Assembly: GCA_965224195.1 (NCBI GenBank)
Contig: OZ245040.1
Span: 832,001-896,000 of the forward strand
Source: Nitrosopumilus sp.
GTDB taxonomy: Archaea > Thermoproteota > Nitrososphaeria > Nitrososphaerales > Nitrosopumilaceae
Length of the DNA: 64,000 nt
Direction of reading: 5' to 3'
Part shown: one piece after another, positions 1-64,000 of the stretch
Numbering within the stretch: position 1 is the first letter of the stretch
Layout of the letters: each line of letters starts with the position of its first letter
Program-made: the position numbers and the translations under genes
The notes under the pieces: generated by a model
The model's input: only the letters and a program-made list of their open reading frames with translations
What the model was told of the DNA's origin: nothing
Database searches by the model: none

Positions 1-200
1 AAATCTGGAATTTCATGTTTGATGATTTTACCCACTTCAATTGGTGAAACTCTTTGAAATCCTAACACATTTTCTGTAAGGTGGATTGCATCACATTTTT
101 TTGAAATTATTTTTATTTTATCTACAAATTTTTTAATTGATTCATTTGTATCTACATCAGGTAGAATTTTGGGTGGATTAGCTTCATACCTAATTGTCAT
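1..200 (-). CDS. 5' part of methylenetetrahydrofolate reductase-like protein (runs off window)
   Basis: Manual translation from ATG at 200: MTIRYEANPPKILPDVD...CDAIHLTENVLGFQRVSP, resembling the MetF N-terminus (E-x-x-PP, D-x-I-x-x-T-E/D). Confidence 0.6.
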   Translation of the reverse strand, partial: MTIRYEANPPKILPDVDTNESIKKFVDKIKIISKKCDAIHLTENVLGFQRVSPIEVGKIIKHEIPD

Positions 201-274
201 ATTTTCAATTCTTCTATCCTTGGTTAAAACCTTTGAATACCAATACTCATTTGGAATAGTAGGAAAGAACTACG

Positions 275-823
275 ATGCTTCTAGATGAATTAAAATCTCA
301 CCTTTCTACACAAATTAATCCTAAAATTGAATCTAATGGAAAATATCGTTTAGCATCAGTACTGGTGGTAATTTATGGTAAAGAGCCAATTGTTGTAATG
401 ACTGAAAAACCAAAACATATGAAATTCCATGCAGGTGAAATTTCATTCCCTGGTGGAAAATTAGATTCTGATGATTCAGATCTTTTAGAAACTGCATTGC
501 GTGAAACCCGTGAAGAAATTGGACTTTCAATTTCTAAAGAGCAAGTAATTGGCCAGCTAGATCCAGTTATAACATTAAATTCTGGATTTTTAATTTTACC
601 CTTTGTTTCAGTAGTAAATGAAATCATTACACTTTCAGCCAATGCTGAAGTAGAAAAAATTTTTCATATTCCTTTAGAACTATTTTTAAAAACTAAAGCA
701 AAAGATCCTGATCCATTACATAATCTAATTCAAGAAATGTACACCTTTGAATATCAAAATCAAATTGTGTGGGGTGCTTCTGCTAGAATTCTAAAACAGA
801 TTCAAGATTGCCTAAAATCCTGA
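275..823 (+). CDS. Nudix hydrolase, CoA pyrophosphatase (NudL/PCD1-like)
   Basis: HAGEISFPGG upstream of Nudix box (ALRETREEIGL); C-terminal VWGASA. Confidence 0.9.
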   Translation: MLLDELKSHLSTQINPKIESNGKYRLASVLVVIYGKEPIVVMTEKPKHMKFHAGEISFPGGKLDSDDSDLLETALRETREEIGLSISKEQVIGQLDPVITLNSGFLILPFVSVVNEIITLSANAEVEKIFHIPLELFLKTKAKDPDPLHNLIQEMYTFEYQNQIVWGASARILKQIQDCLKS

Positions 824-860
824 GATTCATTTAAAAAGAGCTCTTCGTGCCTGAAAATCT

Positions 861-1019
861 ATGGCTGCACGTAAGTCCTCTCCAAGGAAAATCCGTCTAC
901 TCAAAAAGACTAGACAGACATCCGCAGTACCTGCATGGATTATTCTCAAAACTAAGAGAAGTGTTAGAACCAATCCCCAACGCAGAGCTTGGAGATCAAC
1001 TGATGTGGAGGTAGGATAG
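861..1019 (+). CDS. rpl39e: 50S ribosomal protein L39e (not in ORF track)
   Basis: MAARKSSPRKIRLLKKTRQTSAVPAWIILKTKRSVRTNPQRRAWRSTDVEVG (52 aa); VPxW and RRxWR motifs; abuts rpl31e. Confidence 0.95.
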   Translation: MAARKSSPRKIRLLKKTRQTSAVPAWIILKTKRSVRTNPQRRAWRSTDVEVG

Positions 1020-1610
1020 TTGTCTCAAGAATTAGAACGAGTTTATACAATTCCACTTGGTAAAGTAAAAATTTCACAATCACAACATAGAGCCGTTAGA
1101 GCAATTAACATGATTAGAGAATTTGCTCGACATCACATGAAAGTTGAGACAATCAAAATAGATGAAGAATTAGCTCGTTCTATGTGGGCAAGAGGTGTTA
1201 GAAATCCTCCAAGAAAAGTTAGAGTTAGAATGAGTAAAACTGACGAAGGCTATATTCTTGTCACTAAATATACTGAAGACGAAGAAGCTAAAGTAACTCC
1301 TGAAACAGAAACCAAAAAAGTTTCTGACAAAGTAGAAGAACCAGCTAAAGAAGCACCAAAGAAAGATACACCAGCTAAAGAAGCACCAAAGAAAGATACA
1401 CCAGCTAAAGAAGCACCAAAGAAAGATACACCAGCTAAAGAAGCACCAAAGAAAGATACACCAGCTAAAGAAGCACCAAAGAAAGATACACCAGCTAAAG
1501 AAGCACCAAAGAAAGATACACCAGCTAAAGAAGCACCAAAGAAAGATACACCAGCTAAAGAAGCACCAAAGAAAGATACACCAGCTAAAGAAGCACCAAA
1601 GAAAGATTAA
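1020..1610 (+). CDS. rpl31e: 50S ribosomal protein L31e with long repetitive C-terminal tail
   Basis: ERVYTIPL, RAVRAI, WARGVRNPPRKVRVR motifs; TTG start; follows rpl39e. Confidence 0.95.
   Translation: MSQELERVYTIPLGKVKISQSQHRAVRAINMIREFARHHMKVETIKIDEELARSMWARGVRNPPRKVRVRMSKTDEGYILVTKYTEDEEAKVTPETETKKVSDKVEEPAKEAPKKDTPAKEAPKKDTPAKEAPKKDTPAKEAPKKDTPAKEAPKKDTPAKEAPKKDTPAKEAPKKDTPAKEAPKKDTPAKEAPKKD
1341..1607 (+). repeat. Perfect 30-bp tandem repeat, 8.9 copies (PAKEAPKKDT)
   Basis: Unit ccagctaaagaagcaccaaagaaagataca repeated without mismatch to the stop codon. Confidence 0.98.
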
Positions 1611-1645
1611 TTCTTTTCAAAAAATTATTGTTTTTAAAAATAAGT

Positions 1646-2596
1646 TTATTCTAATTGATACAAGTCTAATTCACAATCGATATTACAATCTGGTGTTGAC
1701 CAATCAAGTGTATCTTCTTGTGGAATCATTCCTAAAGGATCATAATTATCAAATTTTGTCATTCCTTGAATTGATGATAACATTACAACTTTGGATTCTT
1801 CTGCAGATGAGGTCATATCAATTTGTGAATTACTTTCATTAACAATTCCTGCTGTAAGGTTTGTAATTGAGTTGATAACTCCTACTGGGATGTTACTTCC
1901 TCCAACTACATACAACATTGAACGTTTAACTGAGTTTGGAGGTGCATTTCCATAAAACATTTTGAGTGAATCTCTTAGCGAGTCTTCAATATGTTGACCA
2001 TCCTTGCTTGTGGATAGAATACTTGTTTCATTGGATATTTCTGATGAACCAAGTGAACTTACAACGTGCATCATTGCAGAATTTGCAATTTCATAACATG
2101 CTTTTGGACTTAAATCTGGATTACTTTCCAATAGTGAATCATTATCAAGCACAATTGTGCATTTTGAGTTCTCTCTTACTCTTTTTAGGGATACTCCTGA
2201 ATTGAAAATTCGGTCTTTCTCATATTTGAAAGGCATTATTGCAAAGGAAACTAATCCTGCATCTACTTCTTTACACATTTCTGATACTACAGGTGCCATG
2301 GCTGAGCCTGTTTTACCTGCTAAATTACTCATTAAGACAACTGTGGAATAACCTGAGATTTTTGATTTTATTTCCTCGGCAACTTTGTAAGTTGAACCTC
2401 TGATTAATTGAACTGATGGATTAACTACTGATTCAGTAGAAACATGAACAGATGGAATTTCTGATGATAAATCATTCTTATCGTTACTAATTATTAGACA
2501 ATCTGAATTTAGAGAATTTTTTGCATCTACTGCTAATTTTGAGCCTACGCCACCAAGGCCTATGACTAAAACTGGTTCTTTAACTTGAAAACTCAT
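1646..2596 (-). CDS. ftsZ: Divergent FtsZ/tubulin-family protein (thaumarchaeal FtsZ)
   Basis: VIGLGGVG, degenerate signature NLAGKTGSAMAP, MPFKYE, LDNDSL. Confidence 0.8.
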   Translation of the reverse strand: MSFQVKEPVLVIGLGGVGSKLAVDAKNSLNSDCLIISNDKNDLSSEIPSVHVSTESVVNPSVQLIRGSTYKVAEEIKSKISGYSTVVLMSNLAGKTGSAMAPVVSEMCKEVDAGLVSFAIMPFKYEKDRIFNSGVSLKRVRENSKCTIVLDNDSLLESNPDLSPKACYEIANSAMMHVVSSLGSSEISNETSILSTSKDGQHIEDSLRDSLKMFYGNAPPNSVKRSMLYVVGGSNIPVGVINSITNLTAGIVNESNSQIDMTSSAEESKVVMLSSIQGMTKFDNYDPLGMIPQEDTLDWSTPDCNIDCELDLYQLE

Positions 2597-2669
2597 TTCT
2601 AATCTTATTTCTTGATTTAGATAAAAAACCTTCTTACGTTTTTTTAATCAAATTTTAGATCGAAAAAAA

Positions 2670-3938
2670 TTAGCTTGCGATCTTACCAATCAATCGTTTC
2701 ACAGTAGCATCTGTGATTTCAACTGTATGTGATTGGCCTAGTTCAACCTTATCCTTTACTGCTATAGGCTTGTAAGCAAAATTTCTACCCTTTATTCCCT
2801 CATCTGTCATTTCATCAAATAGAACTTTACCTTTCCAACCGATCCACTTTTGATTACTCCCCATTGATAATTTACTGATCTGCTCAAAAACTATCTTTGT
2901 CCTTCGCTTAATTTCAGCTGCATCAATCTGTTCTAATTCCGCAGCATCTGTTCCAGGTCTTGCACTATACTTTGATAGATTGACAACATCTGGTTTTGTT
3001 TCATCTAACAATGCTATTGTTTTTTGGAACTCTTCTTCTGTTTCAGTGGGAAATCCTACAATGATATCTGTCGAAATAGTAAAGTCTCCAAATCTCTCTT
3101 TGACTTTATTTACAATCTCTCTAAATGTACCCGATGTATGCCCCCGCTTCATATCGTTTAGTACTTTGTCACTTCCACTCTGTACTGGAATATGTAAAAA
3201 TTTGAAAACTTTATCGTTGTCAAAAGATTCAATCAAATTCTCTTTAATCCTTGGCATGTACATTGGGTTCATCATGCCAACGCGTATCATAAAATCATCT
3301 GGAATTTCAGAAACTGCGTTTACTAATGATGGTAAATCAGTACCAATATCAAAACCATAACACCCGTTATCTGTAGATGTTAGCCACACTTCTTTACATC
3401 CTTCTTTGATTTCAGTTTGAACCTGTCTTACAATATCTCCTAATCTGTAACTTGAAAGATCCCCTTTAGATAATTTGGTTTGGCAAAAAGTGCATTCACT
3501 CATACATCCACTTGCAATCTCTACAATTCCTACTGTTGGGTTTAGTCTTACTTTTGGAAGTCCTATTTTGGATAAGTCCGTGTCCTCCAAGGCAATTTGC
3601 TTTCTTCCTCCTAAAGTTGAATTAATCACTTGAAGGGTTTTCCCTAATGAATTGGGTCCTAATAGACTAGCATTTTCTGAAAATTTTTCTACATTTTCTT
3701 TTTCTGCTTTTGGAAGACATCCTGCTACGATAAGCGGTTTTGATTTTAATGAATTAATTCTATACATCATTTTATTTGCAGTTGAATCTTTGACAGAACA
3801 AGTGACTATGACGTTTAGATCTGAATCTGAGGAATTGTCAGTAAGAGTATGGCCTCCATTTTGAATTAACCCTGATATCATTTCGGAATCTGCAAAACTT
3901 GCAGAACATCCATAAGCTTCTACAAAGATCTTTGCCAT
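2670..3938 (-). CDS. Radical SAM tRNA methylthiotransferase (MiaB-like, archaeal MtaB type)
   Basis: UPF0004 N-terminus (YGC...DSE, TCSV), CMSECTFC cluster motif, DIIVGFPTET, C-terminal TRAM. Confidence 0.9.
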   Translation of the reverse strand: MAKIFVEAYGCSASFADSEMISGLIQNGGHTLTDNSSDSDLNVIVTCSVKDSTANKMMYRINSLKSKPLIVAGCLPKAEKENVEKFSENASLLGPNSLGKTLQVINSTLGGRKQIALEDTDLSKIGLPKVRLNPTVGIVEIASGCMSECTFCQTKLSKGDLSSYRLGDIVRQVQTEIKEGCKEVWLTSTDNGCYGFDIGTDLPSLVNAVSEIPDDFMIRVGMMNPMYMPRIKENLIESFDNDKVFKFLHIPVQSGSDKVLNDMKRGHTSGTFREIVNKVKERFGDFTISTDIIVGFPTETEEEFQKTIALLDETKPDVVNLSKYSARPGTDAAELEQIDAAEIKRRTKIVFEQISKLSMGSNQKWIGWKGKVLFDEMTDEGIKGRNFAYKPIAVKDKVELGQSHTVEITDATVKRLIGKIAS

Positions 3939-3941
3939 AAT

Positions 3942-5303
3942 TTATCGAAATAGAGAATCAATTTCTTTGTTACTCATTAGTTTTTTTGAAACTACAAGTT
4001 CTCTGATGGTCTTTCCAGTTTTTAGTGATTCTTTGAAAAGTTCTGCAGACTTTAGATATCCAATTTTTGGAGTTAACAATGTGACAATTACAGGACTATT
4101 TTCAATATCTTCACGTAATTTGTTTTTGTTAGCTGTTAGTCCATCAACTAGATTTGTAGAGAATATTGGCAGGAAGTTTTTCAGCATGTCTGTTGATTCT
4201 AACATGCACTTTAGCATTCCAGGAAGCATAACGTTTAGCTCAAACTGTCCTCCTTGGGCTGCACACGAAACTGATGTATCGTTTCCAATAATGTTGAAAC
4301 AAATCATGTTCATGCATTCTGCTAATGATGGATTTACTTTTCCAGGCATGATTGATGAACCTGCATGAACTGCAGGAATTCCTAGTTCTGCCAACCCTGC
4401 AATTGGACCTGATGCCATTAATCTAATGTCATTTGAAACTTTACTAATTTCTATTGCCAAGTTTCGTAAAGCACTTGATAAGTTTGATACTGCAAATTTA
4501 CTTTGCAAACTATGTTGCATATCTTTTTCTGGTTTTAGTGATAATTTTGCAATTTTCCCTAGTTCTGCAATTGCAATTTTTCTATATCCTTTTGGGGTGT
4601 TAGCTCCAGAACCTACTGCAGTGCCGCCAAGTGCAACATTTTGTAATTCTTTTTGTGCATCGATGATTTCTTTTCTAGCTTTAGAAATTGAAGTAACATA
4701 TGCTGCAAATTCACTACCTAATGTTACTGGCAATGCATCCATGAGGTGAGTTCTTCCAATTTTCTTAAATGATGAAAATTGTTTTGCTTTTTTGGATAAT
4801 GATTTTATTAAAATATCAATTGCAGGAATGGTTTCTTTAAGGTTAATTAAAATTGCAACATGCATTGCAGTAGGGTATGTATCGTTACTTGACTGTGACA
4901 TGTTGACATGATCATTTGGATGGAGGAATTCATACTGTCCTTTTTTCTTATGTAATACTTCCAAAGCAACATTTGAAATTACTTCATTAGAATTCATGTT
5001 AAATGCAGTACCTGCACCAGAATTTATCATATCTACTACAAATTGATCAACGTATTTTCCAACTAGAATTTTGTCACAAGCTGTGACAATAGCTTTTCCA
5101 CGTTTTGTGTCAATTGCCTTTGTTTTCATATTTGCAATTGCTGTAGAACGTTTTATCATTACAAATGACTTTATCAAATTTTCATGGCTTTTGTTACCCG
5201 TTACATGATATTGTTTGATTGCTCTTCCTGTGAATGCCCCATAATATGCGTCAGCCGGAATTTTGACTTTTCCAAGTGAATCTTGATCTAATCGAAATTT
5301 CAT
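3942..5303 (-). CDS. Class II fumarate hydratase / aspartate ammonia-lyase family
   Basis: GSSIMPGKVNP signature, HPNDHVNMSQSSND, GRTHLMDA; start moved to ATG 5303 (track start 5324). Confidence 0.9.
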   Translation of the reverse strand: MKFRLDQDSLGKVKIPADAYYGAFTGRAIKQYHVTGNKSHENLIKSFVMIKRSTAIANMKTKAIDTKRGKAIVTACDKILVGKYVDQFVVDMINSGAGTAFNMNSNEVISNVALEVLHKKKGQYEFLHPNDHVNMSQSSNDTYPTAMHVAILINLKETIPAIDILIKSLSKKAKQFSSFKKIGRTHLMDALPVTLGSEFAAYVTSISKARKEIIDAQKELQNVALGGTAVGSGANTPKGYRKIAIAELGKIAKLSLKPEKDMQHSLQSKFAVSNLSSALRNLAIEISKVSNDIRLMASGPIAGLAELGIPAVHAGSSIMPGKVNPSLAECMNMICFNIIGNDTSVSCAAQGGQFELNVMLPGMLKCMLESTDMLKNFLPIFSTNLVDGLTANKNKLREDIENSPVIVTLLTPKIGYLKSAELFKESLKTGKTIRELVVSKKLMSNKEIDSLFR

Positions 5304-5411
5304 GATGACTTTACTAATTTCCAACCATTATTCATTCTTTTTCAGATATTTTCAAAAAACTACGTGCCCATAATGGGAATTATTATATAGGAATTGTATG
5401 GTCGTTGCTTT

Positions 5412-6833
5412 ATGAATAAGCGTATTAGCATGCTCTTTACTATTGCAGCAGTAGCTGTAATGGGAGCAACCTTATTCGGAAGCACATACACACAAACCCA
5501 AATTGGCGGACAATCACTCGACATCAACAAAATGGATGTCGATGTAATTGAACAAATCCATCAAATGGGTGGTTTACAACTTGTAATGCCTCAAGCATTC
5601 GCAGAAACTGATTGTGGTGTACTTGAATCTTCTGGACGCACTGTCGTCGAGTTTGATTTGACTGGTAAAAGTGTCGAACTTCCAATTATGGGAGGAAAAA
5701 CTTACAACGCTATGACCTTTAGTGGACAAGTCCCAGGACCAACACTAAGAGTTACACAAGGTGATGTTGTAAAAATGACATTAACAATTCCATCAGATGA
5801 AGTTACTGGACACGGTAACGACATGCACGCATCTCAAATGTCAGCAGGAAACTTTGAATCCGTTAATCCGGGTGAAACAAGCATGTACTGCTACATTGCT
5901 GAATCTGCTGGTGTTTTCAAATACCATTGTTCTGGTGTCAAACTAATTGGCATGGACCAACACGTTCTTTCCGGCATGTACGGAATTGCAATCGTTGATC
6001 CTGTTAATGGATACAAGAAACTAATGGTAGAGAAAACAGCTGTCAGTAACGGTGAAGTTTCATTAGATAGAATGTTCTACGATGCAGACGCATTAGAGTT
6101 TCAACTCCAATACAATCAATTGTATTTGAACGATGACGGCAATTATGATGCAACAGCAATGTTTGCACATCAAAATACTGCAACAGTCGTTAATGGAATG
6201 CAATTTGGTTATGTACCAAACATGGCTCATAACTTACTCGTCAATGGCGATGTAAACAAGAACATCTTTGTCGCACAACCATGGAATGGACTTGAACACA
6301 AGCAATACCAATCACAACCTTTGTTTGTTGAAAATAATCAACACGTGAGACTCTTTATCGAAAACCACGGTAACGAACCACTATTCTTCCACATTGTTGG
6401 AGAAATCTTGGACAGAGTTACCCAAGGTAACAGAGTACAATCCGCAGCAACTGAAACATGGTTACTCGGAGGTTCACAAAACATGATTGTTGACTTGGTC
6501 TTTGATGAACCAGGTGCATATGCAGCACTAAACCATGATTATGCAGCAATTTACACTGGCGCAGCTACAATCTTTGTAGCAGGTGACCCATTCGGCTTGA
6601 ACCCAGTTCTAGTTGAGAAAGGAGTTATCCCAGCACCAGTAGCATCTTATGCATATGTTTTAGGCAATCCAAGTGACGCTGTCCCACCAATGGGAATGAA
6701 CAGTATTGCTCATCCTGCCCAAAACATTCACGGTTTAATGACTGATGAAGTAGCTTCTGAAATGCAAGCAAGTGGCGATTATGTCGCATTATGGGAAGTA
6801 ATTCCTGTAGTAGCAGAAATCCTTACTTCTTGA
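5412..6833 (+). CDS. nirK: Copper-containing nitrite reductase, AOA type
   Basis: Signal peptide; PGPTLRV, HGNDMH, YHCS...QHVLSGMYG (type-1 Cu), FHIVGE, NHD; ATG 5412 preferred to TTG 5394. Confidence 0.88.
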   Translation: MNKRISMLFTIAAVAVMGATLFGSTYTQTQIGGQSLDINKMDVDVIEQIHQMGGLQLVMPQAFAETDCGVLESSGRTVVEFDLTGKSVELPIMGGKTYNAMTFSGQVPGPTLRVTQGDVVKMTLTIPSDEVTGHGNDMHASQMSAGNFESVNPGETSMYCYIAESAGVFKYHCSGVKLIGMDQHVLSGMYGIAIVDPVNGYKKLMVEKTAVSNGEVSLDRMFYDADALEFQLQYNQLYLNDDGNYDATAMFAHQNTATVVNGMQFGYVPNMAHNLLVNGDVNKNIFVAQPWNGLEHKQYQSQPLFVENNQHVRLFIENHGNEPLFFHIVGEILDRVTQGNRVQSAATETWLLGGSQNMIVDLVFDEPGAYAALNHDYAAIYTGAATIFVAGDPFGLNPVLVEKGVIPAPVASYAYVLGNPSDAVPPMGMNSIAHPAQNIHGLMTDEVASEMQASGDYVALWEVIPVVAEILTS

Positions 6834-6845
6834 TCCTTTAACAAT

Positions 6846-6868
6846 CTTTTTTTCTTTTTATTTTTCTT
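6846..6868 (+). terminator. Oligo-T tract after nirK
   Basis: ctttttttctttttatttttctt shortly after the stop; archaeal-type intrinsic terminator. Confidence 0.5.
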
Positions 6869-6903
6869 AATGAATTATATGCCGTTATTCATTTTCTATT
6901 CTT

Positions 6904-7836
6904 ATGGGATTTGAAGACTCTGTATTGATTTGTGATGTAGTAGATCCTATATTGAATAAAATTCTGATTGATAACGGACTAAAAGTTTCATATGAGCCAG
7001 AGATTACCCCTGAACAAATTTTAGAAAAAATTTCCACTTTTAATATTATAATCGTTCGCAGTCGAACTACAATTACAAAAGAAATGATTGAGAAAGCAGA
7101 TAATTGTAAGATAATTGCACGTGTTGGAGTTGGATTAGATAATGTTGATCAAGAAGCGGCTAAAACAAAAGACATTCGTGTAATTAACGCAGTTGAGGGT
7201 GCAATGAATGCTGTTGCAGAATTAGTTTTAGGTTTGATGTTATCTCTTGCAAGACAAACTGGCAGAGGTGATAGAGCAATTAGAAATGATCAATGGCTCA
7301 AAAAAGAACTCAAGGGAACAGAACTTCGAGGAAAATATTTGGGAATTATTGGCTTAGGAAATATTGGAAAAAGATTAGGAAGACTTGCACGTGCATTAAA
7401 CATGAATATTATTGGATATGATGTAATGCCAATTGATGAGGAATTTGCAAAAGAAGTTGGTTTAATGAAATCTGATTTGAATACTCTTTTACAAAGTTCT
7501 GATTACATTTCAATTCATGTTCCACTTTTGGATTCTACTTATCATCTTTTAGATGCAGAAAAAATGTCTACTATGAAAAAGACTGCAAAAATTATCAATA
7601 CTTCAAGAGGTGGAGTTGTTGATGAGGATGCTCTTTACAATGCCCTCAAAAATGGTACATTAGGTGGTGCTGCATTAGATGTGTTTGAAAAAGAACCTGC
7701 TATTGGAACAAAACTTGCTGAACTTGATAATGTAATTCTAACACCACACATTGGAGCTCAAACTAAAGAGGCTCAATCTTTGGCTGCAAATGTAATTGCT
7801 GAAAAGATTATTCAGATTCTTCGTGGCGTAATCTAG
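6904..7836 (+). CDS. serA: D-3-phosphoglycerate dehydrogenase
   Basis: ARVGVGLDNVD, GIIGLGNIG, INTSRGGVVDE, TPHIGAQT. Confidence 0.85.
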   Translation: MGFEDSVLICDVVDPILNKILIDNGLKVSYEPEITPEQILEKISTFNIIIVRSRTTITKEMIEKADNCKIIARVGVGLDNVDQEAAKTKDIRVINAVEGAMNAVAELVLGLMLSLARQTGRGDRAIRNDQWLKKELKGTELRGKYLGIIGLGNIGKRLGRLARALNMNIIGYDVMPIDEEFAKEVGLMKSDLNTLLQSSDYISIHVPLLDSTYHLLDAEKMSTMKKTAKIINTSRGGVVDEDALYNALKNGTLGGAALDVFEKEPAIGTKLAELDNVILTPHIGAQTKEAQSLAANVIAEKIIQILRGVI

Positions 7837-7967
7837 TATCATTTCTGCCTGAACTTTAAAAATAAGTCCTTATGTTTTACATGAAAAAATAATCATTAAA
7901 GTAAATCTAGTCGTGTTTTTTTATTTTACTGTATAAAGAATTTTTAGATGATATGAAACTATGAAAT

Positions 7968-9365
7968 TTGATGTATTCTCTAAAAGATTTAGAATCTAAA
8001 AAGAATGATTTACTAATTATTCATTATGCATGTAGTTCAGTTACAGAATCTCCAGTTATAGTTAGTTCAATTTCGATCAAAAGTAGTTTGACAGGACAAA
8101 TTGATACTTTTAGTTTGGATGAATTTAAAACAGAAAAAGAACTACTGCAAAATTTTTATTATTTTTTAAAAAATACTGAAGATAAGATCTTTGTAACCTG
8201 GAATCAAAAAAGTAGCACATATGGAATTCAGTATTTATCCAGAAGATGTAAAGAACATGATATTTCTGATTCACTTCCAATTGATATGGTAAAAGTAGTT
8301 GATTTGGATGACCTATTTGCTGCTCAATATGGAAAAAATTACGTTAGTCATCCAAAATTAAGAACTCTTGCTGAACTAAACCATCTACAACTCGAAAATT
8401 TTGTGGATGGAAAAAATGAGATTGAATTATTAAAAAAAAGTCATTTTAAAAAAATTGAAAATTCTACTAATAGGAAAGTTGGGTTAATTCATGATTTAAT
8501 GCATTTAGGATTACGTGATGGTTTGAAAACTAAAAAAACAATCAAACCACAAGAATCAAAATTTAGTTTTATTCTTATACCTCGTTTTAATTTAAAAATT
8601 GGAAAAGAAACAATTGTTTTATTTTTTATAATTGGATTTTCGTTATTTTTGGTTGGTGACTATATTGTTCTAGATAATACAAAATTCTTTACTTATGATC
8701 GTCCTACATATTGGTTAAGTTTTGAACGCAATATGACTAAAGTAAACTCTGTTGAAATCAATGTGAATTATAACTCTGATAAGTTTGAAATAAGAACTGA
8801 ATTCTTACCTAAAGGAACTAATGTACAGTATCGTGTTGATATTGAGAACATTAGTTCGAATTTAGATTGTTATACTAATTTAGCAGAATTAGATTTAGAA
8901 AATAATTTGTTACATACTTGGATTACAGCAAACACATCAAAAATAAATCAAAATGTAATCAATGATCCTAAAAATACTAAGTTGGTAATGTCACAAACAT
9001 GTACCATGGATGATTCAATTATTCCAAATGGTTTATGGAATTTTAAAATTACCAATCATACTAAACCATTGATTGTTGACAATGTTCTGTTTTCTGTAAT
9101 GTATGATTCAGATAAATTTGGATGTAGGGATAGTTGTTTTTACAGTGATCAACTGAAATTAAAAGATCAAGATAATCAATTTAATGCAAAATATCTGTTG
9201 TTGGAAGGAAATAAAATTAATGTTGAAGATTTGGAAATTGAATTACGTACTATAGATACGTCTAAAGAGTATTGGGCTAATATTCTGTTTTGGATTATTC
9301 TTGGATTGGTGCCTGTAATCATTACGATAGTTTTCCATATTATCACAAAACAAAAATCAAAATAA
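7968..9365 (+). CDS. Accessory membrane protein: N-terminal RNase H/exonuclease-like domain, TM, external domain, C-terminal TM
   Basis: IIHYACSS, FVTWN...YGIQYL, VDLDD, HPKL motifs; two hydrophobic helices; very AT-rich. Confidence 0.55.
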   Translation: MMYSLKDLESKKNDLLIIHYACSSVTESPVIVSSISIKSSLTGQIDTFSLDEFKTEKELLQNFYYFLKNTEDKIFVTWNQKSSTYGIQYLSRRCKEHDISDSLPIDMVKVVDLDDLFAAQYGKNYVSHPKLRTLAELNHLQLENFVDGKNEIELLKKSHFKKIENSTNRKVGLIHDLMHLGLRDGLKTKKTIKPQESKFSFILIPRFNLKIGKETIVLFFIIGFSLFLVGDYIVLDNTKFFTYDRPTYWLSFERNMTKVNSVEINVNYNSDKFEIRTEFLPKGTNVQYRVDIENISSNLDCYTNLAELDLENNLLHTWITANTSKINQNVINDPKNTKLVMSQTCTMDDSIIPNGLWNFKITNHTKPLIVDNVLFSVMYDSDKFGCRDSCFYSDQLKLKDQDNQFNAKYLLLEGNKINVEDLEIELRTIDTSKEYWANILFWIILGLVPVIITIVFHIITKQKSK

Positions 9366-9527
9366 TCAAAAATTCTTCTGAAAAAATTACGCTTGAAAAT
9401 ACTCTTATGCTTATTTTTTTACTACTAATTCCTAACACATCTAAAAATAAGTAAAAAAGCTTGACTTTTACGTGATTTATTATCGTCTCTTCATTTTTAA
9501 CGTCAATTCGGAGGTCAAAATATACAG

Positions 9528-10409
9528 ATGAATAATTTTGCTGTAGAGGAGATGTATTCGGAAAAATATACAAAGTTGCCTAGTGTTAGTTCTCTTTTGA
9601 AAATATTTCTTGGATTAATCTTGTTTACTATGATTTCAACTGTATTAGTTTATGCTGAAACAATGTCTGTTGATGTTGATGGAGCTTCTTTTGATGTAGA
9701 ATATGTTGCAACAGGAATGACTGTTTCAGGAATTGAATCTGACACTGATTTCATTTCTTTGATATTAACTGTAGATGTAACTGAATCAACTGGTACATTG
9801 GATATTATATTAGATCGCTCTTTCTTTGATTTAACCTTTGAAGGATTAGATGATGACTTTATTATTTTAGCAGACGGTGATGAACCAAATTTTTCAGAAA
9901 CTGCAACTACTCCTCAAAGCAGAACTTTGAGTCTTGAATTACCTGCTGGTACTGAAGAAATAGAAATTATTGGTTCCGTATTTGGTGATTCTACAACTGT
10001 AGTTCCAGATACTAGTGAAGATGATACCGCAGCAGATGCAGCAGCAGTCAAAGCCGCAGCAACAGCAGATGCAGCAGCAGTCAAAGCCGCAGCAACAGCA
10101 GATGCAGCAGACAATACAACAATACAGTGTGGCCCTGGAACAGTTCTTGAAAACGGAGCATGTGTACTTGATGAAAGATGTGGCCCTGGAACAGTTCTTG
10201 AAAACGGAGCATGTGTACTTGATGAAAGATGTGGCCCTGGAACAGTTCTCAAAGATGGATCTTGTGTACTTGATTCAACATCATCACCATCAAGTTCCGG
10301 TGGAAAAGGAATGGGCAAAGAATCGATAATGGGATTTGTTGTGGCATTTTTAGGTGCTGGAATTGTTGCAGTTGTTTTTGGAATAATTGCTAGAAGCCAG
10401 AAAAAGTAG
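9528..10409 (+). CDS. Exported, C-terminally anchored protein with Ala-rich and Cys-rich repeats
   Basis: Signal peptide, acidic domain, AAAVKAAATAD repeats, CGPGTVL..G.CVLD x3, C-terminal TM plus basic tail; start uncertain. Confidence 0.75.
   Translation: MNNFAVEEMYSEKYTKLPSVSSLLKIFLGLILFTMISTVLVYAETMSVDVDGASFDVEYVATGMTVSGIESDTDFISLILTVDVTESTGTLDIILDRSFFDLTFEGLDDDFIILADGDEPNFSETATTPQSRTLSLELPAGTEEIEIIGSVFGDSTTVVPDTSEDDTAADAAAVKAAATADAAAVKAAATADAADNTTIQCGPGTVLENGACVLDERCGPGTVLENGACVLDERCGPGTVLKDGSCVLDSTSSPSSSGGKGMGKESIMGFVVAFLGAGIVAVVFGIIARSQKK
10030..10110 (+). repeat. 33-bp tandem repeat (Ala-rich linker)
   Basis: cagcagatgcagcagcagtcaaagccgcagcaa, about 2.4 copies. Confidence 0.85.
10128..10274 (+). 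repeat. 51-bp tandem repeat x3 (CGPGTVLENGACVLDER)
   Basis: Two identical copies at 10128 and 10179, diverged third at 10230. Confidence 0.92.
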
Positions 10410-10925
10410 TTAATCACAAATCAAATCTTCAGCATTCATCATTTTATCAAAATCAAACCCTGACATCTGAATTGTAGATGAATATGGGATTATTCCTAAA
10501 ATTGGCATATTTGCTTGTACAACTACAATGAACTGATTTGGATCTAGTCTGATGTCTCCTCCGTCAAATTCAAAATCTAATGCCATGAATATGTGCTGAG
10601 CTGCAGATAATTTTTCTGAAGAAAATGTTACTTCTTGTATAGTTGATGACCTTGGATTTATTGTAGATGGCTCAATTGAAAATGAGCCCAAATTAGTTGC
10701 TTCAAAAAATGAAATGATTTCTAGTTTTTCAAAACTTATCCAAAATGGCATTAAATTACATAATTCCATTTCTCCATGATTAGACATTGTAAAAAAACTA
10801 AACTGTCCTGGATTGTCCCATCTATATTCTAAATTCTGCATGCCGATTATACTTAATCCTGAATGTGCAAATGGTAAAATGATTACAATGATTGCAATCA
10901 TTGTTATGATTGAATGCTTATTCAT
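10410..10925 (-). CDS. Hypothetical exported protein
   Basis: 171-aa ORF with N-terminal hydrophobic helix; 4-bp overlap with upstream gene. Confidence 0.7.
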   Translation of the reverse strand: MNKHSIITMIAIIVIILPFAHSGLSIIGMQNLEYRWDNPGQFSFFTMSNHGEMELCNLMPFWISFEKLEIISFFEATNLGSFSIEPSTINPRSSTIQEVTFSSEKLSAAQHIFMALDFEFDGGDIRLDPNQFIVVVQANMPILGIIPYSSTIQMSGFDFDKMMNAEDLICD

Positions 10926-11581
10926 ATTCCGGTTTCCACTTTTGTTGGAAATCCAATGATATTTCTTTCAAGCAAGTTGTTCATCGCATTAGAAAAACTA
11001 TCATCTGATATTGCTCCTTCCAACCACCAATAACCGATATTTTTTACCCATTTGGGGACTTTTACATCATATACATTATCTTCATTTATTTCAAATGGAA
11101 TATTTACTAATTTAGTATCAACATATTTTTGAAATGCATCTAATAGAAAGCCATCGGAGATATTCCCAGAAAGCCAGTTTGCCATTATTGGTTTAATTAA
11201 CTCTGGAATACAGATAGAGTCAGATTCTATCAATTCAAATTCTGCAGAAGTTACTGCTCCTGAATATTGAACATCAATGAAATATTTTCCTAGTGGGAAA
11301 ATCTCTGCTTCAAATGGAATTAGCGATGGAATGGGATTTTGTAATTCTGTAATTTCTATTGGTATTGCACTGCTACCTTTTCCTGACTCATCACTAATGT
11401 GAATTATTGCAGGATCTCCTGTAACTTCGGAGACCTCAATTGTGTAGAATAATTTTTCACAATAACTGTATGTGGTTTGTTCCATAATTATTGAAATTGA
11501 TGGCTCTGCATGAACTAGGGGCAAAAAAGGTATAATTCCAAAAATGAATAATACTGATAATACTGATGTTTTGGCTATCAT
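10922..11581 (-). CDS. Secreted protein with thaumarchaeal WVKN..WW..G.ISD repeat domain
   Basis: Signal peptide; VPKWVKNIGYWWLEGAISDDSF motif. Confidence 0.75.
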   Translation of the reverse strand: MIAKTSVLSVLFIFGIIPFLPLVHAEPSISIIMEQTTYSYCEKLFYTIEVSEVTGDPAIIHISDESGKGSSAIPIEITELQNPIPSLIPFEAEIFPLGKYFIDVQYSGAVTSAEFELIESDSICIPELIKPIMANWLSGNISDGFLLDAFQKYVDTKLVNIPFEINEDNVYDVKVPKWVKNIGYWWLEGAISDDSFSNAMNNLLERNIIGFPTKVETGI

Positions 11582-11799
11582 CTTTTCTTAAAGTTAGCAC
11601 TGTTCAATAAAAATCTCAAAGTAATGTTGAGGAATCTTTTTTAATAACTTTGACCAACTTTATTTATCGAATTTTCTGTGGAAGCGAATCTTTGAGTGTG
11701 CGGCTTGTGAACCACCATTCAAGGCAATTTTTACTGATTAGTGTTGCTTAGGTATGATTTTCGATTTACATTATTAAAGGGGATTTTTCTATTCTCGAT

Positions 11800-12255
11800 A
11801 TGCCTAGCTATCAAGATCAAACGTGGATCAGACTATGGAAAGAAAATTCCCCTGAAATACGTGAACGTGTAATTAAATGGCGTAAAGAAACTGCAGTCAT
11901 ACGTATTGATAAGCCAAGTAGATTACAAAGGGCTAGAAGATTAGGTTACAAAGCAAAACAAGGTATCATTGTTGTTAGAATGAGAGTCGGTACTGGTGGT
12001 ATGAGAAAACAAAGACCTACTGGTGGTAGAAGACCAAAACATCTAGGTGTTACCAGAATCAAAGCAGATGATGATATGAAGACTGTTGCAAATAGAAGAG
12101 TTCTCCAAAGATATCCCAATATGAAATTTTTAGGATCTTACTTTGTCTATAAAGATGGAAAACATTACTGGTTTGAAGTAATTTTAGCAGATCCTGATCA
12201 TCCTCGAATTGCTCAGGATAAAGAAATAACCAAAAGAATTCCTAGAACTGCATAA
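11800..12255 (+). CDS. rpl15e: 50S ribosomal protein L15e
   Basis: ARRLGYKAKQG, RRPKHLG, WFEVILADPDHP. Confidence 0.95.
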   Translation: MPSYQDQTWIRLWKENSPEIRERVIKWRKETAVIRIDKPSRLQRARRLGYKAKQGIIVVRMRVGTGGMRKQRPTGGRRPKHLGVTRIKADDDMKTVANRRVLQRYPNMKFLGSYFVYKDGKHYWFEVILADPDHPRIAQDKEITKRIPRTA

Positions 12256-12256
12256 A

Positions 12257-12808
12257 TTGAAAAAAATATTATTTGTATTTGTAGCATTATTTCTTGTACT
12301 AACTCCGGCATATGGCGCATTATCTGATGCTACTGGATTAGTTAATAGATTAGATGTTGAAACAAGCGGACATACTTTTGAAGTACAAGTTACTTCTAAT
12401 TTTGATATCCCAAATTTTGAATTTAATAAAGATGAGAAAAAATTAACTTTTTACATATCAAGTGGATTGGAAAATAATCTAGGTGAAGTAATTCTTCCTC
12501 GGAATCTTTTGGGAGGAAATCTGACCTTTTATCTTAATGACCAAGAGTATATTCCTCAGATAAGAACAAATGAAAAAATTTCTTTTGTAACTTTAAATTT
12601 TACAGGGATTGGAGATAATACATTAGATATTGTTGGAACTGACTATCTTTTTGGTTTAACTGAAATAATTGTTGATACCCCTCCACCTGATCTTATATCT
12701 TTAGATGATTACGATGAAGGATCCATCTACATACCGATAATTGTAACACTTTTGATCATTGGTGTAATGGTTAGTGTAATTATACTCATAGTTAAAAGAA
12801 GAAAATAA
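12257..12808 (+). CDS. Exported membrane-anchored hypothetical protein
   Basis: Signal peptide, LPRNLLGG, C-terminal TM plus KRRK. Confidence 0.75.
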   Translation: MKKILFVFVALFLVLTPAYGALSDATGLVNRLDVETSGHTFEVQVTSNFDIPNFEFNKDEKKLTFYISSGLENNLGEVILPRNLLGGNLTFYLNDQEYIPQIRTNEKISFVTLNFTGIGDNTLDIVGTDYLFGLTEIIVDTPPPDLISLDDYDEGSIYIPIIVTLLIIGVMVSVIILIVKRRK

Positions 12809-12842
12809 AATATACTAGAATTTTCTATTTTTAATACTTGAT

Positions 12843-12923
12843 ATGGATAATGCAAAAATTGCTCTTGTTAGTGGATTTGTAATTGTTGTAGTATTATCTA
12901 TTGCACTGGTTTTGATTAGATAA
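12843..12923 (+). CDS. 26-aa single-TM microprotein (not in track)
   Basis: MDNAKIALVSGFVIVVVLSIALVLIR; fills the intergenic gap. Confidence 0.5.
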   Translation: MDNAKIALVSGFVIVVVLSIALVLIR

Positions 12924-12924
12924 T

Positions 12925-13590
12925 TTAATTTTCATTAAGTAATTTTTGAATCATGGCATCAACATGTCCTGATTGCCCAAATGATACATCTCTGAGAATT
13001 CCTTTTCTATCTACGATTACCATGGATGGTGTGCCTTGAAGGGCAAATTTTTCAAATGTTTCAGCTGAATATTCTTTGGATTTCATGTAACTTTTTACTC
13101 TTTCAATAATTTGATTTTTGTACTCATCTGGCTGTGAATCAAACTCTGGGATTTGTGGATAAATAAACTCCATAATTTTTTCTTGACTGATTTCTCCTGA
13201 AGTTTTTATGAGATTATCCATTGCTAGTGGAAATGGAATTTTAAATGAAAGCTTGTTTCCTTCTTTTAATTGACCGTATGATGAAAGTGCATCTTTAGTT
13301 TCTCCAATTACTTCACCTGTCTCTGCAAGTATTTTCAAATTATCTAATGTATTTTTATCAAAATCTTCAAAAGCTGTAGCTAGACCCAAAACTCGTACTC
13401 CGTCATCTTTGTATTTGTTATAGATGTTGATTGCTTCAGGAATTGCGTTCATGAAACATCCTGGACAATTCACTTGAAACACTTCTAACAAAACGATGTG
13501 ATCTTTTTCTTGATCAAAATTTGTTGGTGCACCTTGTACCCATTCGGAAACTCCAAAATTTGGTGCCTTTTCGCCAATTTTTATGCCCAT
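12925..13590 (-). CDS. Thioredoxin-fold redoxin (TlpA/AhpC-TSA-like)
   Basis: GEKAPNF, FQVNCPGC (CxxC), QGTPS...DRKG. Confidence 0.85.
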   Translation of the reverse strand: MGIKIGEKAPNFGVSEWVQGAPTNFDQEKDHIVLLEVFQVNCPGCFMNAIPEAINIYNKYKDDGVRVLGLATAFEDFDKNTLDNLKILAETGEVIGETKDALSSYGQLKEGNKLSFKIPFPLAMDNLIKTSGEISQEKIMEFIYPQIPEFDSQPDEYKNQIIERVKSYMKSKEYSAETFEKFALQGTPSMVIVDRKGILRDVSFGQSGHVDAMIQKLLNEN

Positions 13591-13689
13591 TATCCATTAT
13601 CTGACTTTTTCCATTAAATAGATATCTCAACAGATTCTTGATTTTTTCTTAAGTAACCTAATATAGGACACAAAAAATTCCAAAATAAA

Positions 13690-14178
13690 ATGCAGGTAAT
13701 TACTGAAGATAGAATGGCACTTTTTGCAGAGATGGAATCAAAATATGAACAAAAAGATACTGAATACTTTATTTCTCTTTTAGAACATCCCGACTATGTT
13801 GTTAGAACAAGAGTTGCATGTATTTTAGTTGATTTTGGAGGAGAAGATAAAGTTCCTCATATTGCTAAGGTTTTAAAAAATGATGAAAATGAATTGGTTC
13901 GGCATGAGGCAGCTTTTGCTTTAGGCCAAATGTCTTACTCCAGTGCTATTCCACCACTAACTGATGCAACTCTCAATGATCCTAGTATGTTTGTACGTCA
14001 TGAAGCTGCCATAGCTTTGGGTGTTGTTGGTTCTAAAGAAGCAAAAGAGTCTCTTCAAAAGGCTCTAAACGATCCTGAAAAATCAGTCATTGAATCGGCA
14101 GTTGTTGCATTATCTAATATTGAATTTATGGAAAAGTTAAGTAAGAACGAAAAGTTTGCAAAGTTAACAGGTGGATGA
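13690..14178 (+). CDS. HEAT/PBS-lyase repeat protein resembling half of deoxyhypusine hydroxylase
   Basis: VRHEAAFALGQM and VRHEAAIALG repeats. Confidence 0.8.
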   Translation: MQVITEDRMALFAEMESKYEQKDTEYFISLLEHPDYVVRTRVACILVDFGGEDKVPHIAKVLKNDENELVRHEAAFALGQMSYSSAIPPLTDATLNDPSMFVRHEAAIALGVVGSKEAKESLQKALNDPEKSVIESAVVALSNIEFMEKLSKNEKFAKLTGG

Positions 14179-15109
14179 GATGAACTTTTCTTATGGAATA
14201 ATTGGTATTGTAGGCGTTCTTGCAGCAATCTCTATTGGATTCATTGCTATGGATCCTCCTGGTATTATTGAACCACGGGTTGAAGAAAATCTAGTTGCAT
14301 GTACAATGCAATGGGATCCAATGTGTGGAGTTGATGGTGAAACTTATGGAAATCAATGTGGATTAGATACTGCTGATATTGAATTAGATTATTCTGTAGA
14401 ATGTATTGATGTAGAAATAATTTCTGTTACTTCTTACATTATGCTTAAGACTGCTATTGTAGGTGAGACTTTACTTATGGAAGTTGAATTTAGAGATGAC
14501 GATAAGAATATTGTTGATCACGTAAATTATGATATATCTGCAACACAAAATGGTGAAAGTATACTTTCTGAACCTGGTTCACACCGCCATCCGGGAATGC
14601 ACTCCATTCATGAAACAACTATTCTTGATGAATCTTCAGTTGAAATTTTAGTAGTAATACAAGGTTTAGGTCATGGTGAAGATATTACTGAACCAATTGG
14701 TGTTTCAAGTTCCATTAGTATAATCCCTGAACCAACACCAGAATCTGAACCAACACCAGAATCTGAACCAACACCAGAATCTGAACCAACACCAGAACCT
14801 GAATTATTACCAATGACTGCTATTGTTTCAATTCCTGCAGGATCTGCAGTACCGGGATGTGACGACACGGATGAATGTTATTTACCTTATGAAGTAACTA
14901 TAGCAACTGGTGCAACTGTTTCTTGGAGTAATGATGACTCTGCAGCACACACAGTAACATCCGGACAAGTGCCAGAAATAGATGGTGTTTTTGATTCCAG
15001 TTTATTTATGTCTGGATCTGTTTTTGAATTTACTTTTGATGAAGCCGGAACTTATGATTATTTCTGTTTGGTTCATCCTTGGATGACTGGAATTGTTAAT
15101 GTTCACTAG
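14171..15109 (+). CDS. Membrane-anchored blue copper protein with Kazal-like domain
   Basis: N-terminal TM; CTMQWDPMCGVDGETYGNQC (Kazal); Pro/Glu linker; HTVTSG...YFCLVHPWM type-1 Cu site. Confidence 0.88.
   Translation: MDEMNFSYGIIGIVGVLAAISIGFIAMDPPGIIEPRVEENLVACTMQWDPMCGVDGETYGNQCGLDTADIELDYSVECIDVEIISVTSYIMLKTAIVGETLLMEVEFRDDDKNIVDHVNYDISATQNGESILSEPGSHRHPGMHSIHETTILDESSVEILVVIQGLGHGEDITEPIGVSSSISIIPEPTPESEPTPESEPTPESEPTPEPELLPMTAIVSIPAGSAVPGCDDTDECYLPYEVTIATGATVSWSNDDSAAHTVTSGQVPEIDGVFDSSLFMSGSVFEFTFDEAGTYDYFCLVHPWMTGIVNVH
14729..14800 (+). repeat. 18-bp tandem repeat x4 (EPTPES linker)
   Basis: gaaccaacaccagaatct x3 plus one variant copy. Confidence 0.92.
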
Positions 15110-17175
15110 AGTGCTGTAACTTTACTTCCTTGATTATTTGATTCAAATCTGTAAATTTGCTCAACTGTGGAATCTTCAAAAATTTCTGCATCGTGAGTAA
15201 TTATTAGGAATTGCATTCTAGTTTCTGAATTTGATATATCTGATAATTGTGATAATACTCTAACTAGAGATTTTTTACGTTCAGCATCTAGATGAGTTGT
15301 AGGTTCATCTAAAATCATTAAATTGAGATTTGATGCCCCCAGAAGGCTTGCCATGCCCAATCGTAATGCAAGTGCAACGCTGACTTTTTCTCCTCCACTT
15401 AGAGATTCTAATTCTAAAACCTCTGTTTTTGAATAACATGCTATTGAGATATCTCTTGTTTTTTCTGATAACATGATTCGTTGAATTTTAGTATTTAGTA
15501 ATGTCAGATATTCTGATGCCTTGGCAGAAATTGTATTTAATGCCCAAGATCTTAAGCTTGTAGCAACAGGCCCATCTCTACTGAAAATATTTATTTGAAT
15601 TTCATTAAGATTTGAAACATATTCTTTCACCACCTTTAATTCGATAACTGCTTTTTCTATGGTATTGATTTGTCCTTCTCCTTTTGAAATTTTTTCTGAA
15701 ATCCCACCTATCTTTTGATCTATTTGAGATAAACTCATTTGTTTTTCATTAATTGAAATTTTTAAATTGTTAAATTCTTGTTCATCAAAACCTTTGGTTT
15801 CATTTTCTAGTTTAGAAATATTTTCAAAAATCATTTTAGCATGAGTATCTATCGTTGATATTTCTAATAAAGTCCCATTAGTTGTGAGGGGAATTTTCTG
15901 CTTTTTGACATTCACATCTTCTTGAATTTTTATTAATTCTTCTTTATTATTTATTGAATAAGCTCTAAGTGTTGCTTCAGCATCTCTTGCACTTTGTAGT
16001 TTTGTTGAAAATTCTTTATTTTTTTGATTATACATGTCTCTTTCTTTCTCTTTTGAAATGATTTGGTTTCCAATCTCTGTGATTTCTTGACGAAGATGGT
16101 TTTCTTGAAATAATGGATTTAATTTTTCTACGTTTGAATCACACACTGGACATTTGTTATTTTTTAATTGAAGTTTTGATGCGAGTGATAATTTTTCTTT
16201 CAATGATATTGTCTGGTTTGTCATTTTCTGGATTTTTTTGAGTGTTTCATCAATGGCTTCCTCAACTTTCAAAATTTTGGATTCCAAGTCTGTTTTTAAC
16301 ATTGCATCCTCAAAACATCTTTCACAATCATGAATTTTACGCTCATTTTCATTGATTTCATGCTGGATTTTGTGAATTGCTTCTTTTGCATATGCTAATA
16401 GCTCTTTTTTTCTTAATTCTAATTGATTGATTTTGTCAATTTTTGGTGTTTCTGTTTCAACTTTTGTTCTTAGTTCGTCTACTTCTTTTTTCAATTGTTC
16501 TTGTTTTATTTCCAAATTCTTTTTTTCTGGTTTAGATTCTTCGATTTCTTTTTGATATTTTTCTAAATCTCTAAATAAAATTTCAATATGTGTATCGTCA
16601 TATCCTATTGTATTTCTAATTTTTTCTCGAAATTCTTTGTTTACTGTTTTCATTGATTCTGATGCAACATCAAGCTTGTCAATCCCTATGATTGCATTTA
16701 GTAATTCTTTGAATTCTTTTGGTTTAGCATTAATAATTGCATTTAATTCCCCTTGTTGAACAATTGAAGCAATTTTTAATTTTTCAAAATCTAGACCAAT
16801 GACTTTTTCAACTTCTTGCGTCATTGATTCTCCAAATTGTTTTCTTTCGCCTGCTGCAATTTCAATGCGTTCATCATTTACCACTTCTGCAAACGTAGCA
16901 GCTAAAGATCCCTTACTGTCAATTTTTCTTACGGCTTCAAATTGTTTATCATTTATGGAAAAATTAATTTTTGCAAATCCTTGGGTTGCTCCTCGTTTTA
17001 TTAATCCCTTATTTGATTTCCTTGCATGTTGACCAAACAATGCAAATGTAATAGCATCTATGATACTTGATTTTCCTGCCCCATTATCCCCTACAAAAAC
17101 TGTAACTCCATTTTCGAATTCTAATTTTGTATTTGAATGAGCTAAAAAATCCCCTAACTCTATTGATGTGATCAA
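15106..17175 (-). CDS. rad50: DNA double-strand break repair ATPase Rad50
   Basis: GDNGAGKSS, Q-loop VQQGE, CPVC hook, LSGGE, LDEPT, ITHD. Confidence 0.93.
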   Translation of the reverse strand: MITSIELGDFLAHSNTKLEFENGVTVFVGDNGAGKSSIIDAITFALFGQHARKSNKGLIKRGATQGFAKINFSINDKQFEAVRKIDSKGSLAATFAEVVNDERIEIAAGERKQFGESMTQEVEKVIGLDFEKLKIASIVQQGELNAIINAKPKEFKELLNAIIGIDKLDVASESMKTVNKEFREKIRNTIGYDDTHIEILFRDLEKYQKEIEESKPEKKNLEIKQEQLKKEVDELRTKVETETPKIDKINQLELRKKELLAYAKEAIHKIQHEINENERKIHDCERCFEDAMLKTDLESKILKVEEAIDETLKKIQKMTNQTISLKEKLSLASKLQLKNNKCPVCDSNVEKLNPLFQENHLRQEITEIGNQIISKEKERDMYNQKNKEFSTKLQSARDAEATLRAYSINNKEELIKIQEDVNVKKQKIPLTTNGTLLEISTIDTHAKMIFENISKLENETKGFDEQEFNNLKISINEKQMSLSQIDQKIGGISEKISKGEGQINTIEKAVIELKVVKEYVSNLNEIQINIFSRDGPVATSLRSWALNTISAKASEYLTLLNTKIQRIMLSEKTRDISIACYSKTEVLELESLSGGEKVSVALALRLGMASLLGASNLNLMILDEPTTHLDAERKKSLVRVLSQLSDISNSETRMQFLIITHDAEIFEDSTVEQIYRFESNNQGSKVTAL

Positions 17176-18314
17176 GATTTATTCTCCTTTTTGAATTTTT
17201 CAAAATTCTCAAAAATTAATTGTGATGCTTCTTTAATTTCCCCTGTTGCCAATATGGGGAGTAGTTCTTTTATTGCAAATTTTGCTGATTGTTCAGAGCC
17301 TAGAGCATCTACGGATAATCTGTACATTTCATTATCAATGACATTTGGTCTGTCTAAAAATACTGAAGAGTCCGAAACTTGTTTTGTACTGATTCTCCAA
17401 AAACACCTCAAAACCAATGAGTTTAATCTGGCTATTTGTGCCTGAATATGGTCTGTTTCTATGTTTTCACCTTGAATTTTTACTTCAACAATTGGTTTTT
17501 TTCCTTCAGTTACTATTTTTTCAGAAATTTCCCCTATTGTTTTTACTAAATCTTGATATTCTGTTTTAAATGAAATTTGAGGTCTTGCATCTAATTCAAT
17601 CCAATTAGGAATTGCGTCTTTTCCTGAGATGTCTACTTCGAAAAATCCTTTTTTTGTTTCCTTGATTCCTTCACTAGTTGTTAATTCTATAGAACCTGGA
17701 TATGCTACTGGTCCGCTCAGATGATTAAATTGTTTAACATCTTTATCGTGAAGATGTCCCATTGCATAATATGTGAAGTTTTTTGGCAAGTCCGTTGATT
17801 GTAATTCTCCTGCAAATTTGTTAAATTCTGTAATGCCTTGATGGAGAACCAAAATCTTATGGCCTGAATGATTTTTTACACTGTTGTCTATTGTGGCAAA
17901 TTTTTCTTCATATTGTGAAATTTCTGCTTTTCTTATTTTATCAAATCCTGCTAAAATCACTCCTTTGTATTCTATGGGATTCCCTTGACCGATATATTTT
18001 GAAAATTCTAAATTATGATAAACATATGGAATTGGTGTTGTTCTAATTCTACTAATATCATGTTCTCCTAAAATAAAAAATGAATCAATATTATTTTGTT
18101 TTAATCTTTTTAATCCATTTGCCATTTGTATGATGGCAGTTCCATTTGGATTTGGAACATGAAAAATATCTCCTGCAAATATTACAAAATCCACATGATC
18201 TTTAATCGATGTATCTATTGCTTGATTAAATACATCGTACACATCTTGTGCACGTTCTTCTGAACCATATTGTACTAATCCCAAATGCGTATCTGAAATG
18301 TGTGAAAATAACAT
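17172..18314 (-). CDS. mre11: DNA repair nuclease Mre11
   Basis: SDTHLG, AGDIFH, GEHD, LHQG, MGHLH, YPGS; adjacent to rad50. Confidence 0.92.
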   Translation of the reverse strand: MLFSHISDTHLGLVQYGSEERAQDVYDVFNQAIDTSIKDHVDFVIFAGDIFHVPNPNGTAIIQMANGLKRLKQNNIDSFFILGEHDISRIRTTPIPYVYHNLEFSKYIGQGNPIEYKGVILAGFDKIRKAEISQYEEKFATIDNSVKNHSGHKILVLHQGITEFNKFAGELQSTDLPKNFTYYAMGHLHDKDVKQFNHLSGPVAYPGSIELTTSEGIKETKKGFFEVDISGKDAIPNWIELDARPQISFKTEYQDLVKTIGEISEKIVTEGKKPIVEVKIQGENIETDHIQAQIARLNSLVLRCFWRISTKQVSDSSVFLDRPNVIDNEMYRLSVDALGSEQSAKFAIKELLPILATGEIKEASQLIFENFEKFKKENKS

Positions 18315-19846
18315 TAGTCTAATAACAAATCTTTCTGTACCAACCCTTGAGTTGATTCCACTGCAACCTCATTCATCTTCTCTGCTTTTGCCCATGCATT
18401 AATTGCACTTTGATCTGCTCCCATTACCTTTTCTTTTACTTCTTCAACATGAACCAGTGATGGAAGATTTGTCCATTGTCCCACAAGAACTGCATCTCCG
18501 ACGTTTAGTGATGTTAATTGAGCGATTAATTCACGACTAGTTGACTCTGTTGCAGAGGCAATTTGTCGTTGGTCATCCTCTTGAATAATCTTCATTATTG
18601 CAAATGAGCCCATCTGGCTGAGAACGTTAAGATCCACACTTCTAGGTCGTTGAGAAACTACTCCAAGTCCTAATCCAAACTTTCTACCTTCTCTGGCAAT
18701 TTTAGCAGCCCAATATTTTGCACTAGTATCATGATCTTTTGGAATGAATACATGTGCTTCTTCAATGATTACAAAAATTGGTGAATTAAATCTGAAATTT
18801 CTTTCTCGTTTAGTTTTTCTATGTTTTGCAATACTTGCATCTTTTCTATCTTTGAGTAGTTGTTGTAGGTAAAATGCAACTGCCACATTTGCTTGTTTTT
18901 CAGATAATTCTGAAATATTTAGAATATTTGTTCTACCTTCTTTGATAAAACTAATTGGGTCTCCCATATCTGGGTCCAAAATATCTTCAAATCTTCTCTG
19001 AGCATCTTCTATGATATCTTGAACTCTATATGCTGATGTTCTAATTTCTTTTAATTTTTTATCTTCAGAATTTACTATGAAGTCTACTTCACTTTCTAAT
19101 TTACTCCAAAATTCTTTTGATTCCTTTACATGTTTTGTAAATGCCATTCTTAAAACACGTTGTTGAACATTTGCACCATCTCTAATTTCTAATACTTCTG
19201 ATAACTGGTCAGCATCTAATAATCTTGGGTTTATTTTTGCATCAACTACATTAATTCGTGGAATGTTTAGACTTGTATAGTCATTATGATAATCAAAAAT
19301 TATTACAGTTCCTTTCAATTTTGAAATTTGTTTTGTAATTAGTGATACTAAATTACTTTTGCCCATACCTGTCATTGCAAGAATTCCTAAATGTCTTGAA
19401 ACAATTTTATCTAAATTCACTTTGGCATCAATTGATTTATTTCGTAAAAGATTTCCAATACTCACCCATCCTTCTTTTTCCGGACTAAAGATTTCTTCCA
19501 AGTCTTGTTTGCTTGGTAAAGTAATTTCTGTGCCTGGAATTGGAGGAATTGCCGGTATTATTGACTGCCCTTTTCTTAGATTTTTTAAAAACCCTAAAAT
19601 TCCAATATGGGCAGTGAATGTTTTGTCTCTTTTGTTTAATTCAGCAATTTCAGTACTTTCTGAAGCTTCATCAAAATTTCTTACATCTGTAAATGCTGCA
19701 CTAGAAACTGAAGACCTTTCTACTAATCCTAAGATTTCTCCTTCGTCTGAACCAATTTTGATGTATTCTCCTACTGATAATGCTCTTGAAGTAATTGCTG
19801 TAACAATTGTAGGCTTTGACTCGCCAATTACAAAACCTAGACTCAA
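18314..19846 (-). CDS. herA: HerA bipolar DNA helicase
   Basis: HAS barrel, RHLGILAMTGMGKSN, IEEAH, REGRKFG, SQRP. Confidence 0.92.
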   Translation of the reverse strand: MSLGFVIGESKPTIVTAITSRALSVGEYIKIGSDEGEILGLVERSSVSSAAFTDVRNFDEASESTEIAELNKRDKTFTAHIGILGFLKNLRKGQSIIPAIPPIPGTEITLPSKQDLEEIFSPEKEGWVSIGNLLRNKSIDAKVNLDKIVSRHLGILAMTGMGKSNLVSLITKQISKLKGTVIIFDYHNDYTSLNIPRINVVDAKINPRLLDADQLSEVLEIRDGANVQQRVLRMAFTKHVKESKEFWSKLESEVDFIVNSEDKKLKEIRTSAYRVQDIIEDAQRRFEDILDPDMGDPISFIKEGRTNILNISELSEKQANVAVAFYLQQLLKDRKDASIAKHRKTKRERNFRFNSPIFVIIEEAHVFIPKDHDTSAKYWAAKIAREGRKFGLGLGVVSQRPRSVDLNVLSQMGSFAIMKIIQEDDQRQIASATESTSRELIAQLTSLNVGDAVLVGQWTNLPSLVHVEEVKEKVMGADQSAINAWAKAEKMNEVAVESTQGLVQKDLLLD

Positions 19847-20679
19847 CCAAGTACCTCCCGTGAACCAATTTCATTATTTAATCCTAACAAACTAACCATC
19901 TTTGCAAGTTCTTTATCAGATATTTTACAGTTATTATGTGCAATCTTTAGAGCGTATGGGTATCCTCCGACACTAGTTTTGTATAATTTATTCATAATTG
20001 ATTTAACTTCATTTTCATCATGTTGCTCCCCTAAAAATTCTAATTTAATTATTGGAGTAGAATCACTTAATCTTACAAATGTTGAAGATATTATTTTATC
20101 TGCCCCGTATTTTTTTTCTACAAAAATTTTACTAAATCCTGGTTTGTTTGTTACATGATTATAATAGAAGATATCTCCTGCAAGAGAACCTAGATTTTCA
20201 AATTGTTTCTTTGTGTTTGATGTCTTTGCTATGAACACCACGTTATCTTTCTTTTTCATTATTCTTACAATTGATGCCCCCAAGTTTGCTTGCCTGGTCA
20301 TTAACTGTGAATGTAGAGATCCATCCATCAACACCATGTCTACAGTATCTACTGTTTTCTCACATGCTTCAATTTCCATTTTACTTGCAACACTTGAAAT
20401 GTCATCAGCTGATCCTAATCCTGATTTATGTAAATCGACCAAAATTTCACCATTTGATTTTACTGATACAGCAGTAGTTGCCCATAATTCAATGCCTTGA
20501 AATTTTGTATTGTTGAAACTCGAATCAATCCCTGCAGTTACTACCTCTTCTTTTGTAGGCATGAATTCTATCCAATTATCACGTGCTTTTTGTAAAATCT
20601 GTTCAAATTTAGGCCCCTTTAGTATTGAGAGCATTTTGTCTCTGTTGATAATTGCGTCTTTGTATACTGTGTTAAGCAC
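19843..20679 (-). CDS. nurA: NurA nuclease
   Basis: AGIDSS, LMDGSL, AKTS, GYPYALKIAH; first gene of nurA-herA-mre11-rad50 operon. Confidence 0.9.
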   Translation of the reverse strand: MLNTVYKDAIINRDKMLSILKGPKFEQILQKARDNWIEFMPTKEEVVTAGIDSSFNNTKFQGIELWATTAVSVKSNGEILVDLHKSGLGSADDISSVASKMEIEACEKTVDTVDMVLMDGSLHSQLMTRQANLGASIVRIMKKKDNVVFIAKTSNTKKQFENLGSLAGDIFYYNHVTNKPGFSKIFVEKKYGADKIISSTFVRLSDSTPIIKLEFLGEQHDENEVKSIMNKLYKTSVGGYPYALKIAHNNCKISDKELAKMVSLLGLNNEIGSREVLG

Positions 20680-20752
20680 ACCAATACTTTGTAGGTTTGA
20701 ATAAAATCTTTAGGTTATGCTAAACCTTGACAAAGTTGATCCATCAAATCTC

Positions 20753-21739
20753 TTACCCTATCCTACCTTTGAGGATGATTTTTTCATTTGTATTGGATGG
20801 AGTGGATTTGTCAATGTATCTGATTTCATATTCATCACCAATGTGGATTGTTTTCCCATCTAATTGTCGAGGAATCTTTATTTGAACTTCAAAAATATTT
20901 GAGTTTGGTCCAGTTTCCACAAGATATGCTGAATTAGCATCAAAACTTGAATTTGCTAAAGTGGTTCTAATCCCTCCATCTCCTCTATATTCTAACTCAC
21001 TAAGCGGAATTTTATCTTCATCTTTTGAATCTCTATTTGCATCAGGATCATAAATCCTAACTGTAAAATCATGACCTATCCTGGATCCTCCTCCTGATGT
21101 TTGCACTTTGGCAAATGACTTAGTAAGTGGCACTGATTTTACCAATACTCTTTCTTCTCCTGAATAATCTGATTCATCCAAATATTTTATCAATACAATG
21201 TTGTCTTGACTTAATGGTTTTCCATTTACTGTTTCCGGTAATTCTAGTTTAATGTAAAATTGACCTGTGTTGGGTCCAGTTTCAATCATATTTTTAGGAC
21301 CTTCAATTGGGATCCCCCCTACTGTAAATTCAAACAATCCTTCAGTAGGAATAACTTCAACTCCATTATGTGAAATATTCAAATCATGATCAGTGATGTA
21401 GAAATTTACAATTGACATTGATGATGCAGGAACTGTTGTAATTTCTTTATCTGTGGCCTGGAAAGATCTATTGCTGTAATTCAAATCTGTAAATTTTATT
21501 GGAGTAAATAATATGCCTATTTTTTGCATCTTTTCTGCAGTTTCTGGTTTTACACAAGCTGGAGAACCGTTTGTTCTGATTACTAATTCTAATCCATTTT
21601 TACAAAGAACATTTTCAGGAGATATCCCTTTATTCATTTGCTGTTTTGGTGATTCTATTTCTGCATTTACTGGAAGAATAAATGATAATGTTAAAAAAAA
21701 TATTATTCCGATGAATGCTTTATTTCGAAAAACCAACAA
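20753..21739 (-). CDS. Exported hypothetical protein with duplicated ETGPN domain
   Basis: Signal peptide, SPKQQ...C...PACVKP thaumarchaeal motif, two ETGPN repeats. Confidence 0.7.
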   Translation of the reverse strand: MLVFRNKAFIGIIFFLTLSFILPVNAEIESPKQQMNKGISPENVLCKNGLELVIRTNGSPACVKPETAEKMQKIGILFTPIKFTDLNYSNRSFQATDKEITTVPASSMSIVNFYITDHDLNISHNGVEVIPTEGLFEFTVGGIPIEGPKNMIETGPNTGQFYIKLELPETVNGKPLSQDNIVLIKYLDESDYSGEERVLVKSVPLTKSFAKVQTSGGGSRIGHDFTVRIYDPDANRDSKDEDKIPLSELEYRGDGGIRTTLANSSFDANSAYLVETGPNSNIFEVQIKIPRQLDGKTIHIGDEYEIRYIDKSTPSNTNEKIILKGRIG

Positions 21740-21866
21740 TATTTCAAAACCACTATTTTATTTTAAATAGATTTAGTATCAATTCTACGTTAATTCATGA
21801 CTATTTTACAATGATTTCATAATTATAGACTAGAATTAATTAAGAGATATTTTCTAGTATGATTAC

Positions 21867-22685
21867 TTGAAAAGAATAGGTTTGTTGGGATGTGGTGCTA
21901 TGGGTACTCAAATTGCACTGGCAATTGATTCTGAAAAAATCCCTGCAATTCTCACACATGTCTTTGATGATTCAAAAGAGAAATCTATATCATTAGTTGA
22001 AAAACTTATCCACAAACCTGAAATTGTTGAAAATTCACATTTACTGTCTTCAAACCCTATTGACATTGTTGTTGAAGCTGCATCTCAAGATGCGGTTAGA
22101 GATGCTTCTTTGAGTGTTTTACAAAACAAGAAAGATCTTATGATAATGAGTGTAGGTGCATTGCTTGATGAATCTATTTACGATATTTTATCTGATGCTT
22201 GTAAGGATTTTAAAAAAACAATCTACCTCCCTTCCGGCGCTATTGCGGGATTAGACGGAATAAAATCAGTTAAAGATGAACTTGAATCTTTATCGATTAT
22301 AACCACGAAACATCCTCGTTCGTTAAAGGGTGCAAAGTTTTTTGAAACATCTGATATTAATTTAGATGAAGTTATCTCATCCACTGTTATCTTTGATGGA
22401 ATTGCAAAAGAAGCAGTGTCTCTATTCCCTGCAAATATCAATGTGGCCGCATTACTTTCTTTAACTGGAATTGGAAGTGAAAAAACTGGTGTCAAAATAA
22501 TTGCTGATCCTAACACTGACAAAAATACACATCACATTGAAGCTAAAGGAAAATTTGGGAAGATGACTTTTACAATTGAGAATTATCCTGATGCAAATAA
22601 TCCCAAGACAAGTAGATTAGCAATTTTGTCAGCCATTGAGACGTTGAAAAAATACTGCTTAAATGATATTCAGATTGGTACCTAA
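21867..22685 (+). CDS. nadX: L-aspartate dehydrogenase
   Basis: GCGAMG, VEAASQ, SVGAL, PSGAIAGLD, FPANINVAA, NPKTS; next to nadA. Confidence 0.92.
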   Translation: MKRIGLLGCGAMGTQIALAIDSEKIPAILTHVFDDSKEKSISLVEKLIHKPEIVENSHLLSSNPIDIVVEAASQDAVRDASLSVLQNKKDLMIMSVGALLDESIYDILSDACKDFKKTIYLPSGAIAGLDGIKSVKDELESLSIITTKHPRSLKGAKFFETSDINLDEVISSTVIFDGIAKEAVSLFPANINVAALLSLTGIGSEKTGVKIIADPNTDKNTHHIEAKGKFGKMTFTIENYPDANNPKTSRLAILSAIETLKKYCLNDIQIGT

Positions 22686-22778
22686 TATGGCAATAATTGC
22701 CACATTTGCTTGTTTTTCAGAGAATTCTGGACTATTTCCCATTCTTTAAATCCCCTACAATTTCATTTTGTACTGTTT

Positions 22779-23735
22779 ATGCTTGTACAGCAATCCTCAG
22801 CACTCAAAGAAGAGATTCTGAGACTAAAGAAAGAAAAAGATGTGGTGATTTTAGCACACAATTATCAGATTCCTGATGTACAAGACGTGGCTGATTTTAC
22901 TGGTGATTCTTTAGGACTATCTAGACAAGCCGCAACAGTTACACAAAAAACAATTCTCTTTTGTGGTGTGAACTTTATGGCCGAAACTGCTGCAATCATA
23001 AGTCCTCAAAAAACTGTATTACTTCCTGATTTAGAAGCTGGTTGCTCATTATCTGATTCAATTACTGTTGATGAATTAAGAAATTGGAAGAAACAACATC
23101 CTGATGCAATTGCAGTTGGATATGTTAACACTACTGCTGAAATTAAAGCAGAACTTGACTATTGTTGCACTTCATCTAATGCAGTAAATGTTGTCAAAGC
23201 AATTCCTGAATACAAAGAAATTTTGTTTTTACCTGACATGTTTCTGGGATCTTATGTTGCTAAAATGACTGGTAGAAAAAATATGCATATTTGGGCTGGT
23301 GAATGTCATGTTCATGCAGGAATTACCCCTGAAGATGTAACTAAAAAATTAGAATCCATGCAAGATGCTGAATTTGTTATACATCCTGAATGTAGTTGTA
23401 CTACACCAATGATGTATGATGTTGCAGATGGAAGTTATGATGACAAAAAAGTTTCAATACTTTCTACTGAGGGAATGCTAAATCATGTAAAAGAATCAAA
23501 TGCAAAGAATTTTGTTGTTGCAACTGAAACTGGAATTTTATATCGAATGAAAAAAGATAATCCTGATAAAACATTCATTCCTGCATCAGAAAAAGCAGAA
23601 TGTCAATATATGAAAATGATTACACTTGAAAAAGTATATGATGCATTGATAAATGAAAAAAATGTTGTCACAGTTCCTAAAGAAATTGCAGATAAAGCCC
23701 GTTTAGCAATTGATAGAATGCTTGCAATTAGCTAA
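22779..23735 (+). CDS. nadA: Quinolinate synthase
   Basis: ILAHNYQ, GDSL, CGVNFMAE, AGCSL, YVNT, HPEC, CQYMK; ATG 22779 preferred to TTG 22710. Confidence 0.95.
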   Translation: MLVQQSSALKEEILRLKKEKDVVILAHNYQIPDVQDVADFTGDSLGLSRQAATVTQKTILFCGVNFMAETAAIISPQKTVLLPDLEAGCSLSDSITVDELRNWKKQHPDAIAVGYVNTTAEIKAELDYCCTSSNAVNVVKAIPEYKEILFLPDMFLGSYVAKMTGRKNMHIWAGECHVHAGITPEDVTKKLESMQDAEFVIHPECSCTTPMMYDVADGSYDDKKVSILSTEGMLNHVKESNAKNFVVATETGILYRMKKDNPDKTFIPASEKAECQYMKMITLEKVYDALINEKNVVTVPKEIADKARLAIDRMLAIS

Positions 23736-23746
23736 TTTGTTTAATT

Positions 23747-24139
23747 ATGACTGGATTATTTTCAAGAGAGCCTAAAGATCCTCAACAGAAAAAAAATGCT
23801 CAAAAATTAAAAGAAGTAAAAAAACTTGTTAAAGAAAAAAAATATGCTGAGGCTTTAAAATTGGGCACAGAATATTTACAAAAAGTACCAAATCATCATG
23901 ATATCCTATTTACTATGGGTGGAATCTACTATTTGAAAAATAAATACAAAACTGCTATTTCTTATTTTGACCAGGCTCTTGAAATTGGAAATTATGACAT
24001 TGATGTTTTATTACTAAAAGCATACTCTCATCAAAAATTGGGAGAAAATAAACGAGTACTGCAATGCTGTGAAAAAATTAAAGAAATAGATCCAAAAAAT
24101 AAATTAGTAGCAAATTTGTTAGAGCAATTAAATTCTTAA
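23747..24139 (+). CDS. TPR repeat protein
   Basis: Helical TPR pattern (GGIYY...AISYFDQALEI; IDPKN). Confidence 0.8.
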   Translation: MTGLFSREPKDPQQKKNAQKLKEVKKLVKEKKYAEALKLGTEYLQKVPNHHDILFTMGGIYYLKNKYKTAISYFDQALEIGNYDIDVLLLKAYSHQKLGENKRVLQCCEKIKEIDPKNKLVANLLEQLNS

Positions 24140-24951
24140 ATCTCTAAACTCATATCAATTCCTTTAACGGAATTTGTAATACTTCCCACTGAAATTATAT
24201 CTACATCTGTTTGACCATATTTTGAAATATTTGTGGAATTAATCCCACCTGATGCTTCAAGTAAGACTTTTTTTCTTAATTTTTGACTTTTCAACATTTG
24301 AATTGTTTTCTTAATTTGTGCTGGTGTAAAATTATCTAACATAATTATGCTTGCACCTTCTTTTGCAGCTAATATTGCATCCGAAGTATTTTCAACTTCA
24401 ACTTCAAATTTTTTATATTTTTTCTTTGCTTTTTTAATTAATGATAATAATGAATCCCCTACTGCGATATGATTATCTTTAATCATTACCATCTCATCTA
24501 ATCTGAGTCTATGTTTTTTACCTCCTCCTATTTCTACTGCTTCTTTGTCAAAATATCTTAGTCCTGGAGCCGTTTTTCTAGTTGCATACAATTTTGTTTT
24601 CTTTGGAATTTTTTCCACTAGTGTGTTTGTTTGAGTTGCAATACCGCTCATTCTTGTTAAAAGATTTAATGCTGTTCTTTCACATGTCAAAATATTTCCT
24701 GCATTTCCGGTGATGGTCATTATAGTTTGATTTGGTCTTATTTTAGAACCGTCTTTTTTCAAAATTTTAGAATTACACCCTTTTAGTTTAAAAATATCTT
24801 TAGCGTACGTTACACCTGCAAGTACAGCTGTTTCTCTAGAAATTATTTTTACTAAGATTTTTTTCTTTGGTAATAGTTTACTTGTAATGTCTCCTTTACC
24901 TATGTCTTCAGTCAGAAATTGTAATAATTGTTTTTTAGAATTAAATGTCAA
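24136..24951 (-). CDS. nadC: Nicotinate-nucleotide pyrophosphorylase (carboxylating)
   Basis: EDIGKGDIT, TRKTAPG, HRLRL, IKDNH, MLDNF, EASGGI. Confidence 0.95.
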   Translation of the reverse strand: MTFNSKKQLLQFLTEDIGKGDITSKLLPKKKILVKIISRETAVLAGVTYAKDIFKLKGCNSKILKKDGSKIRPNQTIMTITGNAGNILTCERTALNLLTRMSGIATQTNTLVEKIPKKTKLYATRKTAPGLRYFDKEAVEIGGGKKHRLRLDEMVMIKDNHIAVGDSLLSLIKKAKKKYKKFEVEVENTSDAILAAKEGASIIMLDNFTPAQIKKTIQMLKSQKLRKKVLLEASGGINSTNISKYGQTDVDIISVGSITNSVKGIDMSLEI

Positions 24952-24986
24952 TATACTGATGAAATGTTAATATGATTTTAAAGATT

Positions 24987-25175
24987 TTATGTTACTTTAA
25001 TTGCGTATTTGCCTTTTGTAGTGATACCTAATGTTTTTGAGATTTCTGAATTTGTTGGATCAACTACTAGTACAACTCCAATCCAATCTGGTGTCAAATC
25101 TGATGATTTACAATTAGGACATACTTTTAGAGTTGTTACATGTTTACATTTGCGGCATGCCATTTCTCGTGCCAT
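24987..25175 (-). CDS. spt4: Transcription elongation factor Spt4 (RpoE'')
   Basis: ACRKC...CPNC, DWIG, SEIS, GKYAIKV; downstream of rpoE'. Confidence 0.92.
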   Translation of the reverse strand: MAREMACRKCKHVTTLKVCPNCKSSDLTPDWIGVVLVVDPTNSEISKTLGITTKGKYAIKVT

Positions 25176-25176
25176 T

Positions 25177-25773
25177 CTAACTTGCCTCTATTTTTTCTTC
25201 CTTTGCTGGCTCTTCTTTGCCACCGCTGGCTTTCTTAATTTCTTCTACAATCCAATCATCTGCACCGAGGAATGGTTGTCTACATGTGATTCCAATCTTA
25301 CCCATTGCTGCAGCTTTTCCTAATGATACTGCAGTGATTCTTGCACGAAGTGTTGAACCAACTTTTAGTGTTCTACCACTTTGATTTGCTAATATCATTC
25401 CAGATTTTACGTCACTCTTAAGATAATCATCCATTACTTGTGACAAGTGAAGTAATGCATCAGTTGGACCAATTCTTACAAATGCTCCAAAGTCTGTAAT
25501 ATCTACAATTTCACCTTGAACAATTTCTTGCAATTTTGGATAAAATGTTAATGCTTCAAATTCAACTTTATGGAATGTTCCACCGTCACCGGCAATCATC
25601 TTTCCCATCTCATCAACTTTGGCATCTAAAATCATAATGATATATCCTAAATCTGCATTAATCATACTCTCGTACTTTTCTTTGAGAATGTTTACTCCTG
25701 CCTTTTTGAGTGTGGTTCCAAACAAGCTTGGAGGAATCCTAACAACATCAACTAGGGTAGATATAGAAAACAA
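25177..25773 (-). CDS. rpoE1: DNA-directed RNA polymerase subunit E' (Rpo7)
   Basis: VRIPP, GDGG, S1 domain FGAFVRIGPTDALLHLSQ, CRQPFLG. Confidence 0.95.
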   Translation of the reverse strand: MFSISTLVDVVRIPPSLFGTTLKKAGVNILKEKYESMINADLGYIIMILDAKVDEMGKMIAGDGGTFHKVEFEALTFYPKLQEIVQGEIVDITDFGAFVRIGPTDALLHLSQVMDDYLKSDVKSGMILANQSGRTLKVGSTLRARITAVSLGKAAAMGKIGITCRQPFLGADDWIVEEIKKASGGKEEPAKEEKIEAS

Positions 25774-25922
25774 ATGTACAGTTTTTCTCGAATTTCAATT
25801 TATGAATGTTTAGATGATTTTAGGCATAAATTCTCAAAGTTTTTTCGTATTTTTCAAATAAATGCCCATTTCTTTTGGTCTCTAACTTATGTTTAAATAA
25901 AGTAAACTGACTTTTTGACGCA

Positions 25923-27035
25923 ATGGTTGGTATCGATCAAGTTCTTGAAAAACTCAGTACTGTAATTGATCCTGATTTGAAAAAAGATATCGTATCCATG
26001 GGTATGATTAAAGATTTAGAACTTAATGATGGTAATCTCAAATTTACATTAGAATTAACTACTCCTGCATGTCCGTTCAATGTTGAAATTGAAGATGATG
26101 TCAGAAAGGCAATTGCAGACCTTTCTGATTTGAAAAATTTTGATATGAAAGTAACTGCCAAAGTAATGGAGGGTCGTTCCCTTGATGATGATACTGGAAT
26201 GGCAACTGTCAAAAATATTATCGGTGTTGCAAGTGGAAAAGGTGGTGTAGGAAAATCAACGGTTTCTTTGAATTTAGCTTTAGCATTATCAGAATCAGGA
26301 GCAAAAGTTGGTTTGTTAGATGCTGATATCTATGGTCCTAGTATCCCATTGATGCTTGGAATGAAAGATGGATTTATGGAAGTAGAAGAAAATAAACTTC
26401 AACCTGCAGAATCTCATGGATTGAAAGTTGTATCTTTTGGTTTTTTTGCTGATCAATCAAACCAAGCTGCAATTTATCGAGGTCCAATTATTTCTGGAAT
26501 CTTGAAACAATTTCTAGTTGATACTAACTGGTCTGAATTGGATTATCTTATTGTAGATCTTCCTCCTGGCACTGGTGATATACCATTAACTTTAGCACAA
26601 ACAATTCCTATTACTGGAATACTTGTTGTTACAACTCCACAAGATGTTGCAAGTCATGTTGCAGTTAAAGCAGTTTCAATGTTTGAAAAATTAAACGTTC
26701 CAATTATTGGAGTTGTTGAAAACATGGCACATTTTATTTGTCCAAATTGTGATGACAAACATTACATCTTTGGTGAAGGTGGTGCAAAGAAAATTAGTGA
26801 ACAATTCAATATGCCATTTTTAGGTGAAATTCCATTAAATGCCGGAATTATGTCTGGTTCTGATTTAGGAAAACCTATCATGATTACAAATCCTGACTCT
26901 CCAAGTGCAGCAGCTTTTAGAAAAAGTGCTAAAAATATTGCAGCTCAATGTAGTATTCTTGCAGCAAAATTACAAGAAGAAATAGCATCTGAAAGTAATG
27001 AAGAAGAATCTGCACCTGAACCAAGTACTAGTTAG
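25923..27035 (+). CDS. Mrp/NBP35 (ApbC) Fe-S cluster carrier ATPase
   Basis: DUF59 N-terminus, SGKGGVGKST, DLPPGTGD, ENM...CPNC. Confidence 0.92.
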   Translation: MVGIDQVLEKLSTVIDPDLKKDIVSMGMIKDLELNDGNLKFTLELTTPACPFNVEIEDDVRKAIADLSDLKNFDMKVTAKVMEGRSLDDDTGMATVKNIIGVASGKGGVGKSTVSLNLALALSESGAKVGLLDADIYGPSIPLMLGMKDGFMEVEENKLQPAESHGLKVVSFGFFADQSNQAAIYRGPIISGILKQFLVDTNWSELDYLIVDLPPGTGDIPLTLAQTIPITGILVVTTPQDVASHVAVKAVSMFEKLNVPIIGVVENMAHFICPNCDDKHYIFGEGGAKKISEQFNMPFLGEIPLNAGIMSGSDLGKPIMITNPDSPSAAAFRKSAKNIAAQCSILAAKLQEEIASESNEEESAPEPSTS

Positions 27036-27041
27036 ATTCCT

Positions 27042-27536
27042 GTGAAATTACCTAATTCATTAAGAGAACAAATGAAAACTCCTCTAGGTGTACTCTTACC
27101 TGAAAACCAAGTAGACAAATCTAATATTCAAAAACATCTTTCAGAAAATTCCTACATCATTACTGTGGGAGATAGAACAACTGAAAAAATGATTAATTTT
27201 GATTTAATTCCTTCTTTGCAAATCATTGATGGTCTAGAGAAAAGAGAAAAAAGAGATCCTCCAAAGTTAGATAATGCGACAGAACTAACTGTGGATAACC
27301 CTGCAGCAGAAATAACTCCTCAAAGTATTGATATGATCAAAAAGGCATTTACCCTACAAATTCCTGTCAGACTTTTTGTAAATGGTGAGGAGGATCTTTT
27401 AGTGCTACCTGTATGTGTCCATGCACCTGAAAATACAGTTGTTTTGTATGGTCAGCCGAATCAAGGACTAGTAATAGTAAGAATAACTCCAGAAATTAGA
27501 AATAAAGTACAAGGACTACTTGATTTAATGGAATAA
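27042..27536 (+). CDS. GTP-dependent dephospho-CoA kinase (DUF359)
   Basis: KTPLG, TVGD, IID, NPAAEI, GEEDL, YGQP. Confidence 0.85.
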   Translation: MKLPNSLREQMKTPLGVLLPENQVDKSNIQKHLSENSYIITVGDRTTEKMINFDLIPSLQIIDGLEKREKRDPPKLDNATELTVDNPAAEITPQSIDMIKKAFTLQIPVRLFVNGEEDLLVLPVCVHAPENTVVLYGQPNQGLVIVRITPEIRNKVQGLLDLME

Positions 27537-27537
27537 T

Positions 27538-27599
27538 TGGGGAGTGATGAGACGGTGGCTGTATGATTGGTGATTACTCCACTTAACCTTCTGACCTCA
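27538..27599 (+). ncRNA. C/D-box methylation guide sRNA (double guide)
   Basis: C box GTGATGA 27544-50, D' ATGA 27563-66, C' TGATTA 27571-76, D CTGA 27591-94, terminal stem tgggg/cctca. Confidence 0.85.
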
Positions 27600-27689
27600 T
27601 TAATTCATAATTTTATAGAATCAAAATACACTAAATTTTGTACAACTATTGACATGTCCAGATAAACACAGATTTCATCATGTATTGTT

Positions 27690-28067
27690 GTGAAGTTAGA
27701 CCCTGAACTTTCATTGCAAATTTTAGAAAAAGTTGGAATTTACTCTAATCGTTTCTCAATTTCTGAACCCAAAATTCTCTTGTCTACCAAAGAAGTATTG
27801 GATGCTCCTAAAGAGATGACTGAGGGTAGGAGAACATCTGCCTACAAGTATTATGGAGTTTCATATCTTCAACATAATCTTGTTTTCATCAATGTAAGAA
27901 AAACTCCTGATGAGAAGACTTTGGAGAATACAATAGTCCATGAATTAATCCATATGAGATTCCCGTATCTTGCTCATGGTAAAAGATTCAACAAATTAGT
28001 GCGACAAGGACTAAAAGGAAAGTCCTTTCCTCCATATAGAAAAAGAAGTAAGATCTCTGCTATTTGA
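27690..28067 (+). CDS. Minimal zincin / SprT-like HExxH protein
   Basis: TIVHELIH...HGKRF. Confidence 0.7.
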   Translation: MKLDPELSLQILEKVGIYSNRFSISEPKILLSTKEVLDAPKEMTEGRRTSAYKYYGVSYLQHNLVFINVRKTPDEKTLENTIVHELIHMRFPYLAHGKRFNKLVRQGLKGKSFPPYRKRSKISAI

Positions 28068-28103
28068 TTTATATTTCCCAGAATTGGGCAAGCAAAGTAT
28101 CTT

Positions 28104-30143
28104 ATGGAAATTCCAGAAATTCTGCCATTTATTGCAGCAATTGCATCATTTTTAGTCGCTGGTGGATTAGTATTTTGGATTACAAAACAACCTGCTGGAA
28201 CCAAAGAAATGATGGATATCTCAAATGCCGTCAAAGAAGGTGCTGCAGCATTTCTAAAACGTGAAATGATGATTATCGTTCCAGTAGCTATCGCATTAAC
28301 ATTAATTATTGGTATTTTCTTGACTCCGTCAAACGGAATTGCATTTGCTGTAGGTGCAGCATTATCTGCAGTCGCAGGAATTATCTCATTAAAAATTACA
28401 GTAAAAGCAGCAGTTAGGGCTGCAAATCTCAGTAGTGAAGGTTTAGGCAAAACATTTGCTATGGCCTTTAGAGGTGGAGCCACTGTAGGACTAGCAGTTC
28501 CAGCAATGGCACTAGTTGCAATCACTGGTCTTTATCTAATTTATCCAGACCCAATCACAATTGCCGGTGTCGGAATTGGAGCAAGTCTAATTGCATTATT
28601 TATCAGAATTGGTGGGGGTATCTTTACAAAAGCAGCAGACATGGGTGCTGACTTGGTAGGTAAAGTCGAGGTAAACATTCCAGAAGATGATCCTAGAAAC
28701 CCTGCAACAATTGCAGACAATGTCGGTGACAATGTAGGTGATGCAGCAGGAATGGGTTCTGATGTTTACGAATCATATATTGTTACAATACTTGCAGCAT
28801 TACTAATTGCAGCATTAATCGGTGCACCAAACTTTTTCCTTTATCCTATCTTAATTGGTTCATCAGGAATGATTGCATCTATCATTGGTGTTGTCATTGT
28901 TGGCTCAAAGGGAGTGACAGATGTTATGAAGCCGCTTAATCGTTCATTTTATGTTTCAGCTGCAATTGCAATTGGATTGAATTATGTGTTCATCACTCAG
29001 TTTATCGGAGATACTGCAACATCACATGCTCTCTTTGGTTCAACTGTTATTGGCGTCATTCTTGTTCCAGTAATTCAGAAAATTACAGATCACTATACTA
29101 GTTACAAAAAGGGACCTGTAAAAGAAATTGCAGATTCTGCAAAATGGGGATATGCATCATTAACTTTAATGGGCATTATCAAAGGCATGCAATCTACTGG
29201 ACCATTCATGATTGCATTAGTTGTCGCAATTATCTTATCTTACAGCATTGCATCTGGCGCAGCACCTGAAGGTGAAGACCCAGTACTTTATGGAATCTTT
29301 GGAACTGCCTTAACTGCAATGGCAATGTTGAGTTTAGCCGGAATTGTTCTTAGTATTGATGCATTTGGTCCAATTGCTGATAATGCAGGTGGCATTGTTG
29401 AGATGACCGGAATGGGCGAAGAAAATCGTAAAGTCACTGATGAAATTGATGCAGTTGGAAATACTACCAAAGCTGTTACCAAAGGCTTTGCAATTGCAAG
29501 TGCTGCTTTAGCTGCATTGGCAATGATTCAAGCATTCCAATTTGAGGCTGCTCATGTTTTCGCTGGTGTTTTAGTTTTAGATTATAGTTTAACCAATCCT
29601 GCAATTATTGTTGGATTACTCATTGGTGGTTTGATTCCGTTTATCATTACAGGTCAACTAATCAATGGTGTATCACGTGCTGCAGGAAAAATGGTTGATG
29701 AGGTTAGAAGACAATTCAAAGCAGACTCTGGTATTCTTGAAGGTACATCTAAACCTGATTATGCTAAATGTGTAGACATTGCAACTGTTGCATCAATTAA
29801 AGAACTGTGGAAGCCAGCTATTGTCGCAATTGTTTCTCCAATTATTTTAGGAATTTTATTAGGTCCAACAGCAGTCGCAGGATTGTTGATGGGTGCAGTT
29901 GTAACTGGAATTTTACTAGCATACCACTTGGCAAACACTGGTGGTGCATGGGATAATGCAAAGAAACTAGTTGAGATGAACGGAGAGAAAGGCTCTGAAA
30001 TTCACAAAGTTGCAGTAGTCGGAGATATTATCGGTGATCCTTACAAAGACACTGCTGGCCCTGCATTGAATACTGTCATCAAATTACTAAATACAATTGC
30101 AATCGTATTCGTATCGGCATTTGTTGCAATAATTGCAATCTAA
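28104..30143 (+). CDS. hppA: Membrane H+-translocating pyrophosphatase, K+-independent type
   Basis: DMGADLVGKVE, IADNVGDNVGD, GNTTKA (Lys at the K+-independence position), GDPYKDT. Confidence 0.93.
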   Translation: MEIPEILPFIAAIASFLVAGGLVFWITKQPAGTKEMMDISNAVKEGAAAFLKREMMIIVPVAIALTLIIGIFLTPSNGIAFAVGAALSAVAGIISLKITVKAAVRAANLSSEGLGKTFAMAFRGGATVGLAVPAMALVAITGLYLIYPDPITIAGVGIGASLIALFIRIGGGIFTKAADMGADLVGKVEVNIPEDDPRNPATIADNVGDNVGDAAGMGSDVYESYIVTILAALLIAALIGAPNFFLYPILIGSSGMIASIIGVVIVGSKGVTDVMKPLNRSFYVSAAIAIGLNYVFITQFIGDTATSHALFGSTVIGVILVPVIQKITDHYTSYKKGPVKEIADSAKWGYASLTLMGIIKGMQSTGPFMIALVVAIILSYSIASGAAPEGEDPVLYGIFGTALTAMAMLSLAGIVLSIDAFGPIADNAGGIVEMTGMGEENRKVTDEIDAVGNTTKAVTKGFAIASAALAALAMIQAFQFEAAHVFAGVLVLDYSLTNPAIIVGLLIGGLIPFIITGQLINGVSRAAGKMVDEVRRQFKADSGILEGTSKPDYAKCVDIATVASIKELWKPAIVAIVSPIILGILLGPTAVAGLLMGAVVTGILLAYHLANTGGAWDNAKKLVEMNGEKGSEIHKVAVVGDIIGDPYKDTAGPALNTVIKLLNTIAIVFVSAFVAIIAI

Positions 30144-30278
30144 TCAATAAGATTAGATGCTCATCTAGTTTTCTCAGATTAATTCAATACTTTTTATTTT
30201 TGTTATGGTGCTGAGGGCAAGTTTTGTGAAATAAGATTAGTGTTCTTTAAAATATTGAGAAAATACAGGGCAAATTGA

Positions 30279-30434
30279 TTATTCTTGATAATGAACCAAC
30301 AATATTTTTTCCATAACTGGGTGGACTGCTATGATCTTTTCATTTTTTTCTGCTAAAAAGTCATTTACAACATCCTGAAGAAAAATTCCTGGCTTTAATT
30401 CATTGGCGTCAAAATATTTTATTTTGTGAACCAT
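30279..30434 (-). CDS. 51-aa hypothetical protein (not in track)
   Basis: MVHKIKYFDANELKPGIFLQDVVNDFLAEKNEKIIAVHPVMEKILLVHYQE. Confidence 0.6.
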   Translation of the reverse strand: MVHKIKYFDANELKPGIFLQDVVNDFLAEKNEKIIAVHPVMEKILLVHYQE

Positions 30435-30604
30435 GTGTAAAATGAAGTAAAAATAGAATATAACAATGATGAATAGATAAAGAAACCTTTACGGTTTTAA
30501 TTTACTATAGTCGTAAGTCACAATAAATGAAAGAAAAAAGAATTTGAGAATATCTAAAAATAATCAAGTTTAAAATTAATCAAACAAAACTAATCCACAA
30601 TCTT

Positions 30605-30733
30605 CTATTTTTGATGTTTTGGTAAGCACTCTTTACAATATACAGGTCTGTCTGGTTTTGGTTCAAAAGGAACTTCTGAATCTTTGCCACAGTCTGAACA
30701 TGTGCATTTGTACATTTTTCTGTCTTCTGACAT
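30605..30733 (-). CDS. CxxC-x17-CxxC zinc-ribbon microprotein (not in track)
   Basis: MSEDRKMYKCTCSDCGKDSEVPFEPKPDRPVYCKECLPKHQK; VPF.P...RPVYC..C pattern. Confidence 0.88.
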   Translation of the reverse strand: MSEDRKMYKCTCSDCGKDSEVPFEPKPDRPVYCKECLPKHQK

Positions 30734-30895
30734 GATTGAAATAAATTCTCTATCTATAAGAATGAACATTATTTGCAATTAATCCTGTATATTTACATCT
30801 AGTTTATGATATGAAGATGTCTGTGAGGTTTGAATGATTTTTGAAAGTATGGTTGCATTGTATTCATAATTCTTACAAATTTTTATGTCGATAAT

Positions 30896-31078
30896 TTAAT
30901 CTTCTCCAAATAACGTCATATCTAATTCATCAATTTGAGCTTGAATTGCTTTTTTCAATGTGACATCGTGTATTTCACAAAATTTGAAATAATTATCTGC
31001 AGTTTGGAAACATCCACAAATCCATTTTGTTTTTTTGTCTCCTTCAACTGTCCACTTTGAGTATTTGTTTTCAGACAT
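30896..31078 (-). CDS. 60-aa Cys/His microprotein
   Basis: WICGC...FCEIH. Confidence 0.65.
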   Translation of the reverse strand: MSENKYSKWTVEGDKKTKWICGCFQTADNYFKFCEIHDVTLKKAIQAQIDELDMTLFGED

Positions 31079-31135
31079 GGTTATTCTATATTGATTAATC
31101 TAAAAAATATGTCTTTGAATAAAAAGGAAAAATGA

Positions 31136-31393
31136 TTAAGGACAGCCTTCCATCTTTTGGATAAAGTAGCCTTTTTCCTTAATTGCCTGTTCTACAGGCT
31201 CTGGTGCTCCTTGTGAGTGACAGAATGTACATTCGTTTGTAGTCATTTCTGATTCACCTTCATTTACGGATTGTAACCATTCTTTACCATATGTGATGGC
31301 TTTGTCGTGGTCTTTTTCACCAGTGATTACATCAAAGTGCATGGTGTGACCATCTGCTGCTTTGACATAAGTGTCGTATACGTGAATTTCCAT
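31136..31393 (-). CDS. DUF2024-family protein
   Basis: HVYDTYV...MHFDV...ECTFCHS...GYFIQKMEGC. Confidence 0.8.
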   Translation of the reverse strand: MEIHVYDTYVKAADGHTMHFDVITGEKDHDKAITYGKEWLQSVNEGESEMTTNECTFCHSQGAPEPVEQAIKEKGYFIQKMEGCP

Positions 31394-31538
31394 AAATTTA
31401 ACTAAAAAAAGGGATATTTAATTCAAGAAGTGCTTTTAGGCGAGGCGTATTTGTGATTTATTTTATGATTGTCTAATTTGAAATTTTTTAAATTTCTCTG
31501 TGTTTATCTTTTAATATTCTCATACGAAATAATCTATT

Positions 31539-32264
31539 ATGAATAATCTCAGATGGGCACAAGGTTGGAGGGCAACTCTTGCAGGATCTTTGTTAGGTTT
31601 AGGAATTGGATTGGTTGTAATTGGTATTTTAGTTTTAGATATTCATACGATACAATCCGATTTTCAAAAAGAATATTCAAAAGATGTTAACGTAGAAGAC
31701 ACCTCTAAAATATTGTTATCCATAGATGCATTACAATTAAGCACCACGGGATCTTCTCTTCTTGCTATTGGTATTGCATTATCGTTAGGATCATATCCTT
31801 TTTTTGAAAGTTATGTAAACCTGAGGAAAAAAGCTATTGATGATTTTATGATTATTAATCCAATAATAGTAAGATGTCATAGTTTCATAGATGCAGGAAT
31901 TTCTGAATACACTGAACATTTAGAATTAGCACTTAGTAGAGATACGATAGAAAATCAAATCAATATAGTACATGCCATGTTAATGGGAAGATTCAGGAGA
32001 TGGGAGGATTTTTTCCTTCAAACAGAAAGAGACATACAATTCTTACAACTTAAAAATCCTGATCTCTATGAAGACATGGTAAGAATAATTCAATCAAACA
32101 GAGTATTATTAAATCCAAATAGATTTGAAAATATCCAGCCAACATTTGAACCAGATACCATGATTGCTTGGATAGGTAATATTAGAAGATTATTGCCAAT
32201 CTTACGATCAGTAAATCATTCTTTTATTCAATTTCAAAATGAACATAGGACATTCCTAAATTAA
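31539..32264 (+). CDS. Accessory 2-TM hypothetical protein
   Basis: Two N-terminal hydrophobic helices and a helical C-terminal domain. Confidence 0.65.
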   Translation: MNNLRWAQGWRATLAGSLLGLGIGLVVIGILVLDIHTIQSDFQKEYSKDVNVEDTSKILLSIDALQLSTTGSSLLAIGIALSLGSYPFFESYVNLRKKAIDDFMIINPIIVRCHSFIDAGISEYTEHLELALSRDTIENQINIVHAMLMGRFRRWEDFFLQTERDIQFLQLKNPDLYEDMVRIIQSNRVLLNPNRFENIQPTFEPDTMIAWIGNIRRLLPILRSVNHSFIQFQNEHRTFLN

Positions 32265-32286
32265 AAACACACACTTAACTGGATTT

Positions 32287-33075
32287 TTATTTTTTTGTCT
32301 TTTTTAATCTGCGATGAATCTCTTCAATTAATTCTTGAATTTGAAAAAAAGCAAGTTCAGATTGTTTTTGTGTATATCTTTCTCCTGGATGTTGGGCTGT
32401 ATTTCGTTTATTCCTCCTAAATTGAAGTAATCCTATAAGATGATCTTTTTCACCCAATTCCTTTTTCAAAGCTGCTTCTAAATCTCCCCAATTGGAATTT
32501 TCTGGAGGTTCTTTCTTCATAATTTTTTTATAGAATTTTTTTACCATATGTTCTCCAACTCTATTCATTATCATTACTGCTGGAGTCGGAAGCCCATTTC
32601 CAATACAACCATATGCATCACTAAGATCTTTTCTTGCTATCGGACCTACCATCTTAGATAATTTATTCACTTCAATACCTAATTTATCCAAATCAATTAA
32701 TTCTGTAGATGGTTCTTTGAACTCGTTTGTTATTGTTTCATACCATGTTGAAGATTGTTTTTCGAGTTTTGTTGCATCTTCTAATGTTATGAACATTTTT
32801 GTTTTTTCTTTAGATTCTAATTCATATTCTTCATCAAATTTCTTTATCCACTGTTCTATTTCTTCTGAAATTTTTTTAATTTCTTCATATCTTTTACTTA
32901 GAGCAAGTGTTAATGGAATTGTATTCTTTAAAACATATAAAATGAAATTCTTACCTTTGACCTTGATTTCTGCATCATGTTGTGTCACTTTACGACATGA
33001 TTCATACACATATCCCAAGTCCCATGAAATTCTCATAAAATGTGGAATAAAATTTCTAGAAACCAATGTTTTCAT
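32287..33075 (-). CDS. HEPN/DUF4145-like protein
   Basis: DAYGC...PAVMIMNRVGE helix and C-terminal RNTAQH (Rx4H). Confidence 0.6.
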   Translation of the reverse strand: MKTLVSRNFIPHFMRISWDLGYVYESCRKVTQHDAEIKVKGKNFILYVLKNTIPLTLALSKRYEEIKKISEEIEQWIKKFDEEYELESKEKTKMFITLEDATKLEKQSSTWYETITNEFKEPSTELIDLDKLGIEVNKLSKMVGPIARKDLSDAYGCIGNGLPTPAVMIMNRVGEHMVKKFYKKIMKKEPPENSNWGDLEAALKKELGEKDHLIGLLQFRRNKRNTAQHPGERYTQKQSELAFFQIQELIEEIHRRLKKTKK

Positions 33076-33379
33076 TTTAAGTAATAATATTTTAAATCAT
33101 GCCTTTGAAAATGCCAAAAATATGTCGTAATAGGTATGAATTGTAAAAAACTATGTTTGTTTGAATTGTATTTGCTTTGATGTATTTTTCAAATATTCTT
33201 TGCTTGCCAAGGTATATTGTGTATCTTAAATCCTAAAATTTAATCGTATTTTTCTTAGCGATCTTTTTCAATTTATTACTAATACCCCCTGCTTTGAAAG
33301 GAATATCTAATTCAAAGATCTCAGGCTCCATTTTCTAAAATGGTGAAACGTATTAATAATTTAAAAAGCGATTTTCAAT

Positions 33380-33541
33380 ATGGCAGAAGCTAGTATTGCA
33401 GCATTTGGTGCAGCGGCAGGAGCTGCAATTGCATTGGCAATAGTTTGCTTTATTCTTCGAGGTAAAGGACATTCTGAAGGCTCACATAACCACGATTACG
33501 ATAAAGTCACATCAGATGATGCCCATGTTCATCAGGATTAG
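33380..33541 (+). CDS. 53-aa TM microprotein with His-rich tail (not in track)
   Basis: MAEASIAAFGAAAGAAIALAIVCFILRGKGHSEGSHNHDYDKVTSDDAHVHQD; TATA-like tttaaaaa about 20 nt upstream. Confidence 0.7.
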   Translation: MAEASIAAFGAAAGAAIALAIVCFILRGKGHSEGSHNHDYDKVTSDDAHVHQD

Positions 33542-33633
33542 TTGAGTTTCTATTTTTTAAAATTTATTTTAAAAATACTTTCAACAATTTCTTGGTTCGC
33601 AATAGTTTTTTAATTCAAATATCTAGAGTAACC

Positions 33634-34023
33634 ATGAAACATTCTGTTGCAGTTGAAATTCCACACTCATCTGACATACTTTTAGAATTAGATGATACGA
33701 ATTCCCCAAACACTGTAAATGATTTTGTATCAAAGTTACCTTTTACAGTAGATCTTAATGTTTGGGGTGATGAAATTTACACATCAAAATCCCCAATATC
33801 CCAACCTGAAGAAAATGCAAAGTCTCCAGTTGAACTCAATGATGTTGCATACTGGCCTACAGGTAAAGCAATATGTCTATTTTATGGCCCTACACCGATT
33901 GGCAATCCTGGAGACATTACTCCTGCATCGCCAGTCAATATCATTGGAAAGATTATTTCTCCAGACAAAAAAATCCTAAATAATATTCATAGCGAGCAAG
34001 CTACGTTTAGCCTACAATCTTGA
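33634..34023 (+). CDS. Cyclophilin-like fold protein (DUF369/TM1367)
   Basis: WGDEIY, DVAYWPTGKAICLFYGPTP, PASPVN; ATG 33634 preferred. Confidence 0.85.
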   Translation: MKHSVAVEIPHSSDILLELDDTNSPNTVNDFVSKLPFTVDLNVWGDEIYTSKSPISQPEENAKSPVELNDVAYWPTGKAICLFYGPTPIGNPGDITPASPVNIIGKIISPDKKILNNIHSEQATFSLQS

Positions 34024-34024
34024 A

Positions 34025-34414
34025 TTATTCTTCAATAGGAATTTCTACAATATCTGTTTCAAGCAAATATGCTCTAAAGTTTTTGTTGATTCCCGAATAA
34101 ATTATCCATGCAACTGGACTACTTTGCATAAATTTTTTATCTGTATTTGATGGGTATGCATCTGAATCTGGATGTGAGTGAAATATTCCAATTACTTCCA
34201 TCTCTTTCTCTTCGGCAATTTTGTAACCTTCGATTAGTTGTTTATTTGAAATTGTAAAATTTACTGGAGATTTTTCTATATTTTCTGTTAGAAATAAATC
34301 TAAAACTTGATCATTTTTACCAAATAAAATGGCACATGATTCATTAGGTTTTTGATTCTCTGAGTATTCTGATAGGATTTTTTTATCTGCTTCTGATAAT
34401 TTTATTTTCTGCAA
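34025..34414 (-). CDS. JAMM/MPN+ metalloprotease
   Basis: PNESCAILFG; FHSHP...PS..D. Confidence 0.9.
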   Translation of the reverse strand: MQKIKLSEADKKILSEYSENQKPNESCAILFGKNDQVLDLFLTENIEKSPVNFTISNKQLIEGYKIAEEKEMEVIGIFHSHPDSDAYPSNTDKKFMQSSPVAWIIYSGINKNFRAYLLETDIVEIPIEE

Positions 34415-34416
34415 AT

Positions 34417-35508
34417 CTATTCTACGTTAACAGTTCCTACCATACATGGGTGGAATGTGCAGAAATAATCAAAAATTCCTGCATCTGTAAATGTAAATTC
34501 GAAAATATCTCCTGCTGACATCATTTCTGAATCAAAGGTACCATCTGTTTCTGGTACTTTTCCTGATGTTACTGTGTGTACTGTAGTATCTGCATTATCC
34601 CATGCAACTGTAGTTCCAACAGTAATGTCTATTGTTTCTGGATCATAGTAAATTTGTCCGTCTTCAATAATTGCTGCTCCTTGTGGAATTGTTACTTTGG
34701 TTGGTTCTTTTGCAGCTTCAATAACTAAAGTTGCAACCATCCAGGGATGAACGATGCACAAGTATTCGTGTTCGCCCACTTCCAAACCATTTGAGTCTAA
34801 TGAGTAAGATTCTCCTGGACCAAACAATCCTGAATCAAATGTTTCCCCAAAGCCTACTGTACTTGTAACTGTATGTGCGGCAGCATCTGCATTTGTCCAT
34901 TCAATTACATGACCTTGTGTAACAACTGCGACATCTGGCGAATAGTCTGGATTTCCTTCTGTTGCAGAATCTTTTAGAATTTCAATTGCAAATATTGGTC
35001 CTGATGGTGTAAGATCTTCTGCTGGTTCATCAACACCTACTTGTTGAGGAATCATGTATGTGTCAGGAGATGAGAACATTCCAAATGATACACACATGAT
35101 AATTCCTGTAGCTGCTGCCATTGAAACAATTGCCCCGATTGGCTTTGCTACTTCTGGATGTTTCATGTATAGATATGAAATTATAATTGCAGGAAATGCA
35201 ATTGCCATTAAAATTCCGGCTAATGTAATTGTATAATTTGATGTATTCATAACCATTGCATACATTCCAAATCCTAATGATATTGATAAAATCACCAAAG
35301 TCGTAGCTTTGGCTCTATTACTTGTTGAAACCCCTCCATCCAAGATACCTGCTGCAAGGAAAATTAATCCAACAAACATGGTCAAGCCTGTAAGTGCATG
35401 CATGCCATCGATGAATGTATGTGCAATACCTGCATACGACAATGTAAGACCAGCTAATCCTATAGCTGTTAGTCCCATTCCTGGCATCATGAGGTCCCAA
35501 TTACTCAT
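34417..35508 (-). CDS. Multi-TM protein with two C-terminal cupredoxin domains
   Basis: About 5 TM helices; HTVTS...CIVHPWM and HTVTSG...CTFHPCM. Confidence 0.88.
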   Translation of the reverse strand: MSNWDLMMPGMGLTAIGLAGLTLSYAGIAHTFIDGMHALTGLTMFVGLIFLAAGILDGGVSTSNRAKATTLVILSISLGFGMYAMVMNTSNYTITLAGILMAIAFPAIIISYLYMKHPEVAKPIGAIVSMAAATGIIMCVSFGMFSSPDTYMIPQQVGVDEPAEDLTPSGPIFAIEILKDSATEGNPDYSPDVAVVTQGHVIEWTNADAAAHTVTSTVGFGETFDSGLFGPGESYSLDSNGLEVGEHEYLCIVHPWMVATLVIEAAKEPTKVTIPQGAAIIEDGQIYYDPETIDITVGTTVAWDNADTTVHTVTSGKVPETDGTFDSEMMSAGDIFEFTFTDAGIFDYFCTFHPCMVGTVNVE

Positions 35509-35603
35509 TTAAGATAGCTGATAGGACTGAGATACTTATTCCTTGCGAAATTATATGGATCTAGACGAAGAAATTAAATGGCTTTGGAATAGGATAGAGT
35601 GAA

Positions 35604-36491
35604 TTGGGATTTAATGAAATACTGGAGATATCCAAACCCAGAATTGTTGTTCTTTTAGTAATTACTGCAGTTACATCCATGTATGCTGCAAGTAAGCTAG
35701 TTCCAGGTGTTCCTGAGCTAGATTATTGGTCTTATTTGCATATTATTATTGCAGGTGCCCTAGCTTCTGCTGGATCAAGTGCACTGAACCACTATTATGA
35801 TAAAGACATTGATCCTAAGATGACTCGAACTAGTACAAGACCAATTCCTTCTGGAAGGATGGCAGCATCAAATGTTTTGATATATGGATTAGCTGTAAGT
35901 TGCATCTCTGTAATCTATGGCTACTTTGCATTGAATGCAGTTTCTGCATTCTTTATTGCAGTGGGAATTTTCTCGTATGTTGTAATTTACACAGTTTGGC
36001 TAAAACGAAGAAACACATCCAATATTGTTATTGGTGGTATTGCAGGTAGTGCAGCAGCTTGGGCAGGATGGTCAGCAGCTACAGGCAGTATGGATTTGTT
36101 AGGATTTTTAGTTGGTTTCTTAGTTTTTGTTTGGACTCCTTCTCACTTTTGGTGTCTTGCAATGAAAATCAAAGACGAATACGCAAAAGCAGAAGTTCCA
36201 ATGCTTCCTGTTGTTATCGGAATGCAAAAAACCTCGAAATTTATTTTAGGTAACACCTTAATTTTAATTCCGTATTCTCTGATACTTTCATTTATTCCAG
36301 ATGGTATGGGAATTGTTTATACTGTTATTGCAATAGTTTCTGGAGCATTGATGCTTGTATATCATTACAAATTAACAAAGACACCTACATCTGAATTTGC
36401 ATGGAAAGCATACAAAGTAACTGCTCCCTATCTTACAATAATTTTTGTAGCTGTTGCATTAGATGCAGCATTCCATTATCCGTTATTCTAA
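35604..36491 (+). CDS. cyoE: Protoheme IX farnesyltransferase
   Basis: KPRI, NHYYDKDID..M.RT..RPIPSG, YTVWLKRR, WTPSHFW. Confidence 0.93.
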   Translation: MGFNEILEISKPRIVVLLVITAVTSMYAASKLVPGVPELDYWSYLHIIIAGALASAGSSALNHYYDKDIDPKMTRTSTRPIPSGRMAASNVLIYGLAVSCISVIYGYFALNAVSAFFIAVGIFSYVVIYTVWLKRRNTSNIVIGGIAGSAAAWAGWSAATGSMDLLGFLVGFLVFVWTPSHFWCLAMKIKDEYAKAEVPMLPVVIGMQKTSKFILGNTLILIPYSLILSFIPDGMGIVYTVIAIVSGALMLVYHYKLTKTPTSEFAWKAYKVTAPYLTIIFVAVALDAAFHYPLF

Positions 36492-36494
36492 AAT

Positions 36495-36791
36495 TTATTT
36501 ATCTACGCCTGGGAAACTAGCTTCGTAATCACTTTCAGTAGTTTCTTTAATTTGTTGTTCATGCTTGTCAACTGTTTTTTCAATTATGACTACTTCGATT
36601 CTACGCTCATCTTTTGTAATCCATGAAACCGTGATGAGCCCAAGAATTTCTAAATCTAAAAGAATTTTATTGAATCTGTCGTCTGCAATCACATGTCCAT
36701 CTTTTACAAGACTCTTGAAAAGTTCAACATCTGTTAAACGAGTTGCTTCCTTAATTTTATCAAATACTGTATTTCTTATTGGTATTGCCAT
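36495..36791 (-). CDS. Conserved winged-helix-like hypothetical protein
   Basis: FNKILLDLEILGLITV; directly downstream of cdc48. Confidence 0.7.
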   Translation of the reverse strand: MAIPIRNTVFDKIKEATRLTDVELFKSLVKDGHVIADDRFNKILLDLEILGLITVSWITKDERRIEVVIIEKTVDKHEQQIKETTESDYEASFPGVDK

Positions 36792-36794
36792 TTT

Positions 36795-38963
36795 TTATCC
36801 GTAGAATGATTTATCCCCTGACTTTGGTACCACGTTAGATATACTTTCCTTTACTGTATTGTACCATTGGTCTACTTCTTTTGTGATTGATGGTTTGACT
36901 TGTTTCAAACTATTTGCAAAGTCATGACTTGAAATCTTTGATGAATCATTTCTCATTGCTTCGACTGCAGCTTCTCTGCATAATGCTGCCAAATCTGCAC
37001 CTGAATAATTTTGAGTGGCTACTGCAATCTCTTTTAATTTCACATCACTTGCTAATGGCATTTTTTGTGTTAAAATTTTGATAATCTCTAATCTTCCTTT
37101 TTCATCTGGTGGACTTACATAAAGCACCAAATCTAGTCTTCCTGTTCTGAGTAAAGAATTGTCTAAAACATCTGGACGATTTGTAATTCCAATAACTACT
37201 ACTCTTGATGAAATACCTTCTTCAATTTCTGTTAGTAACTGACTTAGGATTGTTTCACCCGTTCCACCATCTCCTGATTTGGAACGTGCAATGGAATCTA
37301 ATTCATCAAATATTACTACACATGGAGATGCTGCTTTTGCTTTTCTAAAAATCTCTCTTATTGCTTTTTCAGATTCCCCTAACCATTTAGAAAGTATTTC
37401 TGGACCTCTAACTAAAACCATGTTTGCTCCAGTTTCAGTAGCTAAGGCTCGGGCAAGTAGAGTTTTACCACAACCTGGTGGACCATAAATCAAAGCTCCT
37501 TTTGGAGGTTTTATCCCCATCTTTGTAAATTTGGCTGGCTCTTTCATAGACATAATGAGATTATCTGAAAGTGATTTTTTGATATTATCCAGTCCTCCAA
37601 CATCTTTCCACCATACTTTTGATCTTTCAACATAGAATTCTCTCATAGCTGTAGGAACAACTTCTTGCATTGCGTCGTAAAAGTCGATTAGTTTGATCTG
37701 CATTGATTGTAGTACTTCAGAAGGGATTTTTTCTGTTTCAAGATCAATCTCTGGAAGATATCTTCTGATTGATTTTAGAGCAGCTTCTCTACAAAGTGAT
37801 TTGATATCTGCGCCAGTATACCCGTGTAATTCTGATGATAAATCTTTAAGATCAATATCATCGCTGATTGGCATTCCTCTGGTATGAATTTCAAGAATCT
37901 CTAATCTTCCATCTTCATTTGGGACTGAAATCTCAAATTCCCTATCAAATCTTCCTGGCCTTCTAAGGGCAGGATCTACACTATCTGGTCTGTTTGTAGC
38001 TCCTAGAACAATTACATTTCCTCTATCATTAAGACCATCCATTAATGCTAATAGTTGAGCAACCACTCTTTTTTCTACATCTCCATATGCTTCTTCTCTT
38101 TTTGGTGCAATGGCATCAATTTCATCTATGAAAATAATGCTTGGGGAATTATCTTTTGCTTCTTTGAAAATATCTCTTAGTTTAGCTTCTGTTTCTCCAT
38201 AATATTTGTTCATTATTTCTGGACCATTGATTGGAAACATGTTTGCTTCTGATTCACTTGCCATAACTTTTGCAAGTAGAGTTTTACCACAACCTGGTGG
38301 GCCATAAAGTAAAATTCCACTATGTGGTTCGATTCCCAATCTTACAAATAATTCTGGATGTTTTAATGGAAGTTCAACAATTTCTCTCATTGCTTTTATT
38401 TCACGTCTTAACCCACCGACTTCTTCGTATGTTACTCTGACTTTTCTGTCAATTGAGGTTTCTGTTGAAATATTCAAATTTGTGGTACGGTCAATTTTGA
38501 CGACTCCTTTTGGAGTTGTCTTTGAAATTTTAAAATCCATAGAGTTTCCTAAAATCATAACTGAAATTTCATCTCCATGATTTATTGGCAATCCCTTCAA
38601 TCTATTTTTAACAAAGTCTGTGAATTCTTTGTCAACTGTAACTGAATCATTTACTGGTGTTAATGAAACTGTTTTTGCAAATTTTGATGTGACTTTTCTA
38701 ATTTTTACAAAATCATTTAATGATGCACCAACATTTTTTCTTGTTTGTCCATCTATTCGAATAATATCTGGCAATTTTTCGTCTTCATCAACTGGCCAGA
38801 CCACTGCACAACTAGATCTTGAACCCATCACTTCAATAATATCGCCTGGTGTAACTTTAAGAAAATCCATTGCTTCAGGACCAATTCGAGCACGTTTCTT
38901 TCCTACGTCTCGTTGCTTTGCTTCTCCAATTCTCATTTGCAAAGGCTCTTCTTTGCGTGCCAA
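36795..38963 (-). CDS. cdc48: CDC48/VCP AAA+ ATPase
   Basis: N-domain plus two GPPGCGKT AAA modules; ALRRPGRFD. Confidence 0.95.
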   Translation of the reverse strand: MARKEEPLQMRIGEAKQRDVGKKRARIGPEAMDFLKVTPGDIIEVMGSRSSCAVVWPVDEDEKLPDIIRIDGQTRKNVGASLNDFVKIRKVTSKFAKTVSLTPVNDSVTVDKEFTDFVKNRLKGLPINHGDEISVMILGNSMDFKISKTTPKGVVKIDRTTNLNISTETSIDRKVRVTYEEVGGLRREIKAMREIVELPLKHPELFVRLGIEPHSGILLYGPPGCGKTLLAKVMASESEANMFPINGPEIMNKYYGETEAKLRDIFKEAKDNSPSIIFIDEIDAIAPKREEAYGDVEKRVVAQLLALMDGLNDRGNVIVLGATNRPDSVDPALRRPGRFDREFEISVPNEDGRLEILEIHTRGMPISDDIDLKDLSSELHGYTGADIKSLCREAALKSIRRYLPEIDLETEKIPSEVLQSMQIKLIDFYDAMQEVVPTAMREFYVERSKVWWKDVGGLDNIKKSLSDNLIMSMKEPAKFTKMGIKPPKGALIYGPPGCGKTLLARALATETGANMVLVRGPEILSKWLGESEKAIREIFRKAKAASPCVVIFDELDSIARSKSGDGGTGETILSQLLTEIEEGISSRVVVIGITNRPDVLDNSLLRTGRLDLVLYVSPPDEKGRLEIIKILTQKMPLASDVKLKEIAVATQNYSGADLAALCREAAVEAMRNDSSKISSHDFANSLKQVKPSITKEVDQWYNTVKESISNVVPKSGDKSFYG

Positions 38964-38971
38964 AAAATCAC

Positions 38972-39253
38972 CTATTTCATGTCAACTGACATTCTACTCA
39001 TATTGAGAACTTCAAACTCACTTACTCCGTCAGTTGATCTTATTGCGTTCTCTAGAGCATCACTTTGACCTTCTTTATCTTCCAGAACAAATTCTGCCTT
39101 GATGCATTCTAAACCAAATGCTAATGGTTCTTTTGCATGTCTTTTCATTGACATTCCTTCTGGTAATGAAGTTTTAATGGTCTCAGCCAATTTATCTAAA
39201 TCCACTTCCATTCCTTTGGGAAGAATTTTTGTTATGAATAATAATTGAGTCAT
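38972..39253 (-). CDS. ef1b: Translation elongation factor aEF-1beta
   Basis: KILP, EPLAFGL, DALE, GVSEFEV. Confidence 0.9.
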
Positions 39254-39256
39254 TTT

Positions 39257-39439
39257 CTAAGGTCCCTGAAAATTACATGAGGAACAAGTATAGTTTCTTG
39301 CTGCTTCTCTGCAACTTTGACATCTCCAAATTAAATCTGCACCACAATTAGGGCAATTGAATTTTACACATTTATCATTAGGCATAATTGGTCTTTGACA
39401 GCAACTACATGTTGGTAACGATATGGTAGATGATGACAT
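39257..39439 (-). CDS. Zn-ribbon RNA-binding protein (DUF1610/HVO_2753 family)
   Basis: Four CxxC pairs, F.CPNCG, C-terminal FQGP; upstream of EF-1beta. Confidence 0.88.
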   Translation of the reverse strand: MSSSTISLPTCSCCQRPIMPNDKCVKFNCPNCGADLIWRCQSCREAARNYTCSSCNFQGP

Positions 39440-39492
39440 ACCCCAATTTTCTGTAAACATCATTTATACCTTCCTTAGAAATTATACGAATT

Positions 39493-40629
39493 CTAACCAA
39501 GTAATTTTTTGATTTCTCCACCAATTAGAGTTTGAGCTGTTTTAATTGAGCCTTTTAATCCTAGTAATTTTACAATTGACCCCGTATGAAAATCAAAATC
39601 ATCTTTTTCTGAAATCTCTTTTATGATTTCTGGAGTGATCGTCTCAAATAATTTGTTAATTGTATTGTTATCTATTCTTTCTAAAATCTTTCTAGCTAAC
39701 AATTGTTTTTCAAATTCTTTACCGAATCTATCAATCCATCTTTTTTGATATTGTTCTAAATCTTCTTTCTTGTTTGTTTTTAAAAATTTTGATATTGCTT
39801 GTCCTGCATACACTCCACCCATCCCACTAGTGAATATTCCTCCAGCTGTTGTTGGTTTTGCTTGCCCAGCTGCATCACCTATGATCACAGTATTACCTTC
39901 TACAAAATTTTTGATAGGCCCTTTAATCCAAATTGGAGCAAAGATTTTTCTAATTGTTGAAAATTTTCCTTTCTCTTTGAGAATATTCTCTAAGGTCTCT
40001 GATACTTTAATTCCTCTTCCAGCAATTCCTACTTTTCCTTTGCCTTCTCCTGATGGGATTATCCATGCAAAGAATCCTGGATATTTTTCTTGATCAAAAA
40101 TTACTTCTACTTTCCCTTTTTTTATCCAGTTCGCATAAATTTCGTATTGTGCTGATGATAAAATCCCGGTTCTATCTTTATAGATTAATGATGACACTCC
40201 ACGTGCATCAACAAAAATTTTACAGTCGATTTTTTCTTCACTAGTTCTAACTCCTGTATCTGTAATTTCTTGAAAACTTGTCCTAACTTTAATTTCTGCA
40301 CCATTTTTTTGAGCTTGGAAAGCAATTTGCTTATCTAATTCTCTTCTGCTAATCTCAATAACTTTTTGTTTCTTTGAATTAATTGTAAAACTATCTCCAT
40401 TTGGAGACATAATTTCAGCTGAGTCTATCATATGATCAAAAGTTTTTCTAAATGGTATCACTCCTAGTTCTGCTAATCCTGCTATGCTTACTAGACCTCC
40501 ACAATGTTCGGGAGTTCCTATCTCATAATCTTCCTCAATTACCAAAACTGAAAATCCATTTGAGGATATTTCTCTGGCACATAGTAATCCTGCAACACTT
40601 CCTCCAGCAATTACTACGTCATAGCTCAT
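39493..40629 (-). CDS. Geranylgeranyl reductase-family FAD oxidoreductase
   Basis: YDVVIAGGSVAG, HCGG, R..LD, IGDAAGQAKPTTAGGI. Confidence 0.88.
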   Translation of the reverse strand: MSYDVVIAGGSVAGLLCAREISSNGFSVLVIEEDYEIGTPEHCGGLVSIAGLAELGVIPFRKTFDHMIDSAEIMSPNGDSFTINSKKQKVIEISRRELDKQIAFQAQKNGAEIKVRTSFQEITDTGVRTSEEKIDCKIFVDARGVSSLIYKDRTGILSSAQYEIYANWIKKGKVEVIFDQEKYPGFFAWIIPSGEGKGKVGIAGRGIKVSETLENILKEKGKFSTIRKIFAPIWIKGPIKNFVEGNTVIIGDAAGQAKPTTAGGIFTSGMGGVYAGQAISKFLKTNKKEDLEQYQKRWIDRFGKEFEKQLLARKILERIDNNTINKLFETITPEIIKEISEKDDFDFHTGSIVKLLGLKGSIKTAQTLIGGEIKKLLG

Positions 40630-40695
40630 AGATTTTGTTTATTTGTCAATTATTTAATTCAAAAGTTTTTCATTAAGCCTAACTTTGATTATTGT

Positions 40696-41049
40696 ATGGG
40701 TGATATCAAACAGGTGATAGCTGTAAGAACTGATCTTGACATGGGAAAAGGAAAGATTGCAGCTCAGGTGGGTCATGCTTGTGTTCTTGGTGCAGAACAT
40801 GTTAGAAAATCACACCCTGAATGGTATCGAGAATGGTGGGGAGGACAAGAAAAAGTGGTCGTTAAAGTTTCTGGAACTAAAGAATTACAAGAAGTGAAAA
40901 GAGGTGCAATTGAACTTAATCTACCTTGGTCTGAAGTATCTGATGCAGGTCATACTCAGTTAGCCCCTGGAACTACCACATGCATATCTATTGGACCTGC
41001 TCCTGAGAATTTAATTGATAAAATTACTGGGGATTTTAAATTACTATAA
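40696..41049 (+). CDS. pth2: Peptidyl-tRNA hydrolase Pth2
   Basis: RTDLDMGKGKIAAQVGHA, DAGHTQL, IGP. Confidence 0.95.
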   Translation: MGDIKQVIAVRTDLDMGKGKIAAQVGHACVLGAEHVRKSHPEWYREWWGGQEKVVVKVSGTKELQEVKRGAIELNLPWSEVSDAGHTQLAPGTTTCISIGPAPENLIDKITGDFKLL

Positions 41050-41099
41050 TTCCCATTTTCTTGGAATGAGATATAACAAGGTTCAATATTTTTTGTAAT

Positions 41100-42698
41100 A
41101 TGAAGAAGAAAGCAGTTGCAGTAACTATCTTTTTTGGATTCATTTTACTTTCATCAACTATAATGCTTGTACTACCTGGAATTGATCCTGGTACTGATAC
41201 TCCAGAACTTACTGTAACTGGAACACCTGCAGATAATTTCCCCGATGAACAACGTTCTCAATTTTGTGGTTCAAGTGATGCAAAGTCTACAGATTTTGTT
41301 CAAGAATTTTCAATTCCAACCTTGTGTACAAATCCTCTTGCAATTGTAACTGATTATGATGGAAACGTATGGTTTGCTGAAACTAATACTGGTAAAATTA
41401 CAAAATTTGATCCTATTTCTGAAACATTCACTGAATATGAAAATCCATTGTGGCCTCCAGGTGGACGTTCAATGATGTGGGGAATGGATTATGCTCCTGA
41501 TGGTTCTATATGGTATACTGACGAATCTTATGATTCTATATGGAAATTCTCAATTATTGATGAGACATATGATAGATTATCATATCCATCTGAAGGTGAT
41601 TCTTTACCTCAAAAACTTCTAGTTGATGGTTCTCAAATAATAATAAATGATTTTACTGGAAACAAACTCACATTTTTAGATCCTAATCAATCTGGTGAAG
41701 AAGTAAATTATCTTAGTATCCCATCCCCTACTGATAATTCTGTAACTGCAGACTTCGCAGTGGATGCAAATGACGATGTCTGGTACACTAATTGGTTATA
41801 TCAGCAAGGAGGAGTTTTAGTAAAATTTGATCAAAATGATTACCTTAACTCTGTTGCAAATTCTGGTAATCAATATCTTCCATTAACTGATTTTGTTGAA
41901 CTTTATCTGTTACCTGTCACACTTCTAACTCCTAATGGTATTACTGTGGCAGATGATGGTAATATTTGGATGGCTGATACAACATCTTCATCATTCTTTC
42001 ATTTTGATCCGATAACTGAGAACTTTGTACAATATGTAACATCTGATCCTATATTGAGCACATATGGTAATCAGACAGGCGTTGTAAAAACTCCAATATC
42101 CAGACCCTATTGGATTGAATCTGATGATCAAGGTAGAATTATTTTCAATGAACAAACTGCAAATAATATTTCTGTAATGGATCCAAAGTCTCAATCTCTT
42201 GTTGAATATCATATTCCTTCAAAGAATCCTAACTGGGCTGATTGTGATCCTGGAACAGGTATGATGTTGGCTGATTGTGGTGTTGCTCAAATCTTTGATT
42301 TCACTGTTGATGGTGAAAAAATCTGGTTCACTGAATGGGCAGAAAATAACATTGGGGTAGTTGATACATCTATTTCATTACCTTTGGAAATACAACTAAT
42401 ATCAACTTCTTTAACAACTACGCCTGGAAATTCAAAGCCAATTGACTTTGTAGTGTCATCTTTATCTCAAAAAGACCTACTTGATGTTTCATTAATTTTA
42501 TCTTCAACACATGATTTTTTAAATATTGGATTAGTTGATTCACCTGAAACATTCCAACTTGATTTTGATGCCCCTCGTCCGATCTCTCTTATCATTAATA
42601 CTACTGAAGATGCAATTCCTGGTACATACAAAGTTCTACTTGGTGCACAATTATCTGATGTTGCAATTAGCAAATATGTAACAGTGACAATAGAGTGA
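41100..42698 (+). CDS. Exported beta-propeller (Vgb/streptogramin lyase-like)
   Basis: Repeated DG.VWF/IW...KI.KFDP...F.EY blades; signal anchor. Confidence 0.8.
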   Translation: MKKKAVAVTIFFGFILLSSTIMLVLPGIDPGTDTPELTVTGTPADNFPDEQRSQFCGSSDAKSTDFVQEFSIPTLCTNPLAIVTDYDGNVWFAETNTGKITKFDPISETFTEYENPLWPPGGRSMMWGMDYAPDGSIWYTDESYDSIWKFSIIDETYDRLSYPSEGDSLPQKLLVDGSQIIINDFTGNKLTFLDPNQSGEEVNYLSIPSPTDNSVTADFAVDANDDVWYTNWLYQQGGVLVKFDQNDYLNSVANSGNQYLPLTDFVELYLLPVTLLTPNGITVADDGNIWMADTTSSSFFHFDPITENFVQYVTSDPILSTYGNQTGVVKTPISRPYWIESDDQGRIIFNEQTANNISVMDPKSQSLVEYHIPSKNPNWADCDPGTGMMLADCGVAQIFDFTVDGEKIWFTEWAENNIGVVDTSISLPLEIQLISTSLTTTPGNSKPIDFVVSSLSQKDLLDVSLILSSTHDFLNIGLVDSPETFQLDFDAPRPISLIINTTEDAIPGTYKVLLGAQLSDVAISKYVTVTIE

Positions 42699-43891
42699 TA
42701 CCTGACTTAGATTCACAAATTGGGATTTCAGTTTACAATACTAAATTCCCTGGTATAGGGGGTAAGATCCGAGTTGAACCTGAAGATTTCCAAGTTAGTG
42801 AATTAATTTCTGAAAAATCTAAAAAATCAATTAATGATCAACATGGATATGCTGTGTATAAATTAAAAAAGAAAAAAATTGACACCAATCATGCACTATC
42901 TGGGATTTTTAGACAAAAAGGTATCCGATTAAAATCTCTTGGATTAAAAGATGCATCCGCAGTTACAGAACAATTTGTTTGCTCTGGAAATAAGGGAAAA
43001 CCTATAGAAAATTTTTCTAGTGATAAATATTCTCTAGAGCACTTAGGTTTTGTAAAAAAACCGTTATCAAAAAAAGATATGATTGGAAATCATTTTAAAT
43101 TAAAAATCTCTGACTATAAAAATAAATTAGAATCTTTTACAGAATATGATAAAATTCTTAATTTTTATGGTTATCAGAGGTTTGGCTCTAAAAGACCAGT
43201 CACTCATCTGATTGGTAAGTCCATTTTACAGCAAGATTTTGAGAAAACTGTTGATTTGATATTATCATTTACCTCTTTGTATGATTCTAAGGAAAATACT
43301 GAAATCCGTCAAAAATTATCTGATAAGGCCAACTATCAGCAATATTTTGATCAGGTTCCACTTCAAATGGATATTGAAAGAATTGTTTTAAAGGAAATGA
43401 TAGAACATGGAGAGCCAATTCGTGCAATCAGGGCAATTCCTGTTTCATTAAGACGGTTTTATATTCAAGCATACCAATCTTTTATTTTCAATCAATCACT
43501 AAGTGCTGCATTTTTAGATGGTGAGGATCTTTTTGAAGCACAAACAGGAGATGTTTGTTTTGATGATCATGCTATTATTGGAAAATATGTTAAAGGCATG
43601 GATCAAAATTTAGCATTACCATTTGTTGGTTATTCATACTACAAAAAAACACGGTTTGATTTTCAAATTTCAAAAATCCTTCAACAGGAAGAAATTTTCC
43701 CAAAAGATTTCTTCATTAAAGAAATGCAAGAAGCAAGTAGTGAGGGTGGGTTTAGACAAGCTGCAATACAATGCTCAGATTATTCTGCACATGATGATAT
43801 TGTAGAATTTTCATTATCTAGAGGATCTTTTGCAACTATTTTGTTACGAGAGATAATGAAACCTCAAGATCCTATAATTGCAGGTTTTTAA
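42695..43891 (+). CDS. truD: tRNA pseudouridine(13) synthase
   Basis: PEDFQVSE, GLKD..AVTEQ, GNHF, NFYGYQRFG, FSLSRGSFAT. Confidence 0.93.
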   Translation: MIPDLDSQIGISVYNTKFPGIGGKIRVEPEDFQVSELISEKSKKSINDQHGYAVYKLKKKKIDTNHALSGIFRQKGIRLKSLGLKDASAVTEQFVCSGNKGKPIENFSSDKYSLEHLGFVKKPLSKKDMIGNHFKLKISDYKNKLESFTEYDKILNFYGYQRFGSKRPVTHLIGKSILQQDFEKTVDLILSFTSLYDSKENTEIRQKLSDKANYQQYFDQVPLQMDIERIVLKEMIEHGEPIRAIRAIPVSLRRFYIQAYQSFIFNQSLSAAFLDGEDLFEAQTGDVCFDDHAIIGKYVKGMDQNLALPFVGYSYYKKTRFDFQISKILQQEEIFPKDFFIKEMQEASSEGGFRQAAIQCSDYSAHDDIVEFSLSRGSFATILLREIMKPQDPIIAGF

Positions 43892-43960
43892 GATCTGTTT
43901 TAAAAATATAATTTTTTAGATGTCTTTAAGTTGGTGTGTTTTTAAGAAAATATGATTTAA

Positions 43961-44191
43961 TTGGAAAAAGCATACATGTTGATTAGCTGTGAGATTGGAG
44001 AAGAACAATCAATATATTCACAATTAAAAGAAATTCCTGAAATCAAAAGTTGTTTGATCACTTATGGGAGTTATGATGTTGTAGCTGAATTTGTAACTGA
44101 TTCTGCTTCACAAATAAATGAAATAATTATATCTAAAATCCGAAAATTGCCTAAAATTAGAAGTACAATTACTCTTCGTGTTACAAATTAA
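43961..44191 (+). CDS. Stand-alone Lrp/AsnC ligand-binding (RAM) domain
   Basis: AYMLI.C..G, YGSYDVVA, IRK...RSTITL. Confidence 0.85.
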   Translation: MEKAYMLISCEIGEEQSIYSQLKEIPEIKSCLITYGSYDVVAEFVTDSASQINEIIISKIRKLPKIRSTITLRVTN

Positions 44192-44391
44192 TTTTTTTTG
44201 AGAATTACAAATCCGATACTCAAAATGATTATTCCTGCAACCATTATCTGCAAGCCATTACTTACCCATTCTGGGTTTGCATACATGAATGATGATTCTG
44301 GTCCCACTATTGATTGACCTTGAAGATGAAAAATCAAACCAAATATTCCTATAATAATCCCAATTATTGTAAGGATTTTTCCACCTTTCAT
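44188..44391 (-). CDS. Small 2-TM membrane protein
   Basis: MKGGKIL...LQGQSIVGPESSFMY..PEW; ATG 44391 preferred to track start 44502. Confidence 0.7.
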   Translation of the reverse strand: MKGGKILTIIGIIIGIFGLIFHLQGQSIVGPESSFMYANPEWVSNGLQIMVAGIIILSIGFVILKKN

Positions 44392-44494
44392 GACCTTTTT
44401 TCTTAATTCTACTAAAAAAGGGTAAAGAGAATTGATAATTTGAGTAAATGATTTTTGGATTTGGTTTTTAATTATTTTCTTTTGAATCAATAAA

Positions 44495-45181
44495 GTGTCC
44501 AACTGGAATGATTACCAAGAATCAAGTGTGCGTAGTCATATGGGGCTAATTTTATTTGCAGTCTCTGCCTCTCTTGCTGTCCTTTTGTTTCTGATTTTTC
44601 ATCCTCAAATTGAAACGATTAACAAAGAATCCCCAATTCTTATCAACATCATGTTTTTCCCTGCTATGGCTGTAGGCTTTCTTTATGGAATTAGAATCAC
44701 TGAAAGGGCTGTAAAACCGTCAGAAATCCGTAGCCCTGTAAAAAGATCAATTATCAAATTATTCTTGTTCTTTTTTGTAATTGGTGGAATGTTTAGTTCT
44801 GTAAATTTTGCAATTAATGGTGGTAGTATAATGCCTGATATGGAAATATTGGATGAGGGATTGTTGCCTTGGATCAACAATTTCATCACTGCAAACGGTG
44901 GTGCAACTTTCCTGATTATCACAAGTATTGGTTTGATGGCAGCTGCCACTAAACGAATTGTTGGAATGAATACTGGAATAGTAAATAGAATGGTTACATT
45001 TGTTGGGACGTTTGTATTTTTTACAATGCTTGTGTTGAGTTTTACAAAATCTGATCCTACATCATCTGGAGTTTTCTTGTATACATTTTATCAAGCTGGG
45101 ATTGTGGGTGGAGCATTTTTTGCTATGAATCGTCTCACTAAAAATCAAAACATGGTAGAAGATTTTACAAATGGATACTAG
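44495..45181 (+). CDS. Multi-pass membrane protein
   Basis: About 6 hydrophobic helices. Confidence 0.75.
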   Translation: MSNWNDYQESSVRSHMGLILFAVSASLAVLLFLIFHPQIETINKESPILINIMFFPAMAVGFLYGIRITERAVKPSEIRSPVKRSIIKLFLFFFVIGGMFSSVNFAINGGSIMPDMEILDEGLLPWINNFITANGGATFLIITSIGLMAAATKRIVGMNTGIVNRMVTFVGTFVFFTMLVLSFTKSDPTSSGVFLYTFYQAGIVGGAFFAMNRLTKNQNMVEDFTNGY

Positions 45182-45182
45182 A

Positions 45183-45437
45183 TTATTTCCATTTTGATGG
45201 ATCTACATAAATTCCTGATGCTTCATTGTTAATTCGCTCTCTGTATTTTATACAATCATCTGGTACAAAATCATTTGATTTACATTCGTCAAATTGAGCA
45301 GTATTATCTCTTGAAATATTATCTGCAAATAACACATCATCTGCGGTAAAGAGTGCAATGAGGCCTATTGCTGCTAAGCTAGCTGATACTAAAATCATTG
45401 AGTATCCTACTTGAGCATAATTGTGAGGTTCTTTCAT
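45183..45437 (-). CDS. Small membrane-anchored protein
   Basis: N-terminal TM and a Cys pair. Confidence 0.7.
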   Translation of the reverse strand: MKEPHNYAQVGYSMILVSASLAAIGLIALFTADDVLFADNISRDNTAQFDECKSNDFVPDDCIKYRERINNEASGIYVDPSKWK

Positions 45438-45557
45438 TTACGTGGAATCCATAACTCTCGAATTTAATCTTTTCAAGTTGAGATTTTGCGATCAAATTAT
45501 TAGCAATAGGGATTTTTTTGGGAAAAGCTGAAAAGAAAGTACTAGAAATTATCTTCA

Positions 45558-46058
45558 TTGAGTATTCAAATTCTACAATACGAGTTTCTTGGACCTATTC
45601 CTCTTGACGAATGGGGTCCTCCAATGGAAAAATTGGTCTACCTGATTCTTTCTAGAGATAAAGACAATTTCAATATTGTATATGTGGGCGATTGTGAAAA
45701 GACTGAAGATACATCATTTTTTATCAAACATTCTCAATACAAATGCTGGATTGAACATTCAGGCTCTGAAAAATCATTACATTTAGCAATCTTACCCCTT
45801 TTTGAATCTGATATTAAGCGTAGAAAAATTGTATTTCAAAAGATAATTGATCATTACAAACCTCTTTGCAATTCTGTAGATGTTTCAGAATCAAAATCTG
45901 ATTACGTAGTACGAAAATCTGAAGAAGCAAATACAGAATTAGAAAAAATTACTTGCCTTTGTTGTGGAGCTGAAATGAAACCTGAAAAACTTCTTGAAAA
46001 ATCTACTCTTTTTAGATGTACAGGCTGTGGGCTAAGTGACACTAAGATGAATTGTTAA
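45558..46058 (+). CDS. GIY-YIG-like domain plus C-terminal Zn ribbon
   Basis: LVYLIL...IVYVG; C.CCG...FRCTGCG. Confidence 0.55.
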   Translation: MSIQILQYEFLGPIPLDEWGPPMEKLVYLILSRDKDNFNIVYVGDCEKTEDTSFFIKHSQYKCWIEHSGSEKSLHLAILPLFESDIKRRKIVFQKIIDHYKPLCNSVDVSESKSDYVVRKSEEANTELEKITCLCCGAEMKPEKLLEKSTLFRCTGCGLSDTKMNC

Positions 46059-46281
46059 TTTTATTTTGAACATCAAATAATTGTAAAGTTAACAAATCAA
46101 TAGCTTTTTTCAAATGTTGAAATTCATTTATTGAATGCATTTGACCTTCCACAAGAGCTCTTTGAACTTTAATTGAATTTTTTTGGAAATCATCTGATGC
46201 AACAATTTCCATGGCGTTCAGTTTTGATAACAAATTATCTAAATCTTTAATCATCTCATCTGATGGTTTGTGTTTGTCCAT
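46042..46281 (-). CDS. Hypothetical helical protein
   Basis: 79-aa ORF with coiled-coil character. Confidence 0.65.
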   Translation of the reverse strand: MDKHKPSDEMIKDLDNLLSKLNAMEIVASDDFQKNSIKVQRALVEGQMHSINEFQHLKKAIDLLTLQLFDVQNKINNSS

Positions 46282-46313
46282 GATTTAATGAAATTATTTT
46301 AATATATGAATCG

Positions 46314-46466
46314 TTACAAAAGATCCTCATCAATTTCTTGAATAGGATCTAAATATTGTTGACATGTGCATGCTGGAATTTGACATTCTGCTGCCTTCAT
46401 AAGGGAACTACTATTTTCATTTTTACTATGTGCTTCATCTGTATGGTGGCATCTTTTACAATTCAT
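46314..46466 (-). CDS. 50-aa Cys/His zinc-finger-like microprotein (not in track)
   Basis: MNCKRCHHTDEAHSKNENSSSLMKAAECQIPACTCQQYLDPIQEIDEDLL. Confidence 0.75.
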   Translation of the reverse strand: MNCKRCHHTDEAHSKNENSSSLMKAAECQIPACTCQQYLDPIQEIDEDLL

Positions 46467-46502
46467 ATCAAAAACATTCTCTCCTAATATTTAAGCCAAG
46501 AA

Positions 46503-47537
46503 TTAAGGAATTAAAACAGCTCTTGCTTCAATTTCAGAATCTTTTAATTTTTTGAGTGCTTCATTTGCTTGTTCTAATGGAAAGATTTGCGAAATAACTT
46601 CAATATTTTCTTCATCACATATCTTGATTACTTGTTCCATGTCTTTTGTAGAACCAATCAGAGTTCCACGAATTGTTTTTTCCTCAAATGGCATAAATGA
46701 TGGGTTCTCCCCAACAGTTGCAATCACGATTAATCCTCCTTTCTTTACTGATTTTATTGCAGTATCTGTGACTATGTCTGCCGGAGCAAATACTATGGCT
46801 GCATCTAAGGTACCGTGTTTTTCTTTTAATGCATCTAGAAACTCTTGTTGATTTTTAGAAAATACCATTACATCTGCGGCCCCTAATTTTTTAGCAACAT
46901 CAAGATGTTTCTGTGATCTTGAAAATGCAATGACTTCACAATTTTCTACTTTAGCAAACTGAATTGCCATATGTCCCACACCTCCAATTCCAAAAATTCC
47001 AATTTTTTTACTTTGTTTTGGTTCTGCAGCCTTTACTGCCTTGTATGCTGTAATGCCTGCACAAAATAATGGTGCGGCGTATTCTGACTTCATGTTATTT
47101 GGTACTTTGGTTGCAAAATCTTCTACAACTGTAATGTATTCTGTATATCCTCCTTTGAAAGATTCTCCTGTTATTATTGATGATTCACAAAGGTATTCTT
47201 TCCCTTCTTTACAGTACTGACATTCTTTACATGCTTCTAGAAGAGGAGTTATTCCTGCTCTATCCCCAATTTTAAATTTAGTAACTTTATCTCCAATCTG
47301 AACTACTTTTCCAACCACTTCGTGACCTGGAACTGTTGGTAATACTGGTGGAATTCCAATGTCTTTCCAATCTCCCTCAATTCCATGAAGTTGTGAATGG
47401 CAAACACCACAAGCTTCTATTTTTAATAAAATTTCATTTGATCTTTTAATTTCATGTTTATCAATTTGTGTAAGTTTTAATGGGTTTGTTTCAATTTTAG
47501 CACATTCTGAAAGTACCATTGCACGCATTTTTTCCAT
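46503..47537 (-). CDS. Zn-dependent alcohol dehydrogenase
   Basis: ACGVCHS, PGHEVVG, C..C..C...C structural Zn, GIGGVG. Confidence 0.92.
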   Translation of the reverse strand: MEKMRAMVLSECAKIETNPLKLTQIDKHEIKRSNEILLKIEACGVCHSQLHGIEGDWKDIGIPPVLPTVPGHEVVGKVVQIGDKVTKFKIGDRAGITPLLEACKECQYCKEGKEYLCESSIITGESFKGGYTEYITVVEDFATKVPNNMKSEYAAPLFCAGITAYKAVKAAEPKQSKKIGIFGIGGVGHMAIQFAKVENCEVIAFSRSQKHLDVAKKLGAADVMVFSKNQQEFLDALKEKHGTLDAAIVFAPADIVTDTAIKSVKKGGLIVIATVGENPSFMPFEEKTIRGTLIGSTKDMEQVIKICDEENIEVISQIFPLEQANEALKKLKDSEIEARAVLIP

Positions 47538-47731
47538 AAATTCAATAATTCATCACGAAATTTTAACATTTGTAATTTTGATTATTAAATCCAACCATTG
47601 TTAAATTTCAAAAATTTAATTTGTAATCTCTGCATATGACAATTATTCTTAGACTCATATGGGATTATTTTTAGAATTTAGTATCCAGTGGGTGTTGAAA
47701 TTATCATCAATCTGATAAATCCAATGGTCAG

Positions 47732-47763
47732 AGATTGGTCTATCCTAAGCAATAGACCAATCT
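47732..47763. promoter_or_regulatory. Perfect 12-bp inverted repeat with 8-nt spacer
   Basis: agattggtctat-cctaagca-atagaccaatct between divergent genes. Confidence 0.5.
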
Positions 47764-47802
47764 TGCTTTTACGCTAAGATTTATTTGTAAAATTAATAAA
47801 TT

Positions 47803-48042
47803 GTGCACATGGCTGAAATTACAGATGAAGATCGTGAGAGGGTTAAATTATTACAACTCATTACAAGTTCTAAACATGAATTCAAAAAACTAACTCTGGA
47901 ACAATTAAAAAGATTACAAGAACTAGTTGAAAAAAAAGATTACAGTCATGATAAAAAAGCACACAAATCTAAAGTCAAATTACTAGCTAGGATTAACGTT
48001 AGAATTTATGAATTAACTGAAGGAAAAGGAATCTGGAATTAG
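47803..48042 (+). CDS. Small basic hypothetical protein
   Basis: 79-aa ORF; may start at ATG 47809. Confidence 0.7.
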   Translation: MHMAEITDEDRERVKLLQLITSSKHEFKKLTLEQLKRLQELVEKKDYSHDKKAHKSKVKLLARINVRIYELTEGKGIWN

Positions 48043-48086
48043 CCTATGCCAATTAGGTACAAATATTCAAACAAATCTGATAAGAT

Positions 48087-50114
48087 GTGGTAGAAAATAA
48101 TCTTATTCATGAAAGTAGTCCTTATCTATTACAACACGTGAATAATCCTGTTAATTGGTATGCTTGGAATGATGAGTCCTTAAAAAAAGCAAAAGATGAA
48201 AACAAACCCATTTTCTTAAGCATTGGTTACAGCGCTTGCCATTGGTGCCATGTAATGGCTCATGAATCTTTTGAAAATGAAGATGTGGCTGAATTTATGA
48301 ATGAACATTTCATTAACATAAAAGTTGACAGAGAAGAAAGACCTGATATTGATGATATATATCAAAAAGTTTGTCAAATAGCTACTGGTCAGGGTGGTTG
48401 GCCGTTGAGTATTTTCCTTACACCTGATCAAAAACCATTCTATGTTGGTACCTATTTTCCTGTTTTGGATTCTTATGGTCGTCCTGGATTTGGAAGTATT
48501 TGTAGACAACTCTCACAAGCATGGACAGAAAAACCAAACGATATAGAAAAATCTGCTGAGAAATTTGTTGCTACATTACAAAAAACTGAAACAATGCAAA
48601 CTACTTCAAAATTAGAACGAGCCATTCTTGATGAGGCAGCAATGAACTTGTTTCAATTAGGAGATGCAACTTATGGTGGATTTGGTTCAGCACCAAAATT
48701 CCCTAATGCTGCAAATGTGTCATTTCTGTTTAGATATGCAAAATTAACTGGATTGGGGAAATTCAATGAATTTGCGCTCAAAACTCTCAAAAAAATGGCT
48801 AATGGTGGCATCTTTGATCAAATAGGAGGAGGTTTTTCTAGATATTCTACTGATGCAAAATGGTTGGTTCCTCATTTTGAAAAAATGCTTTATGACAATG
48901 CTTTGATTCCTGTAAACTATGCTGAAGCATACCAAATAACCAAAGATCCTTTTTATCTTGATGTTTTGAAAAAAACACTTGATTTTGTTTTACGTGAAAT
49001 GACTTTGCCTGAAGGTGGTTTTTATTCTGCATATGATGCAGACTCTGAAGGCATAGAAGGAAAATTCTATGTGTGGAAAAAAAGTGAAATTAAAGAAATT
49101 CTAGGAAGTAATGCAGATCTATTTTGTTTATACTATGATGTAACTGATGGAGGAAATTGGGAAGGGAATAATATTTTGTGCAATAATCTTAACATCTCTA
49201 CTGTTGCCTTCAACTTTGGAAAAACTGAGTCTGAGGTTAGCGATATTTTAAAATCTTGTTCAGAAAAATTACTCAAAGTCCGTTCAACAAGAATTCCCCC
49301 TGGATTGGATGACAAGGTATTAGTTTCATGGAATTCATTGATGATTACTGCATTTGCTAAAGGATACCGTGTAACTGGAGATGAAAGATATCTTAATGCC
49401 GCAAAGAATTGTATTTCCTTCATAGAACAAAAACTTTTTGTGAATGAGAAATTATTGCGAACTTACAAAAATGGAGTCGCAAAAATTGATGGATATTTGG
49501 AGGATTATTCTTATTTTGTAAATGCGTTACTAGATGTATTTGAAATTGAACCAAATGAAAAATATCTTAAATTATCTGTGAAACTAGGACATCATTTAGT
49601 AGATCACTTCTGGGATTCTGAAAATAATAGTTTCTTTATGACTTCTGATGATCATGAAAAACTGATTATTCGACCCAAGAGTAATTATGATTTATCTTTG
49701 CCCTCTGGAAACTCTGTCTCTGCCTTTGCTATGCTTAGGCTATATCATCTATCTCAAGAAAAAATATTCCTTGAAATCACTACAAAAATAATGGAATCTC
49801 AGGCACAAATTGCTGCTGAAAATCCATTTGGATTTGGATATTTACTAAATACAATTTCGATGCATATTCAAAAACCTGTAGAAATTACTTTGATTAATCC
49901 TGAAAATTCTGAAATACGGAAATCACTTCATCTAGATTATTTGCCTGATTCTATTTTAATAACAATTCAAACTTCTGCTCAATTAGAATCTCTTTCAGAA
50001 TATCCATTTTTTACAGGTAAATCATTTGAAGATAAAACTAGTGTGTTTATTTGTAAAAATTTTACTTGCTCTTTACCTTTACATACACTTGAAGAAATAA
50101 ACTCAAATCTTTAG
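48087..50114 (+). CDS. YyaL/SSP411 thioredoxin-domain plus (alpha/alpha)6 barrel protein
   Basis: [35 protein letters not shown]. Confidence 0.92.
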
Positions 50115-50431
50115 ATTTTTTTTAAATCTGTTGCAATAATATTTCCAACTTGCGGTCTTCCCATACTGTCATATCTTGATCTTGGCATTGCTATTGTCAT
50201 CTGAGTTTGTTGATATGATTTGATATTTACTTTTGGTTGTGCTTGTAGAATTGCTTCTAATAATGGCATTACTTGCTCTTTAGTTTCAGAATCTAAATTT
50301 TTTGCAACATTTTCTATGATCATTTGTTGTTGTGAAATAGGCTCGGTGGTGATGTTTTCAATCAAAGTTAATTGAATCATTTGACCATTATCTACTATTT
50401 GTGTAATTTTAAATTCATTTGTAGCTGACAT
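50111..50431 (-). CDS. Hypothetical protein
   Basis: 106-aa ORF ending Y...GRPQVG. Confidence 0.7.
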
Positions 50432-50462
50432 TGTTATACTTTGTTTCTTTGATGATTTATCT

Positions 50463-50555
50463 TTAACGAATTGAAAAGTACAATGCTACACCTGCAGTCA
50501 CTACGGCAGCAGCAACTCCTAAGAAAAAAATTATCTTACTTCCATCTACATTCAT
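50463..50555 (-). CDS. 30-aa single-TM microprotein (not in track)
   Basis: MNVDGSKIIFFLGVAAAVVTAGVALYFSIR. Confidence 0.55.
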   Translation of the reverse strand: MNVDGSKIIFFLGVAAAVVTAGVALYFSIR

Positions 50556-50674
50556 AGACTTTGTTTATAATGGTTGGAATTAAACTATACTGATTTTTTT
50601 AAAATCTGCTTACTGATGATTTCTACGTAAGTGTTTTAATAGAAATTTGCTAATCTTTGATATCGCATGCTAAC

Positions 50675-50783
50675 TGTATTCATACATCTGCGATAGTACA
50701 ACCAGTCTAACCTGTAAATGGTGCTTGTATCGTTCCTAGTTTTGGATGTATTCATACATCTGCGATAGTACAACCAGTCTAAC
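50675..50783. CRISPR. Orphan CRISPR-like unit: 37-bp repeat, 35-bp spacer, 37-bp repeat
   Basis: tgtattcatacatctgcgatagtacaaccagtctaac at 50675 and 50747 (identical); spacer ctgtaaatggtgcttgtatcgttcctagttttgga; no cas genes in window. The repeat is certain; CRISPR function is not. Confidence 0.4.
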
Positions 50784-50792
50784 AGGAGTCAT

Positions 50793-50818
50793 AAGGAGTG
50801 TCCAATTGGGCACTCTTT
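50793..50818 (+). terminator. 11-bp hairpin downstream of the repeat unit
   Basis: aaggagtgtcc-aatt-gggcactcttt; the two G.U pairs work only on + strand. Confidence 0.5.
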
Positions 50819-50827
50819 CATTATAAT

Positions 50828-51160
50828 CTAGTCTGTCTTTTCAGGCACGATTTTTGCGTCTTGCATGGCTTCATCTTTTGGAGGATTTATGATTGCCTTT
50901 TTGATTAATGCTGCTTTGTCTTTTATTATCTGATTAAATTCTTTCATGTCCTCTAAACTTGGTGTTTGTTGTTGATTTTGATATGCTTGTAAAAATCCAG
51001 AATATACACATCCTGTAATGATTCCAAATGCTGTATCTGGAATTGATTTTATCTCGGGAATAAAATTTTCTGCTATTTGTTTATATGATTCTGATTCGCT
51101 AATGTAATAATCAATCAAACTATCTATGAAATCTTTGTTTTCTTTAGAAATTGCCATCAT
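50828..51160 (-). CDS. Conserved thaumarchaeal hypothetical protein
   Basis: DTAFGIITGCVYS motif, helical. Confidence 0.7.
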   Translation of the reverse strand: MMAISKENKDFIDSLIDYYISESESYKQIAENFIPEIKSIPDTAFGIITGCVYSGFLQAYQNQQQTPSLEDMKEFNQIIKDKAALIKKAIINPPKDEAMQDAKIVPEKTD

Positions 51161-51232
51161 TATTGTCTTTATTTCCTAGTTTATTTAATTGTCTTTGATT
51201 AATCGTTTATTTATTCATCAACTCTTTGCAAG

Positions 51233-51691
51233 ATGTTGTGGAAATTAGAATCAGATGAGGGGTATTTTCGAATCTATGATTCCAAAAAACTCATTGCAGG
51301 ATATTTTGATCCTGATTATGGGGATATTTTACCCAAAGAAAATTCTGAAGAAATCATTTTTTCCATGTTGAAAAATCATGATAAAATTTTAGGTGGAATA
51401 CTTATGGTTCCTCTTGTTAAATTTAGATTATTTGACACTGATTTGAATACTTCATTGACAAATGTAGAATCTCAAGTAAATCGTGTTAATGACCATTTAC
51501 AAAAATGGAAATTATTTATATCTAAAATGAAATATGATTGGCATTCTGTAAGAATTTCTCATACTGACCAAGACATGCTTACTATATCATTCCAAATGAA
51601 ATTTTCAAAACCTACGCCTCTTGAAAATAAAGCATTACTTGAAGAACTCTTCAATACATTGGAAAATTTACAAAAATCTGAATTACTTTAG
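51233..51691 (+). CDS. Hypothetical protein
   Basis: 152-aa ORF (AGYFDPDYG, SHTDQDML). Confidence 0.7.
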   Translation: MLWKLESDEGYFRIYDSKKLIAGYFDPDYGDILPKENSEEIIFSMLKNHDKILGGILMVPLVKFRLFDTDLNTSLTNVESQVNRVNDHLQKWKLFISKMKYDWHSVRISHTDQDMLTISFQMKFSKPTPLENKALLEELFNTLENLQKSELL

Positions 51692-51704
51692 TATATAAAA
51701 AAAT

Positions 51705-52394
51705 CTAAGGTAAATGTTCTTTTTTCCATTTTTCAGCCTCGTTAAAGCAGTTAAACCACTCTACTTCAATCTCATCTGAATCAAATTCATTTATTTCGTT
51801 TTTAAATTCTGAATCACATTTATTTTTCATATTTTCTGAAATTTGAATTACTTTTTGTTTGAGTACTTTATCTGGGGGTGAAAATTTACCTGTTTCATCA
51901 AATTCTATTATCCCTGCTTTTGCTAATTGAAATTCAATCAATCCTAAATTTTCATACTCATATGCTTCTTGAATTTGAGTATCTGATCTCACTTTGGCTA
52001 ATTCATCTCCAGTTCTAATCCATTTGATATACTCTACATCACTTTTTAATTGAGTTTCAGATGAAATCTTGAATAATTCTACTGAACTTTCAAACAACTC
52101 TGGGGTGACCAAGTTTTCATATTTAGAAATAATATTTTCAAATTTTTCTACATGTTCATCGTAGTATTCTAGCAGTTCTTCTTTTGTAATGTCCCCTTCA
52201 TTCCATTGTGTCTTTTCAGAATAAAATTTTGTTTGTAATTCTGCTACGTCTTGTTGAATTTGAGCAAGCTCATTTCCAAACTGAAACCCTTTCTGCTTGG
52301 CTTGCTCTGATGAATAGTTATATGCAATAATTGCAATGATGATAATAACTCCTATTGTCGCAATGGTGATATTTTGAATTTTATTTTTTTTCAA
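51705..52394 (-). CDS. Membrane-anchored helical protein
   Basis: N-terminal TM followed by coiled-coil. Confidence 0.7.
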   Translation of the reverse strand: MKKNKIQNITIATIGVIIIIAIIAYNYSSEQAKQKGFQFGNELAQIQQDVAELQTKFYSEKTQWNEGDITKEELLEYYDEHVEKFENIISKYENLVTPELFESSVELFKISSETQLKSDVEYIKWIRTGDELAKVRSDTQIQEAYEYENLGLIEFQLAKAGIIEFDETGKFSPPDKVLKQKVIQISENMKNKCDSEFKNEINEFDSDEIEVEWFNCFNEAEKWKKEHLP

Positions 52395-52681
52395 AGATAA
52401 TCTATATAATTTCCTTCTTCGTCTAACTTTAATTCAATTGTAAATTCAGTACCGCTGATAAAAGAGTTATTTCGTGTAGTTCTGACCCGTCCAATGACCA
52501 ACTCATATGGCCAAATCTCTACTACGATTGCACCCACTTTAGCTGTTGGCGTCTCTGTAATCTCCATGTCTTCACGCTTTACTCCGTGTCTTTCGAGCAT
52601 GTGTATGGCGTGGTCTAATAATGGCTCTGGATTATTGTAATTTAATACCCAAACCTTTCCTTCATAATCAATTTTTTGCAA
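52391..52681 (-). CDS. Hypothetical protein
   Basis: 96-aa ORF overlapping next gene by 4 bp. Confidence 0.65.
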   Translation of the reverse strand: MQKIDYEGKVWVLNYNNPEPLLDHAIHMLERHGVKREDMEITETPTAKVGAIVVEIWPYELVIGRVRTTRNNSFISGTEFTIELKLDEEGNYIDYL

Positions 52682-52714
52682 TTTGAAACAATCCTAAATT
52701 TACTCATATAACAA

Positions 52715-52948
52715 TTATTCGGGAACTATGACATTTAGGGTCATTGTACTAGCAACTCTGGATAATTTTCTAATAGTTGCAATTACTTTTTCAAATTCAT
52801 CCTGATTACTAGTTTGAATTTCAGCAATCACATCATATGCACCAAACGTAAGATATGCATTTCCAATATCCTGCATTTGTTTTAATTCATCTACGATATA
52901 TTCTTCTGCTCCTAAGTCACAATTTAATAAAATGAATCCTTTGTGCAT
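52715..52948 (-). CDS. Stand-alone Lrp/AsnC ligand-binding (RAM) domain
   Basis: FILLNCDLG, FGAYDVIA, IRKL...STMTL. Confidence 0.85.
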   Translation of the reverse strand: MHKGFILLNCDLGAEEYIVDELKQMQDIGNAYLTFGAYDVIAEIQTSNQDEFEKVIATIRKLSRVASTMTLNVIVPE

Positions 52949-52998
52949 TGGTTTATCTTAAATTAATTACGTAGTTCAAGTCTTTAAGTTTTACAGTG

Positions 52999-54318
52999 TT
53001 ACCATCTACTACGTCCGCCGTAGCTATTTCTGTTTCCATCTCTACCGCTGCTTCTTCTTCTACCGCTTCTGTCATCTCTTGGGTTTCCTCCCCCTCTAGA
53101 ACCTCCGTATCCTCCAGAACGACCTCCTCTAGAATAATTGGATCTGGATTGTCCTCCGTATCTTCTTGATGGAGTTTGTCTTTTTAGTGGGTCTGGAATT
53201 GAGATTTGAATTCCCATTTCTTTATTTAAATCTGTAATTGGAACTTTGATTTGGCGTTTGACTAGATTCCAATCTCCTACTGATGAATATGACACAAATG
53301 TGATTGCTCTTCCTTTTGCACCAGCTCTTGCAGTTCTTCCAATTCTATGAAAATATGCCATCTCTTGATTTGGTACATCATAATTTACTACTAGTTCTAC
53401 TCTAGGAACATCAATTCCTCTTGATGCTACGTCTGTTGCAACAAGAATATCTGCTTTACCACTTCTAAATTTGCCCATAGATTGTTCTCTTCTATGCTGT
53501 GACATGTCTCCTTCGATAGCTACTGCGTTGTATTTTTCTTGATGGAGGAATTTTGCAACGTCTCTGGTTCTATATTTTGTTGAACAGAATACGATAATTT
53601 GTCCTTTAATTGGTTTAACAAAATCAATTAGATACTTGAATTTGTCCCGGTCTTTAATTACCAAATATGATTGGTCTATTCCTTCTCCACTAAGATCATC
53701 TGCATCTAGTAAGAATTGTTTTGGATTGTTTAGATATTCTTCTGATAATCTTAAAATCTCAGTTGGCATTGTTGCTGAAAATAATGACATTACTCTATCT
53801 TCAGGAGCTAAATCTAAAATGAATGAAATATCATCTACAAATCCCATATCTAACATGGTATCTGCTTCATCAAGAACGATATGAGAAATATCTCTTAGTT
53901 CAATTGATCCTCTTTTGAGATGGTCAATTAGTCTACCTGGAGTAGCAACAACAATTTCTACACCTCTGTGTAGGGCATCTAATTGAATTCCCATTCCTTG
54001 TCCGCCGTAAACAGTTGCAGTTCTAATTCCTGTATGCTTTCCGAATTTTTTGATTTCATCGCTGATTTGCATAGCTAATTCTCTTGTTGGCGCCATGATC
54101 AAACCCTGAATTCCTTGTTTTGGTTGAATTTTCTCTAACATTGATAATGCAAATGCTGCAGTTTTCCCAGAACCTGTATGTGCTTGTCCTACGACATCTC
54201 TACCTGATAGTAAAACTGGAATCACTGCTTCTTGAATTGGAAATGCTTCTTCGTAACCTTGATCTGTAATTCCTTTCAGCACATCGTCGCTTAATCCTAA
54301 ATCTTGAAATTTTGTCAT
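52999..54318 (-). CDS. DEAD-box RNA helicase
   Basis: Q motif, AHTGSGKT, PTRELA, DEAD, SAT, HRIGRTAR, RGG tail; ATG 54318 preferred to GTG 54363. Confidence 0.95.
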   Translation of the reverse strand: MTKFQDLGLSDDVLKGITDQGYEEAFPIQEAVIPVLLSGRDVVGQAHTGSGKTAAFALSMLEKIQPKQGIQGLIMAPTRELAMQISDEIKKFGKHTGIRTATVYGGQGMGIQLDALHRGVEIVVATPGRLIDHLKRGSIELRDISHIVLDEADTMLDMGFVDDISFILDLAPEDRVMSLFSATMPTEILRLSEEYLNNPKQFLLDADDLSGEGIDQSYLVIKDRDKFKYLIDFVKPIKGQIIVFCSTKYRTRDVAKFLHQEKYNAVAIEGDMSQHRREQSMGKFRSGKADILVATDVASRGIDVPRVELVVNYDVPNQEMAYFHRIGRTARAGAKGRAITFVSYSSVGDWNLVKRQIKVPITDLNKEMGIQISIPDPLKRQTPSRRYGGQSRSNYSRGGRSGGYGGSRGGGNPRDDRSGRRRSSGRDGNRNSYGGRSRW

Positions 54319-54419
54319 TTTGTTTTTCTCTCTTTGGCAATGACGAAAAAGCTCATTGCCCACTCGTCATTATTCTGATGCTTGATGTCGATCGTGGTCT
54401 AATAAACGCTTGTTATTTT

Positions 54420-55298
54420 TTATGAGTTTAGTTGAGCATCAATTACTTTTTTGAAACTCTCAAATGGTTGGGCTCCTTTTAATTCAACAAATCCAATTTG
54501 ATCATTTCCTACAAAGAATCCTGGTGTTCCTGAAATTCCATAATTTCTTCCATCATTAAGATCATTTTGAATTTCTGGAATGTGTTTTCCACTATTGAGA
54601 CATAAATCAAATAATTCTTGATCTAATTGCATGTCTGATGCATATTGACTGAATAATGATAATGCATCACTAATTTCTAGTCTATTCCAATTATTTTGAT
54701 TTTCAAATAATGCATCATGCATTTCTCTAAACTTATTTTGATCATTTGCACATTCAGCTGCAACTGATGCTGGTAATGCATTTGGATGAATACTTTGAAT
54801 TGGGAAATCTCTAAAAACTAATTTCACTTTACCTTGTTCGATATATTCCTCTAATAGTGATGGTAATGTTTGAGTGTGGAATCTTGCACAAAATGGACAC
54901 TGAAAGTCTGAAAATTCTACAATGGTGATTGGGGCATCAGGATTTCCTATGATGGGATCATTGTCCATTGAAATTTTTACTGGTTCTGCTGCTTGTTTAG
55001 TAGGTAATTGGTTTTGTAATAATTTTAACTGATCAAAAGGAATGAAACCTTCGCCACTATCAGAATGTTTAGTAGGTAATTGGTTTTGTAATAATTTTAA
55101 CTCTAGTTTTGCTATTGCCTCATCAAGATCTACTGTTGAAATCTGGTTTGAATTTAGATTTGATGTGTATGATCCTGCAAAAAATGCTGTAATCCCGACT
55201 AGAATTATTATTCCTATGACCAATCCATTAAAAGTAGATTTTTTTACAGAAATCTTTTCATTATTATTTTGATTTATTTCTGAATCATCTAAACTCAT
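54420..55298 (-). CDS. DsbA-family thiol-disulfide oxidoreductase carrying a 24-aa duplication-insertion
   Basis: TM anchor, EFSDFQCPFC, GTPGF; ATG 55298 preferred because the track start (55379) overlaps the tRNA. Confidence 0.9.
   Translation of the reverse strand: MSLDDSEINQNNNEKISVKKSTFNGLVIGIIILVGITAFFAGSYTSNLNSNQISTVDLDEAIAKLELKLLQNQLPTKHSDSGEGFIPFDQLKLLQNQLPTKQAAEPVKISMDNDPIIGNPDAPITIVEFSDFQCPFCARFHTQTLPSLLEEYIEQGKVKLVFRDFPIQSIHPNALPASVAAECANDQNKFREMHDALFENQNNWNRLEISDALSLFSQYASDMQLDQELFDLCLNSGKHIPEIQNDLNDGRNYGISGTPGFFVGNDQIGFVELKGAQPFESFKKVIDAQLNS
54994..55102. repeat. 37-bp perfect direct repeat flanking a 35-bp unique insert inside the DsbA gene
   Basis: tgtttagtaggtaattggttttgtaataattttaact at 54994 and 55066; insert gatcaaaaggaatgaaaccttcgccactatcagaa. 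Confidence 0.95.
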
Positions 55299-55373
55299 TT
55301 CTATTAAATCTAAATCTAGTATACTTAATCGTATTGCCAAATATTGGATTAAGGATGTTATAGAAAAGAAAAG

Positions 55374-55447
55374 AGCCAATGACGGGATCTGAACCCATGA
55401 CCTATTGATTACAAATCAATTGCTCTACCAGGCTGAGCTACATTGGC
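55374..55447 (-). tRNA. tRNA-Thr(UGU), intronless, CCA not encoded
   Basis: GCCAATG/CATTGGC acceptor stem, D arm AGCTCAGCCTGGTAGAGC, anticodon arm ATTGA-TTTGTAA-TCAAT, T arm GGG-TTCAGAT-CCC. Confidence 0.95.
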
Positions 55448-55570
55448 ACGAAGTTGAATGAATTTTTTGACGGTTTAAAGTGTTACCTGTGGTTTATTTG
55501 AAAATAATTTTGTTCTAAAATCATTAAATTCACCGTCAGTTTATAATAATGCCATATTTTGATACCTGTT

Positions 55571-55801
55571 ATGAGGTACATCGAACCTACCCGAGTTAAA
55601 TTTTTGACGATGATGTTTGTTGCAACTGGTATACTTGGTATAGTTATTGGACTATCTGGTTTTACTCCTCCTTCATTTAAGATGATGATCACATTCATGA
55701 GTGTGATAAACATTGGATTGGGCGCATTTTTTGCATTTATCTATTTGACTCAGACTCGAAAAGACCCTGATAAACGAAAGAAGAAAAGAAAAACTGATTA
55801 G
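55571..55801 (+). CDS. Small 2-TM membrane protein
   Basis: Two hydrophobic helices and basic tail; ATG 55571 (track start 55559). Confidence 0.7.
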   Translation: MRYIEPTRVKFLTMMFVATGILGIVIGLSGFTPPSFKMMITFMSVINIGLGAFFAFIYLTQTRKDPDKRKKKRKTD

Positions 55802-55872
55802 GTTTTTCTAACAATTTTAAAATTATTTCAAAGATTTAGGTTCAATTAAAGTATAAATAATAACTCTCTATC

Positions 55873-56436
55873 ATGAATTCAGAAATGGTTGATCTAGTTG
55901 CAAAAAATTTGTTTCTTACAAAAGGAAAAGGAGTTCACGAAGATAGACTAACTAGTTTTGAATATGCACTTAGAGATGCTGGTATTGCTGGAACTAACCT
56001 TGTGTTAATTTCAAGTATTTTCCCTCCTCAAGCAAAATTAATTTCAAGAAAAGAAGGTTTGAAAAAAATTTCGCCTGGACAAATTCTATTTACAATTTAT
56101 TCAAAAAATCAAACAAATGAACCACATAGAATGTGTGCTGCATCTGTGGGTCTTGCTCAGCCAAAGGACAAGTCCCGATATGGATACCTGTCTGAATACG
56201 AATCTTTTGGACAAAATGAAGAACAAGCCGGAGATTATGCTGAGGATATTGCAGCACAAATGCTTGCGTCTTCTTTAGGAATTCCATTTGATGCTGATAA
56301 AGCATGGAATGAAAAAAGACAACAGTGGTCAATTTCTGGTGAAATTTATAAAACTCATAACATCACTCAAACCACTAAAGGTAACAAAGATGGAAAGTGG
56401 ACAACTGTTTTTGCAGCAGCTGTTCTTTTATTATGA
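55873..56436 (+). CDS. pdaD: Pyruvoyl-dependent arginine decarboxylase
   Basis: SFEYALRDAGI...NLVLISSIFPP (S-S self-cleavage site), GYLSE, WTTVFAAAV. Confidence 0.9.
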   Translation: MNSEMVDLVAKNLFLTKGKGVHEDRLTSFEYALRDAGIAGTNLVLISSIFPPQAKLISRKEGLKKISPGQILFTIYSKNQTNEPHRMCAASVGLAQPKDKSRYGYLSEYESFGQNEEQAGDYAEDIAAQMLASSLGIPFDADKAWNEKRQQWSISGEIYKTHNITQTTKGNKDGKWTTVFAAAVLLL

Positions 56437-57585
56437 TTATTTTTTGTATCCTTTAAGAAAATACAATGCGGCTGCAATTGCAACAATTGTGATAATGGTT
56501 ACAACAATTATGGATTCATCAAATTCAAATTTTCCAGTTTGAATATTATTTCCACCTAATGAAAATTTTAATTTGTCTGCACTAACGGATGTTTCTTCAC
56601 CAAAAATGTATTTGCCTTGAATTCTTTCTCCTTCTTGAGGATCAAAAATCCATCCTTGTTTTTTAATGTCTGTGGGAATTTTCTCATCGTCGATAATTTG
56701 TGTTGGAACTATGTTTCCCTTAATGTTTGAAATATTGATACTTTCAGGCGATAAAATAACTATTTGAATGATTGAATTCAATGGATAAAACCCTGTAGAA
56801 AAATAATCTGATCTTTTGATCTCTTTAATTTGTAGAAATTCTAATGGGCTAATTTCTGATATTGTTGAAGCCTTGTTTGGATAGTTAACTGATAATTTTA
56901 ACTGTAAAAGAGATTTTGAATCTAATGGGACTATTGAGAATACTATTTTTGCATTTTCATCAAATGATAGTTTTTTAGCAACATCATAAAATCCTCCACC
57001 CTCTCTGATTATTTTTGGAATTAAGATTGTTGAGACTTTTTCATACATTGAATTGGTATCTTCCATTGGTAATGTGTACACTGCAGAAATTACTCCTTTT
57101 CCAGAAATAGCTCCTGAGGTTTCTAACGCTTGATTTGTTTTATCATCTGTATGTACAAAAACTGAATGAAATTCAGCATTTGTATCAAAAATTTGATTGA
57201 TTTCTTCAATGTATGTCTCTGCAATCATTTTTGTAGAATCTTGGATGGCGATGATGCCTCTATCCTCCATATTTCGTTTTACGTTAATCATAATACATGA
57301 TTGATCGATTACTCCAAGAACGCATTGATCTTGATTGGTGAATATGATTGCTGTTATTCTTTCATCTGCTCTAATGTTCTGTTCTAACTCAACTGGAATT
57401 TTAATTTCTTGAATACTGGTACTTTGTAAAGTTATTGAGGCTGTAACATTCTGAGATATACTCCTATCTACAACTATCTGTGCATTCTCTTGAAATGTTG
57501 CAAGATTTATTTCTTGAGCATATGTAAAACTAGTTGAAACACCTATCAATATGCTTAATGTAAAGAAAAGGATCTTTTTTTGCAT
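56437..57585 (-). CDS. Exported, C-terminally anchored hypothetical protein
   Basis: Signal peptide and C-terminal TM plus KK. Confidence 0.75.
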   Translation of the reverse strand: MQKKILFFTLSILIGVSTSFTYAQEINLATFQENAQIVVDRSISQNVTASITLQSTSIQEIKIPVELEQNIRADERITAIIFTNQDQCVLGVIDQSCIMINVKRNMEDRGIIAIQDSTKMIAETYIEEINQIFDTNAEFHSVFVHTDDKTNQALETSGAISGKGVISAVYTLPMEDTNSMYEKVSTILIPKIIREGGGFYDVAKKLSFDENAKIVFSIVPLDSKSLLQLKLSVNYPNKASTISEISPLEFLQIKEIKRSDYFSTGFYPLNSIIQIVILSPESINISNIKGNIVPTQIIDDEKIPTDIKKQGWIFDPQEGERIQGKYIFGEETSVSADKLKFSLGGNNIQTGKFEFDESIIVVTIITIVAIAAALYFLKGYKK

Positions 57586-57726
57586 TGATTGTCTTTTTAA
57601 AATGAAATTATTAAATTTACTCTTTTTTTGTTCGTATTACTCATTATTGTAATATTTTTTTTATTTTTTAATAAGAATATGTTATCTGGTAACTAATATT
57701 CTCATTAATACAAATATCTGGATAGT

Positions 57727-58299
57727 ATGGCACTAATTCCGATTCTAGTAGATCTTTTCCTTAATCCAGTTATTCAACTAATTGCAATTTTGAGCGCTTT
57801 TGGAATTGGGTTGTTTCAAGGAATAATTCTTGGTAGGGCAATATTGATGAGATTTCCTCGTCTACAAAATCATGTCAAAACTGTATCTATCACAATGTTT
57901 GTCTTATTTTTAATAAATGCAATTTTGAGTGTGCCGAGATTTGCTTCCCCTGATAAAGTGAGTCTGTCAAATTTGTCTGCAAATTCCACCGGTGAGATTG
58001 CATCTGGTCTTTTTTTGATTTTTGGGATGAATACTGGATTTTTGACTGTATTGGCAATTTCTGTAACTGTGATGAGCTTTGTTGTATTGAAGTTTACAAA
58101 TCTAACCGGTATCGCCAAAGGATTTATTTTCTTTTTCAGTGCACTTTTGTTAATATTGACTGCTGTAAGTCGTTTCACTGATCTTACACCTACTGCCTTT
58201 GAAGTTTTATTGTATTTTCTGTATCAGTTAGGAATAACTATTGGAATCCTTATAGGTTCTATTAGGAAGATAAAACCTAAAAAATCAAACTTGAAATAA
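57727..58299 (+). CDS. Multi-pass membrane protein
   Basis: About 5 TM helices. Confidence 0.75.
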   Translation: MALIPILVDLFLNPVIQLIAILSAFGIGLFQGIILGRAILMRFPRLQNHVKTVSITMFVLFLINAILSVPRFASPDKVSLSNLSANSTGEIASGLFLIFGMNTGFLTVLAISVTVMSFVVLKFTNLTGIAKGFIFFFSALLLILTAVSRFTDLTPTAFEVLLYFLYQLGITIGILIGSIRKIKPKKSNLK

Positions 58300-58339
58300 T
58301 TTCAAACGTTTAAATCAGATTATCTGTGGTTTTTAATTG

Positions 58340-58403
58340 ACATCGAATTCAAACCGTTCGGGGAACAAGCCGGCAGTCCATGCGTTGGACTGTCGGCCCC
58401 ATT
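58340..58403 (+). ncRNA. Candidate GC-rich structured small RNA
   Basis: 12-bp hairpin gccggcagtcca-tgcgt-tggactgtcggc (58369-97), outer ggg/ccc pairing, small 5' hairpin, TATA-like tttaaat near 58308. Confidence 0.5.
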
Positions 58404-58414
58404 TATTCTAAAAA

Positions 58415-60187
58415 TTAATTCAAAGATGCGAGTGTATTTACTTGCTCTTTTACGTAATCAAACCCTTCTTGCCAGAATTTTGGGCTAGCAATATCAAATC
58501 CATACTCTGAAAGAAGTTTTTCAGGTTTTTTAGAACCTCCAGCTTCCAGAATGCTCATGTATGCTGGAACAAAGTCTTTGCCTTCCTTTTTGTATCTCTG
58601 GAATAATGATAATGCAAGTAAATTTCCAAATGAATACGCATAACAATAAAACGGAGTATGATAAAAGTGCGGAATACAACTCCATTCTATTGCAAAGTCA
58701 TCTGACAAACTAACTGAATTCCCAAATTGAACTTTAAGATTTTTTAAATATGTTTTTGATATTTCGTCTATTGTGGTTCCTTCTCCAATTTGTTTATGTG
58801 CGTCAACTTCAAAGATTGTAAAAAATGATTGTCTTAGTATTGTGGCATACAAATCATCAATCTTTTCTGATAACATTGACTTTTTCTCATTGTCTGAAAT
58901 TTTGTTTGATAGGTTATCGTACAAGAGTAATTCTGAAAAAGTTGATGCCGTCTCAGCTAAAGGCAGTGGTGCATCTTGAACAAGAATAGATCTGTCTTGT
59001 GCTGCTTGACTGTGTACTGCATGACCCAATTCATGAGCTAAAGTAAATACATCTCTAGATTTGCCTGTGAAATTTACCAGTACGTATGGTGTAATTTTGG
59101 GAGTTAAAGTGCTACAAAATGCTCCATCTCTTTTCCCCTGTCTGATATCTGAATCAATATGATTTTCATTGAATACTTTACGTGCATACTCTTCTAATGT
59201 ACTGCTGAATTTACCCAGTGACTCAAAAACTAGTTTTACAGATTTATCGTATGAATAATTTTTTTCTTTAATGTTGGCAGCAGCTGGGGCATACAAATCA
59301 TACCTTCGTAGTTTCTTCATTTTTAACATCTTTGCTTTTTGAACAAAGAATTTTTGAAAAATAGGCGAATTTTTTTTACACACTGAAAGTAGGGATTCTA
59401 TGGTTTTGTCATCTACATCATTTCCGATATTCCTCATTGATATTGGCGATTTGTATCCTCTAATCTCGATTCCTTCATCTTTCCAATTCTGAACAATATT
59501 TTGATAAATTTCTCCCACCACTCCTTTGTTTTCAGAATATTTTAAAAGAATTGTTTTGTAAGCTGTTTCTCTAGTTTTTGGATTTGTACTTCGAACATAA
59601 TTTGTGAGTTCTTCCCTTGTCATTGATTTGATCTTATTTCCAACTTTCATTTTGTATTCAAAAGAATTTGTTATTTTATCATACAGTTTTACAAGTGCAG
59701 ATATTCCTGTCACATCTAATGTATTTATGATACGTTCTTCAGGTTCGCTTAATGCATACTTTGCAAATAATCTTTTATGTGAAAGATATTCTGTAATTTC
59801 TCCTGCATCTTTCATGAGTCTTTTGGCATTTTTTTCATCTACTTGTGTTTTCCACCATAAATCAAAAAATAAAATCTTGTTTGATATTTCAGAACCAAGT
59901 TTTGACATCTTGGTCATTAACGATGTTGCTTCATCTGATTGTGTATCTGAAGAATATGATAGTGATGCATAACCGCCAACCTTACTCATATTTTCTGAAA
60001 TTTTTTCAACTTGATGAAGAATATTCATAAATTGTTTAGATGATATTTTGGGATTTAATTTTGATTTGATCTTTTCAAATTGTTTTGCCTGCTTTTCTAA
60101 TTCTTGAATTTGTTTTTGAAATGCCGGACTTTTTGGATTTTTTACTAATTCTGTTAGATCCCATTTGCCTAACTGATATGATGACAT
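58415..60187 (-). CDS. pepF: Oligoendopeptidase F (M3B)
   Basis: WDL, GKRDGAFC, TLAHELGHAVH, AETAS, IPHFY..FY.Y.Y. Confidence 0.92.
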   Translation of the reverse strand: MSSYQLGKWDLTELVKNPKSPAFQKQIQELEKQAKQFEKIKSKLNPKISSKQFMNILHQVEKISENMSKVGGYASLSYSSDTQSDEATSLMTKMSKLGSEISNKILFFDLWWKTQVDEKNAKRLMKDAGEITEYLSHKRLFAKYALSEPEERIINTLDVTGISALVKLYDKITNSFEYKMKVGNKIKSMTREELTNYVRSTNPKTRETAYKTILLKYSENKGVVGEIYQNIVQNWKDEGIEIRGYKSPISMRNIGNDVDDKTIESLLSVCKKNSPIFQKFFVQKAKMLKMKKLRRYDLYAPAAANIKEKNYSYDKSVKLVFESLGKFSSTLEEYARKVFNENHIDSDIRQGKRDGAFCSTLTPKITPYVLVNFTGKSRDVFTLAHELGHAVHSQAAQDRSILVQDAPLPLAETASTFSELLLYDNLSNKISDNEKKSMLSEKIDDLYATILRQSFFTIFEVDAHKQIGEGTTIDEISKTYLKNLKVQFGNSVSLSDDFAIEWSCIPHFYHTPFYCYAYSFGNLLALSLFQRYKKEGKDFVPAYMSILEAGGSKKPEKLLSEYGFDIASPKFWQEGFDYVKEQVNTLASLN

Positions 60188-60395
60188 CTGAGTTTGTTGT
60201 TTTGTAACTATTAAAAAATGAATATACGAATTGAACTATTCAAGTTTCTTCATTTTTTGGAATTTTTTAAGAAATTTTGTCAAAGTTCTAAATTTTAGAA
60301 AATTTATTCCTAAAAACTAGGCTCGATCTTTTTCTCAAAAATTACCAAATAAGTCGTTTATATAGGAAATGATTAGCACAAAAGGAGTAATCCTT

Positions 60396-61328
60396 ATGGT
60401 TCAAGAAACTATCAATGCAGATTCGACCTGTGGTCGTTGTGGAAAAAATTCCATGCTAACTGACAATGTTACTGGAGAAAGATTCTGTGGAAAATGTGGT
60501 TATGTTATTACTGAAACTTTACAAGATTCTGGACCTGAATGGAGATCCTTTTCAAAAGAAGGTGGAGCAGATCCAACAAGAACTGGTGCTCCTACATCAT
60601 TAGCAATGCATGATAGAGGTCTTGCAACAATTATCAGTCCTATGAATAAAGACTCTTCTGGAAAACCACTTACATCTACAATGAAGAGTACAATTGAAAG
60701 ACTAAGAACTTGGGATAGTAGAAGTAAAGTCAATGCTTCATCTGACAAAAATCTTAGACAAGCATTAAGTGAATTATCTACATTAAAAGACAAACTTTCA
60801 TTATCTGATGCAGTTATTGAAAAAGCATCATACATTTACAGAAAAGCCTTAGAGAAAGGTCTTGTAAAAGGCCGTTCTATCTCTGCATTAATTGCTGCAT
60901 CTCTATATGCTGCATGTAGAGATACTGAAACTCCAAGAACACTAAAAGATGTTTCAGATGCAGGTAACATTAAGAAAAAAGACATCTCTAGATGTTATAG
61001 AATTTTACATCAAGAATTGGAATTAAAAATGCCTGTAGTTGATCCAGTACAATGTGTTGCAAGAATTGCAAGCTCTATTGGAATTACAGAAAAGACAAAA
61101 CGATTTGCAGTTAAAGTATTAAAAGATGCACAAGCCCATGAAGAATCTGCAGGAAAAGATCCTATGGGATTGGCAGCTGCAGCCCTTTACTTGTCTTGTG
61201 TAAAAAATGGCGAAGATAAAACTCAACGAGATATTGCTGAAGCTGCAAATGTTACTGAAGTAACAATTAGAAATAGATACAAAGGCTTAAGATTAGACCA
61301 AAATATGGATATGATGGGAGGCAAATGA
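60396..61328 (+). CDS. tfb: Transcription initiation factor IIB
   Basis: Zn ribbon CGRC...CGKCG, GPEWRSF, two cyclin folds, VTEVTIRNRY; aggag upstream of ATG 60396. Confidence 0.95.
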   Translation: MVQETINADSTCGRCGKNSMLTDNVTGERFCGKCGYVITETLQDSGPEWRSFSKEGGADPTRTGAPTSLAMHDRGLATIISPMNKDSSGKPLTSTMKSTIERLRTWDSRSKVNASSDKNLRQALSELSTLKDKLSLSDAVIEKASYIYRKALEKGLVKGRSISALIAASLYAACRDTETPRTLKDVSDAGNIKKKDISRCYRILHQELELKMPVVDPVQCVARIASSIGITEKTKRFAVKVLKDAQAHEESAGKDPMGLAAAALYLSCVKNGEDKTQRDIAEAANVTEVTIRNRYKGLRLDQNMDMMGGK

Positions 61329-61329
61329 G

Positions 61330-61890
61330 ATGACTCAAACTAAACCTATTATTGCAATTGTGAATGTTGTAGCCTCTGCAACAATTGAACAAAAATTAGA
61401 TCTTGTTGATATTACTAAAAAATTCCCTGCAGTTGAATACCATCCAGAACAATTCCCAGGTGCAGTGTTCAGATTAAAAAGTCCAAAAACTGCTACATTA
61501 CTATTTGGTTCAGGAAAGATGGTATGTACAGGCGCTAAATCTCAAGAATTAGCTGAAACTGCTGTGTTTGAAGTAGTGAAAATCTTACGAAAGGGCAAAA
61601 TCAAAATTAAAAATGATCCTATAGTTTCAATTCAAAATATTGTATCTTCAATTAATCTTGGTGGTAAAGTAAACTTGGAGCAAGCTGCAAGAACTCTTCC
61701 TAGAAGTATGTATGAACCAGAGCAATTCCCTGGATTAATTCACAGAATGCTTGATCCAAAAACTGTAATTCTAATTTTTGCATCAGGTAAACTAGTCTGT
61801 GTTGGAGCAAAACTTGAAAAAGATGTTCACCGTTCTGTCAACCAAATCCATGCATTACTTGAAGAAAAAGAATTAATGGTTTACGATTAA
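61330..61890 (+). CDS. tbp: TATA-box binding protein
   Basis: NVVAS, Y.PEQFPG x2, F.SGK.VC.GAK x2. Confidence 0.96.
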   Translation: MTQTKPIIAIVNVVASATIEQKLDLVDITKKFPAVEYHPEQFPGAVFRLKSPKTATLLFGSGKMVCTGAKSQELAETAVFEVVKILRKGKIKIKNDPIVSIQNIVSSINLGGKVNLEQAARTLPRSMYEPEQFPGLIHRMLDPKTVILIFASGKLVCVGAKLEKDVHRSVNQIHALLEEKELMVYD

Positions 61891-61923
61891 AATCATAAAC
61901 AATTCCTTATCTAATCTCTAAAA

Positions 61924-62187
61924 TTATTCTGGCTGATAATATTCCTCATGAATATAGCACCATTTCCAAATATTATCTGGAACTGCTTGCATTACAGGAT
62001 GTCCTGTTTCTTCAAAATGTTTAGTTGCATGTTTACCAATTGATGAATCACAACAACCAACATGCCCACATGTTAAACACATTCTAAGTGCAACAACTGG
62101 GAGGTGCTCTTTTTCACATTCTTCACAATTTTTTATATTTTGAGAAACTTTTTTTCCTTGTCTGAAATGTTCACATTCTTTTGTCAT
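61924..62187 (-). CDS. UBP-type zinc finger protein
   Basis: CEH, CEEC, LRMCLTCGHVGCCDSS..KHATKHF, WCY. Confidence 0.9.
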   Translation of the reverse strand: MTKECEHFRQGKKVSQNIKNCEECEKEHLPVVALRMCLTCGHVGCCDSSIGKHATKHFEETGHPVMQAVPDNIWKWCYIHEEYYQPE

Positions 62188-62188
62188 G

Positions 62189-62725
62189 CTAATATTTTTT
62201 CAAAGTATCTTTGTATCTGTTTATTGATTCTATGATTACGATTTTAGCTTCTTTAGCTGATTTCCATCCTAAGATTTCTACTTTCTTGCCTTCTAACTTT
62301 TTATACACTTGAAAAAAATGAGCAATTTCTGAACGATAATGATCCTCAATGTCTGTAATATCTGCTGTGTAAATATCTTGGATCGTTTGTTGCAACACAG
62401 ATTATTTTATCATCAAATTCCCCATCATCTTTCATTTGGAGTAACCCTATTGGTAGTGCTTCAATTAGAATTCCTGGATATGTTGGATTTGTAACTAGCA
62501 CTAGTGCATCAAGGGGGTCTCCATCTTCTGATAATGTTTGGGAATTAATCCATAATCTCCTGGATAGTGAAATGGTGAAAATAATACCATGTCTAATTTT
62601 ATCATGTTATGTTTTTTATCATATTCGTACTTGTTCATAGATCCTTTTGGAATCTCTACTATTGCATTAATAATTTCAGGAACATCATTACCTGATTCTA
62701 TGTCATGCCAAAAATTCTTACTCAT
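62189..62725 (-). pseudogene. ppa: Soluble family I inorganic pyrophosphatase with two frameshifts
   Basis: EIPKGS.NKYE, YPGDYG, DGDPLD, DDKII, FF..YK.LE spread over three frames; 1-nt loss near 62541 and 2-nt loss near 62368. Confidence 0.85.
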
Positions 62726-62828
62726 TTTCTAGCTCTTGGTTTAGATATTCAGTATATGAATTCTATGAAATAATCTGTATGTTTAATTTTAGTGAAAATC
62801 TTTTATTCTGTTTAGATGTGATTTTTTT

Positions 62829-63398
62829 ATGGCAAAAATTGTAGTCATTGCAGGTTCTGTTAGGTCTGAAAGACATGGAATCAAAGTAGCCAAATGGGTT
62901 GTATCAAAACTAGAAGAAAAAGGTCATCATGTCTCACTTGTAGATCCTTTAGAATTGGGTTTGCCAATACTTGACAAGATGTACAAAGAGATGGAATCCC
63001 CTCCTGAAAAATTACAAAATCTACAAAAAATCATTAAAGAAGCAGATGGATATGTCCCAATTACGCCTGAGTATAATCATAGTATTTCTTCAGCATTAAA
63101 AAATACATTAGATTATTTTCTAGAAGAATATTTTTTCAAACCTTCTGCAATCATTTCATACTCTGTGGGTTCGTTTGGAGGCGTTACGGCTGGAAATCAT
63201 CTCCGTCAAATATTGGCAGAGATGGGAACGCTTGCAATTTCTTCACAACTTCCAATTTCTAAAGTTCATGAGGTATTTGATGATGGTGGAAAGTTATTAG
63301 ATGAAAATTATGAAAGAAGATTTTCTAGATTTTTAAAAGAATTTGAATGGTACATGTCTGCATTATCTAAACAGAGAGAATCTGGAACGCCTTATTGA
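62829..63398 (+). CDS. NADPH-dependent FMN reductase
   Basis: GSVR, TPEYNHS...LKNTLD, GSFGG. Confidence 0.9.
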   Translation: MAKIVVIAGSVRSERHGIKVAKWVVSKLEEKGHHVSLVDPLELGLPILDKMYKEMESPPEKLQNLQKIIKEADGYVPITPEYNHSISSALKNTLDYFLEEYFFKPSAIISYSVGSFGGVTAGNHLRQILAEMGTLAISSQLPISKVHEVFDDGGKLLDENYERRFSRFLKEFEWYMSALSKQRESGTPY

Positions 63399-63821
63399 TT
63401 ATACTAAATTATTAGCATTTGGGATTACTTTGTAAATTTTTACAGTATAATCTCCTTCAAAGATATTTACAAATTCCCCTGAATTGGAATCCAAACTTCT
63501 AACTCTGAATTTGTATTCATAAGAGCCATCTCCTTTAGTATCTACTTGTGCAAAGTGAACTGGATCTTCTCCTTTGTAAAATTGAATAATTATTGGATAT
63601 CTTTCAGAAACATCTGATGCTTCTCCTCTCACTGTTCCCCATGGCAGTTTGTTATCTTCTGGAACATTCATTGCTGTAATTGTTTTTTCCAAACTAATCT
63701 CCTCATTAATTGGTGTAACTGTAATTTGGTTTGATTCAGCAGAAATATTTCCTGGAATCGTCATGACTCCTAATACTGTCATGATTGATGCAATTAGCAA
63801 AATGTTTGATTTTGAACTCAT
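63399..63821 (-). CDS. Exported hypothetical protein
   Basis: Signal peptide; Ig-like YPIIIQ...AQVD..GDGSYEY. Confidence 0.7.
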   Translation of the reverse strand: MSSKSNILLIASIMTVLGVMTIPGNISAESNQITVTPINEEISLEKTITAMNVPEDNKLPWGTVRGEASDVSERYPIIIQFYKGEDPVHFAQVDTKGDGSYEYKFRVRSLDSNSGEFVNIFEGDYTVKIYKVIPNANNLV

Positions 63822-63887
63822 ACTATCTTCGTTTTTTCAAAGTCATTTAAAAAATTTGTTATTAATTTGTACTAGTTTTGTTCCTAG

Positions 63888-64000
63888 TTATGGTAATTCA
63901 TCTTCCAAGTCACAACATGCTTTGTGAACCCATTGATCTTTAGAGTTTTTTAGAATATCTTTACCTGCTTTTATGATATCGCCACATTCAACACATTTTC
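63888..64000 (-). CDS. 3' end of small CxxC...HxxC zinc-finger protein (starts outside window)
   Basis: ...KCVECGDIIKAGKDILKNSKDQWVHKACCDLEDELP*. Confidence 0.6.
   Translation of the reverse strand, partial: KCVECGDIIKAGKDILKNSKDQWVHKACCDLEDELP

Follow-up and report, generated by a model that had tools for sequence, protein, structure and literature searches.

At positions 50675-50783 of the window, the whole 64,000-nt stretch of DNA that was analysed, two perfect 37-nt direct repeats, TGTATTCATACATCTGCGATAGTACAACCAGTCTAAC, start 72 nt apart and flank a 35-nt insert, in agreement with the repeat-spacer-repeat structure described in an earlier, sequence-only reading of this DNA. The features of the locus are collected in Table 1, together with a second unit in the window and the resident CRISPR arrays. 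At up to three mismatches, the window contains these two copies of the 37-mer and no others, with no match in 100 dinucleotide shuffles of the window, and the same two copies are the only ones in the whole genome (2,067,682 bases). The 37-mer ends in ...TAAC, and the hairpin tgta-ttca-taca reported at the start of each repeat is present.

Table 1. Features of the locus, the second unit in the window and the CRISPR arrays of the genome (positions are those of the window).
Feature	Position	Strand	Remarks
Promoter-like block, ACTGATGATTTCTACGTAAGTGTTTTAATAGAAA	50612..50645	+	Near-invariant; includes TATA-like ttttaata (50634-50641)
Stem 5' half, UAUCGCA, 7 bp	50661..50667	+	Partner UGCGAUA inside duplicated 37-mer
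37-bp target-site duplication, copy 1	50675..50711	+	Native host-element sequence, including stem 3' half
Spacer-sized insert, 35 nt, ctgtaaatggtgcttgtatcgttcctagttttgga	50712..50746	+	Absent in 8/8 aligned relatives
37-bp target-site duplication, copy 2	50747..50783	+	100% identical to copy 1
Terminator-like hairpin, 11 bp, loop AATT	50793..50818	+	Leads into + strand T-run
Second independent unit (C1:886994)	54994..55102		37-bp copies 54994-55030 and 55066-55102; insert 55031-55065 (35 nt)
Array A, type I-G			36-nt repeats, 90/90 identical; spacers 36-37 nt
Array B			30-nt repeats, 68/69 identical; spacers 36-37 nt
Array C, type I-B-like			37-nt repeats, 132/132 identical; spacers 35-36 nt

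The sequence surrounding the unit is conserved. Across 29 relatives from the genus, nearly all columns of the upstream block are invariant or at least 90% conserved, and the block may act as a promoter, predicted to read the + strand. The TATA-like motif within it was found where the sequence-only reading had placed it, but the gap to the first repeat is 33 nt rather than 25-30 nt. The proposed pairing of tatcgca with tgcgata in each repeat is supported by folding. In this 7-bp stem (helix 1), three of the seven pairs never vary among the 29 relatives and the other four vary one-sidedly, mostly to G.U or U.G on the + strand; paired cells amount to 98.5%, and single-sequence folds concur. The closing hairpin has the 11 bp and the + strand G.U pairs that had been described, the latter two in number, and in most relatives it is followed by four or five T in a row. 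Compensatory changes occur at five of its eight consensus pairs across the 29 relatives, and the observed score was reached by none of 500 shuffles. The + strand RNA from 50661 to 50822 (162 nt) has a predicted fold of −44.7 kcal/mol (z = −3.0 against 200 shuffles). Taken together, the host of the unit is a conserved intergenic element with RNA-like conservation, whose terminal hairpin covaries and whose G.U pairs work on the + strand only. A search of Rfam gave no match at gathering score, whether with the locus in the window or with its intact counterparts in three relatives. Two candidate identities were rejected by eye: a C/D-box sRNA, suggested by UGAUGA in the conserved block, lacks a D box at the right spacing, and the ATG of a 16-codon minus-strand ORF is deleted in several relatives. 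The locus draws attention to an undescribed conserved small-RNA-like element in the genus.

In sequencing runs X1 and X2, the depth of the unit is 0.84-0.90 of that of its flanks. A 95-nt unitig extends across repeat, insert and repeat at depths of 105 and 349, compared with 112-123 and 378-450 in the flanks, and the 37-mer unitig stands at about twice the flank depth. The insert is also present, with a single T>C change at 50737, in run X3 from a second study. Among the 23 runs listed, there was no RNA run with the locus.

The ancestral empty site

In alignment A1, all eight same-genus relatives have the 37-mer once and lack the insert. With G015, G012, G003, G019 and G007, the query breaks at window positions 50711/50747, and in the first three of these genomes the two pieces of the alignment share exactly 37 nt of the subject. 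The element is carried by 41 of 121 scanned genomes; the split form occurs in the present genome alone, and the other 40 show one contiguous match at the locus. Because the relatives have one 37-mer and no insert, the unit represents an insertion into the ancestral sequence that duplicated 37 bp of target site, and not an orphan guide. Of the two possibilities raised by the sequence-only reading, the one that stands is the insertion of a spacer-like sequence into an ncRNA already in place: the relatives share the element with one 37-mer, without the insert and with RNA-like conservation.

Searches for a source of the insert gave no candidate protospacer. Exact matches were absent from viral, metagenome and genome contigs; blastn against phage records returned chance-level matches alone (E of at least 0.1, the best being 0.1), and one chance-level match, of 22 nt, was to a Nitrosopumilaceae spindle-shaped virus (E = 4). 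At up to three mismatches, 150 other genomes of the genus contained no match, nor was there one elsewhere in the genome itself.

The second unit in the window lies in frame inside a gene for a DsbA-like thioredoxin (54420-55379, minus strand; Pfam Thioredoxin_4/DSBA). Here too the site is empty in the relatives tested (five of five), with subject overlaps of 32-37 nt. The insert is an exact copy (35/35) of another chromosomal segment, G000:C1:1253098-1253132, G000 being the present genome. The reading frame stays open, at 331 codons compared with 307 after in-silico excision.

CRISPR-cas loci and similar units across the genome

The genome is that of an AmoA-bearing archaeon with three cas loci and intact Cas1. 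The three Cas1 genes (244-310 bits) have open frames and all lie within cas operons; Cas2 and Cas4 adjoin arrays B and C, and a Cas4g/Cas1g fusion (715 bits) adjoins array A. The adaptation module is thus apparently intact. Spacers of array C (n = 131) have modes at 35 nt (38 spacers) and 36 nt (40 spacers). The duplication at 50675-50783 has the length of the array C repeat (that of array A being one of 36 nt), and the insert has the length of an array C mode. None of the 288 canonical spacers matches the chromosome.

A catalogue curated by hand comprises 39 loci, each with its own duplication around a unique insert. The description of the unit as an orphan is therefore apt for the repeat sequence, which is unique in the genome, but not for the locus, given the three CRISPR-cas loci and another 38 units with this layout. 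Median lengths are 37 nt for the duplication (IQR 36-38), 36 nt for the insert and 73 nt for the period. Genome-wide, exact repeats of 30 nt or more that occur in two copies at periods of 40-130 number 48, and 24 of them fall at periods of 71-75. The period distribution of the scars mirrors arrays A and C, and one unit (30+36) has the geometry of array B. Insert GC (0.415) is that of canonical spacers (0.414; p = 0.74) and not that of random genome segments (0.337; p = 5e-7). Eight of the 39 inserts are full-length, sharp-edged copies of other chromosomal sites (e.g. 35/35, 37/37), and no shared PAM was seen in the flanks of these eight self protospacers. The lack of self spacers in the arrays is what would be expected if self-targeting is selected against there but goes unpunished in inert scars. 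Many units lie inside ORFs, and several insertions break genes, while some scars add about 24 codons in frame. Growth beyond one insert was seen in none of the 39 units.

Empty sites were found for six of the seven loci that relatives could test, the further ones being at loci 886994, 898236, 907258, 1892823 and 1639458; at the seventh testable locus, 739057, the relatives' alignments stop at the boundary. Regions with loci 911484, 912527, 912673, 1541050, 1542932 and 1549643 are not common to the five relatives searched. Scars in relatives track the local array period. G123 has 37+36 and 36+38 units and an I-G array with a period of 71-74, and G087 has two 35+34 units and an array with a period of 70-72. 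A 400-kb sample of the Cas1-negative genome G002 contained no scars.

The sites of insertion have little in common. Their mean best identity is 13.0 to repeat A and 12.9 to repeat C, compared with 11.6 and 12.7, respectively, at random sites. One signal stands out, a C at the terminal position (z about 4); beyond it there are tendencies towards an initial G or C and towards R at −3, with nothing else clearly common. The resemblance of the target sites to the canonical repeats is thus weak.

Origin of the unit

We consider the unit, with a probability of roughly 0.9, to be the footprint of off-target (ectopic) spacer integration by the resident CRISPR adaptation complex, that is, a 'neo-CRISPR' event. 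The complex would be Cas1-Cas2, with Cas4. Two transesterifications, staggered by 37 bp, would have joined a 35-nt prespacer to the body of the small-RNA-like gene. Gap filling would then copy the 37 bp between the attack points, giving target copy, insert and target copy, a product of just the size of a single repeat and spacer in the arrays with 36/37-nt repeats (A or C). The same misfiring would have produced the approximately 39 fixed scars in the chromosome. The dimensions match those of the resident arrays, the adaptation genes are intact, and parallel events are many, some of them with self DNA. From these we infer catalysis by Cas1-Cas2, with the I-G or the I-B-like module, one of the two, as the presumed source. 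Against this reading stand the duplications of 43-54 nt at four loci of the catalogue, a size that a strict ruler does not predict, and also the lack of a source for this insert in the collections searched, the absence of a shared PAM around the self protospacers, the weak resemblance of the target sites to the canonical repeats and the negative correlation of duplication and insert lengths described below. As for the fate of the product, the unit is probably carried passively in the + strand transcript of its host element rather than serving as a guide; its transcription and its inertness are both predictions from sequence.

A more far-reaching version, which we regard as improbable, is that in this ammonia-oxidising archaeon adaptation misfires so frequently, with about 39 fixed events, that it mutates the genome from within and supplies proteins with 24-residue insertions, and that the unit is a transcribed proto-array, driven by the promoter of the host RNA and at least partly processed or used. 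If so, it would represent a naturally occurring halfway stage in the making of a new CRISPR locus. The sequence-only reading had spoken of a snapshot of de novo array birth; that is a fair description of the raw event, but none of the 39 units was seen to have grown past one insert.

Alternatively, the unit might come from a process unrelated to CRISPR that always adds approximately 72 nt, be it a tiny mobile element or hairpin or a repair or slippage reaction, through a short copied piece and a compensating duplication of the target. Such a process would be in keeping with the tight periods (72-74), with the lack of a visible PAM, with the eight inserts made of own-genome DNA, with the four of 39 inserts that fold at −8 kcal/mol or below and with the negative correlation between duplication and insert lengths (r = −0.36, 33 core loci). 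The correlation is attributed to boundary ambiguity, however, and the variance of the sum of duplication and insert (2.57) is not below that of the insert alone (2.67). The inserts show no significant similarity to one another (n = 39; one match of 11 nt between T-rich parts of two inserts), so that they do not form a sequence family with defined ends, nor are they enriched in hairpins (mean MFE −3.16 compared with −2.95 in random genome; p = 0.93). In GC content they match canonical spacers, unlike the genome at large. Moreover, the periods mirror arrays A and C, one unit has array B geometry, the scars of relatives follow their own array period and the Cas1-negative sample is free of scars. 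We therefore judge a process of this kind to be very unlikely.

The sequence-only reading had also put forward a minimal CRISPR-like guide that works with Cas proteins from other loci; a functional locus of this kind would be transcribed from a promoter of its own and processed. The unit is indeed bracketed by a promoter-like block and a terminator-like hairpin, effector and adaptation genes are present in the genome, the 37-mer ends in ...TAAC and equals repeat C in the + orientation at 16 of 37 positions, and the unit persists in the run of the second study. However, block and hairpin are parts of an older element, insert-free in relatives, and the repeat is unique, its identity to the resident repeats (12/36 for A, 16/37 for C) standing against means of 11.6 and 12.7 at random sites. 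No target was found in the sequence collections searched. There are 38 sister units, each with its own repeat and many inside ORFs; eight of the 39 units carry self DNA and would be autoimmune if active, and more than one insert is found in none. A working guide at 50675-50783 is thus unlikely, and the functional minimal locus as a whole extremely so.

The chance that a false tandem structure arose by assembly or sequencing artefact is negligible: short-read graphs do break at the 37-mer, but the unit is spanned by a unitig at near-flank depth, the 37-mer has the depth of two copies, the run from the other study has the same junctions with one SNP, and there are 38 analogous loci, several with matching empty sites in relatives.

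Two mobile-element candidates were also rejected. The att-site remnant of an integrated element was discarded in view of an insert of a mere 35 nt, and a casposon in view of the duplication size and of a genome with no solo Cas1. Casposons are kilobase-scale elements with short duplications of about 14-15 bp.

Comparison with known systems

Off-target spacer integration, our preferred reading, can be set beside several known systems, each taken as far as the parts of the sources cited here describe it. Casposon integration by Cas1-family casposases is known in Nitrosopumilus and shares with the present unit a Cas1-family integrase that makes a target-site duplication (PMC8464041, PMC4046053). 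The present case differs in that all three Cas1 genes belong to cas operons, and in its 35-nt insert and 37-bp duplication.

The mini-CRISPR arrays of viruses and proviruses (Faure 2019; Medvedeva 2019) likewise have one spacer between two repeats; their repeats are described as identical or very similar to those of the host, and most of their spacers as having targets (PMC8616872). The repeat studied here is instead native to the chromosome, has no relation to the arrays and sits at a locus that is syntenic in relatives, and the collections searched gave no target for the insert. A further parallel is provided by the arrays of Shmakov et al. (2020, CRISPR J), in which repeat-spacer-repeat structures lie at a distance from cas genes and have a repeat that differs from that of cas-adjacent arrays, and for which off-target spacer acquisition is one of three proposed origins (PMC13142298). 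In the present genome, empty sites demonstrate the origin by insertion, and the insert is a single one.

In vitro, Pyrococcus furiosus Cas1-Cas2 integrates spacers into non-CRISPR DNA, and motifs internal to the repeat, together with their spacing, set the two attack sites (PMC6698737). The off-target sites of P. furiosus are reported to have repeat-like sequence features, whereas here there is a weak preference for a terminal C and an initial G.

The closest comparison is with non-canonical integration at 'neo-CRISPR' loci in Escherichia coli over-producing Cas1-Cas2 (Nivala, Shipman & Church 2018, Nat Microbiol 3:310; bioRxiv 10.1101/148544, PMC7054753, PMC6698737). In the portions of these sources that we cite, off-target integration is suggested as raw material for new arrays, and the evidence for two other species is described as circumstantial alone. 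Off-target integration is thus documented, in these accounts, under over-production in E. coli and in vitro, and the natural evidence is termed circumstantial. What the two cases have in common is an insert of spacer size at a non-array site, a duplication as long as a repeat and a resident adaptation module. The present events differ in being natural and fixed, in their link to type I-G and I-B-like systems with 36/37-nt repeats, and in the accompanying empty sites in relatives, self-derived inserts and broken or extended genes; the unit at 50675-50783 lies, in addition, inside a conserved RNA-like gene.

It is the number of scars in one genome, about 39 natural events, that stands out. The series is useful for its visible empty sites and, in some cases, exact-edged insert sources, and its consequences can be measured as split genes and as tolerated in-frame additions of 72-78 nt. 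The arrays serve as an internal control because none of their 288 spacers is self-derived. In a wild organism, such a series makes it possible to test the fidelity of archaeal I-G and I-B integrases and the cost of adaptation to the genome, whether self DNA enters the prespacer pool freely with selection acting only afterwards, and how frequently proto-arrays arise yet never grow. Set beside the neo-CRISPR loci of over-producing E. coli, the scars would be about 39 natural, fixed counterparts in a single archaeal chromosome.

Focal unit and its empty sites in relatives

The focal unit, an intergenic repeat–insert–repeat of the Nitrosopumilus genome G000 (Table), is built on a 37-mer that we found nowhere else, either in the window at up to three mismatches or in the whole 2.07-Mb genome, and that matched in 0/100 shuffles. 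An assembly or sequencing artefact is excluded by the reads, because a 95-nt unitig crosses the unit in runs X1 and X2 with a depth 0.84-0.90 times that of the flanks, the 37-mer reaches about twice the depth of its flanks, and run X3, from another study, contains identical junctions and a single T>C change within the insert. The smaller features described in the sequence-only reading were all located, although the gap from the TATA-like box to the first repeat measures 33 nt, not the 25-30 nt that had been proposed. Rfam and tRNA scans gave no match at the focal locus.

Window positions 50100-51300 were searched against 40 relatives. The query was broken at 50711/50747 in G015 (93% identity), G012, G003, G019 and G007, and in the first three of these genomes its two pieces overlapped on the subject by exactly 37 nt. 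In an alignment of eight relatives, a single 37-mer leads straight into AGGAGTCATAA and then the hairpin, both the 35-nt insert and the second 37-mer copy being absent. The element that hosts the unit is present in 40 of 120 further genomes of the genus, each time as one contiguous match at the locus; the split form was observed in G000 only. Judged by these intact sites, the focal unit is derived, having arisen by an insertion that duplicated 37 bp of its target site.

Features of the focal locus, resident arrays, other units (duplication-insert-duplication, named by position on the chromosome contig, C1) and 400-kb samples of relatives
Feature	Position	Details
34-nt block, ACTGATGATTTCTACGTAAGTGTTTTAATAGAAA	window 50612-50645	nearly invariant; upstream of RNA-like element
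TATA-like ttttaata	window 50634-41	
tatcgca	window 50661-67	pairing possible with tgcgata in repeat
Identical 37-mers	window 50675-50711 and 50747-50783	72 nt start to start
Insert	window 50712-50746	35 nt, between the two 37-mers
tgta/taca hairpin		start of each 37-mer copy
11-bp hairpin with G.U pairs	window 50793-50818, + strand	
7-bp stem UAUCGC(A)/(U)GCGAUA		hardly varying in 29 relatives
8-bp terminal hairpin		then four or five T in most of 29 relatives
Array A	C1 707205-713740	90 repeats, all identical, 36 nt; spacers mostly 36-37 nt; beside it (NCBIfam) type I-G: Cas4g/Cas1g fusion, Csb2, Cas3g, Csb1
Array B	C1 941990-946529	69 repeats, 30 nt; spacers 36-37 nt; beside it (NCBIfam) Cas4, Cas1b, Cas2
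Array C	C1 1457181-1466783	132 repeats, all identical, 37 nt; spacers mostly 35-36 nt; beside it (NCBIfam) type I-B-like: Cas7/Csh2, Cas5b, Cas3, Cas1, Cas2, Cas4
Second unit of window	C1 886994 (window 54994-55102)	insert absent in 5/5 relatives; subject overlaps 32-37 nt
Unit	C1 898236	subject overlaps 35-37 nt in G012, G019, G003
Unit	C1 907258	query gap larger than subject gap by 71-75 nt
Unit	C1 1892823	subject overlaps 36-37 nt in 4 relatives
Unit	C1 1639458	in multi-copy IS-like gene; G014 and G015 copies without insert, 35-nt overlaps; frames now 144 + 162 codons, after removal 279
Unit	C1 739057	frames now 327 + 120 codons, after removal 414
Unit	C1 1490408	frames now 197 + 117 codons, after removal 284
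Unit	C1 1228750	frames now 215 + 115 codons, after removal 308
Relative G002	0.8-1.2 Mb	no Cas1; 0 scars
Relative G123	1.42-1.82 Mb	around its 30-nt-repeat array; 0 scars
Relative G123	0.44-0.84 Mb	around its I-G array, period 71-74; scars 37+36 and 36+38, near array
Relative G087	1.30-1.70 Mb	array period 70-72; two 35+34 scars

The host element

Comparison of the intact element across 29 relatives revealed compensatory changes in five of the eight pairs of the terminal hairpin, one of them being CG in 10, UA in 10 and UG in 6 sequences. The observed covariation was reached by none of 500 shuffles, and sliding the partners by 1-3 columns left 30-52% of cells paired, compared with 97% without sliding. 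Many G.U/U.G cells would not pair if read from the opposite strand, and the hairpin precedes the T-run on the + strand; the best reading is therefore a putative RNA from the + strand, roughly 85-95 nt long in the relatives. Single-sequence folds exceeded shuffles in stability, with z = -3.7 for G012 and z = -3.0 for the 162-nt G000 form; no Rfam family fitted the intact element. The insertion point falls between stem and terminator; the stem is still completed by copy 1 and the terminator is intact.

The 34-nt block is almost unchanged in 29 species while its flanks are just 74-91% identical (homologous loci L032-L061). This conservation exceeds the need of a plain BRE/TATA, and the block could also serve a divergent 30-codon ORF (50463-50555, minus strand). 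In G014, the homologue of window 50661-50700 (locus L007, about 2040-2090) has a 17-nt tandem duplication of independent origin inside the element, with TGTATTCACATACCTGC in two copies.

Resident arrays and a genome-wide series of scars

G000, which encodes archaeal AmoA, has three Cas1 genes, each adjoining a large array. The focal 37+35 geometry equals exactly one array C unit and lies within one base of array A. In the best register, the focal repeat agrees with repeat A at 12/36 positions and with repeat C at 16/37, where random genomic sites average 11.6 and 12.7; by this comparison its sequence is unrelated to either. Two degenerate array-A-like repeats (CTTCAATGGGACCGTAAC...) at C1:1626225-1626320, some 0.9 Mb away from array A, could represent a remnant or a transposed array fragment.

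An exact direct-repeat scan of G000 uncovered dozens of loci with the focal geometry, each with its own repeat sequence. Exact repeats present as two copies (minimum length 30 nt, minimum spacer 15 nt) numbered 48 at periods 40-130, and 24 of them had periods of 71-75; other periods held 0-3 each, except period 120, whose excess stems from tandem 60-mers in proteins. A mismatch-tolerant scan placed 4, 9, 11, 6 and 2 isolated loci at periods 71, 72, 73, 74 and 75. The period distribution of the scars mirrors those of arrays A and C.

Hand curation of the exact scan and a 49-row listing gave a catalogue of 39 loci. Sixteen rows were left out: 12 tandem or low-complexity protein repeats (131906, 433382, 501190, 563999, 963056, 1073460, 1074064, 1475444, 1586102, 1717459, 1879835, 1911472) and four poorly fitting pairs (196376, 813397, 1541048, 1619789). 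Six loci were restored from the exact scan, namely 1541050 and five that the 'isolated' filter had removed (146508, 912527, 912673, 1326359, 1326527). Median duplication, insert and period are 37 nt (IQR 36-38), 36 nt (35-37) and 73 nt; duplications measure 35-39 nt in 33/39 loci and 43-54 nt in 4/39, and locus 912673 (30+36) has array B geometry. Scars are modestly enriched near arrays, 19/39 lying within 100 kb of one as against 11.4 expected (P about 0.006), and none of the catalogued loci falls in the 200-600 kb region. Pairs of independent units at C1:912527-912768 and 1326359-1326638, less than 150-170 nt apart and differing in duplications and inserts, suggest local integration hot spots. 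Motifs of 30 nt (8.9 copies), 33 nt and 51 nt, repeated perfectly in tandem at window 1340-1607 and 10030-10274, probably represent coding repeats in surface proteins.

Empty sites were supported at six of seven testable loci, the focal one included; at 739057, the seventh, the alignments stop at the boundary. Six further loci lie in regions not common to the five relatives searched. The IS-like gene homologous to C1:1639000-1640000 has dozens of copies in G014 (91 matches) and few in the other relatives searched. Relatives were scanned for scars as 400-kb samples of their genomes with the script used for G000, in which samples of equal size contained 9, about 7 and 0.

Inserts, rival readings and known systems

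Eight of the 39 inserts have a full-length, near-exact match elsewhere on the same chromosome that ends exactly at the insert edges, among them the window's second unit (35/35, source C1:1253098) and unit 911484 (37/37). Judged by these edges, the eight inserts are spacer-sized pieces, copied and pasted. No canonical spacer (0/288) matches the chromosome. The GC content of the inserts (0.415) is that of canonical spacers (0.414) and differs from random genome segments (0.337; p = 5e-7); among the 31 non-self inserts the mean is 0.428. The flanks of the eight self protospacers yielded no PAM, and site preference is weak (terminal C 0.51 vs 0.22 expected; initial G or C). The inserts of units 907258, 898236 and 1892823 derive from one 39-kb stretch, C1:195937-234901, a possible hot spot of prespacer formation; two of these sources are 12 kb apart in G000, and their counterparts are ~12 kb apart on one G015 contig. 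When each unit was removed in silico and open frames were measured, longer frames resulted at several loci (Table). Several scars split ORFs, whereas units of 72, 75 or 78 nt keep the frame and some scars add about 24 codons in this way; the window's second unit is in frame inside a DsbA-like thioredoxin gene.

Overall, we consider it highly probable (about 0.9) that the focal unit records a real and recent event in which a spacer was integrated off-target into a small-RNA-like gene that is conserved. That it serves instead as a working CRISPR guide is unlikely, because its repeat is unrelated to those of the resident arrays, it is one of many loci of the same geometry with repeats of their own, and some inserts of the series, unlike the canonical spacers, match the chromosome itself, the focal insert itself having no detectable source in its own genome or the sequence collections searched. 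Production of the units by a non-CRISPR 'constant 72-nt' process or a mobile hairpin does not hold in G000: duplication and insert lengths do correlate negatively (-0.36), but boundary ambiguity would produce this, the period variance (2.57) shows no real reduction against the variance of insert length by itself (2.67), and the 39 inserts neither form a sequence family nor are enriched in hairpins (mean MFE -3.16 vs -2.95 in random genome, p = 0.93).

A limited open-access search by title and abstract found no paper reporting numerous scars of this kind in a natural genome, or any in ammonia-oxidising archaea. Off-target integration is described as spawning 'neo-CRISPR' arrays in E. coli, with circumstantial evidence in two other species (Nivala et al., 2018, as cited; 10.1101/148544; PMC7054753; PMC6698737), and off-target spacer acquisition is given as one proposed origin of isolated arrays (PMC13142298, citing Shmakov et al., 2020). 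The kind of event is already known; the natural series in G000 is unusually large and clean.

Follow-up and report, generated by a model that had tools for sequence, protein, structure and literature searches.

The window analysed here, a 64,000-nucleotide stretch of a Nitrosopumilus sp. chromosome, contains two structures, sites 1 and 2, in each of which two 37-bp direct repeats flank a unique 35-bp insert. Site 1 is located between open reading frames (cut-off of at least 50 aa) and site 2 within a DsbA-like gene. The features are listed below in window coordinates, with the strand given for the gene.

50675-50711: site 1, target copy R1 (37 bp, intergenic; chromosome position 882675), identical to 50747-50783; single copy in relatives
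50712-50746: site 1, 35-bp insert, candidate captured spacer; missing in relatives (exact 72-bp gap) and unlike its own flanks
50747-50783: site 1, target copy R2 (37 bp), identical to R1; junctions bridged by a unitig at 50682-50776
54420-55379, minus strand: DsbA-like thioredoxin-fold gene, 319-aa ORF, with Thioredoxin_4/DSBA domains at residues 139-315
54994-55030: site 2, target copy R1 (37 or 36 bp), inside the DsbA-like gene (chromosome position 886994); one copy at 11 congeneric loci
55031-55065: site 2, insert (35 or 36 bp), a copy of chromosome C1:1253098-1253132 with 35/35 identity, homology stopping at its edges
55066-55102: site 2, target copy R2, identical to R1; junctions bridged by unitigs 55001-55059 and 55036-55095

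The two repeat copies are 100% identical at both sites and the period is 72 bp in each case, which confirms the arrangement described in the initial annotation. The DsbA-like ORF matches PF13462 with 129 bits and PF01323 with 61 bits, and the 72 bp of site 2 are in frame, adding 24 residues N-terminal to the DsbA-like domain. Because the base preceding the donor match is also a T, the boundary at site 2 is ambiguous by 1 nt, and a 36+36 division is possible instead of 37+35, as the annotation had allowed. The best-shift identity of the window inserts to their flanks was 0.34-0.38 vs. 0.55 for the 99.5th percentile of the null. Neither site has the make-up of a bona fide CRISPR array (at least three repeats, a leader and cas-recognised repeats), each consisting of two copies of host sequence.

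To place these sites in a genomic context, the 2-Mb genome was scanned for perfect direct repeats with a period of 30-600 bp, outside arrays and without other periodicity. The period peak anticipated at 72 bp was found, at 72-73 bp: 27 of the 41 isolated repeats of at least 30 bp had a period of 70-79 bp, with at most two repeats in any other 5-bp bin, and the excess was still present in a scan tolerating mismatches. In 2 Mb, chance would not be expected to place a perfect 37-mer at a fixed short distance from its copy. Filtering left 36 sites, of which 25 are perfect and 11 have one or two mismatches; they form an age spectrum of fixed events. The ectopic sites have periods of 66-78 bp (mode 72-73), duplications of 35-39 bp and inserts of 32-41 bp (mode 35-36). 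Among the 25 perfect sites, the apparent duplication length was 35-39 bp in 22 and 30 bp in two; where the edges could be fixed by a donor, duplications measured 35-37 bp and spacers 35-38 bp. Some of the scars interrupt open frames of 165-414 aa, and the sites lie nearer to cas1 than random positions do (median distance 98.6 kb vs. 199.6 kb, P = 0.003). No ectopic locus with multiple spacers was found in this genome.

Orthologous loci had been expected to carry one repeat copy and no insert, and this is what we observed in relatives. An empty allele, having the target once and lacking the insert, was present in relatives or paralogues for 6 of the 11 sites examined, both window sites included; the other five were uninformative, and a filled orthologue was seen at none. 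Site 1 is empty in both aligned relatives, with the same HSP break in four more genomes, and site 2 at 11/11 congeneric loci. The sites at 898236 and 907258 are each empty in 4/4 cases, the latter by gap arithmetic. At 1892823 the allele is empty in 11 congeners (13 loci) and in two paralogues of the same genome that are 99% identical, with a 37-bp overlap in each, while the site at 1639458 lies within an IS whose remaining copies are empty.

A distant chromosomal donor, matching over the full length with 0-6 mismatches, was found for 8 of 37 inserts (22%), and in the five donors that were aligned with flanking sequence included, homology does not extend past the insert edge. The search of the host genome and viromes proposed for the window inserts gave a split result. 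The insert of site 2 matched the host chromosome perfectly, the donor lying inside a 137-aa membrane ORF with 85-95% matches in three relatives (G015, G004 and G007). The insert of site 1 had no match elsewhere in the genome, nor in viral, genome or metagenome contigs, and was absent from 150 congeners with as many as 3 mismatches allowed. Public collections likewise yielded no donor for the five non-self inserts searched. Three of the eight donors map to 195-235 kb, a cluster starting in the Orc1/Cdc6 gene. The common PAM expected next to insert matches did not emerge from the eight donors, the TTN of the bacterial I-G module included, and no microhomology was visible at the donor edges. The mean GC content of the non-self inserts (0.426) resembles that of array spacers (0.404-0.423, P = 0.33) and differs from that of genomic 36-mers (0.335, P = 3e-7).

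Although no cas gene is visible in the window, the cas1, cas2 and cas4 genes and matching arrays that the annotation proposed to look for are present elsewhere in the genome. Three CRISPR arrays were identified, with repeats of 36, 37 and 30 nt and spacers mostly of 35-37 nt; the repeats within them are all identical save for a degenerate one at the end of the 30-nt array. An intact cas1-cas2-cas4 module adjoins each array, one of them with a type I-G Cas4/Cas1 fusion. One or two of the ectopic sites have the 30-nt/66-69 geometry of the third module, one being 30/66. No full-length self match was detected among 288 array spacers, as would be expected if tolerance of self-derived spacers is confined to places where they go unused.

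The targets were thought to be repeat-like, with GTT...AAC termini, a view that our comparison does not support: their overall identity to the resident CRISPR repeats is at background, and the GT...AAC ends common to both window repeats are not a general feature, only weak end-base preferences being seen over 24 sites. The information in the targets is nonetheless significant, if diffuse (EM log-likelihood 179.6 vs. 106.7 +/- 9.3 for the null; leave-one-out score +1.0 vs. -8.8). With a PWM trained on the ectopic sites, true CRISPR repeats scored just ~1 SD higher than random. At 9/24 sites CT stands immediately 5′ of the duplication, resembling the inferred leader end of the 36-nt array (...CTGCT).

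We used one clear positive and one negative control genome, each scanned in part (0.79 Mb). The former, G009, has related cas modules and related 36- and 30-nt arrays, and in this second species all 14 of 14 scars passed the filter. They have GC-rich inserts with four self-like donors, two of which map to the region orthologous to that of the Orc1/Cdc6 donors. G009 also contains a mini-array of five repeats, unrelated in repeat sequence to the resident arrays, and a class of scars whose 33-bp duplications correspond to no array so far seen in it. In the negative control G010, which is without cas1, no scars were found. A further genome, G051, with the I-G module only and a large 36-nt array, gave just one clean and two borderline candidates in the 0.79 Mb scanned, which lay away from its cas locus; as these are few, the I-G module alone may not be sufficient.

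Taken together, the period peak, the empty alleles, the cas modules, the donors and the junction contigs support the proposal that the window loci are fixed off-target spacer acquisitions, and we regard it as very probable that they are non-canonical integrations by the host's own CRISPR adaptation machinery. We infer Cas1-Cas2 to be the catalyst from the geometry and from the correlation over three fully compared genomes, the fourth, G051, being ambiguous. In such a reaction, Cas1-Cas2 loaded with a prespacer of ~35-37 bp would bypass the leader-proximal repeat and attack ordinary chromosomal DNA. Two staggered strand transfers ~36-37 bp apart, the ruler that usually fits the resident repeat, would be followed by gap repair copying the target on either side of the insert and giving a repeat-spacer-repeat unit with a period of ~72-73 bp. 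The acting module is most likely the one that serves the 36-nt repeat, consisting of the type I-G Cas4/Cas1 fusion and Cas2, and the I-B-like module with the 37-nt repeat may contribute too. Scars out of frame break genes, and those in frame, as in the DsbA-like gene, add a peptide.

Could the same structures have arisen without an adaptation complex? An integrase of unknown type with a ruler, a casposase or a solo Cas1, writing short DNA independently of the CRISPR modules, would agree with targets unlike CRISPR repeats, with the lack of a PAM beside eight donors and with the 33-bp class of G009. Some congeners have weaker, divergent Cas1 matches, possibly casposases, and family 1 casposases have been described from a Nitrosopumilus. 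We nevertheless consider such an enzyme very unlikely here, and the solo or casposon Cas1 suggested in the initial annotation fails on gene content: a Pfam search found only three cas1 genes in the genome, all of them accompanied by cas2 and cas4 and adjoining an array. Moreover, duplication and insert lengths follow the resident repeats and spacers, down to the 30/66 site, and the GC content of the inserts equals that of array spacers. Insertion of a casposon itself was rejected; casposons are kilobase-sized elements bounded by terminal inverted repeats that carry a casposase gene and kilobases of cargo and leave short target duplications of ~14-15 bp, whereas the inserts here are just 32-41 bp long, and no casposase-like cas1 was detected in the genome. 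Copying of a remote segment into a break during repair, for example by microhomology-mediated template switching, could explain why inserts copy remote chromosomal DNA and why three of eight donors cluster near Orc1/Cdc6. It predicts neither a constant ~36-bp duplication combined with a constant ~36-bp insert, nor the CRISPR-matched geometry, the spacer-like GC or the absence of scars in the cas-less relative, and with donor edges free of visible microhomology we judge it highly improbable.

Tandem duplication by slippage or unequal recombination, with later divergence of the middle, does produce mimics, such as 778956 in this genome and 1120329 in G051, where the insert resembles its flank as such an origin would predict, and the genome holds many coding repeats of 60, 72, 120 and 153 bp. 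As a general account it is extremely unlikely: the middle would need to be saturated with changes next to perfect repeats, relatives are short by exactly one period, and eight inserts were copied from far loci. Degenerate copying of the flanks, which the annotation had named as grounds for refutation, was not found, since the inserts of 40 of 41 sites were no closer to their flanks than random DNA, with only 778956 flagged. For both window sites this origin is refuted by the donor match of site 2, the empty alleles and the flank test, in line with the earlier opinion that simple slippage fits poorly. An assembly artefact is hardly conceivable, prone as short repeats are to mis-assembly. In the raw-read check, contigs of public runs span the junctions at flank depth, with a depth bridging R1, insert and R2 of 105 against 112-123 in the flanks for X20 and 349 against 378-450 for X21, two runs that may come from the assembly's own source sample and so are perhaps not independent. 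In X22, a third run, the breaks fall at the same k-1 positions; a joint skipping the 72 bp was not seen, and one geometry is common to 36 sites of differing sequence.

Off-target integration by the adaptation machinery may also have wider consequences. Whether this machinery acts in the genus as a regular insertional mutagen and generator of new arrays is, in our estimate, an evenly balanced question. It may write ~36-bp fragments into dozens of chromosomal positions in each genome, with foreign DNA and the neighbourhood of the Orc1/Cdc6 gene as sources, knocking out genes, inserting 24-residue peptides and leaving an occasional site that keeps acquiring spacers, of which the five-repeat mini-array of G009 may be an example. 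If so, the scars would be a natural, selection-free record of Cas1-Cas2 capture, including self DNA purged from arrays, and the fitness cost of carrying CRISPR would become measurable. The in vivo fidelity of archaeal Cas1-Cas2, the birth of new CRISPR arrays and capture without interference censoring (22% self-like inserts vs. 0/288 array spacers) are now testable, as is the mutational cost of adaptation, a question that arises because open frames are broken. For annotators, a 36-bp repeat present twice within a gene of a CRISPR-bearing archaeon can mark an integrase scar and not slippage.

The field has so far consisted mainly of work in engineered E. coli and in vitro, and our literature searches found no report of such scale in natural archaeal genomes. 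Casposases (PMC8464041, PMC5137440), known from this archaeal group, have the same Cas1-family chemistry of integration and likewise duplicate the target site. That Cas1-Cas2 can integrate off target has been established for E. coli in vivo and for Pyrococcus furiosus in vitro. In P. furiosus, Cas1-Cas2 needs no partner to integrate into non-CRISPR DNA, at a spacing that the enzyme and repeat elements determine (PMC6698737); those events concern plasmids and off-target sites with repeat features, whereas ours occur in vivo in the chromosome with a diffuse target preference. The I-U/I-G Cas4/1-Cas2 of Geobacter sulfurreducens acquires mainly 36-bp spacers, the chromosomal ones enriched near oriC, with a TTN PAM (PMC6547450). 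The likely acting module here resembles it in the Cas4-Cas1 fusion and the predominant 36-bp spacer, and 3/8 donors lie in the Orc1/Cdc6 region; that study deals with on-target acquisition, the term 'off-target' being absent from its main text, while our eight donors show no TTN. The mechanism itself is already known from the experiments of Nivala, Shipman and Church (2018; Nat Microbiol 3:310), who described non-canonical spacer integration and 'neo-CRISPR' formation with over-produced Cas1-Cas2 of the E. coli type I-E system; a preprint citing them calls the natural evidence merely 'circumstantial', in two other species, and the natural importance unclear. As in their work, a spacer-sized fragment is found outside an array, a repeat-length target is duplicated and the product can seed new arrays. 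In contrast to it, the events reported here are natural and fixed, number ~36 per genome in an archaeon that oxidises ammonia and has type I-G and I-B-like modules, follow a 36-37-bp ruler, disrupt genes and are replicated in a second species.

The initial annotation had claimed an identical repeat/insert/repeat geometry for two places in the window, and exactly this is present in the sequence. At both sites two identical 37-bp copies of the target (R1 and R2) enclose a 35-bp insert, with a period (R1-to-R2 offset) of 72 bp.

Sites of the window and host gene (window coordinates)
Site 1 (C1:882675): R1 50675-50711, insert 50712-50746, R2 50747-50783
Site 2 (C1:886994): R1 54994-55030, insert 55031-55065, R2 55066-55102
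54420-55379, minus strand: host gene of site 2, a 319-aa ORF with Thioredoxin_4 and DSBA domains at residues 139-315

At site 2 the extra 72 bp keep the reading frame and lengthen the protein by 24 residues (LKLLQNQLPTK HSDSGEGFIPFDQ), upstream of the domain. Site 1 is located between ORFs (ORF threshold of at least 50 aa), and an Rfam search of 50640-50830 gave no family matches. This stretch, comprising the site-1 target and a hairpin-like sequence after it, is well conserved in two relatives, which suggests a putative unannotated functional element. Nearby, at 51495-51854, a 24-39-nt AT-rich motif occurs in three imperfect copies spaced 165-171 bp apart, in the area where a 152-aa ORF ends and the next gene starts.

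To place these sites in the context of the whole genome (2.07 Mb, 33.6% GC), which encodes an archaeal AmoA and hence belongs to an ammonia-oxidising archaeon, all perfect direct repeats with periods of 1-600 bp were collected. The genome-wide excess predicted at a period of about 72 bp was seen as a sharp peak: 27 of the 41 isolated perfect repeats of at least 30 bp (outside arrays and without other periodicity) had periods of 70-79 bp, and every other 5-bp period bin held at most two. Thirty isolated perfect sites had periods of 62-82 bp. A mismatch-tolerant scan kept the peak at 70-76 bp and added 11 sites with copies differing at one or two positions. The inserts are not degenerate copies of flanking sequence, as a flank-similarity test flagged 778956 only. 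The final count was 36 sites, of which 25 are perfect and 11 slightly decayed, and every repeat and every insert is different; in two perfect sites the duplication is 30 bp long, the periods being 66 and 69 bp, which matches the geometry of A2. Excluded were 778956, 146508 (36-bp repeat, period 72; part of a longer 120-bp repeat) and four sites of atypical geometry: 923061 (46-bp repeat, period 80), 1129510 (49/78), 1619806 (30/75) and 1073464 (48/72; a collagen-like coding repeat). Site 778956 is still included in the statistics on target information and in those on cas1 distance and insert GC, for which n = 37. No multi-spacer ectopic loci were found in this genome; candidates with 153/156-bp periods proved to be protein repeats.

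The initial annotation had seen no cas gene in the window; elsewhere in the genome we found three cas1 genes, all accompanied by cas2 and cas4, one such group adjoining each of three CRISPR arrays. No solo cas1 was detected in the genome.

CRISPR arrays and neighbouring genes
A1, C1:707205-713740: 90 repeats of 36 nt, spacers mostly 36-37 nt; complete type I-G set (Cas4g/Cas1g fusion, Cas3g, Csb2, Csb1/Cas7g, Cas2)
A2, C1:941990-946529: 69 repeats of 30 nt, spacers mostly 36-37 nt; Cas4, Cas1b, Cas2
A3, C1:1457181-1466783: 132 repeats of 37 nt, spacers mostly 35-36 nt; I-B-like Cas7, Cas5 and Cas3 with Cas1, Cas2 and Cas4 (Cas7 and Cas5 matches below curated cut-offs)

The repeats within each array are identical, except for one degenerate terminal copy in A2, and the fusion at A1 matches NF049935 with 714.7 bits (cut-off 560). 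At C1:703966-704655, an open frame of 1043 aa encodes a Cas4-like nuclease domain; it adjoins scar 703813 and is about 3 kb from A1. The small second contig, C2 (7434 bp), has 31.2% GC, and neither array spacers nor ectopic inserts match it.

If a short DNA had been integrated at these sites, relatives should carry one copy of the target and no insert. Such empty alleles were seen at six of the 11 sites examined, namely both window sites, 898236, 907258, 1892823 and 1639458, and no orthologue with both copies was met at any site examined. In BLAST comparisons with congeners 76-92% identical, the alignment is split at the inner edge of either copy, and the resulting pieces overlap in subject coordinates by about one repeat length. 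At the DsbA site all 11 congener loci have a single copy without insert, with an exact 72-bp gap in 10 and a 66-bp gap in one. The gap is exactly 72 bp in both alignable loci at site 1, where the same BLAST break recurs in four more genomes (G015, G007, G004, G017). Empty signatures were found in 4/4 relatives at 898236 (overlaps of 33-37 bp) and in 4/4 at 907258, the query gap exceeding the subject gap by 71-75 bp. Site 1892823 is empty in 11 congeners (13 loci) and in two 99%-identical paralogues of the focal genome itself, with an overlap of exactly 37 bp in most comparisons, including both paralogues. The IS that harbours site 1639458 is present in multiple copies, and the others are empty. 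The remaining five sites were uninformative: 739057 borders a stretch of low conservation, and at 1363425, 1326527, 912527 and 912673 the DNA of relatives could not be aligned. An IS-like element of about 1.07 kb (C1:1363663-1364734) is present in at least 13 copies in the focal genome at 96-97% identity, and in many copies in G017 and G015; the element carrying 1639458 is a second, distinct one.

The scars are not an assembly artefact: in public sequencing runs, unitigs cross both window sites. A 95-nt unitig spans 50682-50776 at depths of 105 (run X20) and 349 (run X21) vs. 112-123 and 378-450 in the flanks, and site 2 is bridged by unitigs 55001-55059 and 55036-55095. Both runs contain 99% of the sampled words and may be the assembly's own source data. 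No joint skipping 72 bp is listed among their contigs, a kind of data that could overlook empty alleles of low frequency. In a sediment metagenome (X1), a contig from a relative carries site 1 in single copy.

Full-length matches at distant loci of the same chromosome were found for five of the 30 perfect-site inserts, with homology ending at the insert edges.

Inserts and their donors
886994 (DsbA): C1:1253098-1253132, 35/35
898236: C1:207965-208000, 35/36
907258: C1:195931-195966, 34/36
1892823: C1:234869-234905, 36/37
173581: C1:1512390-1512426, 36/37; second match at 794137-794173, 34/37

Donors of three decayed-site inserts bring the total to 8/37. Of the two 35-mers in the window, that of site 2 thus has a perfect chromosomal donor, and none was found for that of site 1. 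The common PAM expected beside such matches did not appear, there being no consistent motif at the eight donors. None of the 288 array spacers has a full-length self match, which fits the view that a spacer derived from self DNA is lethal when its array works and does no harm in a scar that is not expressed. Mean GC of the 29 non-self inserts is 42.6%, which equals that of the array spacers (40.4-42.3%; P = 0.33) and clearly exceeds the 33.5% of genomic 36-mers (P = 3e-7); these inserts therefore appear to be drawn from the pool of real spacers. Exact searches for the site-1 insert in viral, genome and metagenome contigs gave no match, nor did a search of 150 congeners at up to three mismatches; its sole phage BLAST match was rejected (E = 0.1). 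Four further non-self inserts had no exact match in viral contigs, blanks that carry little weight.

The 195-235-kb stretch of C1 contains three of the eight donors, one of them inside an Orc1/Cdc6 gene (C1:194937-196145; TIGR02928, 362 bits, cut-off 181), in what we take to be the Walker-A segment. This donor differs from insert 907258 at two positions, both synonymous, which hints that a diverged homologue was the actual donor; over all inserts and their best sources 3/5 differences are synonymous, a tally only suggestive of diverged donors. The region C1:195-242 kb may be a prespacer hot spot beside a replication origin. The donors of the 173581 insert are near-identical copies of a ~230-aa gene (C1:794044-794733 and C1:1511830-1512528) whose match to a Cas4-like nuclease is weak (26.5 bits, below cut-off), and they may belong to integrated elements.

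Deletion of one period in silico at each site, reconstructing the pre-insertion target, showed that the insertions break several long open frames.

Frames open across the reconstructed target
739057: 414 aa
1363425: 324 aa
1228750: 308 aa
1490408: 284 aa
1639458: 279 aa (in an IS)
1892823: 276 aa
173581: 195 aa
3949: 165 aa

Periods divisible by three allow read-through, e.g., at 886994 (DsbA), 798295, 898236, 1326527 (1035-aa frame) and 1698884. The sites lie closer to cas1 than expected (median 98.6 kb vs. 199.6 kb, P = 0.003); 14/37 fall within 680-925 kb around A1 and A2, an interval picked post hoc, and none at 200-600 kb. Overall similarity of the targets to the resident repeats was at background level, and neither the GT...AAC ends common to the two window sites nor GTT...AAC termini held as a general feature. 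An EM analysis with hidden orientation nevertheless gave a log-likelihood of 179.6 vs. 106.7 ± 9.3 for random sets (maximum 128), and leave-one-out scores averaged +1.0 bit vs. -8.8 ± 5.8 at random positions; target information is significant but diffuse. Its clearest feature is CT directly 5′ of the duplicated block (9/24 sites, ~2-3 expected by a rough estimate), a preference that may echo the last bases of the A1 leader as inferred (...CTGCT).

Among 40 congeners, cas1 was found in 13, and parts of three genomes were scanned for similar scars.

Congener genomes scanned
G009: two cas1 genes (one within a frame of 571 aa) and arrays with 36- and 30-nt repeats; 0.79 Mb of its 2.19 Mb scanned; 14 isolated repeats in two copies, periods 71-75
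G010: no cas1; 0.79 Mb of its 1.36 Mb scanned; no scars
G051: a single cas1 (I-G fusion) and a large 36-nt array; 0.79 Mb of its 2.39 Mb scanned; an ambiguous mix of one clean candidate, two borderline ones and one tandem duplication

All 14 sites of G009 passed the flank filter; the inserts are GC-rich (45.8% vs. 37.9%), and four have self-like donors. Two of these donors, which belong to inserts 34477 and 41414, map to the focal genome at 195.9 kb and 242.1 kb; the one at 195.9 kb is the same Orc1/Cdc6 segment as the focal donor, and this segment was captured independently in both species. In locus L050 of G009 (238779-239107), a 36-nt repeat that has no relation to the main arrays occurs five times, with four unique 35-37-nt spacers, and another 36-bp duplication in shifted register adjoins this locus in the following ~100 bp. 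This mini-array looks like an ectopic site that kept acquiring spacers, possibly a naturally born 'neo-CRISPR' hot spot. Locus L052 (278185) has three repeats and two identical 38-nt spacers, i.e., a 74-bp unit in tandem, and looks like a scar later amplified by unequal recombination. Sites 5187, 34477, 41414 and 186739 of G009 have 33-bp duplications and 38-40-bp inserts (period 71-73), a class matching neither of the two arrays within the scanned part. Period-72 matches in G010 were rejected, all being short-period tandem repeats. The stretch scanned in G051 lies away from the cas locus, around which at most 20 kb was covered.

The proposal that these are natural off-target spacer acquisitions is supported by the scan peak, the empty alleles, the donors and the second species, and we infer Cas1-Cas2 to be the catalyst. 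The kind of event is already known from earlier work. Nivala et al. 2018 reported off-target integration by E. coli Cas1-Cas2 and its possible role in new arrays; papers citing that work describe the events as rare, in cells over-producing the proteins, and the natural evidence, from two other species, as circumstantial. Further reports describe off-target integration in vitro by P. furiosus Cas1-Cas2 (PMC6698737), and 36-bp spacers, a TTN PAM and chromosomal spacers enriched at oriC for bacterial I-U/I-G Cas4/1-Cas2 (PMC6547450). Within the literature collection searched, no survey of natural genomes with such scars was listed, and nothing for ammonia-oxidising archaea. What stands out here is the scale, with about 36 scars in a single natural genome, together with the clean comparative evidence, the gene disruptions, the uncensored record of captured self DNA and the replication in a second species; all this makes it a valuable natural system.
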